From NCBI RefSeq assembly GCF_964204865.1, contig NC_135253.1, forward strand, positions 7,750,001-7,814,000: a stretch of DNA of 64,000 bases, written 5' to 3'. Shown in pieces: positions 1 to 64,000 of the stretch; position 1 is the stretch's first letter, and every line of letters starts with the position of its first letter. Below the pieces are notes generated by a model. It was given only the letters and a program-made list of their open reading frames with translations. It was not told the origin of the DNA and ran no database searches. Source of the stretch: Styela clava (Eukaryota). Both the position numbers and the translations under genes were made by a program.

Positions 1-530
1 AAAATAAGTGAAATTACATAGATTTGATAGTATTATAGATGCTCATATTCAAATCATGAATCTGTTTTACAATTCATTATGACCTTTGATTTTCTAATAA
101 TGAGATCAATTGACCTGGTCATGATATAGGAAATTTTTAACTCGGTAACTTGACAAGTTCAGGTTAAAATAATGAATTTCACAAAGAATAGAATTTTTAT
201 TAGTCAAACTCTTGGTAAACATCTTTTCTTATAGCAGCAATTTGCAATTCTGTTGGATCTATGAGTCATTAAATAGTTTGTATCACATGCTAGAACTATT
301 TAATGCAATTACAACTAGAGAATTCCCAATAAACAGCATGTGAATTTTTACAAATTAATCTTTTTTTAAATTCATTTTCATTTTCAATTTAAAATTGAAC
401 AATAAAAATTTAAAATATTCAAAATTGTGATCTTGATATTATACAGTGTGATTGAAAAATATGATATGATTTGATTGAATACTGTGTTGATATCTCATTG
501 CCTATTGTAGGCAAAATCAAATAATGATAC

Positions 531-3500
531 CTGATAAAACTTCCAAAGAATCAAGGAATCCATAGTAAATATCAGTCATATTCTTCTGACAATCATCTGA
601 GTTTAAAGCAGATACAACACTCTTGTTGAACATTATTTGAGCCTGTTAGAAAACATTGATTGATAAAATTAGAATTCAATTCGTAAGAATTGCAGTCCAG
701 TACATACCTAATCAGTTGTTGTAAATTTGAAGTGCGAGAAAATAGAAACGCTACTCGTTAAACATCTGGTAAGGTGTTGGACATTGATTGCTCAACAGGA
801 TAAGCATAAATTATTCAATAATCAATAATAGTGAAGGCATGTTCATATGAGAGCACATTTAAAAGCGAATATGTTAGAAATTCATGTAGCCAAAAGTAAG
901 ATAATTTTTTATATCGAAAACACTTGATAAGACATTCAATATGTGTAATAAACTGTCAGATCAAGTAACTCCTTAAAAAATGGCAACCCGATTTATTCCT
1001 ATTGCTATAAGCTATTTTTCACATTGCACTAAAACATGCGTCAAGATATGCTTGTTCCAAAACGTGGATTTCAACTACCGTATGTGAACTCAAATTATGG
1101 ACAATTGACAAAATCATTTCTATTTTTTATGTGCGATTGATCTTACCACAGTCAATACAACTTGTCCAGGATGCTGAAGAACCCATTCATTGAGAGCAGA
1201 TAACTCAGCAGACCAAGTTAATAAGCCACTTTTTAAATGTTTTTTCACAGTATCATACATTGCCGTCTCAACATTTTGAAGCCATTGCTCAACTGGACCT
1301 CTTGCACGTACATTCCTGTAATTGAAGGAGTAAACTTCTAGTGACTTTAGCCTTAACAATTCTTATGATTTCAATGAAAATCTGGTAAGAGATAGAATTT
1401 TCTGAAATTTCGAAACAACAAATTTCTCACATGACTAAATTTGCATTCAACTACATTATCTTCATCAGCTCATGAGATAAGACCCAGACATACTCATATT
1501 ATCAGGTTATTAATGGTTCAAGCTAATAAAATAGTGCGTTATATAGTGTTCCAGGTACTATGGCCATGTAGATGTCATAACAACTGCGTAAAATAGCATA
1601 CGATTACGAAAACAAGAAACAGAAAATGTTTCACATAAGATTTTCTCCGTCAGTCTCAGTATATTCAACGAAGCAGTCTGGCTTCTAACTTTACTTACAC
1701 TTCCAAGTAAAATTTAATGAATATAAAATGTCATTTCTATAATCTAAATCACTTTTTAGACCACACAGTACATAGAATAGAAGCTACTCATCATTTCTTT
1801 TTTTTTAAAACGAGGCATTTTCCACTTTGCTACAAATAAAGCTCTATGTATACTATAATCCACAAAACTTGAAACTGGGATTTCTGACCCAATATTGCTT
1901 TCTTACACACAAACCATTAGGCCATCATTTTTTCAAAAGAATCTGCTCGAATTCAAGTTTTGCGCACTTACTTAGATGAAAAGGTGTCTAATATCTTATC
2001 AAATCCAAAAGTGACCACTGAAATACCAAGAGCTGCTGAATTATATATTCAGATAAACTAATACAATTCAATAAACACTCACTTCGGCATTGGCATAACT
2101 TCTCCTTCTGCAGAAATCATTGAACGAACAACAGGAGGTTGTTGTTGTAACAGACCTTCACCAGATTTTGCACTTTGTCGAATATCAAGTCTTCTTATGT
2201 TGGCAAAACATTTTCCGAGATGAGGTTGAATGGCTGATGGAGTTCGACCTTGCGCAAGAACATCAAGAAGTTCATCGTTACTGAGAAAGTAGAAACGAGG
2301 AAAGGAAAGACGCTTCATTTCCAAGTAATCCTGTAACAAGAACAAAAAAATTAAACTTACAAGATTATAATCAAAATGTTGTATTCACATTTAACATGAA
2401 ATAGGGAGCAATTAAATACCCCAAGTACCCCAAATAGCATTGAAAGGGTTAAATTGATATCCAAAAATATATTTATTGGACAAAAATAGAAATATAACAT
2501 AATTATAGATTAGATAAAACTAGGATCAACATTTGATGTAATAAATGAAAACACAATCCAGTTTCAAAACCTTAGCGGCAAACAATAGAGGAAAAATTGA
2601 ATATTTCAATACGATATTCTCTGAAAATATTTTTATGATTTTTAAATACTGTATATAATGTTATAATTCGGACTACATTTAGAAGGTTGATTAATATAAA
2701 TTTAACAGAGTTAATTTAAAAAAAATAGAGTTCATTTCCTGACATAACTTTATTTACATCAGCTACATTAACATTGAATTCAGCATAATCGAATAAAATC
2801 TCATAAAAATTAAATTTATTCCATTGAAGTTTTACAACTACATAAAGTTTTAACTCAATAGCTTCTCTTCACCTCAAGACTTTTATGTATTTTTTCCAAA
2901 TGTGAGTTGCTAGATTGCAATGTTTCAAAAACACCAGGAGCAGTTGCAGCCCGTAATGCATTAGGATGATCTTCAACTCTTCGCATCAATTCCTTCCACG
3001 AACGATCAACCTAATATCAGAAATAAAGAAAATTAAAATGAAATATTGAATAAAAACTTACATTCGTTTTTTTTGCAGACCATGATACACTTCCAAGATT
3101 AATTTTTTGTTCAATCGATAATGATGATTGTCCTAAAAATTAAATGTCCTTAAAACACCCAGCTGTAACTTTCATTATTTCCTAGTAAATTTACTGGTAG
3201 AATGCTTAGGAAAATAGAGAATGTGATAAGTATTTGCATCAACTGAGGAAACGTCATGATTAATTTTCTTCCTCCAATCTCTACTGGTAGAGAATGTTAG
3301 AGAACATTGGCTACTACTACCATGCTTATTATTACATAGTATAAGACGGGATTTTCTATTACATTAGAAAGCTGTTAAAATGGGACTAGTCCAAGTTAGT
3401 TATATGTTCAGGAATGGTTAGATAAGAGACCAATTTCTAACTGTGGCATCAACATTGTGATGATGAAGAGAAGCCTTCTACAATTTCTGGTACATGACAA

Positions 3501-6500
3501 CGCCCAACAGGAGTTGAATATGAATACTTACATAATGTAATCAGCAGTTTAGTGAAAAAGAGTCTTTCTGAAAGGTTTTTAAGAAGATTTGCTCAAAGCA
3601 AGGTCATGTGCACTCACTTTGAAATTAAGGAGACTCATTTTTGGGAAAATTTGGGCAACCTCATTATTGCAAAAAACTTTAAACAGCAGCTGAAGAGAGA
3701 TTCAAAGTTAATATCTAACTAAATTGTAAAACGAATTGGAATGTTTAGAAATCACTCACCTGATTAAATAGTTGAGATTCACTTTGTAATTGTCTTTGAA
3801 TATCAGCAGTTGTAAAGATTGCTTCAAGATACAACCAATTACGTTGACATTGCATCCATTCATCAAGAGTATGGGAAAACAATCCAAGACGTCTGTCCCA
3901 ATCTTCAACTTGAGTCTAAAACCAACCAAGAAAATAAGAAAACAGGCACCACCATAGTCAATGATGATCAAGTTATTTCCATGAGTTTACCTTTATAGGA
4001 GTGACATATCTTGAACCTTTAATTGTGCTTATGGTAACTTGACTTTCCTCAAGTAATGTTATGACATCATCAGCAGCAGTTATTATCATGACGGTGTGTG
4101 CGCCAGATTGATGTGAGACAAGCCTGAAGAGTAATGATATTTATAACTGAGTAATAGTTGTGAAACTGAAATTTCTCAAAAAAAGTTTAAAGTGTACCAA
4201 GTTAAAATTTAAGTGAGCAAAATTTTACAGTTTACTGCTTCTAGTTGGATTCATATGTGGCAGCTATACTATATTTACATATTTCAATTAGCTACTGTGT
4301 TTCCTAGAAAATAAGACCTAGCTTGAATTTCAAAATGATTTCAATACATGCCCTCCCTTTAAAATAAGATATAGTCGATAGTGCCAATTTTTTTTTTCTG
4401 TTACACGATTTAAATGATTAATATCTATGTTTAGCAGTTAATTTAAATAAAAACGTGTAATTTATGAGTAAATGGATATCGGTTGTCATATTTTGTATAT
4501 TTGAAAATCCAATAATTTTCTACTTTGTAATTTTGTTTTTTTATAAATGAAAATAAAAGACATCCACCAAAAATAAGCCCTAGTGGTATTTTTTGAAAGA
4601 AAATTGAAATTAGACACAGTCTTATTTTCGGGGAAACAAGGTATACTAAAAAGTAGTTGTGATTACTCAATAGTTGTCGTATAGTATGAATTATTAGAAA
4701 AACACTTTTCATCAGATATTATTAGATTTTATGCCAACCCTGAACTGGAAGCTGTATGGCATAATTATGAGTACATCAGATGACAAGCTCTTCAAGAATA
4801 AAAATGAGAAATCGATACAAAGAAAATATCACATAGATTATAGTTATCTAATTAGTTGTTAGTAGGAAAGATTATCATTAAACTAAAATAAAACTCAAAT
4901 CTCACTTGAAATCAGTGTGATGCCATAAGTCAATCAATTTTGAAAGCATATTTTCTAATGTTGATTCATTAGATGCTTGGGTTGAGATTTCAGAAATTAA
5001 ATCACGATGTTGGAAAATCTGGAAGAAGAATGGAATGCAATGTGTCAATCTAAAATGGTAAGTTCAACAAAAACAAAATAAAACCACCACAGACATAGTT
5101 ACTTTTCTCATAGTTTAGTTTGTTTACTCTATTTTTGGATACGAATCCCTATAAAAACACCAAAAGCACAATAGAAAACTTTTAATCTAAAGCAGTGAAT
5201 CTCTAACTTTCTGAGCCACACCCTTTTATAGAATTTGTCAAAGTCTTGTGCTCCAGCTCAAAAATAACTACTGGTAGTTAACAATAAGTTACAAATAACA
5301 GATAGTAAGACGAAAGTATGTTTTATTCAGAAAACATGTTGAAAATACGTGGATGGAACATAAATAATGAAATAAATGATAAGTTTCAAAAACAACCAAT
5401 GTTTGTTGTTATTTTTACTAGTTCAGTTTTTTTAACTGACAAGATGCCTAATTCAAGGTTTCGTTTGCACATGCAAAAAAAATTCACATGGTATATTAGC
5501 AATACATTTTGTATCATAGACACTACAAAATCAAATTTTCAAAGAATTTGGTTGGAAGTTACAGAATTGATCTCTAAGCACTATGGACCTTTTTAGAAAT
5601 AAAATATTACTTACTCTGAGTTCCAAGAAGTTTCCCAGAGTAAAATCTGCATTTCTGATAATGGATCTTCCAACTGCATATTGAATCTGATCCCAATGTC
5701 TTTGTTTGAGACAAGGATTATGTAATGCAGTGATCACAGGAACACCAAGTTTGAAGTCTAATACAGATTGTTTGACTCTGAATTATAGTAGAATAGATAT
5801 TTAGTTGAAGATGCAGAAAGAATTCAGGTGTATGCTATCAGAAATTGAATTCAGTAATGCTCTTTCAAATTAAATGTGTTTTACTGAAAATACAATATTG
5901 GGAGTTGCTTTTTAAAAGAATGTTGTCCTTTTTAGAACACTTGACCCACTTATTCAACTGTTCCAAATTTGAGTAGGATATATAAATAATATGGACAAAT
6001 GGTTAATGTAATCACAACAAGGAAGGAATTCATGCTATGTTCTGGGTTAAGAAAGATATAATTCTTTGACTAATGCTAGAATATTCATATGAAGTGAGAC
6101 TCATACAATTGGGAAAAGTATGGGACAGAGGGACAAAAGTAGGACATGACATTTTTAAGACACCCCATATTTGTATTAAAATCCTGATATGCTCCATATT
6201 ATTTGGCACATTGATGATTTTGATACAAAAGAAGAATCGTTTTAGAATATTCTAAATCAATAAAAATCGCAATACAAAATTACATAATAAATGGAGGAAA
6301 TTTATGTTCTGTTTTCGTATTGATATTGAAACATAAAAAAATGGTTCCTCTTTTATGCAAGCTTAACTTTAAGATGAACAAAATTTAACATTTAAAGGAT
6401 CTTGATATTTTTATCAACATGCTCTTAATAATTTTGAACATAGATTTAGAAATATTGTGTCAATTGAAAAATAAGACGATAAGAAAGAGAAGACGATAAA

Positions 6501-9500
6501 ACTGATCACAAATATAAAATCATAAGCCATTCCGATAATAAATGCAAGTGCAAATATAGAATGATTTACTTGGGAAGTATCTCATTATGTGGAAGACCTT
6601 TTTCCAACATGAATACACTTTGAGTGAAACGATTCACATTCTTCTGCAAGGAATCCACATTCAACTTGCGAAATGGTGTCGACTGAAAAACAAAAAAACA
6701 AATTATCCAGGCGTAGGCTATTAACTATGAATAAAGTCTGCTAGACATTTAGAAAAATTGATAGGCTCATTGTAAATTTAACTGTCAATTAAAAACCTAT
6801 AACTGAAAGCAGAAAACGCATGATAGTAGTTGGTTCACAACGGGTAGGTTGGAATTACAAATATTGCATAAAGCTAAAAGTGATGCAGACTAATTGAAGT
6901 TAGAGTTTAATAGTGCTCCTATATTTTAAACCAAATACAGTGAAGGACCAGTTAGTTCAACCATGAGCAAATGAGCAAAACAAAGTAGCAAGTAAAAAAA
7001 CTTATTTCCTCCAAGTTGCAATTTCATAATTTCGATAAATGTAGGGCTACTTTTCTTATTGGATTTAGTTGATGTAATATTTTCAATGCTAATATATCAC
7101 ATCTTCATGGTGTTGAGGCATGATTTTTAGGACCATAGGCTAATCGCAAAATATTTATCCTATACCCCTCTTAACCAGCTTATCTCTCCCTCCTGACCAT
7201 TAGGTAATCCCATGTGAAACATTGCGCCAAACACAATTCCATGCCTAAAAAATCAAACATACTTTCCACTCATCTAGAAGTCTAGCCCACTCATCTTGAG
7301 ATTCCCAGAGTAATTTTCTCAGAGTTAAATCTCTTTCAACTTCAGATAATTCAGCTTGTACTTGCTGAGCACTCACACTACTCATTGATGTATCAGCCAA
7401 TAATGCTTCGCTAAAGCAGAAAAATAAATGGTTAAAAAAGATGGACATTTATTTAAGGAAAATGACAAAATAATAATTAAAGTGGGAAAATGTTTAATCT
7501 GCATACATTTTATGCAGGTATTTTATTTACTGGTATGTATTCTTTGAGATGCATTCTCAGCTTCATTCAAAACAAGCATTGGTATAAATTGTGGGAAACT
7601 CAAAGATTTAAAATAGCTGAAATTTTTCCAGTTGGGCATAGGATACCCAATTGGCTTTAATGTAGCATAGAATGTTAGATACCGACAGCAAGTCTACTTG
7701 AGATCCAATCATCGCTAGCACATGCTGCAGATTTGTGACACAATATATTCCTTACGGTAATTTCCATTCATGGCATGACCACTCCAAAATATCAATACTA
7801 AAAGTATACATACACAGAGTACATATTTTTTCCTTTATGCGAATATGATGAACCAAATCTATCCTGATAATTTGCATAACTCTTTGCTTTCAAAGTCAAA
7901 TTTGCAACTTCTTCCATCAATAATTTTAAAGTTTCCAAGGCAACAACAGACAGAAGGTCAGCATTCAGAAGCTGTGGTGAAGCAACCTGAAATAGTAATC
8001 TCATTGTAAGCATATTGATCTAACAGTCCAAGGTGTAGGCTCCCCATGGTGTACCAAACCACAGAATTATTGATGAACACAAAAGTAGTTCTGTGTGAGG
8101 CAAATGTGTTAGTTAGTCTGCAAAAGAAAATAGGATAGGATTTACATATTTATCCCGAGAGAGAGAAAAGTCGATAAGACGGCTTAATCATACGGCGAAC
8201 CACAGTCTCTCGTCCGGTTACCAGTCCAGGTCGGGTATGGGATTAGTTAGCCAGTTATTTGTTTTCGAAAGCATAGACTTGATGGTGGAGGAAGCTGTAA
8301 CCGACCAGCTGTTACGTGAACCACCCTACAGCGGCAAGGTGTCCAGTAATCCTCTCGCACATGATCATCCCCGCATGGGATTCGAACCTGTGATCCCACG
8401 AAGGGTAATCAGGCAATGGCGTTGAACATGAACAGGTTTTTGACAAGTTTTTAAAATCGACTGACAGGATCAACATAAAGTCCATGCATCTGAAACAAAT
8501 AACTTGCCAAGCATTCTCATACCTGACATGAACCGGGAACCAGAGGAATTGCCATGGTATGCCATATTTTATTTGAGATGTTTCATTGGTTTTCTTCTCA
8601 CCCAGGATATATATGAAAAATCCTTCCTACATTAGCGCTGTTTTGTTTATTGGCCTATGCTGTTGTTGAAGATTGGACACCTCAGCTTCAAAATCCATGC
8701 ACACCACCCCCACGGTGCAACCAAATAGGATATGCCTTGCAGAACATACAAGATACTAATCTGTGTATTATTGATTACTTATGGGGAGGAAGCCTTGTAT
8801 AAATCACGAGTGTTAAAACACTATAAAGATCATGCTTTCTGTTGAAATTGACACATTGGTTCCTATTCAATTTTCATGCAATGTTATCTTTATGCAATAA
8901 AGAATTTGATTACCTTATTCTTAATTTCAAACAACTGATATCTGAGATCATGTATGTGCTGATCAAGATCAGTACTGAATCTCAGAATATTTTCATCTTT
9001 TCTTGCTTGACAGAACAAAACAGTAGACTTAAGATGTTGAAAAGTTGGTACCAATGTTTGATAAAGTGCTGTGTCTTCAGGATCAAGTTCTACAGAATAT
9101 TGTCGCATGATAGCAAACAATCTAAATGAAGAAGAGTAATAAAATATTGTAAATTTATATGAATTTATCTGGAAAAGACAGAGTTATGTCCGATATTGTG
9201 TGAAACTAAATTTCTATTCTCTATTTTTTGGACACAAAATGGACCAGTGAATCATATTTCAAAAATGTCAGCTAGTTGTTCTGGTAAGGGCGATAATTAT
9301 GGTGAAAAATTACTTTTCTCCAAACTAATGAATCAATCAATTTTGTCAATCAGATTTACGTTACTTAATGACGGAAAACATTGTTAGCGAGCTATAGCTT
9401 TTAATTTTCTCAACTTTTCTGTGACTTGACTCTGGGATTTTACCCCAAATTTGACTTTTTAAATTTATATGCCATTGGGTGCAATTTTAAACATTTGGTT

Positions 9501-12500
9501 AAATCAAAAAAAAAATTAATCGAAACTAATCTTTCACAATAATGCTCTATGATGGTCACTTTTAGTCACTCGTAATGAGTAAAATATTTGTATAGTGTAA
9601 TAAATAGGATTGATACATTATTTCCGAATCCCAAACTTCAATCCAGTACATGGTTTTGGTTTTGTGGAAGAAAACTTTCGGGGATTCATAAACTTTGCAT
9701 ATACAGAATTAAACCAAAGAACTCTGCTAGTTTATAGTTATACTAAACAATTGGTACTCATCAAGTATGTGAACCAAGATGGCGGAAACCAGAACGTAGT
9801 ATGTGTATCAGGTTAGGGTTAGGCCATAATTTTCTTTATTTCAGTTCTATTATGAGTTCGGGGACTAGCCGAATGACTCCCATAGTATTTGCACCTGAAA
9901 TTATGGCCTAACCCTAACCTGGTACACATGCTACATTATGGTGTCCGCCATCTTGGTGCACATATTACAAGAGTACCAAAAAAATTACTACCGATTAACA
10001 ACAGCAAACTCTTTTTCCAGAGTAGTCATTTCAGTTTCAAGACGAGCGAGAAACGTCAGGTGTTCAACAAATTGTTCAACAGATGCAGGTTCAGAATCTA
10101 ACTTCCGACATGCAGCTCTGATGACTCGAAGCAATTCTTCATTTCTATGAACCGCAATACCAGGAAGGCGTTCATGTACGGTGTCAACAACACCCTGTTA
10201 AATTAACACGAAGAAAGATGTAATTCAATTCAGCGATGAATACGTGAAGTCAATAATATTTTTATGGAGAAAATTGTGTGAAAGAAGAAAAAATATATAG
10301 AGTATTCAAGTAAAACTGAAATAGCTAGCAATCAGTCAATTGGAAGAAAATAAATCATATTCGAGATTTTAAGTTTTGAACTATGGTTTAGCATGGTTTT
10401 ATGGAATAGGTATTTATAAAACATTTGAGAATCATAATCTCGAATAATGAACAAATAATTTACTTTCTTGAAATGCCTATGAACTTCAGTGCAATACCAA
10501 ACCTAACCATACCAAAGTTATTTTTCTGAAAAAAATTTTTGTATGCAAAGCAATCAATAACAATAGCAAGCAAGCAATATGGTCGTTACAACTTTCAACA
10601 ACAACTGTTTTCAGTGGGAAAATATTTGTCATTCAATTCATGAAAACAAACTGATTAACTTTGCGCTTGTCTTGTTATAGAAGAAGTTCATTTATAATTT
10701 TGAACATTTCATAATTCATAGTTAGCAAAAATGAACTGATGAAGGACTTTAGGCAGTTAAACACACTAGAGAAAATATTCAAGCGCTAGCCATATGTAAA
10801 AGAATACTGAGAAATCAAACCATACCTGTGGAAATGGCAAACATGCATGAAAAAATGGTTTAATATCGACATGCAACATTCCAATACGCCTTCGTGGTTC
10901 CATCAATTTCATATCATAAAGCATATCAGTATGACGAGATAGAATCGCAGAGAACTCATCTGGACCCCATTCATATTCTTCTAATGATGCATTAACATCT
11001 ACAGCACGAGAATGTTCAACCATTTCACAATACCTTTGACAATTAAATTGTGAGCGATTATTAATAAATTTCTACATTGGTAAAATATTATAAATGTGGA
11101 ATCTGTTTTTCATGGGGCAAAACTAATTAAGCCTTCCCAATTTTATCACCTAATGAGGAAATTAGAAAATGAAAAATGGGGGCCCGTAAAGAAAAGAAAC
11201 AGCCATAATCCCATTTTCAATAAAGGATAATAGAACAAAAATGAATAAAATCAGTCTATAGAGTTCTCCAGTCTTAGTGGTATTCAGAAACCAAGTGGTT
11301 ACTTTCTGAATAGAACAAGATAAAAAGAGATAACCACAGTTGCTTATCCGGTCATTGGCTCAAATCAGATATAAGAATACCTAATTAGTTTAGTATTGCA
11401 GATTTGGATTTAGTTGAAAAAATTTTAAAAACAGTTTGAACACAATAGCAAATAACGTTGCCAAAGATTTGAGCCTCACACATAAACTTGGCTCACATAA
11501 TCATGGAGTATTCAAACCAGTGAAAGCTATACACAATAATCAGTGCAAGATGTACCTGAAGCATAGTACAATTAGCAAGCCATAAAACTTGGAATTCAAA
11601 ATTTCAAAATTAATAAAGTACGGTAGGTTATAGCCCATTGAACATTAAAACTAAAAAAAAAAAAGATTCAAGATCAAAATTTTAAATGTAAAAAACTTAC
11701 TTTCCATATTTTTTTGAATATTCATCAACTAAATCCACAGTGTTGTCAAGGTGGTTCATCATAATTTCAACATTGTTGACATATTCTTCATCTCCACCAA
11801 GTAATAAATCAAGATCGGGCCATGGTCGCCTAGTTTCTTCTTCCATCGCATCCTCTTCATCGTCAATATTAAGTCGAAGATCAAAAGCAGGTGCTCTTGT
11901 GAATTCATATAACGATGGTTCACGAGACATTGCTTGAAACTAAAAAGGAAAATTAGATTTACTCATAAAACTTCCATATAAAGGTTAGTTCAGATGATGG
12001 GTTACAAATAGCATACCCGATTCAAAGTCCACTAACATAGCATAAACTGGCAAAAGCCTTCAGCAGTACCAGTATTTTGATTGTACAGGTACAAATTGGG
12101 ATTGAAAATGCTTCTATATGCTTCATGGTTATGGTCATAGCAATGGATCGAACTATATTAGCAATACAGGTTAAAGATCGATGATTCAAAACCCAAGTCT
12201 CACCATCACCTCACCCAGGGTGGAATAGAAAGATTGCAATACGTACAAAAATAGTAGTTTATTGCATAGCAGTAGCTACTTATACAGTGCCTTGTTCGAA
12301 GAGAAACTTAAACTCCTTATAAAATGTGTTACTGTGATTGGAGAATGAAATCTAATAGATATTTAGCCATTCCGCAGCAATGATCTGCACAACAAATATT
12401 TAGGAAAAAATCACACACAATTCTTTAATCAATCTTATCTTATTGCTAACATCAATCACTGCAATAAAAATAATATTATCAAAAATTGAAACAAATAAGA

Positions 12501-15500
12501 ACAAAAATGTTTATGATAATGATATCTCACCCCTGCTACTACGCTTTCAAAAGTATCGAGTAAATCTTGAATTGATCTTTCGAATTCATCTTTTGTCGGT
12601 GACAAAACAACACGAGGTTTCCCATCAAGTTGTTTCGACATTCTACGAGATGAACTGTTTTAAAAAAAAATGGAACATTAAAATAAATATACTGAAATTA
12701 GTTACTGTTTTTATCAATGCTTAAATGAAATATTACCAGATAAAGAATTGATTGCTTGACCACTTGCTATTGGAAAATTATTCATTTAAATTCCCATGTC
12801 CAAGATCGATAGAATTAGACAAGGGTCTGTAGTTTTCCATTCTATTAAGGCATCTTATAAGCTTTCTTCTCCCCATAGATTTCCAAACCATCCTATCTTT
12901 TGTTTTCTTGTTTTTGAAGTCAGACACAACTTGACAATTTTACAAGTTGTGTTTCAGATGGCTATATCTCAGACCTAAGAGAAACGGGCCCTCACAAAAC
13001 ACAATAGCTCACTAAATATCATTGAATTCTTGTTTGTAGTCTTGTATGAGACACCTCACAAAAATTATAATGACATGAATAAGCAAAGATCTTCATAGTG
13101 TTTTGAGGGAATGAAAGTATTATCCAATAATAATCATAGCTATTCAAATCAATTCAACAAAATAATTCATAGTGGCAAATGGCAATGTAAAAATGTATTA
13201 GTAGGGTCTAAGGTGGAAGACAAATATAATTCACACCTTGCCAATTAGAGTATTTTTGAAATAAATAGCACTCATTTCTCAATTTCCAGCAAATCTACCT
13301 GCTTGCTTGACTCTGTGAGTCATATTCAGAAACATCATCTCTTGTACCAGATCTTACATCAGCATCATCAAAATCATCATCTGAGTTAGCTTCAAGGTTT
13401 GGAAAAGAAACTCTTTTACCACGTCGATCACGGATTGCTTCAGCTTCATCTTTCTTAGCCAACTCCTGATTGGCAATAAATGATGCTCGTCTCCTGATAA
13501 ATAAATAAATATGAGATGTAAAAACCAATGACAGAGAAATATGCTATGAGTAGCTTGCATGACTCTTCATATTGGTATGTTTGTATAAATCAGTGATTCT
13601 CAAACTAGGGTTTGAGAGCTGCATAGCCGCAAAATTTTTCATCGAAAACTAATCATTAACTCGAAATTAAAATGCTGAAGTCTATTAATTAGTCGAATGG
13701 ATTCCCCCGTGTTTATTTGCGTAGCGTTGACTAACCTATAAGATGCAATAGTAACGCAACAGTGAGCGTTTTCGCGGCCAATCGGACACTTTTCACTTGG
13801 AAAGATTTCAGACATGGCTGTAATTATTGGCTTGCTTTCGTGGATTTTCAGTTTTTGTCGTATTTCCAGATCTTATGTATAAATCAAATAACTCGATGAT
13901 TAATATAATTTCTATAGCATTTTAATTTTGTTCCAGTAATCGAAAATAGTTCCGAAAAATCTGGCGATCATCTCAAGCAGCTACTGCACCTTGCATCTTC
14001 AACGATTACGACCCGCTTTGACAAACTTATTAGAAATCAAAGCCGAATTAAATGGCTGTTAGTCTAGGGTGGGCAAAATTGAATCTTTTTTCGAATCGAA
14101 TAATTTGAATATTTTTTTATACATAACAGGGATCCAGATCGTCGGAGGTCGCTACTCCATTTGGAAATTAATAGAAACATTAAAAAGTCGGCAATAAAGC
14201 GTTTTTAATGGTTAATTTTATCATAATTGCTGATTGTCTTTGTCGATATCCTAAAGTTGGTATTCTATATTTCCGCCCTTTCTCGTTTTTGCAAGAATAA
14301 GCGGTCGCCGAATATCGAAATTTCATATTTCTAGTATACCCTTGCGTTCAAATCAGCGACAGCTGTTGAATACATTTAAGGACTGATTTCAAAACCAAAT
14401 TTATTCTATGCTGAGTTTTATCCTCTGCCTTGGATTCGATCTTCCTTATCACCGCTTGTAAATTAACCGTGCATGTTTAAAGTGAACGGTAACCGAGATG
14501 CAGATATTTATTATAATGATATTTGAGTTTCTCATGCTTTTCTATGGTGTCCGTGTTATTTTAGTATTAGATAGATAAACCTAGCAAATTTATGATTGCG
14601 TGAGTCCTGAATGTTGATATAAAATAGCGATTAAATAAATTGACAATAAAGGCATTTCTAGGCCTTTGTGCCTAATAGAGGGTCAGACGCTAATTATACC
14701 TAATTCCCTCAAGTTTCAACATTTTTTTTTCAACAAAACAACACCCCGATGGTTATTATAGCTAAAATACGTACTGAGTAATGCTCAATTTTCCTTACGG
14801 AATTTGCAAATTCAGCACTTCACTTAATGATTTTGATTATGTCATGCCCTGAGGCTTAATTATTACTGCCCAAATGCTTCAAAATTTAACAATTGTAATC
14901 ATTTTCGATGATAATAGACTCAACAAGTCAGTGTGCATTGTTACAACGAAATTCACGATTGATTTTGCGTTCTACTCTTGGCTCAACGGCCATGCAGGGT
15001 CGAGTACAATGTTACATATTCGAAACATTACTTGGCCAAGGATGGAAGGGATCACTAAAGAGCTAATACAAAGTGCTTTAAAGGGAGTAGGACATGACAT
15101 TTCTTATCTGGTTACAACTTAATGAGTGTTTTCCATACAAGTAACTCATACCAGCTTTTGGAAAAACTTTTGGCCATTTTGAAATCCATGCTATTTACAT
15201 AACTAGAGTGTTTTAACGACCTAAAATCGCCTTTTTCACAATGAAACGCCAAAAAGTCATTTTAACATTTAATTTTAATCAACTTTATGTTCGGTAATGC
15301 AAGAAATGGCTAATGACATGTCACCAAGCTTGCCGAGTTTAAATCTGGGAAATTTATTTTAAATACCTGATCTGGTTTGACGTTTCTAAATTTACGGAAC
15401 GGTCGGTACTTTTTTTTTTTGCAAAATGATGAATTGATACGTCAAGTGCAAAAATAAGCATATAACACCATAACGCAAAGACGAATTTTCAAAATTTTTC

Positions 15501-18500
15501 TTTTTTTTCTGATAGCGAGCGCCGTTGGGAAATCTCGCACAATTGTACGATTGAGTTGGAGACGCTCGAGTTCGGTGTCCAAGCAGAGCGGCGCAGGTCA
15601 CGTGGTACCGGATCTTCGAATCGTAAAATGCCATTCGAATATTTTATTATTCGAAAATTTTGCCCAGCCCTAGTTGTTACGTGTGTTGTAGTTACGATGG
15701 CTTGGTATTTTAAATACGCGCTTAAGGTTTGTTGCTATTTTACCTTGCGTTGTTTGTGTGTGGCTCTTCATAACTTTGAGGTTTGAAATGTGGCTCTGGG
15801 ACTAAGAAAGTTTGAGAACCACTGGTATAAATTATAATTTGCGCATTGTGCTCAACGAAATCAAGGATCATACTTGCTTGCCATCACACCTCTAACTATC
15901 CTGCACGGTCATGATACAATTATGTGAAAAAAGATTGCTTGACTCCTCGCCCTCACAGGACAGTCCTGTGCTGGACAGTGCTGATTACAGTTCCAATGCT
16001 CAACATGGATTAGTAACAGGACAAGACGCCACGGCTTACTGCGTTATTCAGCCAAATCATTAAGCATGTGGGATAAATATGAAAATGTTATCCTATTCTG
16101 TGTGTTTATCAATGATAGGCTGAACGTGGATCATGCCTGACGATTTGTTCCATTAGCAATCCATAAACTGTGGAAACTGAAATAAGAGTTTTTAGGTAAT
16201 GCGATAACACATTTGCAATACAAACTAATTTGCTCATTTTAAGTATAATGTTAGGAATTTCAAACAGATAAAAATACACTAGAAATGAAATCTTACGTAA
16301 TGGCCCTTCTTTTGCTAGATCTCGAACTTGCACTACTAGGTCGGCTAAATGATGTTGAACCGCCAATACTTAATTCCAGTTTAATCTGAATGCAAAATTC
16401 TCATTTGAAAAACAAGAAAATCCAGGGTATTTAGGGTACAAGATGGTGGACATCATTCTCATGATGAAAATTTTGTATTTAAAAATACATATGAAATAGA
16501 AAAACTATGGAAACTTTTGAATAACAACACACAAAATGTGGATAAGTAAATGAAAAATATAAGATGAAACCATTCGACACACAAAATTTTCAAATAATAT
16601 TATAACTTGATCATTGTATACCTCATTGTTAATTTACACAACGAAAAACTGAGAATATAATGAAAACGAAATATACTTACCAAAAACACTGAATGCGGTA
16701 AAGTATCAAGTTCTTTTTCTCTTTCTATCTGCTCTATTGTTTTTGTATCTGTTTCCTCAGATTCCGATGTCACCTGAAATTCAAAATTGTCACGATTGGA
16801 ATCATCCTAAAAATATTTGGTTACAATAAGAAATTGTTGTAAATAATCATCCAAGTGTAGATTTGAGTTTGCTTCAGAATGACTTTTGAGTTGTGGCCCC
16901 AACGAAAGACAGACAATATAAAATATGTATGCATATGCAACATACTGCTTGTTAGAGATAATTTGGAAGATAGCAGCAATGATATCTAAAATTGTGCTTA
17001 GAAATAAAACCCCAAAATTAATTTGATTTTATCAAATCAATGCGTGTAATTAATCTTTATCCGCGTCATATGTCCTCTGTGAAACAAAAATTATGCTCTG
17101 CAGAAGCACCCACTGATATGCTGATATGTAAAAAACTACTTTATTTTTAAAGGACCATAATTTTTCCAATTCAGCATTACCTACCAAAATTATTACACCC
17201 AGGGTGAGGTGGTGGGAATGGGATTTCAACCATAGAATTTACCCTACGATGTCGTCACAGTTACAGTTAAGCTTGATCTTTTCAATTATGTAGCCGGCTG
17301 GCCACAGTTGAGTATCAAATTTTTACTTACGATACTTTCAGTTTGTCGAGGACTATATTTATTCATTGATGAATCTTCACTCTGCTCTTCATCATGTGTT
17401 TCATGAACTATTTTAGCTGTCGGTTCCTCAACTTTACGAGCTTCAACTCCAGTGACAATCCGACGCAAGTGAAGCATTGATTGATGACCTTTTATTTGAC
17501 CATAGTTTGTTACTTTACTATATCTGAGAAAAATGATAAATTATATTTTTAGCATTTCATTAAAATGATATTTATCCAAAGATAATTACAATTCCATGAG
17601 TTAATTACCATTTTGAAAAATATTAGATTAAAAACCGTTAATAATTCTAAAAGAAAGGCTTCAAAAAGATTGGATGAAAAGGAACAGGAATGGTATCCTA
17701 TAGGTTCCAGTTTTATTACCAAAAATAAAATATATTTTTCAGTCATTCAATACAAGTACCGTAATATTAATGTATTTAAAAACCAATTTCATCTAGCCAA
17801 CACCTTGGTGAGAATGTTACCCTGAGGAAGTTATTCTATGAATCACAGTGGATTTTGTTGAAAATTTCACAGAGCCTCCCCAAAATAATAAATTCTGATT
17901 ATGTTACTAATAAATATAACAGAAAATAACACTGTGCAGTGTTTCCCAAGCTTTGAAGTGGCCTTCTATAAACCATCATACTCTTCTCGTAATGCAAAAA
18001 TAATCCTCTTACAATGAACAAAACATGGGTGCATCCTACTTATAACGTCAGATCTGAATATGTTGATGTCACAGATTAAAGATTTAAAGTTCAAAACCCA
18101 ATCTCTTCAACCCCCCCCCCCCCCAAGGTGTTTTTAGATTGGGCAAAATCGAAATGGAAAGTTGCTGGAAATGCCCAAAATGGTATTTTCCCACACATAT
18201 AAGTAAAAGGCTTCATAAAAACAAAACATGACGGTGTTTCATATCATGCTCAAAAACTAATATAAGATAGTTCCCTCAGTAGAAAATATTCAAGAAAATG
18301 ATTTATAAAAATTCCTATTTCATTGTTTCATATTTTACTTGTTGGGAGATTTAATGAGATCAAGTAAGATGGGAAATATTTCCATAGAGTTCGATAGAGC
18401 ATTTAATGGTTAACAATGCCATACTTAATGGAGACTTTTCACTTCAGAGGTCGCATTGTTTGAATTCAGCAATAGACAAAATCAAACTAATTTACTTACA

Positions 18501-21500
18501 GTGCTGCGACTTCTTGCAGCATATTTATATCAGAAGAAATATCTTCTTTCCCATCATCTTGTTTGTAGTTGACCGATGAAGAAACGAAAGCAAGAAAACT
18601 CCTCACAGCTGTTTGTATAAGTCGATGTAATGTTTCCAACAAAATATTATCAACATGACGAATAAATTGCTTTAAACGAGATAGAATTTGCCTCCAGGAT
18701 GCAAGTTGTGCGAATGTTGGTCCAGTATCTGAATACCAAACATATTTTTAATACAAAAGAAATTCAATTTATCAAATAAATAATGAAAACACATAACAAA
18801 AATATTATAGACATAGTATATGGTTTAAAATATTCATATAGTTGAAAAAAGAAAAAGAAATCACCTTTTAATGAGGAATGAAAATAGTAAATGAATCAAT
18901 TCAATAATTCCCTTAAGGGGCGTTTACACTGGATGCGACTCGGGCATGCGCCCGAGATCGCTTCCCATTGTTTCAAATGATGCCGTTTACACTGAAAAAG
19001 TCTAGCTTGACGGCGGCGAGCGATTTTCGACGCACGTCGCTTTTGGTCGAGCAACACATTATTTCACATTCATTTACTATTTTTGTAAACTATGGCTGAC
19101 AAAGTTTTAGTATCATTGATTAAATTCCACGCCCGAGGATATTATTTATTTTTAATGCATATTTAAACTTAAAGTTTCCAGTTTTGCTTTCCTGTGGCGG
19201 TTGAATCTAGAGTGGATTTTGTCATGTTGAACAAAATTGCAATAGTCAGTCAGCAATATACACCACATTGAATGGAATTTCTATTTGGCATACCCAGGGT
19301 GATGAATTGTAATGAATTATCCACAATTTTCAAAAATGAACAGCTGCTTATGTCCAAGTACAAATGTATTGAATAATAAACTATAGTTGAAGATAGTTCA
19401 GTGCGATGTAGTGAATACTTTAATTTTCTTTAATAATCAGAATATGGCAATAGGCAACCTTTATGCAGCTAAATCATATTTATTTCAAAGCTTACTTTGC
19501 ACATCTCAATAAAAATGAATATAAAATATTCAAAATATAAAAAGATATTGAAAAGCCACTTGTATAAAAGACCAGTGGTCCTCAACCGCCGGTCTGCGTC
19601 AATCTTCGTGCCAAATATATTCCGAAATTATATCTTTAAGTATCCAAAATAATACACACTGCGGCTAATTTCAAATTTTCATCCTACCTTCTTCCACTGT
19701 AAGTCTAGTTGTGTATTTTCTTCTTTCAACTTTTCCTAGTCTTACATCCTTTGTAATGCCGTCTCTTTCAGCAACAATCTAAACAGAAGAAAATATGAAG
19801 AAACAGATTCTGTCAATTTAGATTCTAAGGTATAATATGAAGTATCATTTTATTCAAAGAATTCTTTAAACTTGAATTTGCACTGCCATGTTCGAAGTGT
19901 ATATAAGAGTCGTTTGAACATTGGTGGGTCAGAAAAATATAACCTCATGACTCCTCAAAAGACAATACCAAATCTATCAATTCCCCAAAAAATTATCATT
20001 TAAAAGTATGAAAAGCAACAAATGTCTTGGATAAAAATATGCAAATGAAAAAAGTAAGCTAGAATGAATTAAAGATTGTCACATCTCCACAATTTCAAAA
20101 CTATTTTATCATGTGATTGAAAGTACTCACAGAACAAGCACGGTAACACATGTCGGCAATCGATTTTCTCAATTCTTCCAATTGAGTTGATGCTTCTGAA
20201 CATTTTTCATTTTGTAAATCGCAAAACTCATCCAGTGAATATGTGTGTCTGAAGTTTTACAGAAATGATATTGAATTTTCTTATACATATTGAATTTTCA
20301 TGTACAAAATAGAGCAACTTTAAACTTTTTTCACAGCCAAATGTTCTAATCTTTTGTGATAATTTATTTGTTTCACAATGATTCTTAATTTTGCCAAATT
20401 TGCAATTTGCGCAAAAGTTTTTATATAAGATTGATGAAAACTGAATTTTCAATAAAAAAGCTCAAATAATTTTATACAATTTTCTCTGAAATTTTGTTTT
20501 TGAAGCAATTTGTATAAATATAATTGTAGACAAGGTATTTGCGTACATTGACATTGTTTCATAAAAAAACTTTTCTGGTTCACTAAAGGTTACACAGATT
20601 TTAAGTGGTTGACATGAGATATAAACTGAGGCTCTTTAGCCTTGGACAAAACCATAGCAAAGTATAATGCACTGACTACTGTCACCCATCAGTACCTGTT
20701 ATTATATTGAATAAGGAGAATCGCATTCTCTCCAATACCAAAACCATCTCTGCTACCACAAGCATCTTCACATATACTTCTAACAGAGACCAAACATTTT
20801 TGTAATGTTTCTTCAGCAAGAAATAGTTGACACTGTAGCATAGATCTGTAAAAAGAATATTAATAATGTATATAAAATATAAAAAACTTATACTTGTACT
20901 TTTAACTAAAAATCTGATGAGTGAAACATGAAATGCGAGGAGCTTACAGTAAATGGTATTTCGTACAATTATTTTTTGTTAAAAATGTAGATGGGAGAGC
21001 TTCAATATCCAATTCTAATATCATCTGGACTGTTATCCCCATAATGCAAATATAATGTAATAAATGTTGGAAATGTTTTAAAAACTACTGTAACCAGTTG
21101 GTACTAAGCTACAGAAAATGTAAGAGAAGCATGGAATTTTTTGTTTTTATGATATTTCCAAAGTTTTACTCAAAACAAGGCCTTGTACATGCAGTCACTG
21201 AAACATAGAGTGTTACTGTTATGAATTGGAAGAACAAGAATCAAGTTTCCTGTTTGGCATATGGACCATTTACCCTGGATTTGAATATGAGCTTGGTATC
21301 TGAACTCAAGATCTTTAGCAAGCAGAGTCAACAAAACTAGATTTAGCATTCTAATCATATTAACACAACAAGATGGCAAGCATGCTAATAATTTTTAGTC
21401 ATGAAACGAGGCTGTGAACAGCCCTTACACAAAAACAAGATTCAAATATAAATTTGCAGAATATTATTACCCTGAACCAGATGTTTTCTGATTTCTGATG

Positions 21501-24500
21501 ATATTTCTCCATAGAACAAATTGTTTCCACAAACGAAACTTCACAAAAACGGGCAGATCACAAATCATGTTAAATAGACGTTGCTCATAAATCCACCAGA
21601 TTACAGGAGTAATCTCTGTTTCCAAAACACCTTCAACTGAACTTTTTTTGTTCTGAAAAAGATGAATACTGATAAGTGATGGGAATTCCTTATCTTGGAT
21701 TAGAATTATATATTACTGTTATGAAAAGTTTGGAAGAAGGATGAAACCTCCTATAGTGTATTATAGCCTGTTAAACAGTAATGTTAATTTTAAGTAGAGA
21801 AGAATCAGCGTGGATGGCTTGGTGGTTGTAATATGAATATGTTATCCATCGAACATCTACCCTGCATGGGTTCGCAGTTTTGAACCTAGTGGGGGATTGT
21901 TCTGCACAAAAGCACTCTCTGACTAGTGACTGGATGATGGTGGCCAAATGTCATTCTATATGATCAAGACTTTTCATCGACTTCCCTCTCCTCTAGAATG
22001 AATATGAAAACTTCATCATTCGCCATGAATCAAGATAATCATAAATTATTCTCATACTAAAATGGACAATTTCATGAATTTTTAACTACTATTAGACAAA
22101 AAGGTGAAAGAATTGAAAATTTCCACTGTATTTTTTGATAATCAGTTCTACTATAGGTATAAAATTGTTTTCAGAATCATATAATATCCAAGCCATTCAA
22201 CTTTTGAGAAGTACTTAATGCCAACTGCGTGACACATAATCTTTAATACTATTGCTGATAGAATGCTCTTTTTGATAATTCAATTTGTATACAATAATAC
22301 AATACAGAGTACAAAATGCAAACCTTCGTAACAGAAGTAGCCGTTATCAAATAATAGCAATCCCGTTTTCGCGCAGTTTCTGCAGAAACAACTTGTAAAT
22401 CGAATGGATTGGTTCTTCTTCCTGCACCAGCAAGAAATTTTGATCTTTCTATTGCATAAACATATTCACCGGCATCTTGTAGAAGAAATAGTGGTTCCTG
22501 AAAATTAAGGAAATTAGAAGAGTAAAGTATCAGGAATCGTCAAAAATATGAAAAAAGTTATTCCACTGTGGCAACCATCAAACAAAAATAAAATGGACAA
22601 AAATAGATCCAAATCAAGATTGGAGAAAATCATGCTCAATTAGATAGAGCTCATCAAACCTTCAATGGATTTTTGTGATTTGTCAACTTCATTGCTCTCC
22701 TAACACCTGGTCCATGTCTAGGAAGCATTGTCTTCCAATTAAGGGCTGATCGTAGTCGGATTATATGATTTATGACATCATCGTCTGCTGGTTCTGTATC
22801 AAAAGAATGGTAATTAATGCAATGATGGATTTACCGAAATGAAATAAATGATTTCTTACCGATATTGTCATACATGTTGTCTCGTAATTTTGATAAAATA
22901 TGACTAAGATCATGAGGTCCTTTATGAGTGTTTTGTCCATCCAATGTACCAGATTTGCGACCCATTTGTGATGCTGTGGTAACTGGTTCCCAGACAACAT
23001 CAATTTCCGATCCTAATTATAAATGAACATTAGGATCATTTTGTGAAGTGTAGGTAGTTTATATAAAAAGGTTGGTGCTCCCGAAGTATGCGAACCAAGA
23101 TGGCGGACATCGGAACGTAACATGGGTAACTGGTTAGGGTTAGGCGATAATTTTTTTCCAATTTTCCTTATTTTAGTCCTATTATCAGTTCGAAGACTAT
23201 CCAAGAGCCTCCCGTAGTATTTATACCTAAAATTATGGCCTAACCCTAACCTAGTACACATATTACATTCCGATGTCCGCCATCTTTGTTCGCATACTTC
23301 GGGAGCCCCAAAAGGTTTTTTCAACATTGATAACATTTGAAAATATTTCATTTTCAGAAGATAACTGCTTACCCATTGAGTGATGGGAAAATATTAAAAA
23401 AAAATTAATATATCTAGAAAGATTTTTTGAAGTTCAAGTCAAATAACTGGCATTTATTATACAGCAGCTGTGAAAATATAGATTGTCTTACCTTCAGATT
23501 GTGACTTGGTATCACCATCATTATCAATCGATAAGGATATCACATCACTTTCAGCTTTTCCTGATTCAGAAAGGCTGTGTCTAATCATAAAATAAATAAG
23601 TTGAGTTTATGTATTTTTGCGCCTTTTTGTCTGATATAATGTATAAGCATATTCATTCACATTGAATGCTATTGCTTCTTTGTGGAAAGAATCCTTGGAA
23701 ACTTGATACCAAAAAATTCACACAAATTTGCAACAATTTTTTTGGGCATCTGGAAGACTTTCAATTCCTAATATTTTGAGGCTGCGTGAAGCAAATGCAA
23801 ATTTACCACTTATTGCAAATTAATTTCCAGACCATTTTTCATACATACTTTCCATGATCATCTCCAGCACCGATGTCTACAACATTCTGCTTCTCAAAAT
23901 ACTTATGTATCGACTTATTTTTATTTCTCAGAATTTTTCTTTCATGGTCTTTTTTGAAGAATGTGGTTCTGAACGTTGTTCGTTGTCTGGGAACACCCTT
24001 TTCAGGAGGCTTCGGTTTCTGTAAGAAGAACAGATGTTTATGATAATCATAGTAGTTATATACTAATAACTTATAGTTTGAAAGATTCAAAAATGACACA
24101 GAGTTGGTTATTTACAATTATTCAATTCAAGTTCTTAATAATTGAATATTGTACTAATCAATACCAATTGATTAACTTATTCAGCCCATCCATAAACATT
24201 AACTTGTAAAATCTCTTACAATAGTAAGTTCATTTGATGCGTCATCCATTGTAATTTTGCTTTTGCTGACAGATTTAATCACCAGTGAATCTTCTGCTCT
24301 ATCATAAAGGCGAGACATCATATCCTAAATCAAGAAAAAAGATATCAGGCTTATTATTTTTGCCAGCGAAAATATTACAGCAGTTTCGCTTGCAATTAAT
24401 TTATATTACAAAGCATTTAATAACCAAACTTCAATAGTGCTTTTTAAAAACTGAAAAACATATTCTATTACATAGCTCAGTTTGTATTGGTAAAATGCGA

Positions 24501-25565
24501 AATAAACCCACTTCCTTTTCTTACACAACTTCTGCCCAGTAATCTAGTACATGCATGCAACATTATATATTACTCATTCATTTATTGAAGGCAAAAAAAA
24601 TAACAATATACTGACAGTTCCCTTCTTTTTTCCTTCTGCATCAGGTGCCAAAAATGATCCTTGTTTATTTCTTCTAGAAGCAAGTTGGGATATTGATCCT
24701 GTTTCTACGCTTTTCATCTGAAAAGAAATAACTAGTTAATATAGTAATATTGAACCATTTAAAATGTTTTTGAAACAAACCAATGATATCAAAATAAAAA
24801 TTTGAATATACTTTTGTTTTGAGAATTACTAACATGATAAAATTAGTTCAAACCTGTTAAGAAATGTTAACATTACTTTTATTGGGATACCTGTCAGTAT
24901 TGGATAAAAGTCCCTGAACGGTGAACCCAAATCAAAAGTATAGTTTTGGGTTATCTAAGATTTGAGTCAATGATGGGTCGGAGCAATTCTATCAAGATAA
25001 CTCGAGTCACTTTGAGTCTTCGATGAATGGTAAATTCATTCCAATTCAAGTTGAGTAAATGACTTGAACCTTCTCGGCACTGAAACCTGTACCTGATTAC
25101 ATACACCTAACCTAATTGATTTTTTTCAAAGACGTTTTACATCTTTGTTCCAGACAAGGCTCTAAACAAGCAGCTCCTGATACATACAGTAAGTATATAC
25201 TATTTAGAAAGCGTTGAAACTATTTCAGTTCAGCATTACCTGCCTAATCTATTATGTTCTGAGCAAGACATGGGGTTTGAACCCAAAATCTTTAAGTTTC
25301 AACTGATTGACCTACCATTGTTGCTCTGCCTGTCTGCTGTTATTATTAATTTATGTTTTTTGTATATTTCCAATAATAACAGAAATAAAGATGCGATATA
25401 CCCTATACCGGTAATAGTCAAAATGAAACAATATAATTATAATTAATTCCAAACCTGTGTTTGTGATGCCCTACTGATTGCGGCATTTGTAGCTGTAGCT
25501 GGTGTTGGTAGAGTCCCAGTTGGCTCTGATTCACCGCTTTCCGCAATGAATTCCCTACTTGACAT
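531..25565 (-). CDS. DNAH14: Axonemal dynein heavy chain, DNAH14-like (DNAH6/14 group); N-terminal tail and linker, 3' part outside window
   Basis: 33 GT-AG exons, phases consistent: 25565-25455, 24717-24616, 24324-24220, 24018-23849, 23580-23492, 23012-22860, 22793-22660, 22497-22324, 21652-21471, 20845-20696, 20248-20131, 19778-19688, 18728-18500, 17523-17331, 16773-16681, 16385-16297, 13493-13299, 12654-12531, 11939-11701, 11033-10826, 10194-9992, 9121-8914, 7986-7814, 7410-7263, 6682-6570, 5777-5615, 5018-4906, 4123-3991, 3915-3760, 3010-2873, 2330-2083, 1315-1147, 642-531 (5026 nt). Dynein linker motifs QRNWLYLEAIF, YLEMKRLSFPRFYFLSNDELL, MISAEGE, GPVEQWL, LKQRHW. N-terminal EPADDDVINHIIRLR and DAGEYVY..NPFDLQVVSA resemble recalled human DNAH14. 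The dynein call is secure; the paralog call is less so. Confidence 0.88.
4295..4641. mobile_element. Tc1/mariner-pogo-type MITE
   Basis: TIRs CTGTGTTTCCTAGAAAATAAGAC / GTCTTATTTTCGGGGAAACAAGG, TA on both flanks. Confidence 0.75.
8130..8425 (-). mobile_element. tRNA-derived SINE, 5' end truncated or diverged
   Basis: Strong similarity to 32346-32687; B-box GGTTCGAATCC on minus strand; (ATCCT)n tail. Confidence 0.8.
9753..9977. mobile_element. MULE-like MITE with TTAGGG and CAAGATGGCGG motifs in its TIRs
   Basis: About 80-bp TIRs GGTACTC...GAGTACC; flanks TAAACAATT / AAAAAAATT (degenerate 9-bp TSD). Confidence 0.75.
13591..15824. mobile_element. Non-autonomous hAT element containing a nested element
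   Basis: TIRs CAGTGATTCTCAAACT / AGTTTGAGAACCACTG; perfect 8-bp TSD GTATAAAT. Confidence 0.85.
14065..15672. mobile_element. Nested hAT-like element (TAGGG...CCCTA family)
   Basis: TIRs TAGGGTGGGCAAAATT / AATTTTGCCCAGCCCTA with subterminal TTCGAA repeats; TSD imperfect. Confidence 0.7.
15841..16096 (+). mobile_element. Diverged SINE copy
   Basis: Matches the head (GCTCAACG...CACCTCTAA), GATTGCTTGACTCCTCGCC and the tail (TAAATATG..ATCCTAT) of the 32.5-kb SINE. Confidence 0.6.
18916..19140. mobile_element. PIF/Harbinger-like MITE fragment
   Basis: TAA followed by GGGGCGTTTACACTG with an internal repeat of CGTTTACACTG; second end not found. Confidence 0.4.
21808..22010 (+). mobile_element. 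Diverged SINE copy
   Basis: CTGCATGGGTTCGCAG..GAACC head remnant and CTTCCCTCTCC..AATATGAAAA tail. Confidence 0.5.
23074..23309. mobile_element. MULE-like MITE, same family as 9753-9977
   Basis: Long TIRs GGTGCTCCCGAAGTATGCGAAC..AGATGGCGGACATCGGAA..GGTTAGGGTTAGGC; flanking duplication AAAAGGTT. Confidence 0.8.
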
Positions 25566-26611
25566 TTTTTTTATTCTTAGGAAGGTCTCATACTTGAATT
25601 AATATTTTCATTCATATAAAGGCACCTGAGATATTCAAACATAAATACTGCATTGGCTACTGCTTCATTGCAAAGACTTGGAATCCAACAGAAATTGCTA
25701 ACCGTCTCCCCGCGACGGTAGACGCTTTCATTACAACGACTTCGTCATGCTTCAATTTCGAGCTAAGAAAAGACATCATCAGTGTGGTCGGTCTGTTTCA
25801 ACCATTGAGGTGTGGTTTCAACGACTAACATACCCGGTCTGGTTCAATAACAAACTTGAAAAAAGTTAGAAAATTAAATTTCACTATATTAATTCATATA
25901 CCATTGGATCTTTTAATCAATGGTTCACGGTTGGAATCTTCTCAGAACTTCAGTGATCGCAAATCTGTGTTCGTCTTGTAACGTGTAATTGATTTTTATT
26001 ATATATTGTGTCGTATTCTGCGTTGGAACGTAATAGTATATATTTACGGTTGGATTCATATCAGCAGGCAGTCATTCAAAGCAGGCTATTTAGCCTACTC
26101 TCGTCGCCATCACCCACTCTTAAAAATCCATCTGCTACCTGCTCATATGACTCCAATTCTTCTTGTTCAATAATATATATATTCTGTACTCAACCGCAAA
26201 AGATAAAACCTAGCTTGATATGCACCTTTCTTTTTTATTAGCAGCTATAATGTATTTTTTTTAATATTTATCAAGTATGTCATGTTATGAACTGGATATG
26301 TCTCTGGCATTAGCATTAAAAAACAAGTTTTTTACGGACAAAGCCGAAGAGTATCTGGCTGAGAAATTTTTGGAAAATTTCTTTAACCTAGCTAGAGTAA
26401 AGCATTCCTTCCAACCATTATTCGAGTTAAACTTAGAGAACGTAGTGTAACTCGGGCCATATTTAGACGGTGCCAGGCCACCGGTGCCTAGGCCAAATTT
26501 GCATCACAAGTATGCAGGCTACTGTAATGATAATAAAGTTGCACTTGTAGATAGGAGGATTAATTTACAAAAGGTAAAAACGATGATTAGGGCCAATACT
26601 AAAGATAGGAA

Positions 26612-27016
26612 TTCGGATATTCAATTGGGATTGCAAATTTTCCCCTTTAATAACTTTTAACGTCTGTCGTCAATGATCACTTATAAACTTTCACGTTTAT
26701 CTTACTGAACGTACGGTTTCGCAAGAAAATAGATAGTTTATCGATGTTTTGCCAATATGACGCTGACAGAAATACTCAGCGTTCATAAGAAAATCATCTG
26801 ACTTTTGCGGTCTTCGGATATTCAATTGGGATTGCAAATTTTCCCCTTTAATAACTTTTAACGTCTGTCGTCAATGATCACTTATAAACTTTCACGTTTA
26901 TCTTACTGAACGTACGGTTTCGCAAGAAAATAGATAGTTTATCGAGGTTTTGCCAATATGACGCTGACAGAAATACTCAGCGTTCATAAGAAAATCATCC
27001 GACTTTTGCGGTCTTC
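26612..27016. repeat. Tandem duplication, 2 x about 201 bp
   Basis: Near-identical units starting TTCGGATATTCAATTGGG at about 26612 and 26813; lies inside a TAGGG..TTGCCCAAATCCTA-type element (about 26588-27131). Confidence 0.9.
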
Positions 27017-27137
27017 TGGTGATTCCCGATTGGAGAATCGACCCCAGGCGTCTTGGCCCGATCATGCAAGTATTATTCGGTATAAATATTCGAATTTTTC
27101 GATAAAAATATTCGATTTTGCCCAAATCCTAATTATT

Positions 27138-27672
27138 TGGTTTGTATGGTGATGTATAATTACCATTCACATCCTCGTCCTATCAGAGCGGTTCTTGAAA
27201 CCGCGAATTGGTTGCAGATTCATCCACAATCAAAGTCTATGTTTAGATCCATAAGGTACAATAAAAGGGTTAACCATATCCAACCTGGACTTACAACCGT
27301 ACTGACGGCCGAGACTGGTTTTTATGGTAATGTATAATTACCATTCACATCCTCGTCCTATCAAGGCGATTCTTGAAACCGCGAATTGGTTGCAGATTCA
27401 TCTACAATCGAAGTCCATGTTTAGATCTATAAGGTACAATAAAAGGGTTAACCATATCTAAGCTGAACTTACAACTGTACTGCCGGCCGAGACTGGTTTA
27501 TATGATAATGTATAATTACCATTCACATCCTCGTCCTATCAAGGCGATTCTTGGAACCGCGAATTGGTTGCAGATTCATCCACAATCAAAGTCTATGTTT
27601 AGATCTATAAGATACAATAAAAGGGTTAACCATATCCAACATGGACTTACAACCGTACTGCCGGCCGAGACT
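27138..27672. repeat. Tandem array, 3 x 178 bp
   Basis: Unit containing ATGTATAATTACCATTCACATCCTCGTCCTATC...GGCCGAGACTG repeated with period 178. Confidence 0.92.
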
Positions 27673-27788
27673 GCCATATAATCTATACTACAGGCTTGGG
27701 TTTCCTCTCTTTCGGGGTGAAATAAAAAGTCTCGATGTTTTACAGCAACCATTAGGCTATGCATCTGAAAAAAAATAATTGGCTAACT

Positions 27789-27951
27789 CAGGGGTCGGCA
27801 ACCTACGGCCCTGCTGCTTAAAATATAACTTCTGATCTGTGCGAAAAAGTGTGATTCATCGGTCTTTAACTTCCTAAAAAACATGTGCGGCCGCCAATGA
27901 CTTGCAACCTTTAATTTTGGCCCGCGAGCGACAAAAGGTTGCCGACCCCCG
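27789..27951. mobile_element. Short hAT MITE
   Basis: TIRs CAGGGGTCGGCAACCT / AGGTTGCCGACCCCCG. Confidence 0.75.
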
Positions 27952-28630
27952 GGCCGCTAACTGATCCCACACCCAACATGGACTGGCAACCCATATGATT
28001 GAGCCGTCTTATAGGATTTGCTTTCCCCGGGAAAAATATGTAAATCCTATCCTATTACTTCCGCTATGGCACGAACATCCAATGGCTGGCTGACCTTGAA
28101 CTCCCGGTAGAGCGTGATCGTCGTCGTATATATACCTCGTCATAGTTTTACCGCAACGAAGCGACAGCTCGGTCTGTCGGTATTTTCCAAGTGAATCTAC
28201 GGGATAATTCCGGGAATTTTGCATGTATATTGCCAGCAACACTTATACATATACACTCATACTTATACTTTTCTTATACTTATAAAAACATGTGCGGCCG
28301 CCAATGACTTGCAACCTTTAATTTTGGCCCGCGAGCGACAAAAGGTTGCCGACCCCTGGGCCGCTAACTGATCCCACACCCAACATGAACTGGCAACCCA
28401 TATGATTGAGCCGTATTATAGGATTTGCTTTCGCCGGGAAAAATATGTAAATCCTATCCTATTACTTCCGCTATGGCACGAACATCCAATGGCTGGCTGA
28501 CGCGGAACTCCCGGTAGAGCGTGATCGTCATCGTATATATAACTCGTCATAGTTTTACCGCAACGAAAGGACAGCTCGGTCTGTCGGTATTTTCCAAGTG
28601 AATCTACGGGATAATTCCGGGAATTTTGCA
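27876..28630. repeat. Direct duplication, 2 x about 348 bp, period 407
   Basis: Both copies contain the hAT right end, a SINE tail and a GC-rich segment; they are separated by an ACTTAT-rich spacer. The ORF track shows the paralogous ORFs 28009-28242 and 28416-28649. Confidence 0.9.
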
Positions 28631-28851
28631 CTGCACAAAAGTAACACACACGACTTACTTAGTGGTTACAAAATATAGCGTAACACTACGGGACAGCAAG
28701 TATATCATGCATTTATTTTTAGTGTGTTGTGAGTTGTCGCGATGGTACAGCAGGAGCCCATATTATTTTCTGGTGCAGTAACTGATGGGACGCTCTATGT
28801 GCCACTAAAGTTACTCAATGCAATACTGTAGATCAGGGGTCGGCAACCTAA

Positions 28852-31783
28852 TAGGCCGCGAGCCGAGGCCCTGAAAAACGCCTAGAAAGTGAGTTTCGTA
28901 GCGCACATCAGGTAACTACCTGAAAATGATTTTAAAATGTTCCTAAAAAATTTAGTAACAAATATTGCCTTGTTCCCACTTCCAAAAGTTGCACGTTTTA
29001 CGGAAAAGACGCTTTTACTACAAGAAATATGTGCTACGATCTGTCCTATATTCTCTACATTTTCGGCAAGGAACAATGACTTCAGCATGACGTAACAATT
29101 GAATTAAACCAGCTGTTAGCGAGCGGATGAATATTAGTTATTACTGCTTGACCTTGCGCTGAGTCGGGCAGGCTTTCCATAGCCCTGTTTAGTTATTATT
29201 AGTTAAGTTATGCTAAGACGTTGTTGAAAAATGTATAAGTAAGTTATTAAACACTTGTAGATCCTTACCACGGATATGGGCCGTGAGACGAAGCCATGAA
29301 AACGCCCAGAAAATGAGTTTCGTAGCGCACATCTGGTAACTAAATAAATTCTTCAGTTTTGTGTGAAAACGAACATAATGAACGCATTACAGCTTGTTCC
29401 ACAATCCTAGTGCTGAATATAAGAGGTTCCCGGAAATTCAATAACCATAAGTTTACAACACATACATGAGAACTATGCAATTCGAGAGCCCTACAGCACA
29501 CTAACACAAATGTATTCCTGTGATGTTTTGCCTGACCAAAATCGGACTTCCTCGGTCAATCATAATTTATTACGTAGATTACGAAAAATATGGCATACAT
29601 GTAACCAACAACAAAAAATACTTTAATTGTGTGACAGGAATCGGGAGTGACCTCGAAAGCAGCGACACCAACAACGCTGATTCACATAAATAAATTTTAT
29701 GTAATAACCACAAGCAGTCTACAACATGAACAGCATAAAAAGCTACATCCATTTTATAGAAGCTATCAAACGTATTTATTTTTAAGCAATGAAGTCACAA
29801 ATTAACATCGTGAGCACGAAAACACAAATAAATCAGGTATTTCTCACTTAGAAATTTACCGCAAAAGTCAAGAAAATTAACATAGTGAACAGAAATATTA
29901 CAATTTACAATTAATCTTTTTTTAGTTTATGTGGTTATGTATTTGAACAAAGGCAATAATACTTCTAGAAACAGGACTACGACACTAACAAATGTCCGAA
30001 AAACAAAACAAATAAATGATACATATTAAATCAACAGTAATATCTAATTCACTTTCTTCTGAATTGTTTTCGAAATCCACTATCTCAAAAATCGACTTTT
30101 CCTCTAAAGTGTACTGTGATTTTTGCAGTCAATACAAAAACAAAAATCTGTGCAATTTAAGATGATTTTGGCACACTTTCATAAATTATTTTGACTATTT
30201 TTCTTACACTTGCAGTTTGCCAACTCAAGAACTGATTTGAGGGCCACATGCTTCTTCAGTGAATCATTGTTGGGTGGAGAGTATAATCCTTATGTTTGAC
30301 AGTGTTAAATAGACGTGCCCTGGTATCATTTACATTCTTCATATCCTCTTTAAATTCCTCAGCTTTATTTATTAATGCCTCGTTAACTTCAAAAGATCTT
30401 CATAGTCGAGGGAAAAAAATGAATTGAAAATCTCAATGAAGTCTCCAACATGAATTTGATGGGCAGTTCCAATTGCAGAAAAGTGCTAAAGTATTTCAAT
30501 ATGAATAGCCCATCTAAGCTGTTTGCAACTATTATGATTCCCATATACCTTTAAGCTTCAAGACTTCTTGTTTAATCCATTTTATAGCACTGATAGCAGC
30601 AGGGATCAGAGCCTGCGTTAGGTCGGATTGGTGGAACATTGCCGTTTTCTTTTGTAGTACAGTATCTAAAATGAGGAAGAAAATAATATTTGGAGCAGCA
30701 TGAGTTTAAAAATACCCCTAAATACTAACTAATACCTTGAATACATAATCATAATGCATTTTATCTGATGTACTAAATGAGCGTATATATGCTCATTGCA
30801 TGTACTACAGTCCAGCAGTGTTTGCATACCATTACCGGTACCGTACTACACTATATCTACACTAAATTTTGATATATCACAGTCTGAAATGTCCTATGAC
30901 AGTATGAGTATGAACTATAGACTATATTTTAAAACATCAACTGTTTGTCTACAACTTGATTTCTCACCTCTCAATCGTTTCCAATGCTACCTTTCTTTCC
31001 ACTCCGGCATAACTTATCATTGCTTCCCAGGTTCTTGTCGACTCTATGAATTTAGATTTAGACCAACCGACATTAGTAAAATTGATTTTCTTCTTTTTCA
31101 CACAACCGTGCATTACAGAAATAGATAGCCATTCATTTCTATTTCCAAATATGCTGTGGCCTGTATATAGTAGTATAAGTCTGCTGAATAGTCAAGAAGA
31201 GTCATTAAATTAATCATAAACATTTCATGCAAGCCAGAAAATATCGTTGTTTGAGACATATTATTCTAGGTCTAGCCTTCCTTGGAGTTACCGCACCGCA
31301 CCTATTTAACAACGTCTTATGAGCTAGTGCTCAACTAAAATTGCTATTTATGGTAAGGATATGCAAGTGTTTGATATCTTACCTATACTTTTCAACACCT
31401 CCTTAGAATAACTGAACTAATATTACCGGTGACTGAAAAAAACTATGGAAAGGCTACTCAACGTAAAAGCGAGCAGTTGTAGTACATCTGATATTCATCC
31501 GACCACTGGGGATCCACCTACAGCTGACTAACTTGACTGTTACGTCTTGCAGAAGTCTGCGTTCATTGGCCCATGATACCGGAAAAGCAGGGAAAATAGG
31601 ACAGATGGTAACACATATTTATTGTAGTAAAAGCGTCTTTTCTGTAAAACGTGCAACTTTTGGAAGTGGGAACAAGGCAATATTTGTTACTAAATTTCTA
31701 AAGAACATTTTAAAATCATTTTCAGGTAGTTACCTGATGTGCGCTACGAAACTGAAAGATAAATGGCCTCGGCTCGCGGCCTA
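28852..31783 (-). mobile_element. Academ (AcademX-type) DNA transposon, internally deleted and decayed
   Basis: Termini TAGGCCGCGAGCCGAGGCC...GGCCTCGGCTCGCGGCCTA; TAA duplicated at 28849-51 and 31784-86; inverted repeats about 28852-29270 and 31350-31783; minus-strand remnants VNDTRARLF, PPNNDSLKKHV and LELANCKCKK..KCAK..LNCTDFCFCIDCKN. Confidence 0.8.
30110..31150 (-). pseudogene. Decayed Academ protein C-terminus (XPG-like region and Cys-rich finger)
   Basis: Three exon-like blocks (about 31150-30968, 30666-30549, 30400-30110) with stops and frameshifts; Cys cluster at about 30125-30216. Confidence 0.65.
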
Positions 31784-32345
31784 TAAGGCCCGCGGCCAGA
31801 TCTTCTTGAAGGAAAACTCTATCCTAATTCGACAAACCATGCGAATAAATTCCCATCGATGTTTGGAAATACATGTTCATGCGAACAATTATTGGACACG
31901 TCAGTGGACATAACGATCGTTTTGTGTTGTTGTTGTTGTTCTTCATCATGTCATTCTTCTTCCTATCGATATTGAAAACCCGTTTTTATCTTTGATTACA
32001 CGACCAATTTCTTCGAAATTTCCAGTGCTTAAAGAATAAATGGTTCAGTTTGAGGCAGCTAAAAAGTCAGTCGCCATGAGTTTGGCCATAGCGGCCATGG
32101 TTTGGAAATACCTCCATGGTTTTGCGGCAGCTTCAGGCGCCACGAAATACTTAACTGTCCTTGGGATCTTGGGTTCTTTACCTGACTGTGTCGACTGTTT
32201 GAGAAATTCTGTAGACTAGGATGAGTTATGGTTGGGGTCTTGCAATACCACCTGGATGCAGATGGCCTCGATTTCCAGATTGTCACGACAGAGTGTGAGA
32301 TTTGTCTGTTTCAAGAGTTGTTAAATTGTGTTGAGTTCCCGAGTT

Positions 32346-32687
32346 TAGATAGGATAGGATTTACATATTTACCCCGGGGGAGAGGAAAGCCGATAAGACG
32401 GCTTATCCATATGGCGAACCACGGCCTCTCGTCCGGTTATCATTCCAAGTCGGGTATGGGATTAGTTTTACTGTATTATTTGTTTTCTGAAGCATGGACT
32501 TGGTGGTGGAGGAAGCCGTAACCGACCAGCGGTTACGTGAACCACCCAAGGACGGCGAGGAGTCCAGCAATCCTCTCGCACATAACCATCCATGCATGGG
32601 ATTCGAACCTGCGAACCCACGCAGAGTAATTAGAGGTGCGGTGGCGAGCGTATTCCAAACGCTTAGCCCGTTGAGCCACACCGCCGC
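32346..32687 (-). mobile_element. Full-length tRNA-derived SINE
   Basis: Minus strand: A-box TGGCTCAACGG, B-box GGTTCGAATCC, body, tail TAAATATGTAAATCCTATCCTAT; several homologous copies in the window. Confidence 0.85.
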
Positions 32688-32844
32688 GCATTTGACAGTT
32701 TCAAAAAACGTTGCCTTTTGTCACCGTACCTCAGTTGTTCTCATTTTAAATCTGTATTTCAGGATTCTTGGCCATATGCTAGTCTAATAACTAACCTTAG
32801 ATTTTGTGTTTAATGAGTTGTAGAAAACTTATTCTTTTGTTGTG

Positions 32845-35800
32845 ATGGCGGCGAATTTAGTGCGATTGTCAAGATGTTCCAATCACTTAAAGTGTGTCGG
32901 AAGTGGTCGACTTCTGAGGATTGAAGGTGCCTCAAGAGTGAGTACTGAAGTATGAAATATGTTTTCTATACTTTTGTATACCTTCAGACCTTGTTATTTA
33001 ACCTTGTTTTTTATGCTATATGTCTGTATGTGCTATTCACAGGCTCTGAGACTGCTGGACTGACAAATCTATCACCACTGCACCACTATTATATGAATTT
33101 ATTTATTGATTTTTACAGACAACAAATCTTCACATGTCAACGAAGCATTTGGCAAGAGACAATCAACAACAGTCAGTATTTACTATAATTCATAATTATT
33201 GTGTGTTTATGATTTATCTTGCCTCATTTATTGTGCTACCTGAAATATGTCTTGGACATTGTACCTGATTTTATTTTCAATAGTCCATAATCAGGAATAT
33301 AAAATGTATTCCTTTAAAAAAATTCTACCTAACATACGAAAAAAGAAAAATTATTTCTAGGTTCCTAATGCCAAGTAATTTGTACTGACAAAAACTAGTT
33401 TTTTTTGTGAAGTTTCGTATTGCTCTTGTAACTATCAAAACTAGGAAATTGATTTTCTATTGAAAATTTTACCTACTTTTAAATTTTGATTTCAGATCAC
33501 AATTGTTGCAAAAATGGAGTAGGACTGATAAAACATATTTCTGGAGATTCATACAAACAAGTTCAACTTCATGTATGTTCACTTACAAAGTTGTCAATCA
33601 TTACTTTGTTAAATGTCACTACTAATATATAATATGTACTTTTATAACTTTCAGTAGAAGGCTTAAAAATTTATATTTTTCAGTGGAAGCTGTCACAGTA
33701 AACTGTCCTGCATTTGCTGAATCTATTTCAGAAGGTGACATTCGTTGGGAAAAAGGTATATTTTCTACATTTCTATAGAGTATTATTTAGGGCATAGGTT
33801 CTCAAAGTGCTCCGTACGGAGCCCCAGGGCTCCGCGAGCGAAACCCAGGGGCTCCGCGAGCTATTCGATTACTTTTCAAAATAATGACTAGTTTTGTAAC
33901 TGTTCAAAGAAGCAATAACAGCTTTGATAAAATTTGACAACAATATAGCCTCGAAATATGGAAAAGAGGCGGAATTAAAAAATAACATTATTTAAAAGCT
34001 GGAACGCAGCCAGGATTCTCAAGCGGTGGGGATTTGAATCGGAAATTTCCGCGCAACATTCTTAGCGATTATAAAAAAACGGATAACGAGATTTCTTTTG
34101 CGTAAAATATTCAATGTATGGCCGATGCGAGCATTTAAAGTGTCTTGTCGTAATAATTCAATTGTACTCATAGTTACTCAAGTTTCATTCGAGATTACTA
34201 TTAGGATTACTAAAATGAAAGAATACTATTCTAAAATCCATAAAATACGTGATAAACTGCCAAGTATAAATAAATTAAGGGAACTTGGATATTGTGTATT
34301 GAACTGCAGGTCCTTTCTCCTTGTTTACTTTCTACTTCGGATCCGTATGTGGTACTCACCACAAAGATGCTTGAACGAGATAGTATTAAAGTGATAAGTA
34401 AAAATAACATGATCTATTTCAACGAAATAGTAAGTATATTTGTGAGCTTTCGTTAGATCATGGTCTAACTTCTTCAAACAATACAAGATATAACTGTAAA
34501 TATAAAGATCACATGAATTTAATTTATTTTAAAATTAAGTTTTCTATAACTGATTTAGATGCTATGGTAATTTAATAATAAGGATATGGATTAAATTACC
34601 ATAGCATCTAAATCAGTTATAGAAAACTTAATTTCAAAATAAATTGAATTCTTGTGATCTTTATATTTACAGTTATATCTTGTATTGTTTGAAGAAGTTA
34701 GACCATAATCTAACGAAAGCTCACAAATATACTTACTATTTCGTTGAAAGAGATCATGTTATTTTTACTTATAAATAAATTGGAGTCGTATTTTTGCGAT
34801 CTTGGAATTTGTCAAACTTGATTTGTTCTGCTGCACTCGAGATTATTATTAAGCAAGATATCGCCGTTTGAAAAATCACAAGATCTGAGCAAAATACGAT
34901 TGAAATTTATTTTAATGCATGCGGCTCCGTCGGTGGGTTCAGAATAAAAAAAAAGTTAAGTCGCGCACACAATTGACTGACTGTGTTTCGATTTCGCAGT
35001 TACTATACAATGAATAACCAAAGAAAACCTAACATTACACCAAATTTTGAGATTTACAATGCCTATAAAAGCGTTTTTAATCTGACGTGAGTCTGCTAAA
35101 ACCAAACTTATAGCGTGATCTTTTATTTTAAGTTTTAATATTTTAGAATGCCGTTTTTCAATCACGAAATTTGAGTTGCGATTTACCCCTTATTATTAAT
35201 TATTATTTTTAGCATTTCGTCCCCGATGACTATATGGTAACATGTTTTTCACATTGAACTCATAATTCCCCACGAGAACAAAAAAGCAATTATCGTCGTC
35301 ATTGTGAAACAATACATGTATATGCCGAAGAAAATTTTTGATTTAGGGAGAATGAACACTGGCGTAAAGATGTTTAAAAACATGCCATGCTGACGAAAAC
35401 TATCAGTGATTGTAACAAAATGCAATCGCACACGTTATTAGCGGCCTTTTAAGTCTTCCGAAAATGTCAAAAGGGAAAGGATTCGACCCCTAGTTTATTA
35501 ATATGTTTGTCAAGTGTCAAATTTACAGCTTTTGTAAGAGTATATATAATTTATCTTTGAAATTTTGATTTATTTATGACTTGCATTAACCCCATTAAAA
35601 AAAGGTTTAGCATTTAAATTAAGTTAAGTACTTTTAACTTATTCAGGTATATTTATCGGAAAGCTACAATTTTAACATTTCTTTTGGGGCTCCGAGAATA
35701 ATAGTCAATCTTTTCAGGGGCTCCGCAACACCAAAAGTTTGAGAACCCCTGATTTAGGGGATGTTAGACCATTTAAATTATAAATTTTATGTATTTGTGT

Positions 35801-38800
35801 GTGTGTGTAATCATGCATAGTAGCATTCATGCAAATATTTAAGACAATAAGCATTTTAAATTGTTATTGAATCTACAAGGTAGTGTATATATTTTAATTA
35901 CAATCGAATTTTGTGCAGTTTTGACTCTTGGGAACTTGCATTCTTCTTACTTTAGCCGCGAGTCACTTTTGGCTTTTTATGTCATTATAGGATTTTATTG
36001 TCTTCTTACTTCTGTCGTCCTAAAATAACAAATATGGATTTATTAGTATATTCTTCTCCACCACTCCAACATGCGTTCGTACTTTTGTAACATAATGATA
36101 GTAGTACAGGGGTGGCCAACCCAAGGCTCGCGGGCCACATGTGGCTCTTGCTCTGGTTTCATGCAGCTCTTTTCGCCTTGGTTATTTAAAGAAAAATATA
36201 ACTTGCAAACTACGATTCATCATGTTTCAATTAAACATATTAGGATTCATAGTGCATTCTTCTTTTACGTCGAAGATACGTGAACGCGTTCATTCACTTC
36301 ACATCGTATCCAAAATGGATTTTGGCGGCAAACACGCATTTGAATGAAGTTATTGAAGTGCAGATAAAACATTACAGACTACAGCGTCAATGACTCATTT
36401 AATTGGATTGTTTGAAATTTCCTCTAGTAAATTGAGTTGAAGATGATCTATCTTTATGAGGAAGACCAACTGAAATGCGCTTTAATTAAGGGATGTGACC
36501 ATTCAGTTATGGAAAAGCATGCCAATGGAAAAATACCCCACGCTGATAATGTGGCTCTTCGCTGTTATAAAGTACGAAATGCGGCTCTTGGTCTCTGACT
36601 GGTTGGCCACCCCTGGTCTAGTATGTTGAAATTATCACTTTGATTCAAATTGCTCAAATCTGCAAACATTGAAAAGCATGGTATTTTTTTGTATCCTTTT
36701 AGGATGGGCTGTGAACATTTGATCGTTCTGGGGCGTGGACAATAGTATAATAATGAAAACAAATATCGTGTTTTTTTGTAAAATAAATTACAGTATACCC
36801 GCCCTATACTTACTAAATTTTCACTGATTGCCACAAAATTTGATATCACATGAAATTGCTCTGTTCATTATCTATTTATTAAAATATATTTCCTCTTTGG
36901 AATTGGTAAAACTTTGCAAACACATTGCCTCAGGTATAAAACATTTTGTGCAAGTAACACCTCTTCCTCCAGTTAAAATTTAGGTATTTTCATTGTATTC
37001 TAACTTCTTCTCATATGTTTAAAGCTGAGGGTGAAGCAGTTGAAGAAGATGAAACTGTGGCTGAAATAGAAACTGATAAGGTATGTCATTTCTGTTTAGT
37101 TTGACCAGATTACTGCATCAAAGTGAAAAAGTAACCAAAATATAATTTCAATGTCAATTGGAAATGTTGATCAAATAAAAAACAAACTACCAGAATCTTC
37201 ATGGTAATTATATCTTCAAATGTCTTGGTTTACTCTTAATAATAAATTTGTTAAGATATAAAAATTAATTGTTTGGATGAATTTTACAGGCGCTTATTGC
37301 ACTTCTCAACTTGAATATGGGTACTTGTATCCAATATTGTAAATTGATCAGGTGATTCACAGTTTAAAAAATGTTTTTTTTTAATAAATACAGACTTCAA
37401 TTCCAATAGCCGCACCATCAAAAGGTGTTGTTGAAAAACTGCTTGTTGAAGATGGTTCAACTGTTACCCCAGGAACACCTCTGTTTACAATAAACTCGGG
37501 TATATATATGCAATCGTATTCCTGATATGTAGCATTCTTCATTTGTTGAGTTTTGTTATACTCCTTTTAGTAATTTCTTCATACTTTATTAATTTGGAAA
37601 AAATGATTTTATTTTTTTCTACCCAGTAAAGTTTTTCGAAAAAGCAGTGAGTCAATATTGTATTGAACCATCTGAAATGGCTCAGGAATTTTGAATCTAT
37701 TGAAATTGACTTGTTCATGTTTCCCAGAAATACTTAATAGGCTGTATCAATTAAATCAGGGGTGTGCAAACTGCGGCCTAGCAAGCTAGCAAAATCTGTG
37801 GCAAAATACACGATTTATATTACAAAAACGTGTTTCTCACTGCATTCGTTTGAAGTCGGCGTGACAAAAGATTGAAATAGCAGATTCTACAGAAGTTTAT
37901 ATGCGTTTTAAATCCACTATTTCTGCAAGAACCCCTAATAATGCCGTAAGATCAATAGCAAATATAGGCAATTTTTGTGCCTAAATTAAATAAAGGTGCG
38001 GCCCGCGGCATCACCCAGTTACTTGTATTTGGCCCTCCAATAAAAAAGGTTGCACACCCCTGACTTAAATTAAATCGAACTGTAACATTCTATATTGTAG
38101 ACGGTGCGGCAGCAGCAACTCCCAAATCTGAGCCAGCGGATGTTCCTGCTCCTCCAACACCCACCCCTGATACTCCCGCTTCATCTCCCCCTAAAGAGAT
38201 TCCTTCAACTTTACCTCCTGCTCCTCCTGTACCTACCCAACCATTGTCAACCATTCCTGTTGCTAGTGTTCCAGTCACACCTGTCAAAACTTCAACGCCA
38301 TCTGTTTCAACAGAGCAAGTTACTGGAGCTAGAACAGAAAATAGGGTTTGTTGAGAAATCTTTCTAAATTACTTTAACTGATTTAATAATGTTTGCTGAC
38401 CAGTGAAGTAAAATAAAACGGGTCATTTCAATACTGAATACTGATTGTTCCTCCAGGCCAGTAGTTTTCAACCGGGGTTCTGCGAATACCATCCAGGGGT
38501 TCTGCAACTTCCCAATTAAATCCAGAGTCCAATAATTATGTGTCCATATTAATAGGTTTGCCACTGTTATTGAATTTGCGATACTTGACAGCATTAGGTT
38601 TGCTTTTATATATATTTATAGTTGAAAAGACAATTTCAGACAATAGAAGACATTTAAACTATTGCACAAGGGTTTCTCGAACCTCTGGAATGTTTCATTG
38701 GGGTTTCCGCTCTGCCAAAAAGTTTGAAAACAACTCTTTCAGACTTAATCAACAAAAGAATCTTAGCAGCTTAGTGTTATGCTATTTCGCTAGATCTTGT

Positions 38801-41497
38801 AATTTGTATTTATATGGTTAAAATAAATGTTAGTGGTCTTCGTAAAATTCTGTAATACATCTGTTGCTGTACTATTTTAGGTTAAAATGAACCGAATGCG
38901 GCAGAGGATTGCTCAACGACTGAAGGATTCGCAAAATACTGCTGCAATGTTAACCACATTCAATGAAATTGATATGACGTAAGGTCTTTTTTTTGTAGTT
39001 GCATAGTAAAAAATTTAGACTATAGAGTTATAAAGTTCAAATATTCAAATACCATACTGATAGTGCATTCATCTGATACGGAGAACGTGGAGTCAAAACA
39101 CATGTATTTGAAACAATATTGAAAACAAGGCTTGAATACTTCAATCTGTATATGCAGTATGTGAAATACCACCCTGCTAACCTATGGTAACACAGACCAT
39201 TAGCCATAATTTGCTTTACCCATGTATGACATATTTGTTACACTCAGGTCAATCAAGTATTCTTCTATTGTAACATCCTCTTGATCTTGATGTCCTTTTT
39301 CACTCTACAGAAATATTAAAGCATTGCGCAATAAGTATAAAGATGATTTTTTGAAGAAACATGGAATAAAATTGAGTTTCATGTCAGCATTCATTAAAGC
39401 ATCTGCCTATGCTTTACAAGACCAACCTGTTGTCAATGCAGGTAATTTTACAATTTTTCATTTAATTCTGTAAATATCCACAGTGAGTTTTGAGCTTTCA
39501 ATATTATATTACGCCAAGTCAATGTCTCACAGTGTTTTGTAATTGATGCTGTTTTCTCAATAAATTTCGATTTTTAGAATAAGAAGGATTGACCTTGACT
39601 TTGGTCAGTTGCTGTAAACAATATTCTGAAGGAATCTTATGATTTTGCATACTGAAAAATTTAGACTTCAGTTATGAAGATTAAATTATCAAGATACCAA
39701 TAGTACATGCTCGTGTCACAAATAATGTGGAGACAAAACTATTACATTAATAACTATTACTATCTATTACATTATTTTTGTTCACTTTTTACACCAGTGT
39801 TGTTAGTGGATATTTAATGTAATGTAATTACCAATTTTTTCTACAGTGATTGATGATGCTACCCAAGAAATGATATATAGAGACTATGTTGACATCAGTA
39901 TCGCCGTAGCAACACCCAGAGGCCTGGTTGTTCCTGTATTAAGGAACTGTGAAGCCATGAACTATAAACAAATTGAAAAAGAAATGAACGAACTTGCAGC
40001 TAAGGTTTGATTCAAACCATGATTGTCTGAAGATTGGTACCTGTTATGTAATTGGTGGTGCATGGTTAATAACGTTAGCTCCTTAAGTAGAAGCTTGACT
40101 ATGTGTTTGTTCAATGGTCAACTCCTGTCTGTTACCAGGTATATTAAATTGGGTAATGCAATAGGGGAATTGGGAAGGTGAGTTTTTTTAAACTCATACT
40201 TTAATTCCGTCATCTGTACAAGTAGATACTTGCCAAAACATGAGCAGTATTTTGAGTTTATGCTACAGTTCTGGAAATTAGACACTGAAAAAAGGCCAAG
40301 CCCTTATCAGTATCATGCAGTGTTATGGAGCACACTATCGTGATGGAATGTGCCTTATTACTATTTTGTATATATAGTTAGGCTAAAAGACATTCAGGTA
40401 ACATGTTTGTATCCTTCATTTTAATTTTACTACTTTTGGTTCTGCTATACAAGTAGTACTGTTTAAACAGATTTCAATATTATTAGTGATATGATTTGCC
40501 TAGTCGTTACCTGTATACCAACTCTTTTATAGAAATTTACTTATTATGTTATAAATTCGGTATCTCTTATGTGTTGCAAATTTTCATCAGTACTATAAAT
40601 TAGAATGCACGTAAATACAATTTATGACAATTTATAAACTGGTAAATTTGGTTTGAAAAATGAAAAAGTTTTGGTTTTTAACTAACTTATAAAATATCCT
40701 AAATCAAGGTCATATTCAACATTAAATTTAATTTTGTTGTCCAGTAGGCAATGACTACCAAAGTATAAACTCTTCTTGAAACTGTTATTCAACTTACAGC
40801 AACTGATTTTCTCAGCGTTTACTTTTTGCTGGTTTTTCAGGCAAGAAATAATGAACTTGCAGTTGAAGACATGGATGGGGGAACTTTCACAATTAGCAAT
40901 GGTGGTGTTTTTGGATCAATGTTTGGTACACCTATTATTAATCCACCTCAATCTGCAATTTTGGGAATGCATGCTATTTTTGATAGGCCAGTTGCAATTG
41001 ATGGAAAAGTAAGAATCTGATAATTTATATGTTGTTTTGAAATGGCTGTTGCATAGCTAAACATAAAATAGGATTGGTAGACTTGGATGTGTGAATTTGA
41101 GAAAAGTTTTACTAAATATTTTGACTATTTAGAGTAGGTATTATTTGATGAATAATTTTATAGCAAGTGTATGGTATGGAAGGTATTTATTTGTCTAAGT
41201 TATGGTATAATAAACACTTCATAAGTATATTTTTAACATATTTATTTTTTTCATATATATATATTTTAGAGTTATTTTGCTCTATTCTACTAGAGTCATT
41301 CTACTGATTGTAATTTTCCACCGTGCCAACTGTTTTATTAAACCTATTTTAAATAATTTCAGGTTGAGATACGTCCCATGATGTATGTTGCTTTAACGTA
41401 TGATCACAGGCTGGTGGATGGCAGGGAAGCTGTCACGTTTCTACGCAAAATCAAGCAAGCCGTGGAAGATCCACAGATTTTACTTTTAGATTTATGA
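32845..41497 (+). CDS. DLST: Dihydrolipoyllysine-residue succinyltransferase (E2 of 2-oxoglutarate dehydrogenase), mitochondrial
   Basis: 12 exons: 32845-32937, 33119-33171, 33496-33572, 33684-33755, 37025-37080, 37394-37499, 38101-38345, 38881-38978, 39311-39441, 39847-40004, 40841-41008, 41363-41497 (1392 nt, 463 aa + stop). Arg/Ser-rich presequence, lipoyl domain [18 protein letters not shown], Pro/Ala linker, [30 protein letters not shown], catalytic YDHRLVDG. Exons 1-3 are least certain. Confidence 0.96.
33793..35751. mobile_element. Non-autonomous hAT element in DLST intron 4
   Basis: TIRs CATAGGTTCTCAAA / TTTGAGAACCCCTG; subterminal GGGCTCCG repeats; perfect 8-bp TSD ATTTAGGG. Confidence 0.85.
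34394..34772. repeat. Long inverted repeat (183-bp arms, 13-nt spacer)
   Basis: 34394-34576 is the reverse complement of 34590-34772 with about 5 mismatches. Confidence 0.95.
36107..36615. mobile_element. hAT MITE
   Basis: TIRs CAGGGGTGGCCAACC / GGTTGGCCACCCCTG; GGCTC subterminal motifs; partial TSD (TAGTA). Confidence 0.8.
37757..38062. mobile_element. hAT MITE
   Basis: TIRs CAGGGGTGTGCAA / TTGCACACCCCTG; TSD AATTAAAT / ACTTAAAT. Confidence 0.82.
38459..38736. mobile_element. Diverged hAT MITE
   Basis: CAGTAGTTTTCAA...TTGAAAACAACT with GGGGTTC subterminal motifs. Confidence 0.6.
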
Positions 41498-41609
41498 TCG
41501 CACATATAGTAGACAAGAAGATTCATTATTATATTGTAATCTATTTTGGCCTCCGTGGCCTGTTTTGTTCGACTTCAAATATGCGCTTCAATATTTTCGT
41601 TGGGATGCC

Positions 41610-41683
41610 GCCTTCTTGAATGCCTGTTTGAAACTATACTAGTTCAGCCTTCTTGAATGCCTGTTTGAAACTATACTAGTTCA
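41610..41683. repeat. Perfect 37-bp tandem duplication in the DLST 3' UTR
   Basis: GCCTTCTTGAATGCCTGTTTGAAACTATACTAGTTCA x2. Confidence 0.95.
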
Positions 41684-41809
41684 ATTTTGATTTTTTTCAA
41701 GCAATATCTCATTGTGCGAAAGTTAAGTTCAAAAATCTTGAGTCTGGTGTGCCCTTGTAAAATTTATTGGTCTGTGTAATAACTGAAGAAAATACACTCA
41801 TGGCATTCA

Positions 41810-42450
41810 GAATTCGTTCTCAAATCTCTGAACGGCTGTGCACTTTTTCTGTTTGCTCATTATTCTCTTTAGAGTAGACCAACAATGTGGTGCTGTATAT
41901 TGAAATTTGCAAAGATCAAAACTTAGCAATAGGATTAAGCAGACAGGGTTGGTAAAAGCTGGCTGACCGGTTGATGTCGCAGAACAAATGGGACAGATTG
42001 GGCTCTAGTTCTTGTATTCAACGGGTTGGGGCCGGCGTGTCTTGAAATTGCTAGGTCTTGAATAAGAATAGTTAACCGGATGCCCTTAATTGTTCCTAAA
42101 ACTGTGGGAATGTGTAAAGCTGAGAACATCTTGCCATGGCGAGGGGCAGGATTATGTTTCAAACTTTAATCCAGGTGAGGCGATGCTATTTTGATATTAA
42201 ATTGCGTGAGGATTGCCAAAGGAAGCTGGTTTTATATTAGTTTAATCTGCGTCCCCTAAAAGAGAGCCACGCCAAAATTTCGTATTTACACAACCTTGTT
42301 ACAGGAAGAACCAAACAGCCTCAAAAAATCCACGTTCATAATCTTCAATTCACCTCCAGGTATGATATTTCTGATTTGCGGCAAGAGCTTATTTTTAAAT
42401 ATCCATTAAGCTTTGCACGCAATCATTTCACGTACACTTAACTTAGACAA
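41810..42450 (-). mobile_element. Possible decayed LINE (CR1/L2-like) 3' fragment
   Basis: Broken minus-strand translations KSEISYLEV (cf. YLGV) and FQYTAPHCWSTL (cf. F.Y.AP.LWN.LP); GC higher than flanks. Confidence 0.3.
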
Positions 42451-43019
42451 AAATAAACGGGACAGAATTTTAAGATTCTTTAAAAAAAAAAATTTTCCCG
42501 AGGATTGACATAAACTGCCGAGTTCAGGTATTATATCACAAGATTGGAAAGGTGAAATATACGGTGCCATCAAATTTATGACTCCCCACCGTATTTATTT
42601 ATCCCTTATCATATCTATACTGCTTTCGGATATTATTTACATATTCATCCCACGTCTTAATTAAGAATAGGATGTACATAGTTATCCTGATTGTTATATG
42701 CGAAAAATGAACAATAAAATTTGTAGTTTGTAAAAACACTTCATAGGGCTTTAGTTTAATATTTACGGTTTAACCAGAAGTTTCCATTCAACGTTTTTAG
42801 TTCTGTAGTTTATTTTTACTCATTCACCCCCCTCTTTCGCATTGGAAACTGCACTAAATCGCGGAAATGTATGTGCAGTTAGCTTCGCGATTATATCAAT
42901 GAATAATCATAAATGGGTGATGACACAAAGATGTTTTAAAAGTTTAATTTTTTACAAGCTGATAATAAAACGAAATGGCCCGAAGGAGATACTTTATTAT
43001 AACATTTTTTTAAAAACGG

Positions 43020-43261
43020 GCGCAGCCGATATTAAAGTGCGTCTCGATTAACGGCCGGGAGGATTTTTGGTATTTCTATTTTATCTGCTGGGCGTTGTCG
43101 AGCGTGAAGTGGAGGTGAGCGTTTTGTCTTGTCCTGCTGCTTTCGCGGTCCGTACGTTTTGCTTTGATTAGTGCATGGGCCTGCGCTTCAATGAGTGTCA
43201 CCATGTGTTGGCTATATATTTAGATAGATGAATAGTTAGTGTATTAGATAGCGTTGTAAGT
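43020..43261 (+). promoter_or_regulatory. Candidate promoter and non-coding first exon of the ERM gene
   Basis: Locally CpG-rich segment ending in a strong donor (GCGTT|gtaagt, about 43256). An unpaired acceptor (ttttcaattctcag, ending about 50849) lies about 60 nt before the ERM ATG. Confidence 0.4.
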
Positions 43262-44300
43262 TATATATTTGTTATAAGGAATAATTTTTGGCTGCAGAGG
43301 TTTCACAGTATCATCATTCAAGTCGGTTTTAAAGTAACATTTTCAATCCCATATTTTATATATTTTCGAAAAGTTGGGAAGCTTGCGATCGGACAAGATT
43401 TTTTTTCTAATTTTCCATATTTAATTAAATAGACTACTTATGATGTTAAATACATTTAAACCAGAAAACACAATTTGAGCTAGGGCAGTAGGGTGGCTTA
43501 GCTACTTTGAGGCCACAACCTATTTGCAGCCCTCAACTTAATAGTCTTAATTAATGTCGAAAAATTTAACGAACCGCGACGATATTTATCTCAAGTTATC
43601 GTCCACTTATCCCTCGTAGCTCCAGAGCTCTGCGAAATTACACTAAAATGTGATCACAAACAACGAAGTTACGACCGAAGCAAAAAAGCGGACCATTTTT
43701 CCATTTCGCCAACTACCCATTGTCCTCGTAGGAAAGCTTGAAAATTCATAGAAACACAAGAAATAAAAAGATGAAACGTGTCAGGTGTGTAGAGTTGTGT
43801 TTCTTTCAACCATCTTCAAAGTTTCGCGTTTCCACATTTAAAGTGGGGGGGGGGGGTGGCATTTCCAATAGGTCGATAATATCTTTGTCGACCAATTTGT
43901 TTTTGTGTATTTGATTGCTGCGATGCGGTGCTTTGTTTGTAATTTGACGAGTTGTTTGAAAAAAACGTGTTCTTAAAATCTAAGCGGTCAGAAAGGCAAT
44001 TAAAAGCCTGTTCTTTTCAGGCATGGCTGCGTATGTTGTAGTATGAAGCAGAAATGATGTTCAAGGCTCGAAATCCGTGGTCGCACACTGGTTGTTCGGT
44101 CGCAAATATGTCTTACTTTGGTGGATTGTATAGCTTTAACCCTAGTCGTAGAAAGTTAATTTGAGTTGTTGCGTGTGGAATAAATGCCAATGCACCTACA
44201 GTGAAAAAATTAACTGATTAGAAATATTGGTTTTTATTTTATATCGGTTCGGATGAAATTGTCCACAGACTGGCTGTACCACCCTAGTTATGTTCTGCCT

Positions 44301-44430
44301 GTCGGTGTGGCTCATCATGCTGAGCGTTTTGAATACCCTTGCCACCACACCTATGAGAGGGGTGTTTTGCCATATGACTAAGCTGTCTTATCACCTTTCC
44401 TTTCCTCCGGAAGAAATATGTAAATCCTAG
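44301..44430 (+). mobile_element. Internally deleted SINE (head joined to tail)
   Basis: CGGTGTGGCTCA..GAGCGTTTTGAATAC..GCCACCACACCT joined to GCCATATG..AAGCTGTCTTATC..AAATATGTAAATCCTA. Confidence 0.7.
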
Positions 44431-45550
44431 CCAGTGTGCAGCATTTTCAAGTGCACCAATCTTAAATTTTTGGTGTACTTTTTTCGTTCTTAAGCAAATA
44501 AAAATTACAGAATTGCATTACAGAGTCTGAACTTGCAATGTTGACCCTACAATTTTTCATGCTATGGTCTGAAATCTTCCCTACATCTGTACACCATGCA
44601 CTTTAGAATAAATTTGTTACTTCCGAAGGTTAACTTTATAACTTAAAGTCCACCCCTGAAACAACATATTTTTGTAATTTTATAAGGTTTTTTGACAACT
44701 ATACTATAAGAAAAGTCATGATGTTGGCAATTTGCAATTTCAATCATTTAGTGATGACATGCTTTTTTTCTGCTGAATAACTACAATAATATTTGTGCCC
44801 AAACTAAAACTATCCTTTCATGTCATCAGATAAGATCTTTCTAGTTTATTTATGCATGAAAATTGTATAATTTTTAGAATTGTGTATTGACTTGATGTGA
44901 AAATTGCAGTAGCTATTGCTACTGGTCTGAGGATATATACCATGTTTATTCATGATTTTCTCGTTAGGAATATCAAATTCATTTGTATCTGCAAGTGATA
45001 TTAGTAAAATCTGAATCCTCAAACTTCAACATCTCGGATTCAACATTTCAATTGAAATTAAGTATTCATGCCTTTATGAGTAAGCCATCTTTGCCAACAG
45101 CAGTATTGAACTTGATAAGACACCAAATATTATGGTCATGTTACCACAAGTTAAGTGTTCAATCAGGATTTGAATAGCTGAATGCATGCTTAGATTAATC
45201 AGTTCCAAAGCGTTTCCAATGAAAATATTACTGGAGGTGCCAGTGATATAACATGCGAAATATTTCACAAACTTAAATAACGAAGTTGATTAACAGCATG
45301 ATAAATGCTGTTATGGTTATTTTTTATTGTGTCAATTTTAAAATTAAAATTATTTAATAAAACTATATTCAGATGATTAAAATTTGTTTTATCCTTGTAA
45401 AATCTGACACACATTTTTAGTGCAGTTTCAATATATGCCAGATTTTACATATTAGCACATTACCATGACTTTATTGTTAAATAGTTGCATTAGAATATTT
45501 GAAATTAAGCCTAATAATTTCAGAACACAGCTCTAGATGATATATCAATA

Positions 45551-45753
45551 GGTTCCATTACATTTGAACCCACGTACATTTGAACCCATGGCAATTGCAC
45601 CTGTATGCTATTGCACCTATGAAAATTTTTTTGTTTTTCGGATAGTTGAACCCACACTAACCCTAACCCATGGGTTTTAGCACCCGCATATAGATTGAAC
45701 CCGTGGATATACACATGGGTTGAAATGTACGTGGGTTCAAAGGTACGGTCACC
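45551..45753. mobile_element. MULE-like MITE with internal CTAACCCTAACCC
   Basis: Perfect 9-bp TSD ATATCAATA; TIRs containing TTTGAACCCACGTACATTT / AAATGTACGTGGGTTCAAA. Confidence 0.82.
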
Positions 45754-45797
45754 ATATCAATATATTCATATATATATACATATATATATATATATAA
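45754..45797. repeat. (TA)n microsatellite
   Basis: Interrupted TA run. Confidence 0.8.
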
Positions 45798-48554
45798 TCA
45801 CTTCTAGTTAAAACCCTCCTTAAATATTACATGTAACTTAGGGAGTTACTGTGAATGAAATCTCCATAACTCTTGACCCAATTCTGTAAAACATCATATG
45901 CTGCGAGGTGTCATGTTGCAATATTTATCAAAGATCATGACATTGCTGAAATTGTTATGGAGAAGGATTCAGTAGTTCCGTAATACCTTGAGTGCTTCCA
46001 AGAGATGTTAAAAGACTTTCATTTGATTTATTGAAGTATATTTGGAATCTTCGTGAATTATTAAAAATAAGATAAATGACTTATACTCATATTATCACAA
46101 GAATCATCAGTAATTATCTCTTTGTTTTGGGTTTGAAGTGCGAGTATGCTAATTCCTGTTTTAGATGACTATTTGAACACTGGAGTAGATTGGACCCCTC
46201 TAATAATTGAAGTTAATTTGTGGCTCTGACTACAAACAATTAAATAGGCCCATTCAAATTTTATTGTCTCTCGTTTTGCCTTCAATATCTGAAGTAAATG
46301 TGCCTGATTATAAACAATTAAATCATTTTATTCAGTGTTATTACATTACCGGTTACAATTTTTATGCAGGTTGACTGGGTTCAATTTTTCGTTTTTACCA
46401 ATGTGAAAATTTGGTTTAGAACTATAATAACAACAAGGTTAAGGTGGTGATAGTTTGGATTTGACTTCACGAAGCTTTGATGGTTACATTGATACAAAGC
46501 ACCCACTGCTCAATTGTAAGGTACCTTGTTTTCTTTGGTGTTTGAGTGCCAATGAAAACAAAGTATATCACAGTTGCGAATTGTTAATATGTATTCTCGT
46601 TGGACTTTATCCGTTACCATGTTATATAATTTTGTGGCTTATTTTGAAATGTTGGCAATTAATTTACTTGGTCTAATTGAGTGATAATCAAGTGCCTGGT
46701 TTTTGTTTCATAAAAACGAAAGCATATAGCTTGAAGGCTTTGGTTTCATAGTTGGAAATTTATAATAACTAAGCAGACAATGAACCAGACACATTTACAG
46801 TTTCATTCATATTGATTAGTGATTAATGTAATATTTTGACTGTTGAAAATGAAGGAATATAAGGTATCGGTACACTAGATAATCTCCATAGTATGTATGC
46901 TCATTAGCCTCATTTTTTTTTAAATGACTATTGACATTTATATGTAATTAAAGAGGTATATGCTTGTGTAAATTGCTTCATTAATGTTTAACTTGTGTTT
47001 TAGGCTAGAATTTTTTTTACAAGTATGACTGTAATTTGTCTAACCATGGTATCAGTGTAATCACTTCAGGGAAATTTGCCATTGTATTGATTTTTGAGTT
47101 ATTGTGAACTGGAAACTGATGTTACAACAACGAACAATTATAATTCATTAAAATATTAATATTGACAAGTAACAAAAGAGACTGTCGCTAAACTCCATTT
47201 TAGCCAGACATACGGTAACTTAATTATTGGCCCTAGTTACTTATGTGAAGGTTTTAAGAGAAGAGTTGCAGTCACTCATTGTTAGTTGACTATTCAATGT
47301 ATTTATACTTGTTGTTTTTGCAATATTTCATTCTGAATAGAAGCCTGAAACAGCTGTAGGATTGATTACTGTTATTGGAAACAACGTTTTTTTATTTTTT
47401 TCAATTTACTAAATTTCATGTAAAAGGGATTACATAAGATAAAGTTGGCATGCGAAATGTCAAATATAAGACAGACTAAAACAAGTTTCATTTTCTTCAG
47501 CATCAACATCACCCTAAGTACGGTAAATTTTCATGAAACTAACTTGCGAACTCTCATAACAGCTTTGAAAAAGTGTTTGCAACATAGTTCTCTCATAACA
47601 AACAACTCTTCGAGATGGAAAAAAAAAATTAAATATAATGGATTTTGATCCACCGTAGTTATTTCTTTTTACTATATTGGCAAAGTTCTATACAATCAGA
47701 TATCCTGGCTGGTATCATGGTTATAATAGAGTATCATTGTGAATCACATTAACTATGGGCCACAGTCTTTATGCTGTGCGAGGAAGAAAAAAAAAGTTGC
47801 TATTATAATCATGATTGTGTAGTTAGTCACATCAATGAATTCAAAATCTTGAGTTTTTGTTCTCATAAGTATATTTCTACCCAGACTTGGCCCGACTCAA
47901 TATGTGTGTTAGTGTGTAATGCCCTGTAATAGTTGGGTCGGACTGTCTTAACCAAATGCAGAAACTTTTTTTGATTTATCGTCAACTAAAAAAACACAGA
48001 GACTCGACCAAACTTGTGTCGATCTTGAACGATAAGACGACTTGGATTCCAGAAATATGTAAGATTTTGGGAGTGCAAAATAAATGTGACAAAGTACTTT
48101 GTTTTGCGATATAACTTTTTATTTTCGGTAAAGGCGCGGTTTAAAGGTATTCAGAATATGCGCAAATAATATTTTATCGAAATTCATCCCACTTAATGGT
48201 ATAACATTTAATGCCTGGTATGTGGTTTACATCATTTATTTCGGCAGAAATCGCTTTAATGTAAAATGAAGCATGATAATCGGAATATCGCCAGTAAGTC
48301 GGCACCAATAATTATTATATGTCAACAAGAGAGTAAAGATGGAAGTGTAAAAATTGCGCAATAACGAGTCTTCGCTGTAAGGTGTTCATCGTCGTCTTCT
48401 CATTCTAAATATGTCGGATGAGATTATCATGTTCGATGTCGGTTGTTTTCAAGGGTTCTTTGTATAATCAACTAGAGAAAACACACGTTGTTGATTAATA
48501 AATTAGAAACGATATACAAAAATGATCACTTGCCAACAAACAAGGAGAAACCAA

Positions 48555-48628
48555 ATCCTGTTATCGGATCCTTTTGGATTCGAATACTTTGATTCGAATC
48601 CTCCGGATTTGGTAATTGCCCATCCCTA
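48555..48628. mobile_element. Right end of a TAGGG-family hAT element
   Basis: GATTCGAAT repeats ending TTGCCCATCCCTA; left end not identified. Confidence 0.55.
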
Positions 48629-50911
48629 GGTTGTGATGATTATCAAGCAATTCACATGGCATTGCTCAAGATGTGATACACGAAAGTGTACTATTCAGCT
48701 AATAATTCTGAAACCAATTTGAATAGTTTTTTATACATAAGAGGTTGATTACATTTGAAAATATTTCATATTGTTGAATTATTGTGGTATAATAACATCT
48801 CATCATAAAAATTTCACATCATGTTTCTTAAATCATCTCTCTTCATTGTAGATTCAAAATACAGGAAGTTGTGTCACTATACCTATGTTTCTGTATAAGT
48901 ATAATATACAGTATTATGTAGGAGGATTGAGTTGCGTCACAAAGCTGATATTTTTTCTTTAATAGCTCAAGGAAGTGTATCTTCCTACTTGTCATACACC
49001 ACGCCTCTCAATCAGTCTTTGTTCAATACAGGCCCTGTTTACTGAGCAATTATTCTATCATTTCTCTTAAGCAGAGTTAAATACCGAACAGTTTGATTAC
49101 CAATTACAATGGGAAAAATTACATTACCATTACATTTAATTGAACCGCAACTTTATCACTATTCAGACCTGACTGTCCGAATGACAATGGTCACAATATC
49201 ATTCGAAAAATTAAATTTGAAAATTACTTGTATTTGAACGATCAACCTTTAATATTTTGAGGCATTGTTAGCAACTAGATCGGCCAAAAATTGATTTCTT
49301 TGACGTCTGATAAATGTTTAGTCAAGTAAAGTTGTTTTTACAATTATACAATCATTAAATATACCTAATCACAAAACTAATTGTAAAAAGATTTATATTT
49401 GTGTGAAAAGAACAGTAGTGGAGAATGAAGCATATTTCTGGTAAGGTAATGATAACAATTTTCACATTTCAATATTTTCTTATTACAGTGAATTTAACTC
49501 GATCTTATAATACTTAATTTTTTAACAGTCCTCTCTTTATTATTTTAAACTGAGTTATGTTTGAACAAAAAGACTCTTTTTGTTAGTTGTTACACCTTTT
49601 TGGTTTAGGTTTGATTAATGACGTTTGGCAAACATAGAGTGATTCATAGCTTGAAGTTCACACCCCTTGATGTTTCAAAACTACTTATATAGCCTGGTTC
49701 ACAGTTCTCCTAATTCATTTCTCACTGTACCTTTAGGTTTTAGTATCCCAGAAACATACATATGTATCTGAATCTAATTGATCTTAGGAATATATTTGGA
49801 AAAAACTTTCTTAAAAGTAGGTCTGTGCAAAATTTTGTTGGTTCGATGACTTAATAAAGCTTAGAGTAAGATACGTTGAATTATGTTGGGATCGAAGGTG
49901 AAACATCTTTGGTTCAGATCCTATACCCATCGTATCACCCAGAGTGTAATAAATTAGGTACGGTAGGCAATGCCAAACTGTCAAACACTTTTGCCCTATC
50001 GAAGAAGTGGCCGATAGACTACTCAAGATGGTAGTATATAAATTGGTAAGTAAACAATGCCTACAAAATACAGGTATTGTTCATTTTTGGGCTACTCTGG
50101 AAAAATTTATGTCCATCATGATCTATAATTTTAAAATATTCTATTCTAAAATGTTCTATTCAGACTCTGGTAATTAGTTGAATAATATTCAATAATTTTT
50201 TCAAGAGGCTGTGTACTTTTGTGTTCAAGTTTAGGCCAATATTAATATTTCTTTTTGTGAGGATAATGTGTGTATTGAATTCTATGTCAAGAGCCATTGA
50301 ACACTCTTGTATTCCCAATGAACTTATCCAGTTAGCATACAAGATAGGAATGATTAATTTATGGTTTGATTTTGAAAATGAACAAGTAGCGTAGAATTAC
50401 TGATTTTGTAATTGAACGGCCTTCTAGTTATGTCATTGAACTTTTTTATTCGGAGTTTATTTATAATATTTTTGGCATTAATTGTGCATGCTGTTATTCA
50501 AGTAAAGTATGAATTTTGAGTTATAGGCAGGGATTACCAAAATGAATTGAATATTCAAATAATATCAAAATTCATACATACCGGTATGTTGGATTTAAGA
50601 TATTGATATAAGATAGGCAGGTTAAAGTCAGGCTTAGGTAATTACTAATAATTGTAGGAAAAAGAAAAACTTACTAATCTTTCTACATAATAAAATGGGT
50701 AATCTGTACATATTCACTGCTGAACATGAATCCCATTTTAAAAAAGGGCCGATATATCATATTGAAAATAGATTTTAGAATGTAGATTTTCCGTTTTGGC
50801 TAGTTTATATATAATATTAATATACGTGTGACACTTTTCAATTCTCAGATTGTCTATTTACAAGTCTCAATAATTATTTATCTTGAAAAGTGATCTCCAT
50901 TAACGAGCATC

Positions 50912-52627
50912 ATGCCAAAGACTATCAATGTCCGGGTTACTACGATGGATGCCGAGCTGGAGTTTGCCATCCAGCAAAGCACAACTGGCAAACAGCTTTT
51001 CGATCAGGTTGTCAAAACCATTGGCCTCAGAGAGATCTGGTTTTTTGGCTTGCAGTATGTTGATTCTAAGGGTTATACTACATGGCTGAAATTGAATAAA
51101 AAAGTTACAGCCCAAGATGTTCGCAAGGAAAATCCACTGCAGTTTAAATTCAGGTGCAAGTTTTTCCCTGAAGATGTTGCTGATGAGCTTATCCAAGAAA
51201 TTACTCAAAAGCTGTTTTTCTTGCAAGTGAAGGAAAGCATTTTGAATGATGAATATTACTGTCCTCCCGAGACATCAGTACTGTTAGCTTCTTTTGCAGT
51301 TCTTGCAAAATATGGTCCATATATGAAGGATAGACATGGACCAAAATATTTGTCTAAAGATCGACTTTTGCCGCAGAGAGTATATGAACAGCATAAACTT
51401 ACCAAGGATGAATGGGAAGAACGTATTCAAACCTGGCATGCGGAACATCGGGACATGGCTCGAGATGACGCTATGATTGAGTATCTGAAGATTGCTCAGG
51501 ATTTGGAAATGTATGGAGTAAATTATTTTGAAATTCAGAACAAAAAGAAAACCCATTTATTTCTGGGGGTAGATGCTCTTGGCCTGAATATATATGAGAA
51601 GCATGACAAACTCACTCCCAAAATTGGATTCCCCTGGAGTGAAATTAGAAACATATCATTCAATGACAAAAAGTTCGTCATTAAGCCAATCGATAAAAAA
51701 GCCCCGGATTTTGTGTTTTATGTTGAACGTTTACGCATCAACAAACGTATCCTTGCCCTCTGCATGGGAAATCATGAGTTGTACATGAGACGCAGAAAAC
51801 CAGACTCAATCGAAGTGCAGCAGATGAGAGCACAAGCTCGTGAAGCAAAACATCAAAAGAAACAGGAGAGAGAGCGCATGGAACGAGAACACGCTAATTA
51901 CATGGCAGCTCTTCAAGCACAGCAGGAAGCGCTTAATGAAACCGAAAGAATAAAAATGTTGCTGGAAAAAGAGAAGCTCAACAATAGAGAGTTACTGGAA
52001 CGTCAGGAAAAGCAAATGGATGAACTGAATGCTGTGAGAAGGGGAATAGAACAGGCAGAAAGAGAAAGAAAGGAGACTGAACTTGAACGTCAAAGGGTGA
52101 TGGAAGAGTATGAGCGAGCTAAACAACGCAATGCTGAGGAAAGCACTCGCAATATTGAAATGGAGGCAGATATTCAGAAATACCTTTCTGATTTGGAAGC
52201 TCTGAAACAAAAGGAGTTAGAAAAAGAGCAGGATGCTGAGAAATGGAGAAGAGAGGCTGAATTAATGCAGGAGCAAGTTGAAAAAACCAAAGAGGAACTT
52301 GACAGAGCAAAAGAAGAAGCTCAAAAACAGATGTTACCTCCACCACCTGTGGAAATAGAAGTGGAGTCAATGGAGCTGGGTGGTCCCGGCGAAAATGACC
52401 GGAGTGAAGAGGATAGATTGACTGCTCAAAGTAAGGATAAGGCTCTTCAAGAACAGCTGCTAGCTCTGAAATCTGAATTGGCAAATCTTAAAGACCAGAA
52501 TAAAAACACAGACATGGATATCCTCCATCAAGAAAATGTTAAAGCTGGACGAGATAAATACAAAACCCTCAAGCAGATCAGATGCGGAAATACAAAGCAA
52601 AGAATTGACGAATTTGAGGCGCTATGA
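50912..52627 (+). CDS. ERM family protein (ezrin/radixin/moesin-like), single coding exon
   Basis: 571-aa ORF: [20 protein letters not shown] start, FERM domain, coiled coil, PPPP stretch, [18 protein letters not shown]...[11 protein letters not shown] with the regulatory Thr. The C-terminus is ERM-type, not merlin-type. No single vertebrate paralog can be assigned. Confidence 0.98.
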
Positions 52628-53340
52628 GAAGAGATTCATGATGTAATGCGACATCCATGTCACAAATTTATTAAAAAGATTTCTCAATTTGTATATTATT
52701 GCCTAATCGAGTATGGCAGTATCACATCGTGTTATGTCTCTGCCTACTATTATCGATTTTGAACTTGATTTTTAGTTTGATGACTGCACGCCTGCAGCAC
52801 TTTGCAAACAACTGAGCATTTGTATCATAATATTAGGGAATTGTCCATTAATTTTAGGGTCAAACAGATTTTAGACAATCTTGTCACAGTAATTTGAGAT
52901 GATTCATGAATATTTTTTTTTACATGGTCTGCTGATGGTGTAGCTTATGAACGCACTATCATATGCAGTCCATATTCTCTAGGGAAAGCAGCTAAATTTT
53001 AAGATATCAACTATCAGACTGATGCACTCCTTATTCATCCATCTTTTGTTCCATGATTTTGTCAAGCGTTTTTTCTTAAATTGTCCCAATCACATTTTGG
53101 CTATATCTTGGTTATATCGTCTATGTTATTACAAATATTAGCTTGGCAGGGCACCTGGCATAGTTTTTTTTTTTTTTTGTTATTTCAATAAGTCTGTTTA
53201 TGTGATTGTAGCAGATGATTAAACATTTTGTTTAATTGAGTTAGATTCCCTGATTTTTCATCATACCAGCCTCAGATACTTTTTAGTTTGATCCAGTCTG
53301 TTGAATTTGATATCCTAGCAAACCTCCTATTTGTCTAAAA

Positions 53341-53346
53341 AATAAA
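53341..53346 (+). promoter_or_regulatory. Candidate polyadenylation signal of the ERM gene
   Basis: AATAAA about 710 nt after the stop codon, followed by an A-run. Confidence 0.4.
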
Positions 53347-55546
53347 AGATTTCACACAAAAAAACTGTTAGTAGCAGATTTGTCTGCTGGTGCATATATA
53401 TTATCATACCTTTATGTAATATGTTTTTTTTTTAGTTTCATTTTCTAATTAATGTTCTTTACCAAATTGATTTTGCTGGTGAATGCTTGATAATGTAAAT
53501 GATTTCTACTTTAGGCAGATCAAATGTATTATTGTATTTTATTTTTATTTTGTTAGTTCATACCTATCATTCAACAACACTACTTGAAACATTAGAATAT
53601 ATGATTTGAACGGTACTTGTCAAAAAATATACCTTGAAATATATGTAACAAGGGTGAGCAAAACTATTTCTGACTGAATAATTCAGGATCTTGTCTACCA
53701 AAACCATTTCACTCCAGCCTTGAAATAAATGTTCATTTTTGTCCACCCAAGCATGCATGGGCCATTGATGAATAAACGACCATAACAGTCATGAGCCTAA
53801 ACTTCGTCTGGTATCTGTTTTAGGTATGAAGTCTGAAGACATGATCGCATATTATATTTGATCCACGAAACACAAAATATTAATTAATCATATTTAGCCA
53901 GAACTGGAATTTAACGATCACATTGGTGCCAAATTTGCTGTTGTTTCACTCATAGGAATAGAAGCTTAAAATTTTTGTGGCATTTTGTTTACGGCCTTCT
54001 GTATTAATATATGGTGAATTCAATTTAATTTTACCTTATAATCATGTAAAAGTAGTTTTATGTAATATATACTTTTCGTTTTTTTCTCCATTTTTTGTTA
54101 AATTTCCACCACTAGAATCTGATGGCCACAGCATTTCTCAATTGTTCCTTATGATATTAATTGTTAAGATTTTCAATGACCGAAATGAGTTATCAAATGA
54201 AATAGCTGCTGATAATTTCTTTATTCTTTCATACAATTTTTGTAGGCTTGTTATTTTCATATTCTGTCATTCAATCTATTAATTTTAATGCTCACAGTTT
54301 ATCTGATCTTGGAACTAATTTCAAGATACTATTTCAAAAAATATTTGTTACATATGACTACATGTTATCTAAATTTTTCGTTCCTAAAAATATTGTCTAA
54401 ACTTTCAGGCAAAAGAGGTTGTGCCATTCAAATGTTAAATATTCAAGTGTTTGAGAACTCTTTCATATCATAGATTGTACATCTCATATATGTGATGAAA
54501 TGATTAAAACCAACCAAGATGCTTTTTCTGAAAAATTTATTTCGAGTCAACAATTTTAATTTAGACAAGTGTAAATTAGCTATACTGAATTCTTGAAGGT
54601 AAAATGAATCCAATGTTCATATGGAGAATTTGTTTTGTGAACTCACTCTTAAAGTACTGTGGTCGCATCAGCAACCTTTCAGAATCAGCATCTCACTGGT
54701 TGATTGTTTCCCAGTATTATTATGGTCACACTAGGTATTTTCCCGACATTATTGTGTCATATTTTAGCCAAACAGGTCTATTTAATTACAGCATACATAT
54801 ATTCGAGAATTGAGATTGCAATTGCATATTTTTTTTTATATATCAAGACCCTATTACATATATATATATTTAAGCTCTGCCTGAAACTTTTTTAGGACTA
54901 ATAATGACTATGATGGTAGGATAAAGATTTGTTTGTGTCCACTTTCATTTTTTTTTTCTAATTAATATGTGTAGCAATTACGGTGATGCCCAAGCTAGAA
55001 CACTTAAACATTTCAGAGGGTTGGTGACCAAAAAAATTGATATTTTGCATAAATATGTGGCTATTTCATGATGTGTGCTCATATAACAAGGGAAGAAGTA
55101 ATTCAAAATTTTGCAATCCTATTTTGGGCATCACTTAGGCAAGAATCTATCACAGCCGATTTTTCATTGTAGAATTACATTAGATGCCGGTACAAGGTAG
55201 TATAGTAGTGAAGTAATATCATTTTTTGTAGCTTATATACCAGTCATGCAACGTCACTCATTTTTCTCAGCCGTTTTCATTCATGGCCAAACACTGTTTG
55301 TTTTTCTGTCCCATGGATAAAGTACACATTACCATACAAAGGTCTCATTTAAGGAATGTTTGTTTACCCACTTACGGTATCCCCTAGTGGGATTTTGTCT
55401 CGTGATGGGCACTATACAGTTTTCTTCTTCTGATATGGTTCCATCTGTCCTTGAGGTGAACAAATAAGTTTATAACGGTACAAAAGTGAAGCATTATGTT
55501 TTGGTAATTGGATCACAGCCCCCCCCCCCCCCTCCATGATAAATAC

Positions 55547-56511
55547 TAGGGATGGGCCGGGATTCGGATCCGGACTCGGATTCGAGTCGAATCCACGCAT
55601 TTTTTGGACTCGAATTCGATTCCGAGTCCACGTCATTTTTACCGAGTCTATAATCAATTCTGTTTTTACCAATTTACGCCTATATTTGTACTTTTGCCTC
55701 TATAAATCTAACTACATACCTTAACGAGTTAAAATTCAAGGGTAAATCTGTAACAATATCCCTCGTGTGTACTATTAACACTCCTAATAAAAGCGACAAC
55801 AGATATCCAGATAAGATAACGCATGTTAAAAACTATTAATCGCTTATAACAATGATGTTGCGCCAGTCGCCTTCAAACTATCTATCCTTTTTGGTACACA
55901 ATAAAATATGCGTTAGCGCAATATACCTCTTTTAAATCGAGTTTATTACGTGCAATCTTTTCTCTGAAAAGGGAGCAATGAAAAGCACGGAGAGTTTTTG
56001 AACGTTTACATGAACTACTAAATTGCAAGCAGATGTAGGCTACTACATTGTATTCACGACGAGTGGCATTTCTTTACCATTTGCGCACGTGACATAGTAA
56101 ATTTAGGGCTAGAAATATCTGGAATTATGGGAAAGCATTGCAGTCAAAAGCTTTATATTTTCCATATTGACATGTATAAATTTCTGGATAGCTGCCCAGA
56201 ATTGACGCAAGGTGATGGGCTGGAAATCCAGTTCACAGCCAAGGCGCACATCCACGTTTGTATTATGGCCGCCAAAGAAGGGGGAAAATATATTTTTAAG
56301 ATGATTCAACAGCCATCTTCAGAACCATTAGGCAAAAATATGACCTACGACGTATGTGTGTATTGTGAGCGCACGATGTTGTAGCGTCGCCAAAAACGTG
56401 TTTTTCTGTTTTTACATTGTGACGTCACGGACTCGGTGGATTCGATTCGAGTCCTTGACCTATTACTCGGATTCGTCGAATCTCTGTAATGCCGGACTCG
56501 TCCCATCCCTA
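55547..56511. mobile_element. Non-autonomous hAT element (TAGGGATGGG TIR)
   Basis: TIRs TAGGGATGGG / CCCATCCCTA; perfect 8-bp TSD ATAAATAC; subterminal GGATTCG/GGACTCG repeats. Confidence 0.88.
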
Positions 56512-56739
56512 ATAAATACTATTCTCCTGCTATTTATAAAACATACTAGTCACACGTTTTTTTTTTCTAAGTTTAGCCGCATTCCATGTCGTTTGGTGTG
56601 AATCGGTATATATTTCATCTGTAGAACTCAATCAAACAATGATAATGCCTACTCTCCACAAATAATGAATAAAATTTGATGAACAACGATGAAAATTATA
56701 TGTTTCTCTTATTGTCTTGACGTCAACGTGTGATGGTGG

Positions 56740-58000
56740 TAATTATTGGGCGTAAGCGACATGACGTTGCGTAGAGTTCACGCCAAGACGTGCGTAAGGC
56801 AAAAGATTCCATCAGGGTTAACAACGGAGTGGTTCATAGATTTTTTTGAAACCGACCCAATTCAATACCCTTGTCGTGGTGAAACTTCAGTTGTATATTT
56901 ATTTTATTTCGCTTCGTTCAAAGGCCTCTTAGATGAACCAATGCTCTTGAGTCATAGGACGGGGTTTTTACTCAGTCCCCATTTGGTGACTATTAAAAAA
57001 ATGTGCCTGATATTTGGGAATTTTCAAAAATGCAACCAGTTGCAAAGGATCTTTTGTAATGTGAGATTTGAGAAAAACACCCCCGCCCGTTTTAAAATAC
57101 CAAATTAGTAAATATCCAGTTCGGGTTAGGAATGATATGCATTCCTAGCCGTAATAATAACTGGATAATTACTAATGTTTTTTCTTTCATATTTTGATCG
57201 GTGGCGGGGGTGTCTTTGGCGCGGGCTTTTTACAAAAAATCCAAATAAGGCCATCTCGTTCAGACAATAGCTGGGGAATTTTGACCAATGTTCAAATCCA
57301 GGGTTGACGTTTACCAACTGAGAGTTTGTTCTATTCTCGAGTAAAACCAGGCTTATTCGACATCGGTATGCCTTGCCCAACCAAGGTCGAATATGGCCTC
57401 GTGAGATACGTACTTCTTATCCCCCGTCCGATCTTTAGGTCTGTTCCTTGTAGTCATCTAAGTAAGATCGAGTCTGGCCCGGTGAGACACGCATGTCACA
57501 ATGCAGAAACATTCGCGGCGAATCAAGCTTGAATCTCCCGAAAGCAAAAACGTTGAGTAAAAAATTTTTCATGGCATGTTGGAGCGTTTTTCTACCATAG
57601 GATCAACAAAACAATTTATTTGTGTGTTCACAACTAACCTATCTTTGCCGTGAGATTTTTAAAGCAGCACTGCCTTCTCGTTATGTTAAACTGTGGATGA
57701 GGTTTTGATTTGACAACCCTGGCCTCTGTAACAAGGTTGTTGCAATACCGGGTCTATGTTCTGCTTTAGATCTAAGCGGACAATACTAGCACCGAACATG
57801 ATATTTTTCCATCCAATTCGGTTTTCGACTTACGAGAGATTCTGTTCTTAGCAAAGGAGGCCAAATGGAACCGATATGCACTTTGCGGTTGTTTGCTTAG
57901 TGGTAACGCGAAGGTAAATTCAGCTGCATACCGTTGCAATATGCAGACATAGTGAGGAGCTGCAACTAAGCAACAAAATAATTGTCACTGCGATCTGGCG
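56740..58000 (-). mobile_element. Possible highly decayed non-LTR retroelement
   Basis: GC/CpG-elevated; minus-strand fragments VSHEAIF and LLENRTNSQLVNVNPG loosely echo RT motifs in the expected order; no YADD found. Confidence 0.25.
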
Positions 58001-60588
58001 GTATTTTTCAATATAGCGACCAACGAATAACAATAGGATTGTGTTTAGATATTTTGCTTCCCCGTATTGGTATACACTCCAATACGATAGCTCCATAAAA
58101 GAGGTTCAGATTGAATATAATCAAGTATCTGTATTATTCAAAGGCTGCCCTGAAACGAAGTACCCAACAAATGTAGGTTTCGAATTCAGAGATAATTAGA
58201 TATCCTGATTGAAAATGTATTGTGCAGTTGTAGCAGAGGTCTTTCAGTTGAAAAGTCTTCGTTCCGCGAACAAAAGACATATTTGAGTTGAGTAGTATGC
58301 GGGACATCAATAGCAGTGACCTGTCTGGTGAAATTGCTCTTAGTGATACTTTCTCCAAATAACGGTTAAAAAGAATTTGTACTTTCGTATTCGTATCGAA
58401 TTTAATGAACTTTTTAAAACAATGTTATCAATAAAAAAGGCCCGCGTTTTGATATATATGTCAAAGAGTGTTTGCAGTAATTTTATAGCAATGAAAAACA
58501 ACGCTGCCGGCATTTTGTGCGCAGAAACAACCGGACTTTATAAGTACCACGCAATCACTTAAAAACCAATTTTATGACCTGTTCAAGGTACCGGTACGGT
58601 CAACATTGAATAGGCCTCGACGTAGTAAATACCTTCGGGACAAGATCAGGCGAAATCCGCCGCTTTTATCAGCAACACGTCTGTGACGGTATACTAACGG
58701 CATGAGACACATACGGGTATTTATATGTTCCAGAATATAGCTCAGCTCGTCATCACCAGTTGCCAAGGGTGCGGTCGACTGTGACCTATCTCTGCGTTGG
58801 GAGAAACTGTTACCTCGGTTATCTCACGTCGCAATTGAAATTCGTCATCTGGCGAGGTCAGCGGGTGATTGTGTGAAGAACTCAAAAGCTTGATAACCCA
58901 TTCTGCGGCAAACCTCAGGGCTAAAATTTATATATTAATATATTCTATATTATCGTTGGTTCGCCACGCAACAATGCGGCGCTGCTATGCAAACAGTGCC
59001 CGAAGGTAAATTGAATTAGACATATTTTTTATGGAATATAAACTTGGCAAATTTTTTAAACGTGAATCGACGAGCGAACATATACAACAATGGTATCTAT
59101 GGGCAGATCGTGTACATACGTATGCCAAGGCCATCGGAATAGCACGTGGGAAGAGGCGCCCAGCAACGTTTAATTGCGTAAATTTCCACTAAACTCTCAT
59201 AGTCCCAAAATCTGAATAAATTTATGCTATTAACTTTCAAATTTATGAGATATATGTGCGTTAACCCTAGGATAAAAATAATGCTCTGAGAATCAAACAG
59301 ATAAGGATTCAATCCCTAACGATCTAATTGTTCCATGTGAAATAGTGGTAGAACTAGCGTTTGTGTGAATCATCCTACCATATATGAAAATGAGTACAGA
59401 AATTCTGCATCCATTATCAACTCGCACTGAAGTCTGACCATAATAAGTACACGCCCAAAGACAAAATGGGGGCTTTTAGACATTTTCTTTCAACTGTTGT
59501 ATCAGAGTTATTCATAGTTTGCTTTTAAAGCAGGTAAGCAGAAGATATATTATTTTAATTAACCCTCATATGCGGTGATAAAAGTTAAACGCAGAGCATA
59601 CAAGGTTGAATTTTTCTGGCGACAGGGTTTTCAAAAAGTCTGAGTTTTTTTCATTCAACTTATTAAATGTATGTCGTCAATGTAACAAATATTTGCAAAA
59701 GCAAATACATTTCCGCTTACCACACCCATACACATAGTAGTATACCTTTACAAATTTCAAACGACGATCGTAAAATTCTACTATTTTAATGCGTTCCGTA
59801 TTTGGTTATAGAATAGCGTAATGGGTCACTAACGACGATACAGTGCGTTTACAATAGCGAAAAAACAAAACCAAAACTCAAAAATTCAGATACATATGTT
59901 TTAAATCCGCTAACATTAGAATAAATTAGCTTGAATAATGATTTTATGATTCTTGGCTAATAATAGGACTGAAATTGTTACGAAATGACATATAATATAT
60001 ATATATATATATGAAATTCAATGCACTAAAATTTAATATTGAAGTTACTATGTCACTTTCAATGCTTTTCTCGAGCTAGAAAGGAAATCTTTGTGAATTG
60101 TTTCCCATGGTAATCGATAAGAGAATCACTGTTATCGAGTAAGGTATTTGCACATACTTAGTCATCCCTTGTCTTTCGTAGATTAAACTGCCCGAAGGAA
60201 AAATGCACATCGAACTTTGTAGATTAAAAATCGACTTCCGAATCAAACGAAGTATGTCGTGATTTAGTCCAATTTTCTGTGGCCCGAAGATGACTGTTAC
60301 TGGATTCTCACGTATAGGTCTGCTTTCATAATAATCTGTAATCTCGCATACCGATAGACCTTACCACACCGACAGAGTAAACATGAAACGCAGCTTGCAA
60401 ATATTTGCGTTTTGACATGTTTCCGATGAGATTGCTCAACATATTATATCACGAAAATACGTAATGAAGAGTAAAATGAGAACAGCTTATAATTATTTAT
60501 TCACACAATCAATCACTTGCATTCACAGTGGCACCGCGGCAAAGACGGCCACACACAAATTCTTTTGTCACTAAATTATCACATTGAT

Positions 60589-60739
60589 GGGCGCACCAGA
60601 AGTGTGTGTACCAATATGGAGGGAATTAATTTTCTTTGCCTATTTTACATCAAGTTGTGTAAACTCGTAATCAAACAATATTAAGGAAAATTGGAATAAA
60701 ATTGTGGCCTAACCCTAACCTGGTACGTCGGGAGTACCC
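60589..60739. mobile_element. Deleted copy of the TTAGGG-bearing MITE
   Basis: GGCGCACCAGAAGTGTGTGTACCAATATGG...GGCCTAACCCTAACCTGGTAC..GGGAGTACC. Confidence 0.65.
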
Positions 60740-63019
60740 ATTGGTATGTAGGCCTACTGTATTTGGTTTTCATTAGAAAAAGCTATTTAAACCAGTTATA
60801 TTGTTCAATAATATCTATCCTGAACGTTTTTTTGTTTTGATTAAGCTTGAATGGATGCTTGACTTTTCTAAAAGTACAGTGAGACATTTGCAGACCTTTT
60901 TCCATTTGATAGAATCATTTTCCGACTCTATATCACCATATAGCGGATCTATTCAAACTGCTGAACCAGAAACGTTAGAGTATTTCCATATTGTGATTTG
61001 GTTGTGTTTGCTATATATCATTTCAACATTAGGATTTTCTCGACTTTAAAAACACTATGTGGCAAGTTTCTGGCTAAATTTCTACAAATAAATAACATTT
61101 TATGTTTATTGGTTGCTAGCAATTTATTGACATTTACACTATATATACCAGTACTATGTAAAAAATGAAGACATGTCAGGGTGCACATGAAAACATGCTA
61201 TTGTATATTGTCATCAATACACATGCAAACTTTTTGATTTATATTTGAAATTCTGTTTGTCCGCTCTGTTACACACCTAGTGTTTAGTTGTTTAGCCAAG
61301 CCTCACCACGATACCCAATTCCATCTTCTATGAATTGCTTGTCCTAATTGATGATCCGTTGAGACAAGTTAATCACTATATATATCTAATTAATTAACAA
61401 CATAATGATTTTGTACAAGACTTTTGCCAAGAAATTTTAATGTGTTTTTATTAAACAAATTGTCTACCATTTTCACTCAAATATTCTTAAAATATATAAT
61501 TGGCATCATCGACAGTATTTTGAATGTCTAAACGTGTGGAAGAACTGTTTTATTTTTATGTAACTCAACTAGTCATACAGCGCACCACAACTATGAACAA
61601 CAAACGCAGTGATATTTTGGAAATGTAGGTTTTGTCATTGGACATGAACGTATATATATACATAACTGTAGCGCCAGTAGAGTGATGTTGTTTTCAAAAT
61701 CGGAACTACCATGTTCAATTGTAATCTAAATTTTGTTATAGATCGGCTGCACAATTTCTGCAGAAAATTACAAATTAAATATGGCTTGATTTTCTAACTT
61801 ACTCAAAAATTATTCATTGAAAAATGCTACATTCATTTTGTAGTATGATTCCGTTGTTAACGAACGTTTACGCCGTTCAAGTATAGTCGAATACCTATTA
61901 GCTCTGCCACCATGAGTAAACTTGCTACGTTGAAGACCATTCTGTTTTTCCCGTGTTCGGTTTTCTTTGTGCAACAGTTTCCAGATTGTGCAACACGCAA
62001 ATGAAATCATATTATAAAGGGTTATTCCAAAATCTTGAAAGTAATTAAACGTCGTCGTCGCGGGCGTATGAATATTTTCAAATTTTATACAGATATTCCC
62101 CGTACTCACATGGAAGGGTGTATCCAAATGTGCGAGTCTCATTGACTGCATTTATTATTTTTTGGCGTTTCGCTTTTTTGTTATGAATGCGTAGTCATAA
62201 ACATTTCAAAAAGTTACGCAAATACAGGCATCATTTTGTTTCATTCTTTTCAATATTTTGTTGCTGATCCGTGAGCACATTTTATCTTATATTACCGCTG
62301 CGCCGATGTAGAAAGCTGTAGGCAACCTGCTGATACGCGAGAAGTTATAACGTTAAATGGAAGGTAAGTTATAGCTTTGAAGTGCGCATATCCTCACTCA
62401 CGCCTATGAAAATCATTTTCTGCATTCTCCTCGCATTAAATTGAAAGTAACGATTATGTAATAAAATAGTTCAACATTGTACGTCAATTTTGGTTTGCAT
62501 TGTTTTTGTGTTACACAAACGATTACACGCGAATTGCTTTACTCAAATTTCTTGCAGGACTTAATACGACTAAATTCGAGCTGCATAAATTAACTTGATT
62601 CAACAAACATTAGTTATCACAAAATGTTTTCAAATTTTCAGTGTGCAAACAAGTTTACTTATTTTGTGATGAACTTTCTCCAGAACTGGGAGCATCCTCG
62701 TCACGGAATATTTTTGTAATTTAAAACAGTCCAATATTTTAAATTGGATCCTCATAAATGCCAATACCAAACGGTTCTTATTAAAAACGAAAATGGCGCC
62801 TTATTCCTAATCCAGTTGCCCACGATTATTATAGTTATTAGTTCGGCAGATAAGGGGCCTTTTTGGGCCCAGCCTTGTTTTCAGACATAAAGTTCTTTTT
62901 TAATCGTGAATATTCATCTTAGGGTCATTGCCCATCATTTCTACATGGGTGTGGAGTTTGCAGCCTTGAGCAATTTTTCTACGGCTTGATATTTGTATTA
63001 GTGTTTTTTGTCAAATCTG

Positions 63020-63110
63020 TGCACCATATTGGCGCACAACCTCAATCTAACTTGTTACAATACTATGTTCAGATTGTGCGCCATCTTGTTGCACAAACTA
63101 CGGAAGCACC
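63020..63110. mobile_element. Fragment related to the TTAGGG-bearing MITE family
   Basis: GCGCCATCTTGTTGCACAAACTACGGAAGCACC matches the right TIR of 23074-23309. Confidence 0.5.
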
Positions 63111-64000
63111 AAATTTACTAGGAAGTAAAATCAATAACTTTTAGGTATTTGTTGAACCCACCTTTGGGTCGCGACCCATATTTATGGAAATACTGTTGAA
63201 AAATACGCGTAAAATAAAGAGTACTATTTCAAAATACCCGCTTTTGTTGCAATTAACAATACAAGCCTGGTAATGCAGTCGGCAGAGGTTCAAGTGGATA
63301 TACACCCGGTTGAGAACAGTCAATTATTTGTTAGCAAGGATTATGCAGCGGGATGATCACAACGATGCAGTGAAAGATAATGCTATCACGAGAACAAGAA
63401 TGAGAAAATTGCTACATTTTATAGTATATCCCTGGGAAAGAATGTAGTTCATTCTCATGTTCTATGTCAATGCTTTTCAAACTACCAAAGACTTAACACT
63501 TTTGCTTCTTCTCTTCTATAAAAATACATTGTTATTATATATTCGCATTTCCATCTGTTTGTTTGTGCTCCCAGATAACCGATCAGTGGCCTTCAAAGAG
63601 GCCGGGGTTCCCTTTTATGAAACCCTATCTCAAACTAAAAGAGGCGACCGTGCTTCTTTTGCCTGTTGTCATGCTGTCCCTCGAATTCAGCTACAAAAAA
63701 AATTCACGAAAACGGGTTTTAGATTTTATGATTTCCTTAATATTCTCGACAATGAATGATATACGGGTGGTAAAATGTCAAGGTATTCCAACAACATGAT
63801 CATGTTTTGCAACTTACAACCAATATTTAGTATGTAACTTTGTTTGACAAAGCCCCAAGAGATCTAACTACAAATATCAAGAATGTGAGGCCAAAAAGTT
63901 ACACTACAACATCGTCAAATGTGATAGATAACAAGTTTACCAAAATGCATTAGATGAAAAATGGTAAAACTGAAGATCAATTTAGCAATATCTACTTAGG

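Follow-up and report, generated by a model that had tools for sequence, protein, structure and literature searches.

A young, internally deleted AcademX-type transposon family of Styela clava shares its tips with an intact partner but keeps an older interior

The element at 28852-31783 of the window (i.e., the whole 64,000-nucleotide stretch of Styela clava DNA that was analysed) is a member of a young, high-copy, non-autonomous family of the AcademX type that is internally deleted. Its tips are those of an intact autonomous relative in the same genome, and its interior is that of older copies of its own family. We think it very probable that the family is moved in trans by this partner lineage, and on balance probable that it acquired its present ends by sequence exchange, through either repair or conversion. 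Overall, a gutted family that has no transposase, is cut and pasted by the partner's enzyme, and captured its tips by repair or conversion is the reading that we consider likely.

The limits of the element are exact. It spans 2,932 bp, its perfect 19-bp termini (TAG…CTA) lie at 28852-28870 and 31765-31783, and a TAA duplication flanks both ends (Table 1), all as the first-pass annotation had described. When the element and one TAA are removed, the joined empty site occurs as an exact string at 2 other places in the genome (control, 0), and the boundaries therefore hold. Both places are ends of another repeat, which we take to be a hAT element. An empty site at the element's own locus in another individual was absent among 15 listed joints of 50, and the flank itself is a repeat. 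Upstream in the window, a 162-bp miniature element (27789-27950) has the same end as the repeat interrupted by the Academ copy, and 27138-28583 holds three tandem 178-bp repeats and a 407-bp tandem duplication.

The termini recur throughout the 377-Mb genome, where the left 31-mer has 173 exact occurrences and the right 25-mer has 204 (controls, 0), counts that include the few autonomous copies. Interior sequence was used to fetch 30 loci: both ends of a single copy were present in 21 of them, an end was missing from the retrieved stretch in 8, and the ends were wrongly paired in 1. All 21 whole copies carry a 3-bp target site duplication (TSD; flanks compared up to 8 bp); among further spans, it is present in 17 of 22 and absent from the other 5, which are tandem or rearranged copies. 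Target sites are mostly AT-rich (30 left flanks). Mean pairwise identity is 98.3% for the 21 copies, which are the best matches within a more diverse family. The original description as an Academ deletion derivative without a transposase core was correct, but its view of a lone relic was not, given that the family is young, numbers at least about 170 copies, and has an intact partner in the genome. Several rearranged copies were also observed. L131:1012-3985 lacks a TSD and ends on either side in a left-type tip; it probably arose by recombination between copies via the long inverted repeat. Others are two inverted copies whose flanks are exchanged (L150), head-to-tail dimers with a common terminal TA (L134 and L168), and tandem arrays (L080).

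A less broken copy (L089), used as the query, led to P0001, a 1,604-residue protein listed as uncharacterized protein LOC120332986 and named from Styela clava, which has 208 representatives at E ≤ 0.001. A 75-residue exon query for the autonomous element retrieved mostly non-autonomous copies, and a query with the P0001 core found the partner. This intact element (L109:883-8138; 7,256 bp) has a CTT duplication and the same 19-bp terminal inverted repeat (TIR), which answers the earlier call for autonomous copies, and it encodes P0001 at 1604 of 1604 residues in four exons separated by three GT..AG introns. The P0001 core is 100% identical at three loci (over 346 residues) and 99% identical at four more, whereas the other 11 of at least 18 core matches reach 65% or less; no closer autonomous parent was present among these matches. 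The three partner copies are 99.6% alike, and of those with both ends, two of three have a 3-bp TSD and the third, a tandem or rearranged copy, has none. All three partner introns are skipped in contigs of runs X1 and X5, two in X6, and none in X9; that these runs are RNA is a guess, and the contigs represent transcripts of the family and not of the window locus. The partner is intact, has the tips of the family, and is likely active. A spliced contig from X6, which lacks 13 bases of L109 by deletion and skips another 1,871, represents a transcribed defective copy, and L110-L111 is a rearranged tandem of the autonomous element. A second Academ-type family is also present (L116:1815-8196 on G000:C5, near 11.97 Mb), with a core 49% identical to that of P0001, its own TAG...CTA termini, an AAT duplication, and an open frame of 1,185 codons; related copies are L117, L118, L119, and L126.

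The structural models of P0001 indicate which parts of an autonomous element the window copy has lost. The model of residues 436-1129 (pLDDT, 86.9; 49 sequences) was matched best by the P-element transposase (Z = 10.7, rmsd = 5.7, 349 residues aligned), followed by ISCth4 (Z = 8.7); Foldseek alone returned no match to the transposase core at E ≤ 0.001. D510 and D680 occur in 49 of 49 rows and E927 in 48 of 49, and these three residues likely form the catalytic triad. This DDE-type core is present in the partner and deleted in the window copy. The P-element transposase is the nearest fold to the Academ core, ahead of IS256-type, hAT, and RAG/Transib folds, which provides a lead on superfamily kinship. 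The model of residues 1130-1604 (pLDDT, 89.8; 62 sequences) matches the XPG/FEN1 clan (EXO1, Z = 14.9; XRN1, 14.2; FEN1, 13.2; XPG, 12.1), in agreement with Foldseek, and the acidic residues of the XPG fold are kept in 59 to 62 of the 62 rows. Eight cysteines at 1545-1575, kept in 55 to 58 of 62 rows and broken in the window copy, match the CXC region of LIN54 when searched as a profile (E = 5.5e-4), with Pfam TCR below its cut-off; a PDB sequence search with the C-terminal part as a single sequence found only LIN54 (E = 0.022). A Pfam scan of 8 proteins gave nothing above the cut-off and, for P0001, no helicase family. Residues 1-215 matched only unnamed eukaryotic clusters in the Atlas, and the name Academ does not occur among the 120 homologues listed.

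AcademX elements are characterized by TAG termini, a nuclease labelled XPG-like, and a Cys-rich C-terminal finger, and the lineage and the Academ superfamily reportedly go back to Kapitonov and Jurka in 2010 and Kojima in 2020. TAG termini were found here, as well as in the L116 family, and the partner has both a nuclease that follows the transposase and the Cys-rich finger at its C terminus. P elements make 8-bp TSDs, and the P superfamily does not fit because 7 to 8 bp would be expected and 3 bp were found. PMC10045372 assigns 3- or 4-bp duplications and a nuclease to AcademX and 9 or 10 bp and a helicase to AcademH; the family and the partner have the 3-bp TSD of the former. AcademH does not apply, given this TSD length, the nuclease fold of the partner, and a scan that returned no helicase family. 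The RNase H-like DDD/E core of Academ elements is found in the partner only, and according to PMC5751038, the Academ core has no Pfam match. Under the Repbase rule, as given in PMC4455052, a non-autonomous member shares TSD length and terminal positions 1 to 11 with its group; here, 19 of 19 terminal bases equal those of the partner and both make 3-bp TSDs. Classification and distribution are treated in PMC10294476, PMC10799480, and PMC9587614. The placement in AcademX is a probable one, drawn from TSD, termini, folds, and conserved residues. The same 3-bp TSD and a partner with a DDE-type core and a nuclease, not a helicase, are what our case shares with AcademX elements; in contrast, the window copy has no transposase, has a long secondary inverted repeat and a fossil inner end, and has tips that match a partner to which its interior is only 82% alike.

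Within the window copy, about 270 of the 1604 codons are retained, in broken form, with matches to P0001 residues 1-53, 53-80, 1428-1481, and 1535-1581 at 56 to 72% identity (tblastn). In the alignment, a single deletion fuses intron 2 to about codon 1413, and the junction sequence is identical in the 12 copies that show it, which come from new and old subfamilies. The peptide strings quoted at the outset are all found on the minus strand, except that “MFH..AGSD..ISAIK” is not one peptide, since MFH and ISAIK share a frame and AGSD lies in another. AGSD was considered as the GCD motif of XPG and rejected: its frame aligns to P0001 residues 53-80, where the counterpart of AGSD is the AGYH of the N-terminal NVPPIPPNAGYHRCCYQRY, whereas the window copy has lost the region around residue 1401 that holds the GCD motif. 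The reported remnants of an XPG nuclease and a Cys finger are real as regards a non-catalytic XPG tail and a broken finger, but AGSD belongs to the N terminus and the catalytic acidic residues are all gone. Likewise, the C-terminal remnant is frameshifted as claimed (it also carries a stop and a further internal deletion), but the break at 30967-30666 is a genuine intron. From the ATG at 31113, the spliced frame of the window copy yields 79 residues. The mirrored open frames listed for the window both lie within the inverted repeat and show no match to the protein of the partner; one of them extends beyond the element into flanking sequence.

Table 1. Features of the window copy and its insertion site (window positions)
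Feature	Position	Strand	Remarks
Interrupted repeat end, first half	28834..28851	+	Continues at 31787-31795; same end at window 27789
Left TSD, TAA	28849..28851	.	3-bp TSD in 21/21 whole copies
Outer left terminus, new type (19-bp TIR plus left-specific 21 bp)	28852..28891	+	Identical to autonomous partner
Secondary inverted copy of right subterminal region	28892..29270	+	Pairs with 31351-31753; absent from partner
Fossil original left end, old-type terminus	29277..29400 (end approximate)	+	Direct repeat; old-type bases at terminal 8, 12, 38
C-terminal remnant, about residues 1413-1604	30030..30464	-	Non-catalytic XPG-fold tail; from tblastn with P0001, alignment, and fold range
Broken CXC-like Cys finger in C-terminal remnant	30244-30107	-	
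Intron 2 stub and deletion junction (approximate)	30465..30548	-	About 4.8 kb of parent gene missing
Exon 2 of parent gene, about residues 54-98	30549..30665	-	Holds the AGSD string
Intron 1, GT..AG	30666..30967	-	Spliced out in family contigs of X1 and X5, both probably RNA
Exon 1, coding part, residues 1-53	30968..31132	-	First ATG, at 31132, out of frame in this copy
Right end	31351..31783	-	Outer 20-38 bases like partner; positions 39-212 like older non-autonomous copies
Right TSD, TAA	31784..31786	.	

The imperfect inverted repeat of about 400 bp was confirmed on measurement, with arms of 419 and 433 nt and 345 of 401 aligned bases identical past a short unlike spacer. It is not a native TIR, as had been supposed: the autonomous partner has no long inverted repeat and only the 19-bp TIR and a short subterminal motif. 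The first 50 bases of the window copy are identical to the partner's left end (50/50), the right subterminal region recurs in inverted orientation at element positions 41-419, and a second, decayed left end starts at 29277, from where the sequence resembles the left end of the partner at about 87%. The long repeat is therefore secondary, and the original left end is fossilised inside. The two arms are identical at 142 of 150 positions between 51 and 200 (95%) and at 75 to 80% further in, a pattern that would fit an old duplication followed by homogenisation near the tips. Old copies with only the simple left end exist (L143 and L150), and in L146 both ends still begin with TAG. At L071:6623, the added module has been lost between the two direct repeats, and a new-type outer tip directly abuts the old inner left end.

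The ends and the interior of the family tell discordant histories. Old copies and the fossil inner end have one terminal type, and the partner and the young copies have another, the two differing at five terminal sites (left 8, 12, and 38; right 12 and 20). Identity of the interior to the partner averages 82.5%. In a tree of the interior (1,216 columns and 35 rows, unrooted, with no outgroup), the young copies are placed within the old-tip ones (100/99), the oldest copies are those near which the partner branches, and the two new-terminus clades are not recovered as sisters; a single clade of the partner and the new-terminus copies is rejected (p-AU = 2e-63). Direct deletion of the present partner is contradicted by this rejection and by the interior divergence. 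The switch is visible along the right end of the window copy, where 48 of the first 50 bases are identical to the partner: the informative sites are like the partner at 3 of 3 up to position 20 and like older copies at 14 of 14 from 39 to 212, in a comparison of 33 ends whose old groups were partly picked by their patterns on positions 12 and 20. Mixed ends are rare. Among left ends with the old base at 38, 16 of 17 are wholly old, and one more end has the reverse mix, i.e., 2 of the 18 matches carrying an old base are mixed. On the right, an old base at 20 with a new base at 12 was seen in 0 of 20 ends, all 20 having the old base at 12, and there are three reverse mixes, all in one tandem cluster beside new-type twins.

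These patterns may be arranged into a sequence of events. The single deletion from intron 2 to about codon 1413, which removed both the DDE core and the XPG active site, would have come first. An inverted copy of the right subterminal region would then have been added outside the old left end, which was kept as a fossil; the structure is plain and the event is our interpretation of it. Later, the outer 20 to 40 bases of both ends probably changed from the old type to that of the partner, while the interior stayed with the old lineage. The likeliest route for this change would be gap repair after the excision of an autonomous copy: with the autonomous tips retained or restored, the gap would have been filled using one of the numerous non-autonomous copies as template. 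Finally, the partner transposase would bind the TIR and subterminal motif at both ends and insert the element with a 3-base stagger. The XPG-fold domain might trim flaps or ends, a guess from its fold and from the link between TSD and enzyme proposed in PMC10045372.

Capture of the tips has to be weighed against other origins of the discordance. One keeps the same family and the same partner but has the tips converge by separate point mutations, with no exchange of DNA; these would be selected because the changing transposase of the partner prefers its own terminal sequence. TIR homogenisation would leave only about three independent substitutions, which strong selection could fix in parallel in a master copy without intermediates; further support comes from the matching sites, which all fall within the outer 40 bases expected to be bound, and from the existence of singleton mixed ends. 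However, each change must hit the partner's base, even at left 38 and right 20, which lie beyond the TIR. The ends also switch cleanly between positions 20 and 39, and no amplified intermediate was found among the ends compared. We regard parallel selection as unlikely. Exchange in the reverse direction, i.e., an autonomous lineage that took its present tips from the non-autonomous family, would fit the unrooted tree and the site pattern, which are both symmetric with respect to direction; on the other hand, about 7 partner loci stand against at least about 170 ends of the non-autonomous family, and reverse exchange would presumably need a rare element as the repair template as well as foreign tips that suited the recipient's own enzyme. 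We judge it very improbable. The identical tips and the colinear N- and C-terminal remnants might instead have suggested a lone dead relic, formed by recent deletion of the present autonomous element and bearing native 400-bp TIRs, but the interior is only 82.5% alike, the corresponding clade is rejected, the partner has no long inverted repeat, and the family is young and abundant. This possibility is refuted unless there is an unseen autonomous element close to the interior, and we consider it remote.

An additional proposal, which does not exclude capture of the tips, is that the family was kept partly because a spliced N-terminal peptide of 79 to 94 residues dampens the partner, much as the KP protein does in P elements. 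Contigs of two studies that are probably RNA lack intron 1 of the family (joint 30665-30968, in X1 and X5, not X9 or X10), and in 32 of 56 distinct copies, among them the window copy, the spliced frame extends as far as the CCY motif (35 of 59 parsed rows, with 3 loci fetched twice and 2 more unparsed). Against this, the newest and oldest consensus sequences differ at 5 of 49 synonymous and 12 of 185 non-synonymous sites in the peptide, small counts that compare with 7 of 60 and 13 of 258 in the dead C-terminal control and thus indicate no stronger constraint on the peptide. Moreover, 4 codons of this region are missing from the family, and in the youngest subfamily an ATG in another frame lies upstream. 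A repressor role of the peptide is unsupported, and we give the proposal a small probability. A combined reading, in which the passenger survived about 10% divergence by capturing 20 to 40 partner bases and also restrains the partner through the spliced micro-protein, likens the capture to the tail swapping of SINEs and seems to us similarly improbable.

End swapping as such is a known kind of event. In Drosophila melanogaster, P-element replacement by gap repair from an ectopic copy sets the interior of one element between the tips of another, an outcome analogous to that proposed here, and the KP repressor is a deleted copy that keeps a spliced N-terminal frame, as the passenger family does. 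The partner core folds nearest to the P transposase, but it differs from the P element in its 3-bp TSD and its added XPG-fold domain. Our literature search for P-element replacement found no paper, and for end capture, Galileo was the only close case found. According to PMC3573991, Galileo of Drosophila mojavensis shows TIR extension in non-autonomous copies and 7-bp TSDs, and it includes chimeras that combine the TIRs of one subfamily with another's interior, which are proposed to have given rise, through conversion, to a whole subfamily. The swapped TIRs of Galileo are hundreds of bases long, and no functional transposase was found there, whereas here only 20 to 40 bases switch and match an intact, spliced partner.

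The present case is well documented and provides a usable test system for AcademX. We know of no Academ element that was shown to transpose in an assay, and a literature search for such an assay found none, two founding papers aside. With the L109 partner and a substrate family whose tips differ at five bases, direct tests become possible of how ends are recognised, what the nuclease does, and where the 3-bp duplication comes from, and the series of subfamilies documents a way for a non-autonomous DNA transposon to follow the changes of its partner. Elsewhere in the window, the plus strand at 50894-52624 holds an uninterrupted, intronless open frame of 577 residues that is presumably ezrin/radixin/moesin-like and is possibly a retrogene.
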